Shown in pieces: positions 1 to 36,208 of a DNA stretch of 36,208 bases. A model generated the notes under the pieces. That model worked only from the letters and a program-made list of their open reading frames with translations, ran no database searches and had not been told where the DNA came from. Source of the stretch: Phenylobacterium sp. (GTDB taxonomy: Bacteria; Pseudomonadota; Alphaproteobacteria; Caulobacterales; Caulobacteraceae); NCBI GenBank assembly GCA_035627295.1, contig DASPLZ010000332.1:1-36208 (forward strand), given 5' to 3'. The position numbers and the translations under genes are program-made. Numbering within the stretch: the first letter of the stretch is position 1; the number at the start of each line of letters is the position of its first letter.

Positions 1-2
1 CC

Positions 3-515
3 GAACGGCGGCTGGCCGCCGCCACCGCCCGTATCGGCGTCGCCACCGCCTCGCTCTATCCGCAGGTGACGCTGGGCGGCTCCATCGGGACCTCCGCCGC
101 CCGCACCGGCGACCTCGGCGACGACTTCACCTTCAGCGTCGGCCCGTTGATCAGCTGGAGCTTCCCCAACCTCTTCGCGGCCAAGGCCCGCGTGGCCCAG
201 GCCGGCGCGGCGGCGGACGCGGCGCTGGCGAGCTTCGAGCAGGCCAACCTCGTCGCCCTGCAGGAGACCGAGACCGCCCTGACCGCCTACGCCCGCGAGC
301 TCGACCGCCGCGCCGCCCTGCGCCGCGCCGCCGCCGAGAGCGGCCGGGCCGCCGGGCTCGCGCGCCTGCGCTTCGACGCCGGCGCCGACAGCTTCCTGAC
401 GGTGCTCGACGCCGAGCGCACGAGAGCCGACCTCGACGCCCAGCTGGCGGCCTCCGAGGCGCAGGTGACGACCAACCAGATCGCCGTTTTCAAGGCCCTC
501 GGCGGCGGCTGGTGA
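3..515 (+). CDS. Outer-membrane efflux factor (NodT/OprM/TolC family), C-terminal part; 5' end lies outside the window
   Basis: Frame open from the window edge (ERRLAAATARIGVATASLYPQVTLGG...). It ends in the family-typical '...VFKALGGGW' and contains the 'RFDAGADSFLTVLDAER' repeat motif. Confidence 0.9.
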   Translation, partial: ERRLAAATARIGVATASLYPQVTLGGSIGTSAARTGDLGDDFTFSVGPLISWSFPNLFAAKARVAQAGAAADAALASFEQANLVALQETETALTAYARELDRRAALRRAAAESGRAAGLARLRFDAGADSFLTVLDAERTRADLDAQLAASEAQVTTNQIAVFKALGGGW

Positions 516-591
516 CGCTACGGCGCCCGGCGCGCCGTCTTGCCAAGGCCGCCAAACCCGTGCGCCAATGGGCGCAAGGGAGTGAATGAAA

Positions 592-1890
592 ATGGCCGAC
601 GGGCATGTCGACATCCTCGCGGACGCCAAAGCGCTGGCGCGTCAACGCGCGTACGAGGTTCCGATCGAGGAGCTGAACCCAGCGAGGGCCTCGGCCTTCC
701 GGGACGACGCGCACTGGCCCTATTTCGAGCGGCTGCGGGCCGAGGACCCGGTCCACTACACGCCCGACAGCAACTACGGGGCCTTCTGGTCGATCACCAA
801 GTACAACGACATCGTGGCGGTGGATTCCAACCACGGCGCCTTCTCCTCGGCCAGTGGCATCACCCTGAACCCGAAGCTGAGCGCCCTGCCGCCGGAGGCC
901 CAGCTGCGGCTCGCCCGCCAGGGCGCGCCGAGCTTCATCGGCATGGACCCGCCGGACCACGACGTGCAGCGCAAGACCGTCAGCCCGGCCGTCGCCCCGG
1001 CCCGGCTGCACGAGATGGGCCCGCAGATCCGCGAGCGCGCCGGCCTGATCCTCGATAGCCTGCCGATCGGCGAGCCCTTCGACTGGGTCGACCTGGTGTC
1101 GAAGGAACTCACCACCATGACGCTGGCGACCCTGTTCGACTTCCCGTTCGACGAGCGCCGCAAACTCACCTTCTGGTCGGACACCATGACCACCGCGCCC
1201 GGGCACGGCCCGGTGGCGACCTATCAGGAGCAGCGCGACGCCCTGGCCGACTGCCGCGACTACTTCATCCGCCTCTGGAACGAGCGGGTGAACGCCCCGC
1301 CGCAGGGCGACCTGATCTCCCTCCTGGCGCACGGCGAGGCGACCCGGAACTGCACGATGGACGAGTATTTCTCGAACATCACCCTCTTGATCATCGGCGG
1401 CAACGACACGACGCGGAACACCATCTCCGGCTCCATCTTCGCCCTCAACCGCTTCCCCGATCAGTACGACAAGCTGCGCGCCAATCCGGACCTGATCCCC
1501 TCGATGGTCTCCGAGACCATCCGCTGGCAGACCCCGCTGGCCCACATGTCGCGCGTGGCGCTGGAGGACGTGGAGCTCGGCGGCAAGACCATCAGGAAGG
1601 GCGACAAGGTGGTCATGTGGTACGTCTCGGGCAACCGCGACGACGAGGTGATCGAGAACCCCAACGCCTACATCATCGACCGCGCGCGGCCCCGCCAGCA
1701 CGTCTCCTTCGGCTTCGGCATCCACCGCTGCGTCGGCAACCGCCTGGCCGAGTTGCAGCTGACCATCATCTGGGAAGAGATCCTGAAGCGCTTCCCGGAA
1801 GTGCGCCTCCTGGAAGAGCCCAAGCGTAGCTACTCGATCTTCGTGAAGGGCTACGAGACGATGAAGGTGCTGATCCCGTCTCGGAACTAG
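592..1890 (+). CDS. Cytochrome P450, CYP153-like (alkane/fatty-acid omega-hydroxylase clade)
   Basis: Heme motif FGFGIHRCVG, I-helix LLIIGGNDTT, ExxR (ETIR) and MDPPDH. Start is ATG 586 or 592, after AAGGGAG. Confidence 0.92.
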   Translation: MADGHVDILADAKALARQRAYEVPIEELNPARASAFRDDAHWPYFERLRAEDPVHYTPDSNYGAFWSITKYNDIVAVDSNHGAFSSASGITLNPKLSALPPEAQLRLARQGAPSFIGMDPPDHDVQRKTVSPAVAPARLHEMGPQIRERAGLILDSLPIGEPFDWVDLVSKELTTMTLATLFDFPFDERRKLTFWSDTMTTAPGHGPVATYQEQRDALADCRDYFIRLWNERVNAPPQGDLISLLAHGEATRNCTMDEYFSNITLLIIGGNDTTRNTISGSIFALNRFPDQYDKLRANPDLIPSMVSETIRWQTPLAHMSRVALEDVELGGKTIRKGDKVVMWYVSGNRDDEVIENPNAYIIDRARPRQHVSFGFGIHRCVGNRLAELQLTIIWEEILKRFPEVRLLEEPKRSYSIFVKGYETMKVLIPSRN

Positions 1891-1905
1891 AAGCTGGACC
1901 GCCTT

Positions 1906-2009
1906 GCGTGGTTCGAGACGCGGCTTCGCCGCTCCTCACCATGACTAGGTTCGTGCCGAGTTAGTCATCCTGAGGAGCCCGCGCGAGCGGGCGTCTCGAA
2001 GGACGCACG
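1906..2009. repeat. Composite palindromic intergenic repeat (REP/RIME-like), copy 1
   Basis: Two inverted modules: GCGTGGTTCGAGACG-hairpin-CTCCTCACCATGAC ... GTCATCCTGAGGAG-hairpin-CGTCTCGAAGGACGCAC. A closely similar inverted copy lies at 26414-26516. Confidence 0.85.
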
Positions 2010-2083
2010 GCCGACCCGCGCGATGGGGCTGGACTGACGCAACGGAGGGCGGCGGAAGCTTCCTGAAACACCAGGAGGCCCCC

Positions 2084-3334
2084 ATGCCCGAAGCTTACAT
2101 CATCGACGCCTGCCGCACCCCGCGCGGCATCGGCAAGGTCGGCAAGGGCGCCCTCGCCGACCATCACCCGCAGCATCTCGGCGCGGCCGTGCTCAAGGCC
2201 CTGGCCGAGCGAAACAACCTGAAGACCGAGGAAGTCGACGACATCGTCTGGGGCACCTCGTCCCAGCGCGGCAAGCAGGGCGGCGACCTCGGCCGCATGG
2301 CGGCGCTCGACGCCGGCTACGACGTACGCGCCTCGGGCGTGACGCTGGACCGCTACTGCGGCTCGGGGATCACCGCAGTGAACCTGGCGGCGGCGCAGAT
2401 CATGGCCGGGATGGAAGACCTTACCATCGGCGGCGGCACCGAGATGATGTCCTACACCGCCTCCTCCGCCGGCCCGCGCGACCCGAACGCCGGGCCGCCG
2501 CTGATGGACTCGGGCAACACGCGCCTGCGCGCCAAGCATCCGCAGAGCCACCAGGGCGTCTGCGCCGACGCCATCGCCACCATGGAAGGCATCTCCCGCG
2601 AGGCGCTGGACGAGCTGGCCTATGTCAGCCAGCAGCGCGCCGACAAGGCGATCAAGGAAGGGCGCTTCGACCGCTCGCTGATCCCGGTCTACCGGGAAGA
2701 CGGCTCCCTGGCCCTTGACCACGAGGAGTTCCCCCGTCCGCAGACCACCCTTGAGGCGCTGGCCGCCCTGAAGCCCTCCTTCGAGGCGATGGCGCGCGTG
2801 CCGCTGGACGACAAGGGCACGACCTTCGCCGGCCTGATCAACCAGGTCTATCCGGATCTCGACATCAAGCACTTCCACCACGCCGGCAATTCCTCGGGGG
2901 TGGTCGACGGGGCCGGCGCGGTGCTGATGGCCTCGCCGGAATACGCGGCCAAGAACGGCCTGAAGCCCCGGGCGCGGATCGTCGCCATGGCCAACGTCGG
3001 CGACAGCCCGACGCTGATGCTGAACGCGCCGGTCCCGGCGGCCAAGAAGGTGCTGAAGAAGGCCGGCCTGACGCCGGACGACATCGACCTCTGGGAAATC
3101 AACGAGGCCTTCGCGGTGGTGGCCGAGAAGTTCATCCGCGACCTGGAGCTCGACCGCGAGAAGGTCAACGTCAACGGCGGCGCCATGGCTCTGGGCCATC
3201 CGATCGGCGCCACCGGCGCGATCCTGATCGGCACCGTCCTCGACGAGCTGGAACGCCGCGACGCCAAGCGCGGCCTGATCACCATGTGCGCCGCCGGCGG
3301 CATGGCCCCGGCCATCATCATCGAACGCATCTAA
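2084..3334 (+). CDS. Acetyl-CoA C-acyltransferase (thiolase)
   Basis: Catalytic motifs RYCGSG, NEAF, GHPIGATG and CAAGG. SD AGGAGG lies upstream. Confidence 0.95.
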   Translation: MPEAYIIDACRTPRGIGKVGKGALADHHPQHLGAAVLKALAERNNLKTEEVDDIVWGTSSQRGKQGGDLGRMAALDAGYDVRASGVTLDRYCGSGITAVNLAAAQIMAGMEDLTIGGGTEMMSYTASSAGPRDPNAGPPLMDSGNTRLRAKHPQSHQGVCADAIATMEGISREALDELAYVSQQRADKAIKEGRFDRSLIPVYREDGSLALDHEEFPRPQTTLEALAALKPSFEAMARVPLDDKGTTFAGLINQVYPDLDIKHFHHAGNSSGVVDGAGAVLMASPEYAAKNGLKPRARIVAMANVGDSPTLMLNAPVPAAKKVLKKAGLTPDDIDLWEINEAFAVVAEKFIRDLELDREKVNVNGGAMALGHPIGATGAILIGTVLDELERRDAKRGLITMCAAGGMAPAIIIERI

Positions 3335-3359
3335 GCAAGCGAGTTAGGGAGAAACGCGA

Positions 3360-4280
3360 ATGGGCGCGCTGGACGGCAAGGTGGTGTTGGTCACCGGCGG
3401 CGGGAACGGCATCGGGCGCGAATGCGCCCTGATCGCCGCCCGCGAGGGGGCCAAGGTCCTGGTCAACGACCTGGGCGGCGGCGAGCGCGGCGGCGACGAG
3501 GGCTCTGCTGGACCGGCCGAAGCCGTGGCCCAGGAAATCCGCGCGGCGGGCGGCCAGGCCGTGGCCAACTCAGACAGCGTCACCGACATGAAGGCCGTCC
3601 GCGGCATGGTCGAGCAGGCCATGGACGAGTTCGGCGCCCTGCACTCGGTGATCAACCCGGCCGGCATCCTGCGCGACGGCATGTTCCACAAGATGCCGGA
3701 CGAGGACTGGGACGTGGTCATCGACGTCCACCTGCGCGGCTCCTACAACGTCTGCCGCGCGACCATCGAGCACTTCCGCGACCAGCAGGACGGCTCTTAC
3801 GTCCTCTTCACCTCCACCTCCGGCCTGATCGGCAACGTCGGCCAGGCCAACTATGCGGCCGCCAAGCTCGGCATCATGGGCCTGTCGCGGATCATCGCCA
3901 TGGAGGGCGCCTCCAAGAACGTGCGCTCCAACATCATCGCCCCCGTCGCCTGGACCCGCCTGATCGCCACCATCCCGGTGAAGGACGAGGCGGGCGCGGC
4001 GCGCATGGAGGCGATGAAGCAGGCGCTTCGCCCCGACCAGCCGGCCAAGCTGGCGGTGGCGCTGGCGGCCTCGGACATCTCCGGCCAGATCTTCGGCGCC
4101 CAGTCGGAGAACCTGATGATCTACAGCCAGCCCCGGCCGCTCGACACGGTCACCGCCGAGGGGACCTGGAGCGTCGAGAGCATCCTGAAGGAGGCCTTCC
4201 CGCGCCTTCGCCAGAACGCCACGCCGCTCGGCCGGGGCGACGCCGCGCCCCAGCCGAAGCCGCAGGCCGCCTCAGCCTAG
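3360..4280 (+). CDS. SDR family oxidoreductase (3-hydroxyacyl-CoA dehydrogenase/MFE-2-like)
   Basis: TGGGNGIG Rossmann motif, VNDLG, NPAGILRD and catalytic YAAAK. Confidence 0.92.
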   Translation: MGALDGKVVLVTGGGNGIGRECALIAAREGAKVLVNDLGGGERGGDEGSAGPAEAVAQEIRAAGGQAVANSDSVTDMKAVRGMVEQAMDEFGALHSVINPAGILRDGMFHKMPDEDWDVVIDVHLRGSYNVCRATIEHFRDQQDGSYVLFTSTSGLIGNVGQANYAAAKLGIMGLSRIIAMEGASKNVRSNIIAPVAWTRLIATIPVKDEAGAARMEAMKQALRPDQPAKLAVALAASDISGQIFGAQSENLMIYSQPRPLDTVTAEGTWSVESILKEAFPRLRQNATPLGRGDAAPQPKPQAASA

Positions 4281-5629
4281 GAGGCGAGCGGAAAGGCGGC
4301 GGTGACCAGTCCCGCCGCCAGCAGCACCAGCGAGGTCGCCACCGCCCAGAGGAAGGTGAACCGCTGGTGCGCGCCGAACTCCACGCCCGCCAGGCTGACC
4401 AGGAGGTAGGTGGAGGGCACCAGCGGGCTGAGGAGGTGCAGGGGCTGGCCGACCAGGGCGGCGCTGGCCACCGCCTGCTTGCTGATTCCGTAGTGCGAGG
4501 CCGTCTCGGCCAGGATCGGCAGCATGCCGAAGTAGAAGGCGTCGTTGGAGACGAAGAAGGTCATCGGCAGGCTGATCAGCCCGGTGATCGGCGCCATGTA
4601 GGGCCCCAGCGGCTCGGGGATCACGCCGATCAGGCTGCGCGACATCGCCTCGACCATGCCGGTCCCGTTCAGGATGCCGGTGAACACCCCCGCCGCGAAG
4701 ATCAGCGACACCACCGCCAGCACCGCCGGCGCGTGGGCGGCGATGCGCGCCTTCTGATCGTCCAGGCGCGGATAGTTGACCACCAGGGCGATGCAGAACG
4801 CGCCCATGAACAGCACCGGCAGCGGCAGGACGCCGAGCACCAGCAGCGTCATCAGCGCCACCGTCAGCAGCGCATTGAACCACAGGCGGCCCGGCCGGCG
4901 GGCGGCCAGGTCCGATGAGACCGAGAGGCCGGGATTGGTCTCGTCCACCATTTCCTCGACCGAGACGCCTGGGCCAGCCCCGTCGCCGTCCGGCTCGCCG
5001 CCGTCCAGCGTCAGCCGCCCGAGCCGCCGCCGCTCGGCGCGCCCGTAGAGATAGCCCAGGCCCAGCAGCCACAGGACGCCCACCGCCATCGCCGGGACCA
5101 TCGGCAGGAAGACGTCAGCGGCCTCAAGCTGCAGGGCGCTGGCGGCGCGGGCGGTGGGCCCGCCCCAGGGCGTGAGGTTCATCACACCGCTGGAGAGCAT
5201 GATCAGGCAGGCCATGATCAGCGGGTTGAGGCCCAGCCGCCGGTAGAGCGGAAGCAGGGCGGCGACGCAGATCATGTAGGTGGTGGAGCCGTCGCCATCG
5301 AGCGAGACGAAGCTGGCCAGCGCCACCGTGCCGACCACGATCCGCACCGGATCGTCCCCGACCACGCGCAGCAGGGCCGAGACCAGCGGATCGAACAGCC
5401 CCGCGTCGATCATCAGTCCGAAGTAGAGGATGGCGAACAGCAGCATGACCGCCGTCGGCGCGATCTTGCCGATCCCTTCCAGCATCATCGGTCCCAGGCC
5501 CGCGCCGAAGCCGGCGATCAGGCCGAAGGCGATGGGGACCAGGATCAGCGCCGTCAGCGGCGAGAGCCGCCGCGTCATGATCAGCGTCATGAAGGCGCCG
5601 ACCATCAGGAAGCCGAGGAGCGACAGCAT
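4277..5629 (-). CDS. CitMHS family citrate/metal-citrate:H+ symporter
   Basis: True start is at MLSLLGFLMVGAF (ATG 5629). Motifs SLDGDGSTTY, NLTPWGGPTARAA and SNDAFYFG, with many TM segments. The 1089-aa ORF call extends it artificially. Confidence 0.9.
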   Translation of the reverse strand: MLSLLGFLMVGAFMTLIMTRRLSPLTALILVPIAFGLIAGFGAGLGPMMLEGIGKIAPTAVMLLFAILYFGLMIDAGLFDPLVSALLRVVGDDPVRIVVGTVALASFVSLDGDGSTTYMICVAALLPLYRRLGLNPLIMACLIMLSSGVMNLTPWGGPTARAASALQLEAADVFLPMVPAMAVGVLWLLGLGYLYGRAERRRLGRLTLDGGEPDGDGAGPGVSVEEMVDETNPGLSVSSDLAARRPGRLWFNALLTVALMTLLVLGVLPLPVLFMGAFCIALVVNYPRLDDQKARIAAHAPAVLAVVSLIFAAGVFTGILNGTGMVEAMSRSLIGVIPEPLGPYMAPITGLISLPMTFFVSNDAFYFGMLPILAETASHYGISKQAVASAALVGQPLHLLSPLVPSTYLLVSLAGVEFGAHQRFTFLWAVATSLVLLAAGLVTAAFPLAS

Positions 5630-5785
5630 CGGCGCGGCGTCGGTCACGATCGAACATCCCCAGAGGGCGTCTCGACGCGCCCTTCCCCTCAGCCCCTCTA
5701 GCCGCATCGGCCCACGCGGGGAATGCACGGCTTGGAGCCGCGGCGCGAACCGGCCAGACTGCCCGCCCGACGGAACGGGGGCCGA

Positions 5786-6775
5786 ATGCATCGTCAGTTC
5801 GAGGTCCGCCGCGAGCGTTTTGCGCTCAAGGCGCCGTTCCGCATCTCGCGCGGCGTGAAGACCGCCGCCGAGGTGGTCGTCGTCCGGGTGACCGAGGACG
5901 GCCGGGACGGCCGCGGCGAGGCCGTGCCCTACGCTCGCTACGGTGAGAGCCTGGACTCCGTCGAGGCCGAGCTGGCGACGGTCGCCGAAGCGGTCTGCGC
6001 CGGGGCCGGCCGTGAAGAGGTCCAGACGCTGCTGCCGCCCGGCGCGGCCCGCAACGCCCTCGACTGCGCCCTCTGGGACCTCGCCGCGCGGCGGGCCGGG
6101 AACGAAGTCTCCGCCCTGCTCGGCCGCGGCGCGCTTCCCGCCCTGGCGACCGCGGTGACCATCAGTCTTGACTCGCCGCCCGCCATGGCCGCGGCGGCGC
6201 GGGCGCTCGCCGGGGCGCCCCTGCTGAAGGTGAAGGTGGGGCCTGAGGATGTCGAACCCCGCATCGCGGCCGTGCGGGGCGCGGCGCCGGGGGCGCGGCT
6301 GATCGTCGATCCCAACGAGAGCTGGGACATCGATTTGCTGGCGCGCCTGCAGCCGGCCTTGCGGGCCCTGGACGTCGAACTGGTCGAGCAGCCGCTGCCC
6401 GCCGGCGAGGACGCCGGGCTGCGCGGGTTCGAGCCGCTCGTGCCGATCTGCGCCGACGAATCCTGCCACACAGCGGCGGACCTGCCGCGGCTGACCGGCC
6501 TCTACGGCGCGGTGAACATCAAGCTCGACAAGACCGGCGGCCTGACCGCCGCGCTCGAGCTCCACGACGCCGCCCGCGCCCAGGGCTTCCGGCTGATGGT
6601 CGGCTGCATGGTTTGCAGCTCCCTGGCGATCGCCCCGGCCCTGCATCTGGCGGGAGACGCCGACTGGGTCGACCTCGACGGCCCCATGTGGCTCCAGGCC
6701 GACCGTCCGGGCGGCGTGTGCATCGAAAACGGCCGGCTCATCCCGCCCACTCCGGGTTTCTGGGGAAGCCAGTAG
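5786..6775 (+). CDS. dgcA: Enolase-superfamily epimerase (DgcA N-acetyl-D-Glu racemase / L-Ala-D/L-Glu epimerase family)
   Basis: N-terminal PFRISRG, KVK catalytic Lys, DPNESW, EQP, ADES, NIKLDKTGG and DLDGP motifs. Start chosen at MHRQF (5786). Confidence 0.8.
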   Translation: MHRQFEVRRERFALKAPFRISRGVKTAAEVVVVRVTEDGRDGRGEAVPYARYGESLDSVEAELATVAEAVCAGAGREEVQTLLPPGAARNALDCALWDLAARRAGNEVSALLGRGALPALATAVTISLDSPPAMAAAARALAGAPLLKVKVGPEDVEPRIAAVRGAAPGARLIVDPNESWDIDLLARLQPALRALDVELVEQPLPAGEDAGLRGFEPLVPICADESCHTAADLPRLTGLYGAVNIKLDKTGGLTAALELHDAARAQGFRLMVGCMVCSSLAIAPALHLAGDADWVDLDGPMWLQADRPGGVCIENGRLIPPTPGFWGSQ

Positions 6776-6812
6776 CTGGACGGCGGCGCCATTTCCGGAC
6801 AATCCTAGCGCC

Positions 6813-8105
6813 ATGACCGACGACCTCGCCGAGGCCGCGCCGGCCGAGAAGCGCAAGAACCCGCTCCGCTGGTGGTTCGCCATCCCCCTTTGGCAACGCA
6901 TCATGGTCGCCCTGGTGCTGGGCGCGATAACCGGCCTCCTCTGGGGTGAAGGCGCCCTCGCCATCAAATGGATCGGCGACATCTTCGTGCGGCTGATCCG
7001 CATGATCGTCGCCCCCCTGGTGTTCCTCATCATCGCCTCGGGGGTGGCGCAGCTGGGCGATGCCCGCCGCCTGGGCTCGATCGGCATCAAGACCATCGGC
7101 ATGTACGTGGTCACCACCTTCTTCGCCGTGCTGCTCGGCCTGACCCTGGCGACCATCTTCGCACCCGGGATCGGCGCGAACCTGGCGAACGTCGCGCCCC
7201 AGGCGGTGGCCGAGCCGAAGTCGCCGGGCGAGCTCTTCCTTGGCATCGTGCCGCTCAACCCGATCCAGGCGCTGGCGAGCGGCGACACCCTGGCGATCAT
7301 CTTCTTCGCCATCGTGGTGGGCGTGGCGGTGATCATGACCGCAGAGGAGGGCGAGCCGGTCGCCCGGCTGCTGAAGTCCGGCTCGGAAGTGATGCTGAAG
7401 ATCGTCGCCTTCGTGATGGAGGTGGCGCCCTTCGGCGTCTTCGCCCTGATCGCGGTGGTGATGGGCACCAACGGGCCGGCGACCTTCATCAACGTCTTCA
7501 AGCTGGCCATGTGCGTGCTGGTGGGGGCGGCCTGCCAGGCGTTCATCGTGCACGGCGCCGTCGTGCGGCTGCTGGCCTGGCTGCCGCTGCTGCCGTTCTA
7601 CCGGGGCGTGGCCGACGCGATCATGGTCGGCTTCTCCACCTCGTCCTCGTCGGCGACCCTGCCGGTGGCCATCCGGGTGGCCGAGGACAACCTCGGCATC
7701 AAGCCCTCGATCTCCTCCACCGTGCTGCCGCTGGGCGCGACCATCGGCATGGACGGCACGGCGATGTACATCGGCATGCTGACGCTCTTCGCGGCCCAGG
7801 CGTTCGGGGTCGATCTGTCGTTCGCCGACTACCTGCTGATCGCGGTGACCACCACGATCGTGGCCATGGGCGCAGCGCCCGTGCCCTCCGGATCGCTCTT
7901 CGTGCTGGCCGCGGTGCTGGCGGCGATCAACATCGGCCCCACCCAGACCGCGATCATCGTCGGCTTCATCCTGCCCTTCGACCGCATCCTCGACATGATG
8001 CGCACCGTGCCGAACGTGACCTGCGACCTCTCCATCGCCACCGCCATCGCGCGATGGGAGAAGGAGATCGACGTCGAGGAATACAAGTCGCGCAAGGACG
8101 TGTGA
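6813..8105 (+). CDS. Dicarboxylate/amino acid:cation symporter (DAACS, GltP/DctA family)
   Basis: FSTSSSSATLP, LPLGATIGMDGTA and DRILDMMRTVPNV motifs. Confidence 0.93.
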   Translation: MTDDLAEAAPAEKRKNPLRWWFAIPLWQRIMVALVLGAITGLLWGEGALAIKWIGDIFVRLIRMIVAPLVFLIIASGVAQLGDARRLGSIGIKTIGMYVVTTFFAVLLGLTLATIFAPGIGANLANVAPQAVAEPKSPGELFLGIVPLNPIQALASGDTLAIIFFAIVVGVAVIMTAEEGEPVARLLKSGSEVMLKIVAFVMEVAPFGVFALIAVVMGTNGPATFINVFKLAMCVLVGAACQAFIVHGAVVRLLAWLPLLPFYRGVADAIMVGFSTSSSSATLPVAIRVAEDNLGIKPSISSTVLPLGATIGMDGTAMYIGMLTLFAAQAFGVDLSFADYLLIAVTTTIVAMGAAPVPSGSLFVLAAVLAAINIGPTQTAIIVGFILPFDRILDMMRTVPNVTCDLSIATAIARWEKEIDVEEYKSRKDV

Positions 8106-8158
8106 CCGGCCGCGATTAGGCTTGCCCGGACCGGCCGTCCTGCCTATCGCGCAAGGCC

Positions 8159-10854
8159 ATGGCCGCCCGCACGACCTCCCTGCCTGAGCAGCTGCGCGAG
8201 ACCGTTCGCCTGCTCGGCCGCCTGCTCGGCGATGTGATCCGCGAGGAGGACGGCCAGGCGGTGTTCGACCAGATCGAGGCCATCCGCCAGGCCTCGGTCG
8301 GCTACCATCGCGAGGGAACGGCCGATGCGGCGCGGCTGATGTCCGAGCGCCTGGAGGGGCTCAGCCTCTCCGAAACCGTGCGCTTCGTGCACTCCTTCGC
8401 CTGCTTCCTGCAGATCACCAACATCGCCGAGGACCACATCCAGCGCCATCGCGGCGACGTCGGCGACGACCGTGAAGACACCTTGGCCGGCGCCCTGCGC
8501 GCCCTCCGGGCCGAGGGAACCAGCGCGCAGGAGGTGCTGGCGCTGCTGGCGGAGGCCCTGGTCGCGCCGGTGATCACCGCCCACCCCTCGGAGGTGCGGC
8601 GCAAGAGCGTGCTCGACCGACAGGCCGCCATCGCCGGGCGGCTGGAGGCCCTGGCCGGCGCCGCGGGCCCGGCCGAGACGGCGCGCATCGAGCGCGACAT
8701 GCGGCGCGAGATGTCGCTTCTGTGGCGCACCCGGCTCCTGCGCGGCGCGCGGATCGGCGTCGAGGACGAGATCGAGAACGCCGTCTTCTACCTGACCCGC
8801 AGCATCCTGGCCGAGCTTCCGCGGCTCTACGCCCACTGGACCGACCTCATGGGCGCGGCGGTTCCCTCGTTCCTGCGGGTCGGCTCCTGGGTCGGCGGGG
8901 ACCGCGACGGCAACCCCAACATCACCGACGCCGTGATGCGCCGGGCCATGGCGCGGCAGTCCAAGGCGGCGCTCGACCACTACCTGGAGCGCATCCACGA
9001 CCTGGGGGCGGCGCTGTCGGTCTCCTCCAGCCTGGTCGATGTCTCGCCGCCCCTGGCCGCGCTCGCCCGGCAGGCTCACGACGCCTCGCCGCATCGGGCG
9101 GACGAACCCTACCGCCAGGCCCTGACCGGCATCTATGCGCGACTGAGCGCCACCTATCGCGACCTGGTCGGCGCCGAGCCCACCCGGCCGCCCGCCGGAG
9201 CCGCCGAACCCTACGACGGGCCGGACGCCCTGCGGCTCGACCTGCAGACGGTGCAGGACTCCCTGCTGCCGCTCACGGGCCGGCGTTCGAAGCCGGCCCC
9301 CTGCCCGACCTGATCCGGGCGGTGGAGGTGTTCGGCTTTCACCTGGCGCGTCTCGATCTTCGGCAGAACTCCGCGGTCCACGCCCGCGTGGTCGCCGAGC
9401 TGCTGGCCAAGGCGGGCGTCGCCCCGGACTACGAGGCGCTGGACGAAGAGGCGCGGTGCGACCTGCTGCTGGCCGAACTCGCCCACGGCCGGCTGCTCTA
9501 CAGCCCCTTCGCCGACTACGGTGAGGAAACGCGGCGCGAATACGCCATCCTCGCCGCCGCGGCCGACATCAAGCGCCGCTACGGCCGCGACGCCATCCGC
9601 GCCTACCTCGTCTCCAACACCACCTCGATCTCCGACCTGCTGGAGGTCTACATCCTCCTGAAGGAAGTCGGCCTCTTCCAGCCGGGCGATCCGGCCCGCA
9701 CCCAGGTCTTCGCCGAACCGCTGTTCGAGACCATCGCCGACCTGCGGGCCGCGCCCGACATCATGCGCCGCTACCTGGCCCTGCCCCTGATCCGCCCGCT
9801 GGCGCGCCAGGTCGGCATCCAGGAGGTGATGATCGGCTATTCGGACTCCAACAAGGACGGCAGCTACCTGACCTCGGTGTGGGAGCTCTACCAGGGCTCC
9901 GCCGCCCTGGCCGAGACCATGCGTGAAGCCGGTCTGCGCCTGCAGCTCTTCCACGGCCGAGGCGGCGCCGTGGGCCGCGGCGGCGGCTCCAGCTTCGACG
10001 CCATCCTCGCCCAGCCGCCGGGCACGGTCGGCGGGCGCATCCGCATCACCGAGCAGGGCGAGGTGGTGGCCAACAAGTACGCAGATCCCGATCTCGCCCG
10101 CCAAAGCCTGGAAACCCTGGCCTCCGGCGTCGTGCTCGCCTCGCTGCGCAAGGCCGGGCCGGCCCTCGACCCCGGCCGCGCCGAGACCATGGACGCCCTG
10201 GCCCGCGAGGCCATGCGCGCCTATCGCGGCCTGGTCTACGAGACCCCCGGTTTCGCCGACTACTTCTTCGCCGCCACGCCCATCGCCGAGATCGCCGACC
10301 TCAACATCGGCAGTCGCCCGACCTCGCGCCAGGCGACGCGCACCATCGAGGGCCTGCGGGCGATCCCCTGGGTGTTCGCCTGGTCCCAGTCGCGCGCCCT
10401 GCTGCCCGGCTGGTTCGGCTTCGGCTCGGCGGTGGAACGGGCGGGCGTTCCGATCGAACGGCTGCGCGAGCTGCACGAAAGCTGGCCGTTCTTCTCCTCC
10501 ACGCTGGCGAACATGGAGATGGTGCTCTTCAAGGGCGACATCGCCCTGGCCGCCCGCTACGCCGGTCTGGCGCCCGACCGCGCCCTGGCCGACCAGATCT
10601 TCGGCGAAATCCGTGCGGAGTGGGACCGGACGGTGTCCGCCGTCCTGTCGATCACCGGCCAGGCCGAGCTTCTGGAGCGCAATCCGGACCTGGCGGCGGT
10701 GATCCGCTCGCGCCTGCCCTACATCGACCCCCTGAATCACCTGCAGATCGAGCTCCTGCGCCGCCTGCGCGCGGGCGACGACAGCGCCGAGGTGCGCGCC
10801 GGCATCCACCTGACCATCAACGGCATCGCCGCCGGCCTGAGGAACACCGGCTAG
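8159..10854 (+). pseudogene. ppc: Phosphoenolpyruvate carboxylase interrupted by a single-base frameshift near 9268 (pseudogene or sequencing error)
   Basis: The N-half (8159-9313) has ITAHPSEV and GSWVGGDRDGNP. The C-half, in another frame, has FGFHLARLDLRQNS, MIGYSDSNKDG, FHGRGGAVGRGGG, LRAIPWVF and the terminal GLRNTG. Adding one G at CTG CTG (G)CC GCT CAC joins the two. Confidence 0.9.
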
Positions 10855-10903
10855 AGCGCGTTAGGCGGAAGTGGAAGCCGGTTCCGCCGGCTAGCGCGCT
10901 CTA
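10852..10903. repeat. Palindromic intergenic element of TAGAGCG...AAGTGG...CCGGTT...CGCTCTA type; possible terminator/stabiliser; supplies the ppc stop codon
   Basis: Outer arms TAGAGCGCGTTAG / CTAGCGCGCTCTA and inner arms GGCGGAA / TTCCGCC. From memory it resembles alphaproteobacterial RIME/BRU-RS-like repeats. Confidence 0.65.
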
Positions 10904-10972
10904 AACTAACCCGCTCTAGGCGCCCCCTGCGGCACATGGACAGCCGTCGAGGATCGCCCCATTACTCACCCT

Positions 10973-11722
10973 ATGGTTGGGGATACGGCTGAGACAAGTG
11001 GCGGCGCCGTGGCCGCCTTGACGCCCCGCGAGCGCGAGTGCCTGCGGCTGGTCAACCAGCATTTCAGCTCCAAGCAGATCGCCGCCCGGTTGAAGCTGTC
11101 GCCGCATACGGTCGACAATACCTTGAAGCGCGCCATCCGCCGGCTCGGCGTCGCCGACCGCAGCAGCGCCGCACGGCTCTACGCCAGGTTCGAGGGCGCC
11201 GAGGATTGGTCTAGCCAATCGCCGGCCCTTCAGCCTTTGGCGCTTTCGCCTCCCACTCCCCACAACGACGTCGGGGGACCGGACGATGAGTGGGGCGAAG
11301 GGGCCCGAGTTCGAGAAGGCGATCGCCGAGGGCCGGTGGCTCTCGGAGGAGATCGGCCGCTTCGAAGCCCAGTTCCCGCAGGGCCCGCCGGCGAGCCCGG
11401 AGGATCTGCGCCTGGGCTGGATGCAGATCGAGCGCCAGCTGGTCGACCTGGCCCTGCGCCCATGCGTGAAGGCGATGATCCCGCCCCTGGTCTCGGCGAT
11501 CCGCAAGCACGCCCTGCTGAAGCCGCCGGAGCTGCTGTTCCGGGAGCTCCTGTGCCTGGCCAGCGTGGTCCTCGACGAGGACTTCGAGCCCTCAGCGACG
11601 GAGGGCGGCGTGACCTAGGACTCTTCGAAAAGATCAGCGTGATCGTGCTGCTGATGGCGGCGCTCGCGCTGGCCTTCGGCGGCGTGATCGCCAGCATCAG
11701 CGCGCTGAAGAACCTCGTCTAG
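10973..11722 (+). CDS. LuxR/sigma-70 region-4-type HTH protein with long linker and C-terminal transmembrane helix
   Basis: N-terminal LTPRERECLRLV...SSKQIAARLKLSPHTVDNTLKRAIRRLGVADR (LuxR-type HTH) and a hydrophobic C-terminus ISVIVLLMAALALAFGGVIASI. The frame is uninterrupted and codons at both ends are host-like. Confidence 0.85.
   Translation: MVGDTAETSGGAVAALTPRERECLRLVNQHFSSKQIAARLKLSPHTVDNTLKRAIRRLGVADRSSAARLYARFEGAEDWSSQSPALQPLALSPPTPHNDVGGPDDEWGEGARVREGDRRGPVALGGDRPLRSPVPAGPAGEPGGSAPGLDADRAPAGRPGPAPMREGDDPAPGLGDPQARPAEAAGAAVPGAPVPGQRGPRRGLRALSDGGRRDLGLFEKISVIVLLMAALALAFGGVIASISALKNLV
11286..11618 (+). CDS. Nested 110-aa hypothetical protein in the +1 frame inside the LuxR-TM gene
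   Basis: Own ATG preceded by GGGGGA (11273-11278) and own TAG. By my count only 5 of 110 codons end in A/T. The sequence is globular and amphipathic (LRLGWMQIERQLVDLAL, ELLFRELLCLASVVL). Confidence 0.75.
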   Translation: MSGAKGPEFEKAIAEGRWLSEEIGRFEAQFPQGPPASPEDLRLGWMQIERQLVDLALRPCVKAMIPPLVSAIRKHALLKPPELLFRELLCLASVVLDEDFEPSATEGGVT

Positions 11723-11804
11723 CCGCCGCCGCGGCGGCCAACTTCCGAGAACCTGCACCAAGTCAACGTGGCCGGCGCCCCGCGCGGCCGCGAGGGGGAC
11801 CTTC

Positions 11805-12164
11805 ATGCTTCACCACCGCCGCCAGGCCGCCGAACAGGTGGCCCAGAGCCTCTTCGAAACCGAAGCCGCCATCGATGCGGCCATCGCCGCCGCCGCCAGG
11901 CTGACCGGCCTGATGCCCGCCGCGCGCAGCGACGCCCGGCTCTCCGCCGTCGTCGGCCAGGAGGCCTTCGAGATCGCCTCCGTCACTCTCACCGAGCTGA
12001 TCCAGGCCCGCCGCTCGATCGTCCAGACCCACCACACCCTGGCGGACGTGCAGACCCAGGTCGGCCTGCGCGCCGTCAGCTTCGGCGGCGGCATCGACAA
12101 GCCGGCCGCCGAGCAGGCGGGCGAGCGCACGCTGAGCGTGGTGCCCGAGGGCGCCGCCGGCTGA
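11805..12164 (+). CDS. Hypothetical 119-aa Ala-rich helical protein
   Basis: SD GAGGGGG upstream and high GC3. Helical-hairpin pattern (AAEQVAQSLFETEAAIDAAIAAAARL...ARLSAVVGQEAF...ARRSIVQTHHTLADV) followed by a FGGGIDKP tail. Confidence 0.85.
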   Translation: MLHHRRQAAEQVAQSLFETEAAIDAAIAAAARLTGLMPAARSDARLSAVVGQEAFEIASVTLTELIQARRSIVQTHHTLADVQTQVGLRAVSFGGGIDKPAAEQAGERTLSVVPEGAAG

Positions 12165-12171
12165 CCGAGCC

Positions 12172-12675
12172 GTGATAGGCTCGGCGCCTCGCGTCCGGGG
12201 GGCCGAGCCGATTCACGATCTTCTCGCCAGTCTCGTGCCGACCTCGCCTCTGCAATGGGTCAGCCACGTCACGCTCGTGGCGGCCGTACTCTACGCCTTC
12301 TGGGCCGGCGGGCCGCCCGAGCGCCTGACGGCCGGCGCCGTCGCCCTGGCCTACCTCGCTTCGCCCTACGCCCAGCTCTTCACCAGCCTGGTGGAGCCGC
12401 AATACGGCGTGCTGTTGGTCGATGCGGCGCTGCTGGTCGTGCTGTTCGGCCTGTCTCTCGCGTTCAATCGCCGCTGGCTGCTCTTCGCCACGGCCGCCCA
12501 CGGGCTCGGCGTGCTGACCCACCTCGCCGTCGTCGCCGAGCGGGCCCTGCTGCCCCGCGCCTATCTCAGCGCCAACATCGCGACGGCCTATCTGGTGCTG
12601 GGCGCCCTGACCTTCGGCGCCTGGCGCCACCGCCGGCGGCGGATTGTGAACAGCCCCGATCTTTACTCCCGCTAG
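12172..12675 (+). CDS. Hypothetical multi-pass membrane protein (GGxPER motif)
   Basis: About 5 hydrophobic segments, WAGGPPER motif, an intramembrane Asp (LLVDAALL), RRWLLFA and a basic C-tail. Start uncertain (GTG 12172 or GTG 12235). Confidence 0.8.
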   Translation: MIGSAPRVRGAEPIHDLLASLVPTSPLQWVSHVTLVAAVLYAFWAGGPPERLTAGAVALAYLASPYAQLFTSLVEPQYGVLLVDAALLVVLFGLSLAFNRRWLLFATAAHGLGVLTHLAVVAERALLPRAYLSANIATAYLVLGALTFGAWRHRRRRIVNSPDLYSR

Positions 12676-12717
12676 CCCCGGCTGCACGGTGCCCCCGCCA
12701 ATAGCGGGGAGACTGGC

Positions 12718-13080
12718 GTGGAAGCGCATCTGGTGGACAGGCACGTGGGCGTACGTATCCGGGCCCGGCGTCGCCAGTTGGGGATTTCGCAGCAGCTGCT
12801 GGCCGACACCATCGGCTGCACCTTCCAGCAGGTGCAGAAATACGAGAACGCCAGGAACCGGGTCAGCTCCTCGCGGCTGTTCGAGATCGCCAAGGTGCTG
12901 AAGGTCAATCCGTCCTACTTCTTCGACGGCCTGCCGATGTCCGACCTCGAACCGGGCGAGCCGCCGCCGGTGTTCGGCCCCGAAGAGGTCGAGATCGCCC
13001 GCCTCTTCATGCAGATCAGGAACCCCACCCGCCGCAAGGTGCTGGAACTGACCCGCACCCTGGCCGCCGAGACGGCCTGA
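12718..13080 (+). CDS. XRE-family transcriptional regulator (alphaproteobacterial 'FQQVQKYE' subfamily, Rtr-like)
   Basis: VDRHVGVRIRARR...SQQLLA...TFQQVQKYENARNRVSSSRLFEIAKVLKV...YFFDGL. GTG start after GGGAGA. Confidence 0.92.
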   Translation: MEAHLVDRHVGVRIRARRRQLGISQQLLADTIGCTFQQVQKYENARNRVSSSRLFEIAKVLKVNPSYFFDGLPMSDLEPGEPPPVFGPEEVEIARLFMQIRNPTRRKVLELTRTLAAETA

Positions 13081-13083
13081 GCC

Positions 13084-14628
13084 CTAGGCCGCCGTTCCCT
13101 GATAGCCGTCGCGCAGTTCGCGCTTCAGCACCTTGCCGATATGGCTGCGCGGCAGGGCTTCGAGGATCTGGAGGTCCGCCAGCCGCTGGGTCTTACCCAC
13201 CTTGCCATTGATGAAGGCGGTCAGCTCCTCGGCGCTCGCAGAGGCGCCGGGCTTCAGCGCCACGAAGGCCACCGGCGTCTCACCCCAGCGGTCGGAGGGC
13301 ACGCCCACCACCGCCGCCTCGGCAACGGCGGTATGCTCGGCCAGCACCGCCTCCAGGTCCGAGGGATAGATGTTGAAGCCGCCAGAGATGATCATGTCCT
13401 TCTTGCGGTCCATGAGGGTCAGGAACCCGTCCTCGTCGAACCGGCCGACGTCGCCGGTGCGGATGAAGCGCAGGCCGTCCGGGCTCCACCACTCCGCCTC
13501 CGAGGTCTTGCCCGGCTGGTTGTGGTAGCCGTTCATCATCGCGCCCGAGCGGCCCACCACTTCGCCGATCTCGCCTTGGGCGACCTCCTTGCCGTCCTCG
13601 CCGATCAGCCGGATGTCGTGGCCCGGCAGCGGCCGGCCGACGGTGTGCAGCTTGTCGGGGAAGAGGTGCGCCTGCAGGCCGCAGGAGCCGCCGCCTTCGG
13701 TCATGCCGTAGTACTCTACGAGCCCGCCCGGCCAGCGGTCCAGCACATCGCGCTTCAGCTCCGCCGAGAAGGGCGCGGAGGTGGAGAACTTCATCACGAA
13801 GCTGGAGAGGTCGTACTTGTCGAAGTCCGGCCGCTCCATGATCCGGCGGTACTGCACCGGCACCAGCATGGCGTGGGTGGCGCGGTGGCGCTCGGCCAGG
13901 GTCAGGAACTTCTCCACGTCGAACTTGGGCAGCAGCACCGCCGTGCCGCCGCTCGACATGGTCGGCAGGAAGCTCACCAGGGTGGTGTTCGAATAGAGCG
14001 GCGTGGAGATCATGGTCACCGCGTCCGCGCCATAGTGCGGCTGGATGTGGCCCCAGCGCATGGCGTGCGACTGCACGATGCCCTTCGGCGTGCCGGTGGT
14101 GCCCGAGGAGTAGATGATGTTGAACGGGTCGGCCGGCTCGTTGCCCGGCGGCTTCGGCTCCGCGCCCTCCGGCGCCAGCCAGGCGTCGAACGGCTGACCG
14201 GCGGCCGAGCCGTCGAGCATCACCCATTTGGCGCGGAAGCGGTCCTTCACCGGCCCCAGGGCCTCGGCGACGGAGGCGTCGAGGAACAGCACGCCGGCGT
14301 CGCAGTCGGCCAGCATGGCGGCCAGTTGCTCGGGCGTCGACGAGGCGGCCAGCGGCGCGATCGCAGCGCCGGCGCGCAGGGTCCCCAGGTAGACCACCGC
14401 GTACTCCACGGTCGTGGTGGCGGTGCAGACCGCCGCCACGCCGCCGCGGGCGATCCCCTCGCGCTGCAGCGCCGCCGCCGTGCGGTCGAGCAGCCGATCC
14501 AGCTCGGCGTAGGTCAGGGTCGTCGCCTCGCCCGCCAGCGCCAGATGATCTGGCCGTTCCACCGACCGCGCCTTCAGGACGTCCGAGAGCAGGCCGAAGG
14601 GCTGGGCGAAGATTTCATCGGCGGTCAT
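13084..14628 (-). CDS. Class I adenylate-forming enzyme (acyl-CoA synthetase)
   Basis: YSSGTTGTPKG, YGMTEG, RTGDVG, DRKKDMIISGGFNIYP and GKVLKRELR. Confidence 0.95.
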   Translation of the reverse strand: MTADEIFAQPFGLLSDVLKARSVERPDHLALAGEATTLTYAELDRLLDRTAAALQREGIARGGVAAVCTATTTVEYAVVYLGTLRAGAAIAPLAASSTPEQLAAMLADCDAGVLFLDASVAEALGPVKDRFRAKWVMLDGSAAGQPFDAWLAPEGAEPKPPGNEPADPFNIIYSSGTTGTPKGIVQSHAMRWGHIQPHYGADAVTMISTPLYSNTTLVSFLPTMSSGGTAVLLPKFDVEKFLTLAERHRATHAMLVPVQYRRIMERPDFDKYDLSSFVMKFSTSAPFSAELKRDVLDRWPGGLVEYYGMTEGGGSCGLQAHLFPDKLHTVGRPLPGHDIRLIGEDGKEVAQGEIGEVVGRSGAMMNGYHNQPGKTSEAEWWSPDGLRFIRTGDVGRFDEDGFLTLMDRKKDMIISGGFNIYPSDLEAVLAEHTAVAEAAVVGVPSDRWGETPVAFVALKPGASASAEELTAFINGKVGKTQRLADLQILEALPRSHIGKVLKRELRDGYQGTAA

Positions 14629-14804
14629 GGCGGTGCTCCCTCCGGACTGGACGGCGCCCGCAATAGCGCCTCCAAAAACCCGTCGCCACCGCCGACTCCA
14701 TACCAGTTTTGCGAATTCCTTTGGCGGGGCGGCCGAGCTCTGTCTATCGTCGCTGCGAAATCCGGGGAGACGTCATCCATGCCGCAGCATCGTGGGACCC
14801 GTTC

Positions 14805-16283
14805 ATGAGCGAAGCCCTAGCGCCGCGGCTGCCGCGCAAGGTCAAGCTGCTCTATGGCCTGGGATCCATCGCCATCGGCGCCAAGACCGCCATGCTGGGG
14901 ATGATCCTCTTCTACTACAGCCAGGTGGTGGGCCTGCGTCCGGACCTGGTGGGGCTGGCGCTGGGCATCTCGCTCTTCGTCGACGCCTTCTGGGACCCGC
15001 TGATCGGCCAGTTCTCCGACAACCTGCGCACCCGCTGGGGCCGCCGGCACCCGCTGATGTACGCCTCGGCCATCCCTATCGCGATCTCCTTCTGGGCGCT
15101 GTTCAATCCGCCCGAAGGGCTCTCGGACATGGAGCTGTTCAGCTACCTTCTCGGGCTGATCCTGACCGTCCGCTTCTTCACCAGCTTCTACGAGGTGCCC
15201 TCTACCGCGCTCGCGCCGGAGCTGGCGCCGGACTACCACGATCGCACCGTCGTCCTGAGCTATCGATGGCTCTTCGGCGCCCTGGGCACCGGCATCACCA
15301 GCGTGCTGGCCTATGGCTACTTCTTCAGGCCGACGCCCGAATACCCGATCGGCCAGCTGAACCCCGCCGGCTATGGCCCTTTGTCCACCACGATCTCTGT
15401 GGTGCTGCTGCTCGCCATCCTGATCTCGGCTCTGGGCACGCACCACCGCATCCCGCAGTTCCACCAGCCCGCTCAACGCAACCCGACCCTCTGGGAGACC
15501 CTGCGGGAGATCGGCTCGACCCTGAAGAACTGGAATTTCGGCGTTTCGGTCACCGCGGGGCTGATCTTCGGCATGTCGATCGGGCTCTACTCGGGCCTGG
15601 CGCTCTACTTCGCCACCTACTTCTGGGAGCTGCCGGCCTCCAACGTGCTGGTGCTGGCGATCGCCCAGCTGATCAGCGCGCCCATCGCCGCCAGCGTCGG
15701 ACCGTGGCTCTCGCGGCTCTGGGGCAAGCGGCGGGCCTGCATGACCATGTTCTTCGCGGGCGTGATGCTGACGGGCCTGCCGATCTTCCTGCGGCTGATC
15801 GGCTTCTTTCCGGAGAACGGCTCGCCCTGGCTGGTGCCGATCCTGACCGCCGACCGGCTGCTCAGCGGCATCCTCAACACCGGCGGCTTCATCGTCGTCT
15901 CCTCGATGATCGCCGACATCACCGAGGAGAGCCAGCTCAAGACCGGCCGCCGGTCCGAAGGGCTGCTGCAATCGGCCGACAGCATCCTGCAGAAGTCGGT
16001 CTCGGGCCTCTCGGCCCTGCTGCCCGGCCTGATCCTGGCCTTCATCGAATTCCCGACCAAGGCCCAGCCCGGCACGGTGCCGCAGGAGACCCTGCAGATG
16101 CTCGGCTGGATTTACCTTCCGGCGACGGTCACGCTGTCATTGCTGTCGATCTCGACCTGGCGTTTCTACCGGATCGATCAGGCCACCCACGAGCGCAACC
16201 TGGCGGGCGTGCGCGAACAGACGGCGGCCGCCGAGGCGCGGATCGAGGCGACCGACGTGGCTCCTGACCGCGCCCCGACCTAG
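14805..16283 (+). CDS. MFS transporter, GPH (MelB-like sugar:cation symporter) family
   Basis: DAFWDPLIGQFSDNLRTRWGRRHP, ELAPDYHDRT and MIADITEE...TGRRSEG. Start at MSEALAP (14805). Confidence 0.9.
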   Translation: MSEALAPRLPRKVKLLYGLGSIAIGAKTAMLGMILFYYSQVVGLRPDLVGLALGISLFVDAFWDPLIGQFSDNLRTRWGRRHPLMYASAIPIAISFWALFNPPEGLSDMELFSYLLGLILTVRFFTSFYEVPSTALAPELAPDYHDRTVVLSYRWLFGALGTGITSVLAYGYFFRPTPEYPIGQLNPAGYGPLSTTISVVLLLAILISALGTHHRIPQFHQPAQRNPTLWETLREIGSTLKNWNFGVSVTAGLIFGMSIGLYSGLALYFATYFWELPASNVLVLAIAQLISAPIAASVGPWLSRLWGKRRACMTMFFAGVMLTGLPIFLRLIGFFPENGSPWLVPILTADRLLSGILNTGGFIVVSSMIADITEESQLKTGRRSEGLLQSADSILQKSVSGLSALLPGLILAFIEFPTKAQPGTVPQETLQMLGWIYLPATVTLSLLSISTWRFYRIDQATHERNLAGVREQTAAAEARIEATDVAPDRAPT

Positions 16284-17011
16284 CGCCGCCGCCAGTGGCG
16301 GTAGTTGAAGGCGGGCTCAAAGCCGAGCGAGCGGTAGAGGGCGATAGCGGAGTGGTTCTCCGCTTCCACCTGCAGGTAGGCGCGCCTCGCGCCGGCTCCG
16401 GCGGCGAAGGCGTGCAGCGCCCCCACCACTCGCCGCGCCAGGCCCTGTCGGCGGGCGGCCTCCAGCGTGCGCATCGCCGAGAGGCCCGCCCAGTCGCCTT
16501 CGACGGCGCAGACCCCGACCGCCGCCGGGCGGCCCTCCGCCTCCAGCCGGGCGAACGCCACGGGCGAGGGGATGCGCGACAGCACCTCCAGCCGCTCCTG
16601 CGCATCGCCATCCCCCCGGTGATGCACGCCGAACAGCACCTGGCGGAAGCCTTCGTCAGCGGCCCCTGACAGCGACACGCCGTCGTCCGGCCGCGGCGAC
16701 AGCGGGCCCAGCATCGTCACCGTCTCCATCTCCGGCGCATACTCGCGCGCCGCCAGGAGATCGGCCAGGTCGACCGGTGCGGTCGCCCCGTCGGACGTGC
16801 GAAACATAGGGGTCAGGCCGCGCGCGGCGTACCAGGCTTCGACGGCCGCGATCGCCTCGTCCACCGGACGGTCGGGCGGCTCAAGCGCCCAGCAGCTGTT
16901 GGCCCGCCCCGTATGGCCGCTGGCCGCCCGCAGCAGCCAGCCGCCATGGCGCGCCTCCTCCGCCGCCGGCCAGGCCCGCGCAGCGATCCGCTCCAGCGCC
17001 ACGATGTCCAT
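16280..17011 (-). CDS. GNAT family N-acetyltransferase
   Basis: AWPA...GWLLRA...RANS N-terminus, acetyl-CoA motif RRQGLAR and YLQVEAENHSAIALYRSLGF. Confidence 0.9.
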   Translation of the reverse strand: MDIVALERIAARAWPAAEEARHGGWLLRAASGHTGRANSCWALEPPDRPVDEAIAAVEAWYAARGLTPMFRTSDGATAPVDLADLLAAREYAPEMETVTMLGPLSPRPDDGVSLSGAADEGFRQVLFGVHHRGDGDAQERLEVLSRIPSPVAFARLEAEGRPAAVGVCAVEGDWAGLSAMRTLEAARRQGLARRVVGALHAFAAGAGARRAYLQVEAENHSAIALYRSLGFEPAFNYRHWRRR

Positions 17012-17023
17012 GCGCCCGCCCCC

Positions 17024-17062
17024 AAAATGAAACGGGCGCCGAACCCTTCGGCCCGGCGCCCG
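17024..17062 (-). terminator. Rho-independent terminator of the cold-shock gene
   Basis: CGGGCGCCG / CGGCGCCCG stem followed on the minus strand by TTTCATTTT, about 20 nt after the csp stop. Confidence 0.75.
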
Positions 17063-17083
17063 CGAAATCCCCTCCGAACCCGA

Positions 17084-17287
17084 TCAGGCGGGCTTCAGAT
17101 CGACTGCGGCGATCTTGCCGCGTTCCTCGCGGGCCTCGTAGCTGACCTTCTGGCCTTCATCGAGCCCGCGCATCCCGGCCGCCTGGACCGCCGAGATATG
17201 GACGAAGATGTCCTTGCCGCCCCCGTCCGGCTGGATGAAGCCGAATCCCTTGGTGGTGTTGAACCATTTGACCGTGCCTGTGGCCAT
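17084..17287 (-). CDS. cspA: Cold-shock protein (CspA family)
   Basis: [13 protein letters not shown]1 KGFGFI and RNP2 IFVHIS. Paralog identity is not certain. Confidence 0.93.
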
Positions 17288-17494
17288 GTCGCGCCGTCTC
17301 CTGACATGTCTTCCTTAAGCGCCGGGCGGTGAGGCCCGTCCGCAACAATCACAAAATCTCAGAGGAACGCACGTTCGGCTCGGGGCAGCCGCGCCAGGGC
17401 GGCGGCGCTTCGCGGATCAGGCAGGCCCTTCGAGCTTGAAGATTGCGGGCGAAAGGTGCGCACGCTGGGGCCGCAGGGTCAACTTAAACCGCGC

Positions 17495-18109
17495 TCACGA
17501 TCCGGCCAGCACCTGGTCGATCACCGCCCTCGCGTCCTTGGTCGACCAGTCTGCATCGCCCGAGACGCGGGCCTTCTCCACCCCATCCTTGCCGAAGATC
17601 ACCGTCGTCGGCATGCCGGGCGCGGGCGGGCGCAGCTCGAACGGCAGGCTCATCTTGGGGTCCTGGTAGAACTTCAGGTGCTGCTGCTTGGCGATGAAGG
17701 CCTTGGCCTTGTCGGTCGCCTCCGGCTTGTCGATGGAGACCGCCACCACCTCGACCGGCTGGCCCGCATAGCTCTCGGCGAGCCTGGCCAGCGTCGGCAT
17801 CTCCACCACGCAGGGCGCGCACCAGGTGGCCCAGAGGTTCAGCACCACCACCTTGCCCTTGAAGTCGGCGAGCCGCACCGGCTGGCCGTCCGGCCCGAGG
17901 AAGCTGGTGGCCGGCGCCGGCCCGGCCTCGGTCAGCACCGCCAGCTTGGCCATGTCGCCCCTGGCGAGAGATTTCAGGTCGCCGCCGGCGGAAGGTTTGG
18001 AACAGGCTTGAGCAATGACGTATATGGCCGCGCCCAGGCCGATCACCGCGAGCACCTGAAGTGCGCGTTTGGTGAAGGTCGCGGATCTGGCTTCGGATAG
18101 TTCGCTCAT
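17495..18109 (-). CDS. tlpA: TlpA-family thiol:disulfide oxidoreductase
   Basis: N-terminal TM anchor, [19 protein letters not shown] (CxxC) and GMPTT cis-Pro loop. Start at MSELSEAR (CAT 18107-18109). Confidence 0.88.
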
Positions 18110-19525
18110 ATGACCGCTCCTCCCAACGACCCGACCACGGCCGCCGGCGGACAGGCCATGTGGGGCGGACGCTTCACCGTCAAGCCCGGCGAGGTGATGC
18201 AGGCGATCAACGTCTCCATCGGCTTCGACAAGCGGCTGGCGGCGGAGGACCTCGCCGGGTCGAAGGCGCACGCGGCGATGCTGAAGGCCGTGGGGGTGAT
18301 CTCGGCCGACGACGAGGCGGCGATCCAGCGGGGCCTCGCCCAGATCGAGCAGGAGATCGCCGAAGGGACTTTCCCCTTCCGCGAGGAATACGAAGACATC
18401 CACATGAACGTGGAGGCCCGGCTCGCCGAACTGATCGGCCCGACCGCCGGGCGCCTGCACACCGCCCGCTCGCGCAACGACCAGGTGGCCGTCGATTTCC
18501 GCCAGTGGGTGCGCGACGCCTGCGCCCGCACGGCCGGCCAGCTGCAGAGCCTGCAACGCGCCCTGCTCATGAAGGCCGAGGCGCACGCCGACACCCTGAT
18601 GCCCGGCTTCACTCACCTGCAGCCGGCCCAGCCCGTCACCTTCGGCCACCACCTGATGGCCTATGTCGAGATGTTCGGCCGCGACGCCTCCCGCTTCGCC
18701 GACGCCCGGGCGCGGATGAACGAGAGCCCGCTGGGCGCCGCCGCGCTCGCCGGCTCGCCCTTCCCCATCGACCGCCACGCCACGGCCAAGGCGCTCGGCT
18801 TCGACCGCCCGACCGCCAATTCGCTGGACAGCGTCTCGGCCCGCGACTTCGCCCTGGAGGCCTTGGCCGCCGCCGCCATCTGCGCCACGCACCTCTCGCG
18901 CCTGGCCGAAGAGATCGTGGTCTGGATGACCCCGCAGTTCGGCTTCATCCGCCTGACCGACGCCTTCACCACCGGCTCGTCGATCATGCCGCAGAAGAAG
19001 AACCCCGACGCCGCCGAGCTGGTGCGCGCCAAGGCCGGGCGCCTGCTGGGCGCCTTCACCCAGCTGGCCGTGGTGATGAAGGGCCTGCCGCTCGCCTATT
19101 CGAAGGACATGCAGGAGGACAAGGTCCCCACCTTCGAGGCCTTCGACGCCCTCGACCTCTCGCTCGCCGCCATGACCGGCATGGTCGCCGACCTAGAGCC
19201 CAACACCGAGCGCATGGCCGAAGCGGCGGGCGCCGGCTTCTCCACCGCCACGGACCTGGCCGACTGGCTGGTGCGGCGGCTCGACTTCCCCTTCCGCCAA
19301 GCCCACCACATCACCGGCGCGGCCGTAAAGCAGGCCGAGAGCCTGGGCGTCGACCTGGCCGGGCTGTCGATCGATCAGCTGCAGGCCATTGAACCGCGCA
19401 TCACGGCTGATGTTTATGACGTGCTGACCCCCGCCGCCTCGGCGGCCAGCCGGACGAGTTATGGCGGCACGGCGCCGTCGCAGGTTCGCGCCCAGATCGC
19501 GCGGTGGAAGGAACAACTGGCATGA
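18110..19525 (+). CDS. argH: Argininosuccinate lyase
   Basis: [29 protein letters not shown] and signature [12 protein letters not shown]. Confidence 0.97.
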
Positions 19526-19821
19526 ACGCCCGCCCCCTCATCCTCGGCCTCGCCCTGGCCGGCCTGCTCGCCGGCTGCGGCAAGATGGGCGACCTGGAGC
19601 GGCCCAGCCCGATGTTCCGCAAGGAAAGCTCCACCGACGGCGCCGACTCAGCCCAGCGCCGCGCCAGCGACCAGGACATCGGCCCCGACACCCAGGACCC
19701 GCGCGACCGCTACTCCGATCCGGCCCCGGCGCGCACCCTGCCGATCGAGGGCTCCGATCGCGGCCCCGGCGGCGTCGCCCCGGCCGGCGCCCTGCCCGAT
19801 CCCTACGCCCGCCCGCGATGA
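19522..19821 (+). CDS. Small lipoprotein (LptM/YifL-like N-terminus)
   Basis: ATGA overlaps with both argH and lysA. Lipobox LLAGC followed by GKMGDLERP, similar to the YifL CGxKGPLxxP motif. Confidence 0.8.
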
Positions 19822-21092
19822 ACCACTTCGAGCTCCGCGGGGGCGAGCTCTGGTGCGAGGACGTCAGGCTTAGCGAGATCGCGGGCCAGGTCGGCACGCC
19901 GGCTTACGTCTATTCCACCGCCACCCTCGAGCGGCACTACACCGTCCTTCGCGACGCCCTGGCGGGCGCCGGCCTCGGCACGCCGCTGATCGCCTATGCG
20001 GTGAAGGCCAACTCCAACGTCTCGGTGCTGGCCACCCTCGCCCGCCTCGGCTGCGGGGCGGACACCGTCTCCGAGGGCGAGATCCGCCGCGCCCTGGCCG
20101 CCGGCGTGCCGCCCGAGCGCATCGTCTTCTCCGGCGTCGGTAAGACCCGCGCCGAGCTGGCCTTCGCGATCACCACCGGCGTCGCCGAGATCAATGTCGA
20201 GTCCGAGCCCGAACTGAACCTCCTGATCGAGGTCGCCGCCGAACTCGGCGCCCGGCCGGCCATCGCCATCCGCGTGAACCCCGACGTCGCCGCCGGCGGC
20301 CACGCCAAGATCTCCACCGGCAAGGCGGAGAACAAGTTCGGCGTCTCTTTCGCCGAAGCCGCCCGGCTCTATGCGAAGGCCAGCAACAACGCCCACGTCC
20401 GCCCAGTCGCTGTCGCCTGCCACATCGGCAGCCAGATCACCGACCTAGCCCCCTTTGAGGCCGCCTTCGGCAAGATGCGCGGCCTCGTCGAGCAGCTGCG
20501 CGCCGAGGGCCTGACCGTCGAGCGCCTCGATCTCGGCGGCGGCCTCGGCGCGCCCTACTTCGACGCCCCCGAGCCCCCCGCCCCGGCCGCCTTCGCGGCC
20601 ATGGTCGCCAAGGTGATGGCCGGCCTCGACATCGAGTTCGCCTTCGAGCCCGGCCGGATGATCGCCGCCAACGCCGGCGTCCTCCTCGCGCGCGTGCTGC
20701 ACATCCACGAACGCCCCGAGGGCCGCCGCTTCCTGGTGCTCGACGCCGGCATGAACGACCTGATCCGCCCGGCGATGTACGAGAGCTACCACGACATCCG
20801 GCCTGTCCGGCCGCGCGAGGGCGCCGCGCTTGCCTACGACGTGGTCGGCCCGATCTGCGAGACCGGCGACACCTTCACCCGCGAGCGCCCGCTGCCGCCG
20901 CTGGAGGGCGGCGACCTGGTGGCCTTCATGACCGCGGGCGCCTACGGCGCGGTGATGTCGAGCGAGTACAACAGCCGGCCGCTCGTGCCGGAGGTGCTGG
21001 TGAAGGGCGGCGAGTTCGCAGTGGTGCGCCGCCGGCCGAGCTATGAGGAGATGCTGGCGAGCGAAGCCCGCGCCCCCTGGCTAGCCGGCTAG
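19818..21092 (+). CDS. lysA: Diaminopimelate decarboxylase
   Basis: YAVKANSN (PLP lysine), HIGSQI, DLGGG, EPGR, GPICETGD and GAYG. Start at MNHFEL (19818). Confidence 0.97.
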   Translation: MNHFELRGGELWCEDVRLSEIAGQVGTPAYVYSTATLERHYTVLRDALAGAGLGTPLIAYAVKANSNVSVLATLARLGCGADTVSEGEIRRALAAGVPPERIVFSGVGKTRAELAFAITTGVAEINVESEPELNLLIEVAAELGARPAIAIRVNPDVAAGGHAKISTGKAENKFGVSFAEAARLYAKASNNAHVRPVAVACHIGSQITDLAPFEAAFGKMRGLVEQLRAEGLTVERLDLGGGLGAPYFDAPEPPAPAAFAAMVAKVMAGLDIEFAFEPGRMIAANAGVLLARVLHIHERPEGRRFLVLDAGMNDLIRPAMYESYHDIRPVRPREGAALAYDVVGPICETGDTFTRERPLPPLEGGDLVAFMTAGAYGAVMSSEYNSRPLVPEVLVKGGEFAVVRRRPSYEEMLASEARAPWLAG

Positions 21093-21590
21093 GTCGAACG
21101 CTTCGAGCGGAATCCAGCCCTGGTCACTCAGGCCGAACAGGGTCACCGTCCGCGCCGTCACCGAAATCGGCTTGGCGAGCTTGGAGGCCAGTCCGCGCTC
21201 GATCGCGCGGAACGCGGCCGGGTCGCCGTGGGCGACGGTAAGGTGGGGGACGATTTCCGGGAAAGCCCCACCGAACGACGGATGCCCTGGGAATGCCTGC
21301 TCCAGGTGGCGCACCAGGGCGACGATGGGCTCCGCCGGAGACGGCGCCAGCCACAGGACATTGTCGAACCGCCCGAAGCCCCCGAGGTCGAATGACAGCG
21401 GCGATGTCGCCGCGCAGAGCGCAGCCAGTTTCGCCCTCACCTGGTCATTGAGGGCGCGGGAGTCCATGAAGGGGTAGATCAGAGTTACGTGTGGCGGCAT
21501 CCCCGCGCGGGCGGCGGGATCATGCTTCGCGCGGGTCCGGCCGACGATCGCCTGGGCTTCCGGCACGCACAGGACCAGGCCGGTTTGCAT
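21081..21590 (-). CDS. 2H phosphoesterase (2'-5' RNA ligase-like) family protein
   Basis: Two HxT motifs, PPHVTLIYPF and PHLTVA. Confidence 0.88.
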   Translation of the reverse strand: MQTGLVLCVPEAQAIVGRTRAKHDPAARAGMPPHVTLIYPFMDSRALNDQVRAKLAALCAATSPLSFDLGGFGRFDNVLWLAPSPAEPIVALVRHLEQAFPGHPSFGGAFPEIVPHLTVAHGDPAAFRAIERGLASKLAKPISVTARTVTLFGLSDQGWIPLEAFDLAG

Positions 21591-21596
21591 CGCCCG

Positions 21597-21992
21597 TCAG
21601 TCTCTAGCGTGAAACGGCAATGCGAGGCCCAGGCGGCGGCATTCCTGGTGAATCCTGATCGCGTTGGTGAGAACCTCGCTTCGCGCCCGCTCCTTATCCT
21701 GCGCAAGGTCGATCGATGGCTGAAGGATAACAAGCGGCGAGGAGCCCCCCGAGGATGCGGCTTCTTCCGACACCACGAAGGTGGTTATGCGCACCCGACC
21801 GATCTGGGCCGTCCCACAGGACGACTTCCCGTTGGGGCTGGATTGATACTCGATGACGCGGACAGGCTGGTCGGTGGCGTCGGCAGCCGCCAGCTGCTCG
21901 GCGATATGCGCCTTGTGGGGATTCCTTTCGGCGATCAGGTCCTGGCACGAGGCCAAGAGAAGACCGGTCAAAACCACCGCCTGTAGTTTCAT
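21597..21992 (-). CDS. Hypothetical lipoprotein (131 aa)
   Basis: MKLQAVVLTGLLLASC signal peptide with lipobox and two further Cys. It fills the gap between hpt and the 2H gene. Codon usage is atypical (more A/T). Confidence 0.6.
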   Translation of the reverse strand: MKLQAVVLTGLLLASCQDLIAERNPHKAHIAEQLAAADATDQPVRVIEYQSSPNGKSSCGTAQIGRVRITTFVVSEEAASSGGSSPLVILQPSIDLAQDKERARSEVLTNAIRIHQECRRLGLALPFHARD

Positions 21993-22003
21993 GCCGCGAC
22001 CGA

Positions 22004-22525
22004 TCAGTCCATCGCCCCGATGAACGGCAGCCCGCGCATCGCCCCCGCCGCGTCCATGCCGTAGCCGACCAGGAACCGCCCCGGCGCCTGCCAGGCCACG
22101 AAGTCCGGCTCGATGGCGCGCTTTTCCGGCCAGGGCTTGGAGGCGAAGACGGCGGTCAGGGCCTCGGTGGCGCCGGCGTCCTTCACCAGGCGGGCGGCCT
22201 CGGAGAGCGACAGTCCCGTGTCGCAGACATCGTCGAGGATCAGGGCCCGGCGCCCGACGATGGGCCGCTGCAGGTCGGCGCGCACCTCGCAGCGGCCGGT
22301 GCTGGCCCGTTCGTCGCCGTAGGAGGCCAGCCACAGGCAGTCGAAGCGCAGGTGGCGGCCGATCCTGGCTAGCGCCCGCGTCATGTCGGCCGCGAACCAC
22401 AGGCCGCCGGTGAGCAGGCACACCGCCACGTCGCCGTCGTCGAGCCGCGGGGCGATTTCCTCGGCGAGGGCGGCGACGCGGGCGGCGACTTCGGCCTCGT
22501 CCAGCAGGACGGCGGGCTCAGCCAT
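22004..22525 (-). CDS. hpt: Hypoxanthine phosphoribosyltransferase-like protein
   Basis: LTGGLWFAAD, ASYG, PRPP motif ALILDDVCDTGLSL and FLVGYGMD. Confidence 0.88.
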   Translation of the reverse strand: MAEPAVLLDEAEVAARVAALAEEIAPRLDDGDVAVCLLTGGLWFAADMTRALARIGRHLRFDCLWLASYGDERASTGRCEVRADLQRPIVGRRALILDDVCDTGLSLSEAARLVKDAGATEALTAVFASKPWPEKRAIEPDFVAWQAPGRFLVGYGMDAAGAMRGLPFIGAMD

Positions 22526-23393
22526 GCGGCGCGGCCTCTGGCGCGTGGGGCGCGGGCTCGGCCGGCGCGCCCAGGTCGACGGGCGGCGGGGCTTCCGGCA
22601 GGTCGGCGTCGGCCGCGCCCCGCAAGGGCAACTCCGCCTTGGGCGCGCCGTGCGCCTTGGTCGGGTCCCTGGCCACCACGCCCTCGCCGGCGGCGTCGGG
22701 GGCGAAGGCGATCTCCAGGTCGGCGGCGGTCTTCGGCGGGTCGACCAGGGTGACCATGAAGTGGCGGGTGGCGCCGGCCGGGATCTGCGGGTTGGCGGGC
22801 CGGGCGATCTGCACCAGCACCGGCTTGCCGCCGCTGTTGAGCAGGCTGATGCGCAGCGGCGGGGTGGTGATCGTCTCGCTCTCGATGTTGCGGATGGAGG
22901 CGGACACCATCAGCGCCGCGTGCCCCATCTGCAGGGTCGCTTCGGCGCGGGGGTTCTCCACCACCAGTCCGAGGCTGTTCACCGGCAGCCCGATCGCCGC
23001 ATAGGCGCCGGCGGTGCGCGGCCAGAGCCGCACGATGTCGCCCCGGAACACGATGGCCAGGGCGATCAGCACCGCAAGGCCCGCGGCCATGCCCGCCCAG
23101 ACCACGCCCGTGGCCGCGGCCTCGCGCACCTTGCGGCGGGTCTCGGCCTTGGCCCGGATGACCTTGGGCAGCGCCTCGCCGGGCAGTTCGGAAATCTTCT
23201 CCGGTTCAGCTTTGGCGGCCTCCGCCGGCTCTTTGGCCAGCGCGCCCTCTTCGCCGGACGAGGCGAGCTCCAGCGGCGGACGCGCGGTCCAGCGGGCGCC
23301 GCACGAGGCGCACTTCACCGCCCGGCCGCCAGGGCCGATCTGCGCGTCGTCCACGAAATAGCTGGCGGCGCACTCTGGACAGGTCAGTATCAT
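22518..23393 (-). CDS. zitP: Polar zinc-finger bitopic membrane protein ZitP (MJ0042 zinc ribbon + TM + DUF3426)
   Basis: MILTCPECAASYFV...VKCASCGARW zinc finger, a TM helix and WPRTAGAYAAIGLPVN. Divergent from ftsE as in Caulobacter. Confidence 0.85.
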   Translation of the reverse strand: MILTCPECAASYFVDDAQIGPGGRAVKCASCGARWTARPPLELASSGEEGALAKEPAEAAKAEPEKISELPGEALPKVIRAKAETRRKVREAAATGVVWAGMAAGLAVLIALAIVFRGDIVRLWPRTAGAYAAIGLPVNSLGLVVENPRAEATLQMGHAALMVSASIRNIESETITTPPLRISLLNSGGKPVLVQIARPANPQIPAGATRHFMVTLVDPPKTAADLEIAFAPDAAGEGVVARDPTKAHGAPKAELPLRGAADADLPEAPPPVDLGAPAEPAPHAPEAAPHG

Positions 23394-23452
23394 CGCGGGC
23401 GAATCGGACGCTCCAGCAACCCCCGGCTCCGAGGTCGCCGATTTCCTTCGAC

Positions 23453-24187
23453 ATGTCCAGAAACGCTGAGACGCCAAGCGCTTCCGAGACCCCAGAAGAG
23501 CCGGTCCTGCGCTTCGACGAAGTGTCCATGCGCTACGGCCGCCAGCCGGAGGTGCTGACCGGCGTCAGCTTCGCCCTGCGGCCGGGCTCGTTCCACTTCA
23601 TCACCGGCGCCTCGGGGGCGGGCAAGAGTTCGCTCCTCAAGCTCATCTACCTGGCCGCCCGGCCCTCCAGCGGCCTCATCCACCTTTTCGGCCAGGACCT
23701 GTCGCGCGCCCCCGCCGGGCTGCTGCCCCTGCTGCGCCGCCGGATCGGCGTGGTGTTCCAGGACTTCCGCCTGCTCGACCACCTCACGGCCTTCGACAAC
23801 GTCGCCGTGCCGCTGCGCATCACCGGCCAGAAGCCGTCGAGCTACCGGGCCGACGTCGCCGAGCTGCTCGGCTGGGTGGGCCTGAAGGGCAAGATGCAGG
23901 CGCTGCCGCCCACGCTGGCCGGCGGCGAGAAGCAGCGGCTGGCCATAGCCCGCGCGGTGGTCGCGCGCCCCGACCTGCTGCTGGCCGACGAGCCCACCGG
24001 TAATGTCGACCATCAGATGGCCCTGCGCATCTACCGCCTGTTCGTGGAGCTGAACCGCCTGGGCACGACGGTGGTCATCGCCACCCACGACCAGGACCTC
24101 GTCGCTCGCTCCGGCCAGCCGGTGATGCATCTGGAGGGCGGCCGCCTTTCCCTGCCCGCCGCGCCGGCTCCGCGAGGCCGGCTGTGA
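23453..24187 (+). CDS. ftsE: Cell division ABC ATPase FtsE
   Basis: [35 protein letters not shown] and IATHD. Confidence 0.95.
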
Positions 24188-25074
24188 CGCCGTTCGACCC
24201 GATGCGCTGGCGCCCGGCGCCGTTCCTGCCGCGCAACGACGTGCGGGACGGGGCGCTGATGTTCGTGATCGCGGTGCTCTCCTTCCTCGCCTGTCTCACC
24301 GCCCTGGGCGCCGTGGCGTCCGATCGCGCCGCCCGCGGCTGGACCGCCCAGCTGGCCGGCTCGGCGACGGTGGTGGTCCACCCGAGGCCCGGCGAGACCC
24401 CCGACAGCGCCGCCGCGCGGGCGGCCGAAACCCTCTCCAGCGTCGAGGGGGTGGCCGAGGCGGTCGCCCTGGAGAAGGAGAAGGCCGAGGCGCTGATCGC
24501 CCCCTGGCTGGACGATCCGGAGGTGCTCGCCGACCTGCCGGTGCCGCGCCTGGTCACCGTCGAGCTCGACCGACGCGCCCCGGCCAGCACCGAGGCCATG
24601 ACCGCCGCCCTAAAGGCGCGGGGCCAGGATGCGACGGTCGACGACCACTCCACCTGGATGAAGGAGATCAAAAGCGCCGCCGGCCTGACGCGGTGGGCGG
24701 CCTTCGGGGTCTTCCTGCTGATCGCCATGGCGACCGCCGCGGCCATCGCCTTCGCCACCCGCGCGGGACTTGCGGCGCGGCGGGACATCGTCGAGGTGCT
24801 GCACCTCTCCGGCGCGACCGACGGCTTCATCGCCCGCCTGTTCCAGGTGCGATTCGCCCGCATGGCGGCGCTCGGCGGCCTCGCCGGCGCAGCCGGCGCG
24901 GCGGCGTTCGGCGCGGCGCTTCGCCTCATCGGCGGGGGGGAGGGCCTGACCCCGGTGCTGCCGGTGGCGTGGTGGGATTTGAGCCTGACGCTCGCTTGCC
25001 CTATCGCTGCGGCCGGGGTGGCTGCGCTGGCCGCGAGGCAGACGGCCGTAGCGTTGATCGGGGAGCTGACATGA
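24184..25074 (+). CDS. ftsX: Cell division permease FtsX
   Basis: GTGA overlap with ftsE, 4 TMs, PVPRLVTV and IVEVLHLSGATDGFIARLF. Confidence 0.9.
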   Translation: MTPFDPMRWRPAPFLPRNDVRDGALMFVIAVLSFLACLTALGAVASDRAARGWTAQLAGSATVVVHPRPGETPDSAAARAAETLSSVEGVAEAVALEKEKAEALIAPWLDDPEVLADLPVPRLVTVELDRRAPASTEAMTAALKARGQDATVDDHSTWMKEIKSAAGLTRWAAFGVFLLIAMATAAAIAFATRAGLAARRDIVEVLHLSGATDGFIARLFQVRFARMAALGGLAGAAGAAAFGAALRLIGGGEGLTPVLPVAWWDLSLTLACPIAAAGVAALAARQTAVALIGELT

Positions 25075-25700
25075 AGAGCCTGGCCGGCCTTCTGGTCGTG
25101 CTGATGATCTGGGCGGTGGGGTTGATGGCCTTCGCCGCGCGGATCGATCGCTCGACCCCGGCCCCGGACCCGGCGCCCGCCGACGGCATCGTCGCGCTGA
25201 CGGGAGCGGCGTCCAACCAGCGGATCGCCGCGGCCACACGCCTGCTGGAAACCGAAAAGGGCAAGCGAATGCTGGTCTCGGGCGTCAACCGGGAGGCCAC
25301 GCGCGAGGACATACGCGGCCTCTCCAGGGCCGCCCGCCGGCTCTACGACTGCTGCGTGGACTTGGGCTTCACGGCCGCCACCACCCTCGGCAACGCCGAA
25401 GAGACCGCCGAGTGGGCCAGGGCCAACCGCTACAAGAGCCTGATCATCGTCACCGCCGACTACCACATGCCCCGCGCGCTCCTGGAGCTGCGCGCCGCCA
25501 ATCCCGGCGTCGAGCTGCAGGCCTATCCGGTCGCCACGCCAGTGCTGGATCCGGCGAACTGGTGGAAGAGCGGCGGCGGCGCGCGGTTGATGATCGTGGA
25601 GTACCTGAAATACCTCGCCATCCTCGGCCGCGAGACCCTGCTCAGCCTCGGTCCGAAGGATGACCAACCGGCCGCGAAGGAGGCGGCGCTCGCCAAATGA
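25071..25700 (+). CDS. YdcF/DUF218 family protein
   Basis: ADGIVALTG, ATTLGNA and IIVTADYHMPRA. ATGA overlap with ftsX. Confidence 0.9.
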   Translation: MKSLAGLLVVLMIWAVGLMAFAARIDRSTPAPDPAPADGIVALTGAASNQRIAAATRLLETEKGKRMLVSGVNREATREDIRGLSRAARRLYDCCVDLGFTAATTLGNAEETAEWARANRYKSLIIVTADYHMPRALLELRAANPGVELQAYPVATPVLDPANWWKSGGGARLMIVEYLKYLAILGRETLLSLGPKDDQPAAKEAALAK

Positions 25701-26404
25701 TCGCGTTCCGCTCGTTCCTCTTCGTCGCGGCCTTCTACCTTTGGTCGGCGATGCTGGCGATCGGGATGATCCCCCTGTTCGTCGCGCCGCATCGCTGGAT
25801 CGGCGCCGCCCTGGGCGTGTGGAGCCGCGGCAACCTCCTGCTGTTGCGGGTGCTGTGCGACGTGAAGGTGGAGATCCGCGGCCTTGAGCACGCGCCGAAG
25901 GGGCCGGGCCTGGTCGCCGCTAAGCACCAGTGCATGTTCGACACCATGTCGCTGTGGCACGTGCTGCCGGGCGCCTGCTTCGTGCTCAAGAAGGAGCTGA
26001 TCCTGATCCCCTTCTTCGGCTGGTACTCGCTGAAGGGTAAGATGATCGTCGTCGACCGCGAGGCTCACGCCAAGGCGCTGCGCAAGCTGGTCAAGGACGC
26101 CAAGGACCGCCTCGCCGACGGCCGCCAGATCGTCATCTTCCCGGAAGGCACCCGCACTCCGCCCGGCGAGACCGGCGACTACAAGCCCGGCATCGCCGCG
26201 CTCTATCGCGAGCTCGGCGTGCCGGTGGTCCCGCTGGCCACCAACTCCGGCGTCCACTGGCCGGCGCATGGGTTCATCCGCAAGCCCGGGACCATCGTCT
26301 TCGAGTTCCTGCCGCCAATCCCCGCAGGCCTGAAGCGCGCGGAGTTCATGCGCGAGCTGGAGGGGCGGATCGAGCCGGCGTCGATGGCGCTGCTGCCGCT
26401 CTAG
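25697..26404 (+). CDS. plsC: 1-acyl-sn-glycerol-3-phosphate acyltransferase
   Basis: KHQCMFD (HX4D) and IFPEGTR motifs. Confidence 0.9.
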   Translation: MIAFRSFLFVAAFYLWSAMLAIGMIPLFVAPHRWIGAALGVWSRGNLLLLRVLCDVKVEIRGLEHAPKGPGLVAAKHQCMFDTMSLWHVLPGACFVLKKELILIPFFGWYSLKGKMIVVDREAHAKALRKLVKDAKDRLADGRQIVIFPEGTRTPPGETGDYKPGIAALYRELGVPVVPLATNSGVHWPAHGFIRKPGTIVFEFLPPIPAGLKRAEFMRELEGRIEPASMALLPL

Positions 26405-26413
26405 CGGAGCGGG

Positions 26414-26516
26414 CGTGCGTCCTTCGAGACGCGCTTCGCACTCCTCAGGATGACCAAGTCAGCAAAAGCGTCGTCATGGTGAGGGCGGCCGAAGGCCGTG
26501 TCGCGAACCACGCACG
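26414..26516. repeat. Composite palindromic intergenic repeat, copy 2 (inverted relative to 1906-2009)
   Basis: CGTGCGTCCTTCGAGACG..CTCCTCAGGATGAC..GTCATGGTGAGG..GAACCACGCAC matches the reverse complement of copy 1. It sits between the convergent plsC and chaC genes. Confidence 0.85.
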
Positions 26517-26530
26517 GCCTGGCCGCGGGT

Positions 26531-27067
26531 TCAGGCCGCCTCGCGGGCGTCGACCATCCCGAGCAGCGTCTCCAGGCAGCGGTCCTTCACGCCCTCCTGG
26601 CGCAGGTGCAAGACGAGGTCGCGCAGGTAATCGACATTGCGCCCCGAGAGGCCCGTGGAGCGGCCGATCAGCTCGGCCTGCTTTTCCAGGCTCAACGCCC
26701 CGGCCCATTGCGGATGATGCGTGTCGGAGAGGAACACCAGGCACTCGACCCGCCGGCCATCGGCCAGCCGCACCGGGCGATAGGCCTCGATATAGGTCTC
26801 GGTCGGCTGCTCGCGTTCGATGAGATAGGCGTAGACCTCCGGCCACTCGGACTCCGCCACGCGATACGCCGCGCCGCGGCAAGCGCCGCCGGGCGCCAGG
26901 CCGAGCACCAGCCCCGGACGCTCGTAGGTGCCCCGATGATGCACCGAATAGATGCAGAAGGCGCGCCGTCGGCCGTGGAGCGTGGCGGCCTGACGCTCTA
27001 CATAGGCGAACCCCGGCCGCCACATCAGCGAGCCATAGCCGAACACCCAGCGCTCGATTTCCGCCAT
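26531..27067 (-). CDS. chaC: Glutathione-specific gamma-glutamylcyclotransferase (ChaC family)
   Basis: WVFGYGSLMW, HHRGT..PGLVLGL, YLIERE and GLSGRNVDY. Confidence 0.92.
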   Translation of the reverse strand: MAEIERWVFGYGSLMWRPGFAYVERQAATLHGRRRAFCIYSVHHRGTYERPGLVLGLAPGGACRGAAYRVAESEWPEVYAYLIEREQPTETYIEAYRPVRLADGRRVECLVFLSDTHHPQWAGALSLEKQAELIGRSTGLSGRNVDYLRDLVLHLRQEGVKDRCLETLLGMVDAREAA

Positions 27068-27089
27068 CGTCCCTCTGCAAAGCCTGAGC

Positions 27090-28121
27090 ATGACCCTGCC
27101 CGACGACCCGCCCGCCCGTAAACCCCGCCGCTTCTGGCTCTATGCGCCCTTCGTCCTGGCGCTGCTGCTCGTGGCGGCCTGGGGCGGGGTCTGGCTGCAC
27201 CTGCGAGGCCAGGCGGAGAAGGCGCTGGACGACGGCGCGGCGCGGCTGCGCGCGCAGGGCTACGAGGTGGCCTGGAAGTCCCGCGCCGTCACCGGCTTTC
27301 CCATGCGTCTCTCGGTCAGCCTGACGGACGCGCGCATTCGCGAGCCGTCCGGCTGGGCGCTGGCCGCGCCGGTGCTGGAGGCCGAGGCGCGGGTCCACGC
27401 CCCTGGCCACTGGCTGTTCGCCGCGCCGCAGGGCCTGACCTTCACGCGGCCCAAGGGCGGCCCGGTGAAGGTGACCGGCCAGGTGCTCCGCGCTTCCCTG
27501 CGCAACCTGGACGCCAGCCCGCCGAACTTCTCCTTCGAGGGGGTCAAACTGGCCTTCGCCCCCGAGGCGGGCGCCCTGCCCTTCGCGCTCGCCACCGCCG
27601 AGCGGGTGGAGCTGCATCTGCGCTCGGCCCCGGACGACAAAGGCTCCAGCCTATTGCGCGTCGCCGACGCCAAGGGACGGCCGGGCACGCTCTGGGGCCG
27701 CATCGCCGGGGATGCGACCATCGACATCGGCTGGGACCTCGCGCTCGACCACGCCGCCGCCTTCAAGGGTGAGAGCTGGCCGGACGCCGTGCGCAACTGG
27801 ACCGCCGCCGGCGGGAGCGCCGAGGTCAAGCAGGCCGGGATCACCGCCGGCCCCGCCGTGCTCGGCGTGCGGTCGGGCCGCCTGTCGGTCGATCCGGACG
27901 GGCGGCTGCGCGGCGAGCTGCGGGCCAACCTGAAGCGCGCGCCCCAGGCCCTGGCCGCCATGGGCGCCGAGGGCGTCATCGCGCCGGAAACCGCCGCCAT
28001 CGCGGGACTGGTGGCCTCGACCCGACAGGACGGCGAGATCGCCGGCGCCACCATCACCTTCCAGGCGGGCCAGACAACTCTTGGGCCCGTGGCGATCGCA
28101 CCGGCCCCGAAAGTCTACTGA
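27090..28121 (+). CDS. DUF2125 domain protein (N-terminal membrane anchor)
   Basis: RRFWLYAPF TM segment, VTGFPMRL and C-terminal TLGPVAIAPAP. Confidence 0.8.
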   Translation: MTLPDDPPARKPRRFWLYAPFVLALLLVAAWGGVWLHLRGQAEKALDDGAARLRAQGYEVAWKSRAVTGFPMRLSVSLTDARIREPSGWALAAPVLEAEARVHAPGHWLFAAPQGLTFTRPKGGPVKVTGQVLRASLRNLDASPPNFSFEGVKLAFAPEAGALPFALATAERVELHLRSAPDDKGSSLLRVADAKGRPGTLWGRIAGDATIDIGWDLALDHAAAFKGESWPDAVRNWTAAGGSAEVKQAGITAGPAVLGVRSGRLSVDPDGRLRGELRANLKRAPQALAAMGAEGVIAPETAAIAGLVASTRQDGEIAGATITFQAGQTTLGPVAIAPAPKVY

Positions 28122-28131
28122 GGAGGCGACA

Positions 28132-28284
28132 ATGAACGGCAAATACCTGGGCGTCGGCGTGGCGATCGGCGTCGGAGCCGGTACGGCCATCGGCGTGGCG
28201 ATGGACAATCTCGCGGTCGGCCTCGGCCTTGGCCTGGGGATCGGCATCGCCATCGGGATCGCCTTGGGTCAGGGCAGGAAATAG
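28132..28284 (+). CDS. Small (50 aa) glycine-zipper membrane protein
   Basis: Perfect SD AGGAGG just upstream. Two GxxxG-rich hydrophobic segments separated by MDN. Confidence 0.75.
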   Translation: MNGKYLGVGVAIGVGAGTAIGVAMDNLAVGLGLGLGIGIAIGIALGQGRK

Positions 28285-28372
28285 CCCCGGATCGTCCGCC
28301 GACCTGGGCCGCGGGGAGATTTCTTGCGCCCGCGGGCCCCATGCCCTAACCCCTGCCGCGAGGCGGGAGCGC

Positions 28373-29182
28373 ATGGCCAAACTGGAGCTCAGCGAGACCG
28401 AGGGGATGTCCCTCGACGAGGTGCGATGGCGGATCGACGCCATCGACGCCGACCTGCTGCGCCTGCTCGACACCCGCGCCGCCCTCGCCCGCCGGGTGGC
28501 CGAGGCCAAGGCCGCCGCCGGGAACGCCGATGAGTTCGGCCTCAGGCCCGCCCGCGAAGCCCAGGTCATCCGCCGCCTGATCGGCCTGCCGCGCGAGGCC
28601 GCCACGCCGACCCTGATCGCCCGCATCTGGCGCGAGGTGATGAGCGACAATCTGGCTCGCCAGGGCCCCTATCAGTTGACGGTGTTCGGCGGTCGCGACC
28701 CGGTGCGGGCGGTGGAGCTGGCGCGCGGTCACTTCGGCGCCGCCCCGGCCCTGCGCCAGACCGCCGACCCGCGGGAGGCGCTGGCCGCCACCGCCAAGTC
28801 CGGCGGGGTGGCGGTGCTGTCGCTCGCCAGCGACACCCCCTGGTGGGGCCGCCTGCTCGCCGAGCCGCAGACTCGGGTGTTCGCCGCTCTGCCCTGCCTC
28901 GCCGCCTGGGGACCGCCCGGCGCGCTGGCGGCGGCCCGGATCGAGGTCGAGCCGACCGGCGGGGACATCACCTTCTGGGTGACCGACGCGCCGGGGGCCG
29001 CCGCCGCCGCCGTCGACGCCTTGAGCCGCGACGGAGTCGCCGCCGACCTGCTGGCCGAGGCGGGGGGCTTAAAGCTCTTCGCGCTCGCGGGCTTCTACCA
29101 GCCGCAGGACGAGCGCCTGGTCCGTGCGCCCGGGTCGCTCAGCGGCGTCATCGGGGCTGCGCCCGCGCCGTTCGACGTGTAG
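28373..29182 (+). CDS. Chorismate mutase (AroQ domain plus C-terminal extension)
   Basis: SLDEVRWRIDAIDADLLRLLDTR...LRPAREAQVIRRL, upstream of hisC-tyrA. Confidence 0.88.
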   Translation: MAKLELSETEGMSLDEVRWRIDAIDADLLRLLDTRAALARRVAEAKAAAGNADEFGLRPAREAQVIRRLIGLPREAATPTLIARIWREVMSDNLARQGPYQLTVFGGRDPVRAVELARGHFGAAPALRQTADPREALAATAKSGGVAVLSLASDTPWWGRLLAEPQTRVFAALPCLAAWGPPGALAAARIEVEPTGGDITFWVTDAPGAAAAAVDALSRDGVAADLLAEAGGLKLFALAGFYQPQDERLVRAPGSLSGVIGAAPAPFDV

Positions 29183-29194
29183 AGACCCGCTCCC

Positions 29195-30301
29195 ATGAGC
29201 GTCGCCGTAACCACCCGCCCCGAAGCCAAGCCCGGCATCCTCGACATCACCGCCTACCAGCCCGGCAAGGCCAAGGTCGACGGCGTCGAGAACCCGGTGA
29301 AGCTGTCCTCCAACGAGAACATCCTGGGCTCCAGCGAAGCGGCGCGCGAGGCCTTCAAGGCCGCCGTCGACACCCTGCACATCTACCCGGACAGCCGCGC
29401 CACCGTGCTGCGCGAGGCGGTCTCGAAGCACTTCGATCTGGAACCTGAACGCCTGGTCTTCGGCGACGGCACCGACGAGGTGCTGCACCTGATCAACCAG
29501 GTGTTCCTGGAGCCCGGAGACAACATCGTCATGGGCCAGTACGGCTTCGGCGCCTACGCCATCGGCGCGCGGGCCTGCCAGGGCGAGGTGCGCGAGGCGC
29601 CCGAGCCCGACCACCGCATCTCGATCGACGAGGTGCTGAAGCGGGTCGACGAGCGCACGCGGCTGATCTTCATCACCCAGCCGGCCAATCCGACGGGCAC
29701 CTTCACCACCCGGGAGGAGCTGGCCGCCCTGCACGCCGCCCTGCCGCCCAGCGTCACCATCGTGCTCGACGGCGCCTACGCCGAGTTCGCCGACGATCCG
29801 CGCTTCACCGACGGCCTGGACCTGGCGCGCACGGCCGAGAACGTCATCGTCACCCGCACCTTCTCCAAGCTGCACGGCCTGGCGGCCCTGCGGATCGGCT
29901 GGGCCTACTGCCCGGCGCACATCGCCGACGCGCTCGACCGCATCCGCGCGCCGTTCAACACCTCCATCGCCGCCCAGAACGCCGCCGTCGCCTCCCTGGC
30001 CGATGTCGAGTTCCAGGAGCGGTCGCGCCAGCACGTGCTCTACTGGCGTCCCTGGCTCGCCCAGCAGCTCGGCGGCCTCGGCCTCGACATCGTGCCGAGC
30101 CAGGCCAACTTCGTGCTCGTCGGCTTCCCCAAGACCCCCGGCCGCACCGCCAGGGAAGCCGAGGCCTTCCTCGCCCAGCGCGGCTGGATCGTCCGCGGCG
30201 TCGCCAACTACGGCCTGCCCGACCACCTGCGCATCACCGTCGGCCTGGAAGAGCACAACCGCGCCGTGGTCGAGGCCCTGGCCGAGTTCATGGGCCGCTG
30301 A
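29195..30301 (+). CDS. hisC: Histidinol-phosphate aminotransferase
   Basis: KLSSNEN, YPD, PANPTG, DGAYAEF and RTFSKLHGLAALRIGW. Confidence 0.95.
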   Translation: MSVAVTTRPEAKPGILDITAYQPGKAKVDGVENPVKLSSNENILGSSEAAREAFKAAVDTLHIYPDSRATVLREAVSKHFDLEPERLVFGDGTDEVLHLINQVFLEPGDNIVMGQYGFGAYAIGARACQGEVREAPEPDHRISIDEVLKRVDERTRLIFITQPANPTGTFTTREELAALHAALPPSVTIVLDGAYAEFADDPRFTDGLDLARTAENVIVTRTFSKLHGLAALRIGWAYCPAHIADALDRIRAPFNTSIAAQNAAVASLADVEFQERSRQHVLYWRPWLAQQLGGLGLDIVPSQANFVLVGFPKTPGRTAREAEAFLAQRGWIVRGVANYGLPDHLRITVGLEEHNRAVVEALAEFMGR

Positions 30302-30303
30302 AT

Positions 30304-31233
30304 ATGGTCGACCAGCCCCTCTTCTTCCGCCTCGCCGTGCTCGGGTGCGGCATGATCGGCGCCTCGGTGATGCGGGCCGCGCGCCAGTCCGGCGCCGTCA
30401 GCGAGATCGTCGGCTACGACGCCGACGCCGGCCACCGCGCCCGCGTCGCCGAACTCGGCATCGCCGACCGCGTGGCGGAAGACGCCGAAGCCGCCGTCTC
30501 CGGCGCCGACCTGGTGATCCTGGCCACGCCCGTGCTGGCCATGGGCGAGGTCGCCAGGGCCGCCGCAGCCGGCCTGCGCCCCGGCGCCACGGTCACCGAC
30601 GTCGGCTCGGTGAAGGGCCAGGTCGCCCAGGCGCTCGACGAAGCCTTGCCCCGCCACGTCTTCCTGATCCCCGGCCACCCGATCGCCGGCGCCGAGAAAT
30701 CCGGCCCGGACGCGGGGTCCGGCGAGCTCTTCCAGAACCGCTGGACCATCCTCACCCCGCAAGCGCGGGAGGATCAGCCCTACCTCGACGCGGTGAAGCG
30801 ACTCTCCGATTTCTGGACCGCGCTGGGCGCCAACGTCGACACCATGGACGCCGAGCACCACGACCTGGTCCTGGCCGTCACCAGCCACCTGCCCCACCTG
30901 ATCGCCTACAACATCGTCGGCACCGCCGCCGACATGGAGGCGGTCACCCGCTCGGAAGTGATCAAGTACTCGGCCGGCGGTTTCCGCGACTTCACCCGCA
31001 TCGCCGCCTCCGACCCGACCATGTGGCGCGACGTCTTCCTGACCAACAAGGAGGCGGTGCTGGAGGTGTTGGGCCGCTTCACCGAGGACCTGCAGGCGCT
31101 CTCGCGGGCCATCCGCTGGGGCGAGGGCGACAAGCTGCACGAACTTTTCACCCGCACCCGCGACATCCGCCGCGGCGTCATCGACGCCGGCCAGGACATC
31201 AGCGCCCCGAACTTCGGCCGCGGCCAGCACTAG
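30304..31233 (+). CDS. tyrA: Prephenate/arogenate (cyclohexadienyl) dehydrogenase
   Basis: GCGMIG, TDVGSVK, HPIAGAEKSG, HDLVLAVTSHLPH and GFRDFTRIA. Confidence 0.93.
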   Translation: MVDQPLFFRLAVLGCGMIGASVMRAARQSGAVSEIVGYDADAGHRARVAELGIADRVAEDAEAAVSGADLVILATPVLAMGEVARAAAAGLRPGATVTDVGSVKGQVAQALDEALPRHVFLIPGHPIAGAEKSGPDAGSGELFQNRWTILTPQAREDQPYLDAVKRLSDFWTALGANVDTMDAEHHDLVLAVTSHLPHLIAYNIVGTAADMEAVTRSEVIKYSAGGFRDFTRIAASDPTMWRDVFLTNKEAVLEVLGRFTEDLQALSRAIRWGEGDKLHELFTRTRDIRRGVIDAGQDISAPNFGRGQH

Positions 31234-31236
31234 GCC

Positions 31237-32604
31237 CTATCGGGCGTCCTGCAGCACGGTCGGGATCAGTTCGGACACCGTCGGATGGATGTGCATGGTC
31301 CGGGCGAGCGCGTCCGCGCTCATGCCGCCCGCCATCGCGTCGAGCACCGAATGGATCGCCTCGTCGCCGCCGACGCCCAGGATCGCGGCGCCCAGCAAGG
31401 CGTCGGTCTCGGCGTCCGCCACGGTCTTCATGAAGCCCAGGGTCTCGCCCTTCTCCACCGCCCGCCCGACGCGGGTCATCGGCCGCTTGCCGACCTTCAC
31501 CTTGCGCCCGGCGGCCCGCGCCTGGGCCTCGCTCAGTCCGACGCGCCCCAGCGGCGGATCGATGTAGAGGGCATAGGTGTCGATCCGCTCGGTGACCTTG
31601 CGGTCGGCGCCGTCCAGCAGGTTGGCGGCCACGATCTCGAAGTCGTTGTAGGCCGTGTGGGTGAAGGCCCCGCGCCCGTTGCAGTCGCCCAGCGCCCAGA
31701 CGCCCTCGGCGCTGGTCCGCAAGGCGTCGTCGACCTTGATGTAGCCTCGCCCATCCACCTCCACGCCGGCCGTGTCGAGCCCGAGGTCGCCGGTGTTCGG
31801 CCGTCGGCCCACCGCCAGCAGCAGGTGCGAGCCGACCACCGTCCGCTCGCCGCTGTCGCAGTCGACGCCAACCGCCACGCCGTCCGGGTGAGCGTCGAAG
31901 CGGATGCACTCGGCCGCAAGCCGCATGGCGATGCCCTCGGCCTCGAGGATCTCGCGCACCGCCTGGGAGACATCCTCGTCCTCGCGGCCAATCAGCCGCG
32001 GGCCCTTCTCGACGATGGTCACCTCTGCGCCGAAGCGGCGGTACATCTGGCCGAACTCCAGCCCGATGTAGCTGCCGCCGACCACCACCAGGTGACGCGG
32101 CACGGCGTCCAGCTCGAGGATCGTGGTGTTGGTCAGGTAGGGGACTGTCCCCACCCCCGGCATGTCCGGCACGGCGGCGCGGCCGCCGACATTGAGGAAC
32201 ACCCGCTCGGCCGACAGCCGCTCGCCGCCCACCTCCAGCTCGCGCGACGCGGTGAAGCGCGCATGGCCGGTGAAGACCGTGCAGCCCTGCATGTCGCGCA
32301 GCCAGCGCTCCACGCCCTCGCGGGCGTCGCGGGAGACCTTGTCCTTGCGCGCCTTCACCGCCGGCATGTCGATGCCGACCTCGCCGGAGAGCCGCACGCC
32401 GAAATCGCCGACCCGGCGGGCCAGGTGGGCGGCGTGGGCGCTGGCGACCAGCGCCTTGGTCGGCATGCAGCCGGTGTTGACGCAGGTGCCGCCGAACAGC
32501 TTGCGCTCGATCAGCGCCACGTTCATCCCCGCCGCCGTCAACCGCCCGGCCAGCGGCGGCCCGGCCTGGCCGGCGCCGACGATGATGGCGTCGAAGGTCC
32601 TCAC
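31237..32604 (-). CDS. FAD-dependent pyridine nucleotide-disulfide oxidoreductase (class I; MerA/RclA/LpdA-like)
   Basis: GTG start overlaps the upstream stop (GTGA). GAGQAG, redox GGTCVNTGCMP, GGSYIGLE and HIHPTVSE. No C-terminal Cys pair. Confidence 0.92.
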   Translation of the reverse strand: MRTFDAIIVGAGQAGPPLAGRLTAAGMNVALIERKLFGGTCVNTGCMPTKALVASAHAAHLARRVGDFGVRLSGEVGIDMPAVKARKDKVSRDAREGVERWLRDMQGCTVFTGHARFTASRELEVGGERLSAERVFLNVGGRAAVPDMPGVGTVPYLTNTTILELDAVPRHLVVVGGSYIGLEFGQMYRRFGAEVTIVEKGPRLIGREDEDVSQAVREILEAEGIAMRLAAECIRFDAHPDGVAVGVDCDSGERTVVGSHLLLAVGRRPNTGDLGLDTAGVEVDGRGYIKVDDALRTSAEGVWALGDCNGRGAFTHTAYNDFEIVAANLLDGADRKVTERIDTYALYIDPPLGRVGLSEAQARAAGRKVKVGKRPMTRVGRAVEKGETLGFMKTVADAETDALLGAAILGVGGDEAIHSVLDAMAGGMSADALARTMHIHPTVSELIPTVLQDAR

Positions 32605-33059
32605 GCGGCCAGGACGATCAGCGCCGCCCCGCCGATCGCCACCACATCCTCGATCAGCGCCGCCGGACGGTCGCGCCCGAACGCCGCCGCCAGCCGCGCC
32701 CGCGCCGCGGCCCCGCCGAGCGTGCCGATCACCGCCCCGACCGCGCCCAGCGCCGCCCCGATCCACAGGGCTCCAGCCGGCGTCGCGATCGCCGCGCCGC
32801 AGAGGGCGCCGGAAAGGATGCGCGCCCCGAACTGCACCGGAACCCTGCGGCTGGGGGTCTTCGGCAGCTGGTCGGTGACCAGCTCGACCAGCGCCAGCAC
32901 GGCGAAGATCCACGGCGTGATCGCATAACTCAGGAAGGCCAGCGGCGTGCCGGCCAGCGGCAGCAGCCCCCGCGCGGCGGCCCAGGCGACCGCCGCGGGC
33001 GCAGTCATCGCCCGCAGGCCCGCCACGACGCCGATCAACAGGGCGAGGGCGTACATCAT
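32601..33059 (-). CDS. Small membrane protein, DUF4126-like
   Basis: GVVAGLRAMTAPA and ELVTDQLPKTPSR motifs, with multiple TMs. Confidence 0.8.
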   Translation of the reverse strand: MMYALALLIGVVAGLRAMTAPAAVAWAAARGLLPLAGTPLAFLSYAITPWIFAVLALVELVTDQLPKTPSRRVPVQFGARILSGALCGAAIATPAGALWIGAALGAVGAVIGTLGGAAARARLAAAFGRDRPAALIEDVVAIGGAALIVLAA

Positions 33060-33124
33060 GGGCCGAGGTCTCCGCGTGGAGCCGCAGGGTGCCCACGAAG
33101 AAGCTGGGCCGTAAAGCGGCCGGA

Positions 33125-33592
33125 TCAGCCCGGCGGCTGCAGCTTGACGGCCGGGAGCGCCTGGCCGGTCTCCAGCCAGGTCTTCAGGTTCGAGGTGATC
33201 AGGCCCCAGCCGATGGCGCCGGCGCGCTTGAACTGCGGCGGTACGGGGCCGTCGGTGAATTCGTAGACGGTGAGCTTCACCACCTCACCGCCCTGCGGCG
33301 TCTCGGCCGGCTCAATGAGATATTCGACCTCGCAGTTGGGCAGGGCGACGCCCGGCGGCGCCGGCACGACCCACGTCACCCTCAGGCGATGCGGCCGGTC
33401 CTTGGCCAGCACCTCGCCGGTCACGCCCTCACCAACGGCGTAGCGCCCGCCGACCTCGCCCACCTCGACCGGCTGGCCCATGAACGGCCGGGCGACCGGA
33501 TCCTCGCCGACCAGGGCGGCCCAGACCTTCTCCGCCGGCGCGGCGATGAACACCACGGCGATGTTGTTCAGCCCCCACGTGTCGTCAGTCAC
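33125..33592 (-). CDS. SRPBCC/AHSA1 (START-like) ligand-binding protein
   Basis: FIAAPAEKVWAAL, RLRVTW and GWGLITSNLKTWLETG. Overlaps the ArsR stop by 8 nt. Confidence 0.88.
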   Translation of the reverse strand: MTDDTWGLNNIAVVFIAAPAEKVWAALVGEDPVARPFMGQPVEVGEVGGRYAVGEGVTGEVLAKDRPHRLRVTWVVPAPPGVALPNCEVEYLIEPAETPQGGEVVKLTVYEFTDGPVPPQFKRAGAIGWGLITSNLKTWLETGQALPAVKLQPPG

Positions 33593-33905
33593 CCTTGGCC
33601 TCCAGTCCCTTCTTGAGCGCCACCAGCGCCTCGGCGCGGCTGCGCTCGAACTTGCCGATCCAGCGGTCGGCGATCTCGGCGATCGGGACCGGGTTCAGGT
33701 AGTGCAGCTTCTCGCGCCCGCGCCGCACGGTGACGACGAGGTTCGCCACCTCCAGCACCGCCAAGTGCTTTGAGACCGCCTGCCGGGTCATGGCCAGCCG
33801 CGCGACCAGCTCGCCCAGGGTCTGGCCATCCTCGGCGAAGAGCGCGTCGAGCAGGTCTCGCCGACTCGCGTCGGCCAGGGCCTTGAAGACCCGGTCGGTG
33901 TCCAT
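33585..33905 (-). CDS. ArsR/SmtB family transcriptional regulator
   Basis: VFKALADASRR..LL, MTRQAVSKHLAVLE and RRGREKLHYLN. Confidence 0.93.
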   Translation of the reverse strand: MDTDRVFKALADASRRDLLDALFAEDGQTLGELVARLAMTRQAVSKHLAVLEVANLVVTVRRGREKLHYLNPVPIAEIADRWIGKFERSRAEALVALKKGLEAKGD

Positions 33906-33914
33906 CGCGGCCCC

Positions 33915-33944
33915 ATATTACGCAACCGTTTAGTTGCATGTAAA
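33915..33944 (-). promoter_or_regulatory. Putative sigma-70 promoter with overlapping ArsR operator palindrome
   Basis: Minus strand reads TTTACA-N18-TAATAT. The spacer contains the inverted repeat GCAAC-N6-GTTGC (33922-33937), in an AT-rich patch about 10 nt upstream of the arsR ATG. Confidence 0.7.
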
Positions 33945-34003
33945 GCGGGCGCGAGTCTCGCCTTGTCCCGCATCGTCTCGCGAGTATCTGCCCGGGAGTC
34001 CGC

Positions 34004-36208
34004 TCAGCCCAGGAAAGCCGCCGTCGCCTCGATCGCCTCGACGAGGCCCATGCGTTGCAGCTCTACCCCCTCCGGCAGGCTAGAGAACAGCCGCGTCGGC
34101 GCGGCGGCGTCGAGCATGACGAAGACGCCCTTGTCGTCCGCCCGGCGGATCAGGCGGCCGAAGGCCTGGGCGATGCGGGCTCTCGCCAGGGCGTCGTCGT
34201 AGGTCTTGCCGCCGAAGCGGGCGCGGCGGGCCTTGTGTAGGATGTCCGGGCGCGGCCAGGGGATGCGGTCGAAGACCAAGAGGCGAAGGGAGCGACCCGG
34301 CACGTCGACGCCGTCGCGCACGGCGTCGGTGCCGAGCAGGCAGGCGTCCTCCTCGGCGCGGAAGATGTCGACCAGGGCCCCGACCTCCAGCGGATCGACG
34401 TGCTGGGCGTAGAGCGCCAGGCCCCGGTCGGCGAGCGGGGCGGCGATCCGCTCGTGCACGGCGCGCAGGCGGCGGATGGCGGTGAAGAGGCCGAGCCCGC
34501 CGCCGCCGGCCGCCAGGAAGAGCTCGCGCATGGCGGCGGCCACCTGCCGCGGGTCGTCGCGGCCGACGTCGGTGACCACGAAGGCGCGGGCGTTGGCGGC
34601 GTAGTCGAAGGGCGAGGCGAGCCTGAGCACCTTCGGCGATGACGGCAGGCGGGCCGCGCCGGTGCGCATCTCGGCGAGGGCGAAGGGGTCGTCCGCGCCG
34701 GCGTCGGTGAGGGTGGCGCTGGTCACCAGCACGCCATGCGAGGGGGCGATCACTGCGGCGGTCAACGGCTCGGTGGGGTCCACCCAGTGGCGGCGGCAGG
34801 CGGCGTCGACCACCCGGCCGTAGAGGAAGGTGGCGTCGAACCAGTCGACGAAGTCCGGGTCGTCCTCGGCGTCCTCGTCGATGGCGCGCAGCATGGAGCG
34901 CCAGGCCGGCAGGGTCATGCGCGCGCGGCGGTCGAGCCCGCGCAGGGCGCCTTCGATGCGGGCGCGCTCGGAGGGGCCGAGCAGCGAGGCGTCCTCGTCG
35001 AGCACGTCCTCCAGATGGCGCGCCAGGGCGACCAGCGGCGCCTCGACGGCGGCGAGGGCGGCGGCGGCCTCGCGGGCGGTGTCGCGCACTAGGTCGATGG
35101 CCGGGCGGGCGGCGCATTCCATGCCGACCTCGGAGGGGGCGGCCCGGGCGCGCAGCTGCTCCAGCACCGCCACCAGGAAGCCCTCGACCGGCCCCATCGG
35201 GCTGACCTCGCCGTTCGGCGGGGCGATGCGGCCGGACCAGCCCTCGCCGGGAAGGGCGACGGCGGCGCGGGTGGCGTCGATCAGGGCGCGGCGGGCGTCC
35301 TCGTGCTCGCCGAGCACGTCCATCAGGCGGGCCTCAAGCCCCCTGCCCCGGCGGCCCCGCCCTTCCGGCCCGCGGATCCAGCGGCGCAGCTCGGCGGCCT
35401 CGGCGCCCGAGAGCGCGGCGGCGAAGGCGCTATCGGCGGCGTCGAACAGATGGTGGCCCTCGTCGAACACCAGCCGCTTCAGTCGGGCGGTCTCCACATC
35501 GGCCTTGGAGCCGCGCGCGGCTCTAGCGCCGTCAAAGGCCGCCTGGGTCATCACCAGGGCGTGGTTGGCGATGACGAGGTCCGCCCGCCGCGAGGCGCGC
35601 ACCGCCTTCTCGATGAAGCAGGCGCGGTAGTGCGGGCAGCCGGCGTGGACGCACTCGCCGCGCCGGTCGACCAGGTTGGCCGCGTTCGCCTGCGCGGCGG
35701 GCGAGACGGCGAAGAGGGTGGGCAGCCAGGCGGGGAAGTCGCCGCCGGTCATGTCGCCGTCGCGGGTGGCCCGGGCCCAGCGGGCGGCCAGCCCCAGGCC
35801 AATCAGGTCCGCCCCGCCGAGCTGGGCGGTGTTGGCCTGCTCCTGGAAGTTCAGCAGGCACAGGTAGTTCTCGCGCCCCTTGCGGACCACGGCCTTCTTC
35901 GCGCGCGTCTTGGGGTCGGGATAGACGGCGTGGCTCTCCCGCTCGATCTGCCGCTGCAGCGCGCGGGTGTAGGTCGAGACCCACACCGCCGGCCCGTTGG
36001 TCTCGGCCCACAGCGAGGCGGGCGAGAGGTAGCCCAGCGTCTTGCCGACGCCGGTGCCCGCCTCCGCCAGCACCATGCGCGGCTCGTTCTCCCGCTCGCG
36101 CGGCTGGAAGGCGAACGCAGTCTCGCCGGCATACTCGGCCTGGACCGGCCGCGCCTCGTCCAGGCCCAGGCGCGCCAGCATCTCCACCAGCCGCGCCTGC
36201 GCCAGCTC
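34004..36208 (-). CDS. DinG/YoaA family ATP-dependent helicase, 5'-truncated by the window edge
   Basis: EAGTGVGKT, KGRENYLC, DEGHH, SPFDY, DGVDVPG and QAFGRLIR. Confidence 0.93.
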   Translation of the reverse strand, partial: ELAQARLVEMLARLGLDEARPVQAEYAGETAFAFQPRERENEPRMVLAEAGTGVGKTLGYLSPASLWAETNGPAVWVSTYTRALQRQIERESHAVYPDPKTRAKKAVVRKGRENYLCLLNFQEQANTAQLGGADLIGLGLAARWARATRDGDMTGGDFPAWLPTLFAVSPAAQANAANLVDRRGECVHAGCPHYRACFIEKAVRASRRADLVIANHALVMTQAAFDGARAARGSKADVETARLKRLVFDEGHHLFDAADSAFAAALSGAEAAELRRWIRGPEGRGRRGRGLEARLMDVLGEHEDARRALIDATRAAVALPGEGWSGRIAPPNGEVSPMGPVEGFLVAVLEQLRARAAPSEVGMECAARPAIDLVRDTAREAAAALAAVEAPLVALARHLEDVLDEDASLLGPSERARIEGALRGLDRRARMTLPAWRSMLRAIDEDAEDDPDFVDWFDATFLYGRVVDAACRRHWVDPTEPLTAAVIAPSHGVLVTSATLTDAGADDPFALAEMRTGAARLPSSPKVLRLASPFDYAANARAFVVTDVGRDDPRQVAAAMRELFLAAGGGGLGLFTAIRRLRAVHERIAAPLADRGLALYAQHVDPLEVGALVDIFRAEEDACLLGTDAVRDGVDVPGRSLRLLVFDRIPWPRPDILHKARRARFGGKTYDDALARARIAQAFGRLIRRADDKGVFVMLDAAAPTRLFSSLPEGVELQRMGLVEAIEATAAFLG

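Follow-up and report, generated by a model that had tools for sequence, protein, structure and literature searches.

A 110-residue gene lies in the +1 frame wholly inside the linker of a GerE/LuxR-type regulator with a predicted membrane anchor in the window (the entire 36,208-nt stretch of Phenylobacterium sp. DNA that was analysed), and this DNA is dual-coding, with selection acting on both frames. Dual coding had been proposed from the letters alone (the sequence-only reading); it is now backed by the selection on both frames and by proteomic data already in print for the likely counterpart in Caulobacter crescentus (PMC4117421). Both proteins are almost certainly real. The arrangement is not first seen here, having been shown once before in C. 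crescentus (Schrader 2014; PMC4117421). New relative to the papers searched are its conservation across the family, the selection tests, an outgroup that lacks the nested gene, and repeats resembling operators. The best overall explanation, in which we place slightly more belief than doubt, is dual coding in which the nested protein likely has its own start, is probably made from the mRNA of an internal promoter, and would feed back on the host as its partner in the cytoplasm.

The locus in the window

The sequence-only reading had placed the nested gene within a host of 249 residues at an offset of +1, and both genes lie exactly there (Table 1); the SD-like GGGGGA that it had noted is likewise present, 7 nt 5' of the nested ATG. 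The described switch in codon bias was reproduced: in the host frame, GC3 falls from 0.88 (10973-11200) to 0.45 across the nested gene and rises to 0.97 in the tail, and 105 of the 110 nested codons end in G or C, leaving the five in A or T counted earlier. The linker of the host is made up of G, P, A and R to 18, 17, 15 and 12 percent, respectively. The host ATG has no SD (SD energy +2.2), which fits a leaderless mRNA, and the host message of the window copy is, from these letters, likely to be leaderless.

Table 1. Features of the host/nested locus and its neighbours, in window coordinates
Feature	Position	Strand	Remarks
Host gene, 249 aa	10973..11722	+	GerE/LuxR-type HTH, G/P/A/R-rich linker, C-terminal TM helix
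GerE HTH domain, host aa 15-69	11015..11179	+	PF00196, E 9e-13
Inverted repeat GATTGG-N5-CCAATC, early linker	11204..11220	+	candidate operator of the putative internal promoter
SD-like GGGGGA of the nested gene	11273..11278	+	duplex energy -8.6 kcal/mol
Nested gene, +1 frame, 110 aa	11286..11618	+	predicted N-terminal helix and three-helix core (~aa 40-100)
Rare host Leu codon CTA making the nested TAG stop	11615..11618	+	read from the sequence
Host TM helix, aa ~221-245, 4 residues beyond	11633..11707	+	hydropathy 2.7
F2, 119 aa	11805..12164	+	cassette gene; predicted helical hairpin and disordered tail, no family
F3, ~150-167 aa	12172..12675	+	cassette gene; hydrophobic and likely to cross the membrane several times; no family
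XRE (HTH_3) regulator	12718..13080	+	Pfam match; beside the cassette

The two in-frame ends of the host, which had been taken as the stronger argument for its reality, were recovered as an N-terminal DNA-binding domain (GerE HTH, by Pfam) and a single C-terminal TM helix (by hydropathy only). The tail beyond this helix is short in the window and in the other loci printed, and in none of these does a periplasmic sensor domain follow it. No autoinducer-binding Pfam domain matched the host at E<=1 and its HTH is N-terminal, unlike in the LuxR quorum-sensing receptors. The earlier caution that an open host frame is weak evidence by itself was justified: just 0.4 host stops are expected in the window, and the open frame there is therefore unremarkable. 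It is the homologues, not the window alone, that supply the excess of openness over chance.

The expectation that the nested product is globular and helical is in line with its structural model, a predicted three-helix core with a pLDDT of 81.6. The nested protein, F2 and F3 all fall outside the families of Pfam and NCBIfam. Neither the nested model nor F2 matched a PDB entry at E<=0.001 with Foldseek, ESM Atlas gave no usable match, and a PDB sequence search with the F3 profile gave 0 matches. With VIA-align the best hits of the nested model (Z 6.9, rmsd 2.6, 62 residues aligned) are generic three-helix bundles within the background, so that no fold match of the nested protein points to a function.

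The host/nested pair heads a conserved cassette with F2 and F3. Among the 156 loci with enough DNA, F2 lies downstream in 148 and F3 in 151, the nested gene being kept without a downstream F2 in the remaining eight; a gene for an XRE regulator occurs at a distance of at most 2 kb in 94/161 loci. Elsewhere in the window genome a third F2-F3 pair was seen with no HTH host upstream (L212; C462:1115-1450, minus strand), and two further loci (L205, L206) carry tandem F2 genes and no host.

The assembly was compared with contigs of public sequencing runs. One 2096-nt contig of run X1, which may be the assembly's own source, aligns without a gap over 10864-12959, as do two contigs of another run, X2, over 11183-11870; the RNA run X5 yielded scattered contigs only. 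No gap was thus found around 11200-11290 or 11600-11625, where two compensating indels could have turned a single fused HTH-domain-TM protein into the apparent nesting. As a separate observation, the PEP carboxylase gene (ppc) at 8159-10854 is split into two ORFs by a frameshift; this is likely an assembly error, because contigs of runs X2 and X3 have one additional C after 9267.

Conservation, selection and the outgroup

As a single-protein query the nested protein matches 75/90 genomes of its own genus and 0/60 genomes from other families of the order. The nested profile matches 117/300 Caulobacteraceae genomes, in 13/25 genera, and a wider profile 1/2 family genomes and 0/348 genomes from other families of the class. 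Named records of the nested protein, for the 80 of 157 matches listed, are mostly from Phenylobacterium or Caulobacteraceae, and Caulobacter is present among their cluster members. Among proteins clustered at 50% identity, 182 representatives match, and the protein ranges from 82 to 135 aa across the family. In the public protein records looked at, the entry called hypothetical protein is the host in some and the nested protein in others. A second full cassette, with a nested protein 43% identical, is found in the window genome on contig C144 (L031:1010-1762).

Altogether 203 loci were examined, of which 161 are distinct: a first set of 33, 30 from the profile search of the family, the 80 listed named records, and 60 weaker matches of that profile search picked by hand. 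All were chosen via the nested protein and the sample therefore does not give the fraction of hosts that lack it. The nesting proved to be conserved, with the host frame open from the HTH across the nested gene to the TM helix in 150 of the 161. The others are two in which the TM helix overlaps the nested end (L184, L189), one whose sole departure is an earlier nested stop (L195), two cut by contig ends (L023, L188), one with the TM helix lost (L093), one with an internal TAG in the nested gene (L033), and three with a broken host (L148, L171, L183), so that linker stops in homologous hosts are not the rule. The last, L191 (2051-2329), holds a nested-family gene with no HTH, F2 or F3 nearby and is the only free-standing copy seen. 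In L183:1742-2498 a frame change joins the nested protein to the TM tail, an error or a rare variant, and the same choice applies to HTH-nested fusions in 3/150 representative proteins (P0066, P0130, P0148).

Selection on the host frame was assessed from its stop codons in 157 loci (L191, L188, L023 and L183 being left out). A synonymous T at the nested third position that would create a host stop is present at 1/2922 sites, compared with 1134/9140 at other sites; ~75 host stops are expected from the codon rates of the window genome and 1 was observed. Among the 44 loci with less than 70% DNA identity the figures are 1 observed and 18.8 expected. Counts are given here rather than P values because related loci are not independent. 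Of the 44 different distances between HTH and nested gene, 43 keep the frame, and the 3968 host codons of this stretch include 0 stops, versus 105 and 122 in the other two frames.

Frame-specific dN/dS, a check proposed with the sequence-only reading, was 0.20 for the nested frame and 2.48 for the host frame that overlaps it, with 0.06 for the HTH (59 disjoint pairs each) and 0.18 for the TM tail (55 disjoint pairs). The nested frame, which has homologues in the genus and the family, is thus under purifying selection. The value of 2.48 indicates a tether without function at the level of its sequence: the linker is kept open while its amino acids are unconstrained, as expected if the host is read through to the TM helix and the tether is free to vary.

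The nested gene also has its own ribosome-binding site, start and stop, as judged from SD energies and CTA-made stops. The best nested start has an SD energy <= -5 in 95% of 156 loci, a figure inflated by choosing the best of several starts, against 11% of 654 internal ATG/GTG codons. In 77/156 loci the nested stop is built from a host CTA, a codon that makes up 0.85% of Leu codons in the window genome, 23/2129 in the hosts' own HTH and tail, and 4/27 at the same motif in the outgroup. The stop lies on a host N-x-L motif before the TM helix in 89/157 loci.

The outgroup consists of F2 loci from another alphaproteobacterial family, possibly Sphingomonadaceae, in which 77/151 genomes carry F2. 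An HTH-linker-TM gene lies upstream in 30/31 of these loci, and a nested profile match at E<=1 in 0/30. Their linkers average 85 codons, compared with 145 in the nested hosts, and the N-x-L motif is present before the TM helix in 27/30. The +1 frame of these linkers has 30 stops in 2291 codons, no stop in 8/27 linkers and a GC3 of 0.70, so that an open, GC3-rich +1 frame is partly expected from the linker alone; these frames end at the N-x-L motif in the same way as the nested genes. Two Caulobacteraceae cassette hosts with short linkers (L211, L214) have no nested gene. They group among the nested hosts in a weakly supported FastTree tree, suggesting loss of the gene; the same tree places L193 and L247 on the wrong side.

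Two observations on the outgroup sequences may be added. The +1 ORFs of L220, L226, L228 and L229, 89-114 codons long, end in GEAPMT or GEAQMT like some nested proteins and give no nested profile match; possibly they are proto-genes or by-products of host codons. Directly after the HTH in L218-L247, the conserved host motif YQxxxYQ corresponds to an array of TATCAA/TTGATA repeats in the DNA, probably an operator read as protein.

The outgroup cassettes without a nested gene point to birth by overprinting. On sequence comparison the host is probably the older frame, and the nested gene was then probably overprinted on the tether. This reverses the direction given by the sequence-only reading, which had a tether overprinted on a real 110-aa gene. 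A hydrophilic linker has hardly any stops in its +1 frame, which closes at the N-x-L before the TM helix, so that such a birth would have been possible in the line of the Caulobacteraceae. The opposite course, insertion into the linker of an older gene that once stood alone, followed by removal of stops from the host frame, would account for the longer linkers of the nested hosts, for a codon bias that follows the nested frame and for L191 with its missing HTH. We consider it improbable, as the nested protein is matched neither in the 348 genomes from the class's other families nor in the order's 60 (single-protein query), no SD-led free-standing clade was seen, and the nested stops fall so often on a motif common to the outgroup, where the +1 frames end alike.

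The likely Caulobacter crescentus counterpart and a probable internal promoter

In C. crescentus NA1000 an 804-nt CDS has been shown to contain a 360-nt CDS that starts internally in the +2 frame, with LC-MS peptides for both (Schrader 2014, Fig 4E; PMC4117421); peptides from both frames, which the sequence-only reading had proposed to seek, are thus already published for the likely counterpart. The text of that paper names CCNA_00832. We take the host to be CCNA_00823 (= CC_0782; LuxR-like, 884441-885244), since the supplement assigns 804 nt to it and CCNA_00832 is a 900-nt LysR gene. The supplement places CCNA_03941 (884551-884910) inside CCNA_00823 as a new ORF with its start verified by LC-MS and the conservation cell empty, and lists CCNA_00823 as leaderless. 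Both ORFs are therefore annotated in this organism (PMC4117421), contrary to the earlier expectation that standard annotation would keep one.

The C. crescentus pair resembles that of the window in strand, in its +1 offset (334 nt start to start) and in its stop-to-stop distance (110 nt, compared with 104 in the window); its nested CDS measures 360 nt and the hypothetical genes downstream 345 and 450 nt. Three loci of our set (L149, L150, L156) share the layout of the NA1000 locus. In two of them, L150 and L156, the published CCNA_00823 promoter motif (PMC4287350) also recurs at the corresponding -35 position, with 21 and 20 of its 25 letters matching, and these two are ~66 (HTH), 40 (nested), 51-54 (F2) and 36% (F3) identical to the window proteins. 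Through these loci the window pair likely belongs with CCNA_00823/CCNA_03941, an indirect but tight link made by layout, neighbours and promoter motif and not by protein sequences; within this family the window copy has diverged and lies in different genomic surroundings. The promoter motif of L150 (1658-1682) was seen to hold an inverted repeat, CGAAC-N6-GTTCG, that is also present in the published CCNA_00823 promoter.

Of the published start sites, the primary one lies at 885244 (+TAP 80) and a second, inside the host gene and 19 nt before the nested start, at 884929 (+TAP 7437) (Zhou 2015; PMC4287350, supplement); the nested gene of C. crescentus thus has an internal promoter of its own, and the same supplement lists no own TSS for CCNA_00822 or CCNA_00821. 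RNA-seq coverage at the internal TSS rises ~7-fold (99 to 681), far below the ratio of the TSS counts. Overexpression of the XRE gene tgrL lowers CCNA_00822 28-fold, CCNA_00821 24-fold and CCNA_00823 5-fold (McLaughlin 2023; PMC10688885); CCNA_03941 goes from 205 to 0 RPKM, a value made unreliable by the overlap of its reads with the host. The locus is not discussed in the available text of that paper, nor does the available part of PMC4117421 give a function, conservation or origin for the pair. In the open-licence papers searched, bioRxiv supplements aside, no study was found of the function or conservation of CCNA_00823, CC_0782 or CCNA_03941, nor one of the family as such; CCNA_00822 has a single table entry there, CC_0782 one match of no relevance, CCNA_03941 no match and CCNA_00823 no main-text match.

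Between the HTH and the nested start, an inverted repeat scoring >=13 occurs in 33/63 representative loci, against 6-8/63 in four control windows; the window's own repeat, at 12.6, is under this cut-off. In the outgroup, strong repeats were found in 9/30 loci and in 1-4 for the control windows. By eye, the repeats vary between subfamilies together with the recognition helix, a pattern confounded by linkage. The window palindrome occurs once in the window genome, so that no regulon is seen. In L149 one such repeat is centred ~80 nt before the nested start, which corresponds to ~-60 if the TSS is set where NA1000 has it. Activators typically bind around -60 from the TSS, and this position suggests that the tethered HTH may activate a promoter inside its own gene. 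We regard the case for the palindromes as operators of the host, made from the sequence, as evenly balanced. An internal promoter is probably present in the window copy, where a scan for sigma-70 promoters and terminators found nothing. A strict promoter pattern matched 0/157 host starts, and a column count upstream of the nested starts showed no conserved -10/-35 signal.

Role of the nested protein and comparison with known systems

We propose that a weak leaderless mRNA yields the tethered regulator, held by its predicted tail anchor, and that its HTH would bind the palindromes just 3' of the HTH-coding DNA and drive a stronger promoter lying by them inside the linker. The shorter mRNA made there would give the nested three-helix protein and probably read on into F2, with F3 as a membrane partner controlling the host. 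In the weakest step of this scheme, the nested protein may bind the HTH and so damp the loop. A role of the nested protein as feedback modulator is possible, short of probable; we lean to it because the gene was seen apart from the host in a single locus, is sometimes found without F2, and is absent from outgroup cassettes that look to be working. Taken as a whole, a folded 110-aa protein overprinted de novo and fixed family-wide and in paralogues, with the same 750 bases serving as regulator, operators, internal promoter and source of the regulator's own inhibitor, is rather unlikely.

With the same dual coding and internal promoter, the nested protein could instead be the output of the circuit, acting with F2 and F3 or on another target rather than on the host. 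We rate this effector role as somewhat unlikely, close behind that of modulator. It draws on the regular presence of F2 and F3 downstream (148/156 and 151/156 loci) and on the common fall of CCNA_03941, CCNA_00822 and CCNA_00821 on tgrL overexpression, the latter two having no listed TSS (PMC10688885, PMC4287350); the eight loci that keep the nested gene without F2 speak against it, as do the cassettes of the outgroup and of L211 and L214 that do without the nested gene. Those last cassettes also weigh against a toxin-antitoxin pair, a role floated in the sequence-only reading and suggested by a small helical protein, tight linkage and XRE genes nearby. Since the partners are separable in some loci, with nested genes beside a broken or missing host (L148, L171, L191) or without F2, and no Pfam or NCBIfam TA family matches, we disfavour it as very improbable.

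It must also be considered whether the two frames are expressed as fusions, or whether only one is real. Programmed-frameshift regulators of the FseA kind have a conserved shift motif and a single fused product. Functional HTH-nested or nested-TM fusions made by such a shift would recall the three fused representatives and the L183 frame joined to the TM helix, but the SD-led nested start is conserved and in C. crescentus verified by LC-MS (PMC4117421), the nested stop codon is selected, the host frame is open throughout, and the switch in P0066 falls mid-gene and resembles a single indel; fusions as functional products are thus less probable still. That only one frame is real, or that the pattern is an artefact, has next to no chance and is rejected: the window genome assembly is fragmented, has one likely indel nearby in ppc, and shows a host frame whose openness by itself is unremarkable, but against this stand gap-free contigs of two runs, 150/161 intact loci, the selection on both frames and published peptides from each.

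A second gene can be concealed in a low-complexity linker whose codon bias is wrong for its frame. Mammalian XLalphas/ALEX is a case in which a second protein is made from a shifted frame over a low-complexity region, and ALEX binds its host. Overprinting in disordered regions is also known from viruses (PMC11230408). Neither these viral cases nor XLalphas/ALEX have homology to the present pair, in which the nested product is predicted to be the structured one. HigX of C. crescentus (PMC13384398) is, by its description, a different protein from the window host. The host shares with regulators of the ToxR/ToxS and TcpP kind (PMC10269533) a DNA-binding domain held in the cytoplasm by one predicted TM helix, and an adjacent membrane protein as possible partner; unlike them it has a GerE-type HTH, a low-complexity tether of ~145 aa with a second gene in it, and no periplasmic domain.

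The window pair may also be compared with same-strand nested genes of bacteria such as gndA in gnd of E. coli and comS of B. subtilis (PMC11230408); few such genes are characterised, two before 2019 by the count of that paper. As in these, an out-of-frame ORF with its own SD, start and stop lies wholly in a coding gene on the same strand (150/161 loci), is kept by relatives over a narrower range than its host, and both frames are under selection. GndA, however, has 36 aa and sits inside an enzyme whose frame dominates (PMC11230408), whereas the nested protein described here has 82-135 aa and a predicted folded core and dominates codon use, the host stretch being merely a tether. Because the nested gene is long, is conserved in at least 13 genera, has proteomic support for its likely counterpart in a tractable model organism and is missing from the outgroup cassettes, its birth by overprinting and the function of its product are directly testable one frame at a time.
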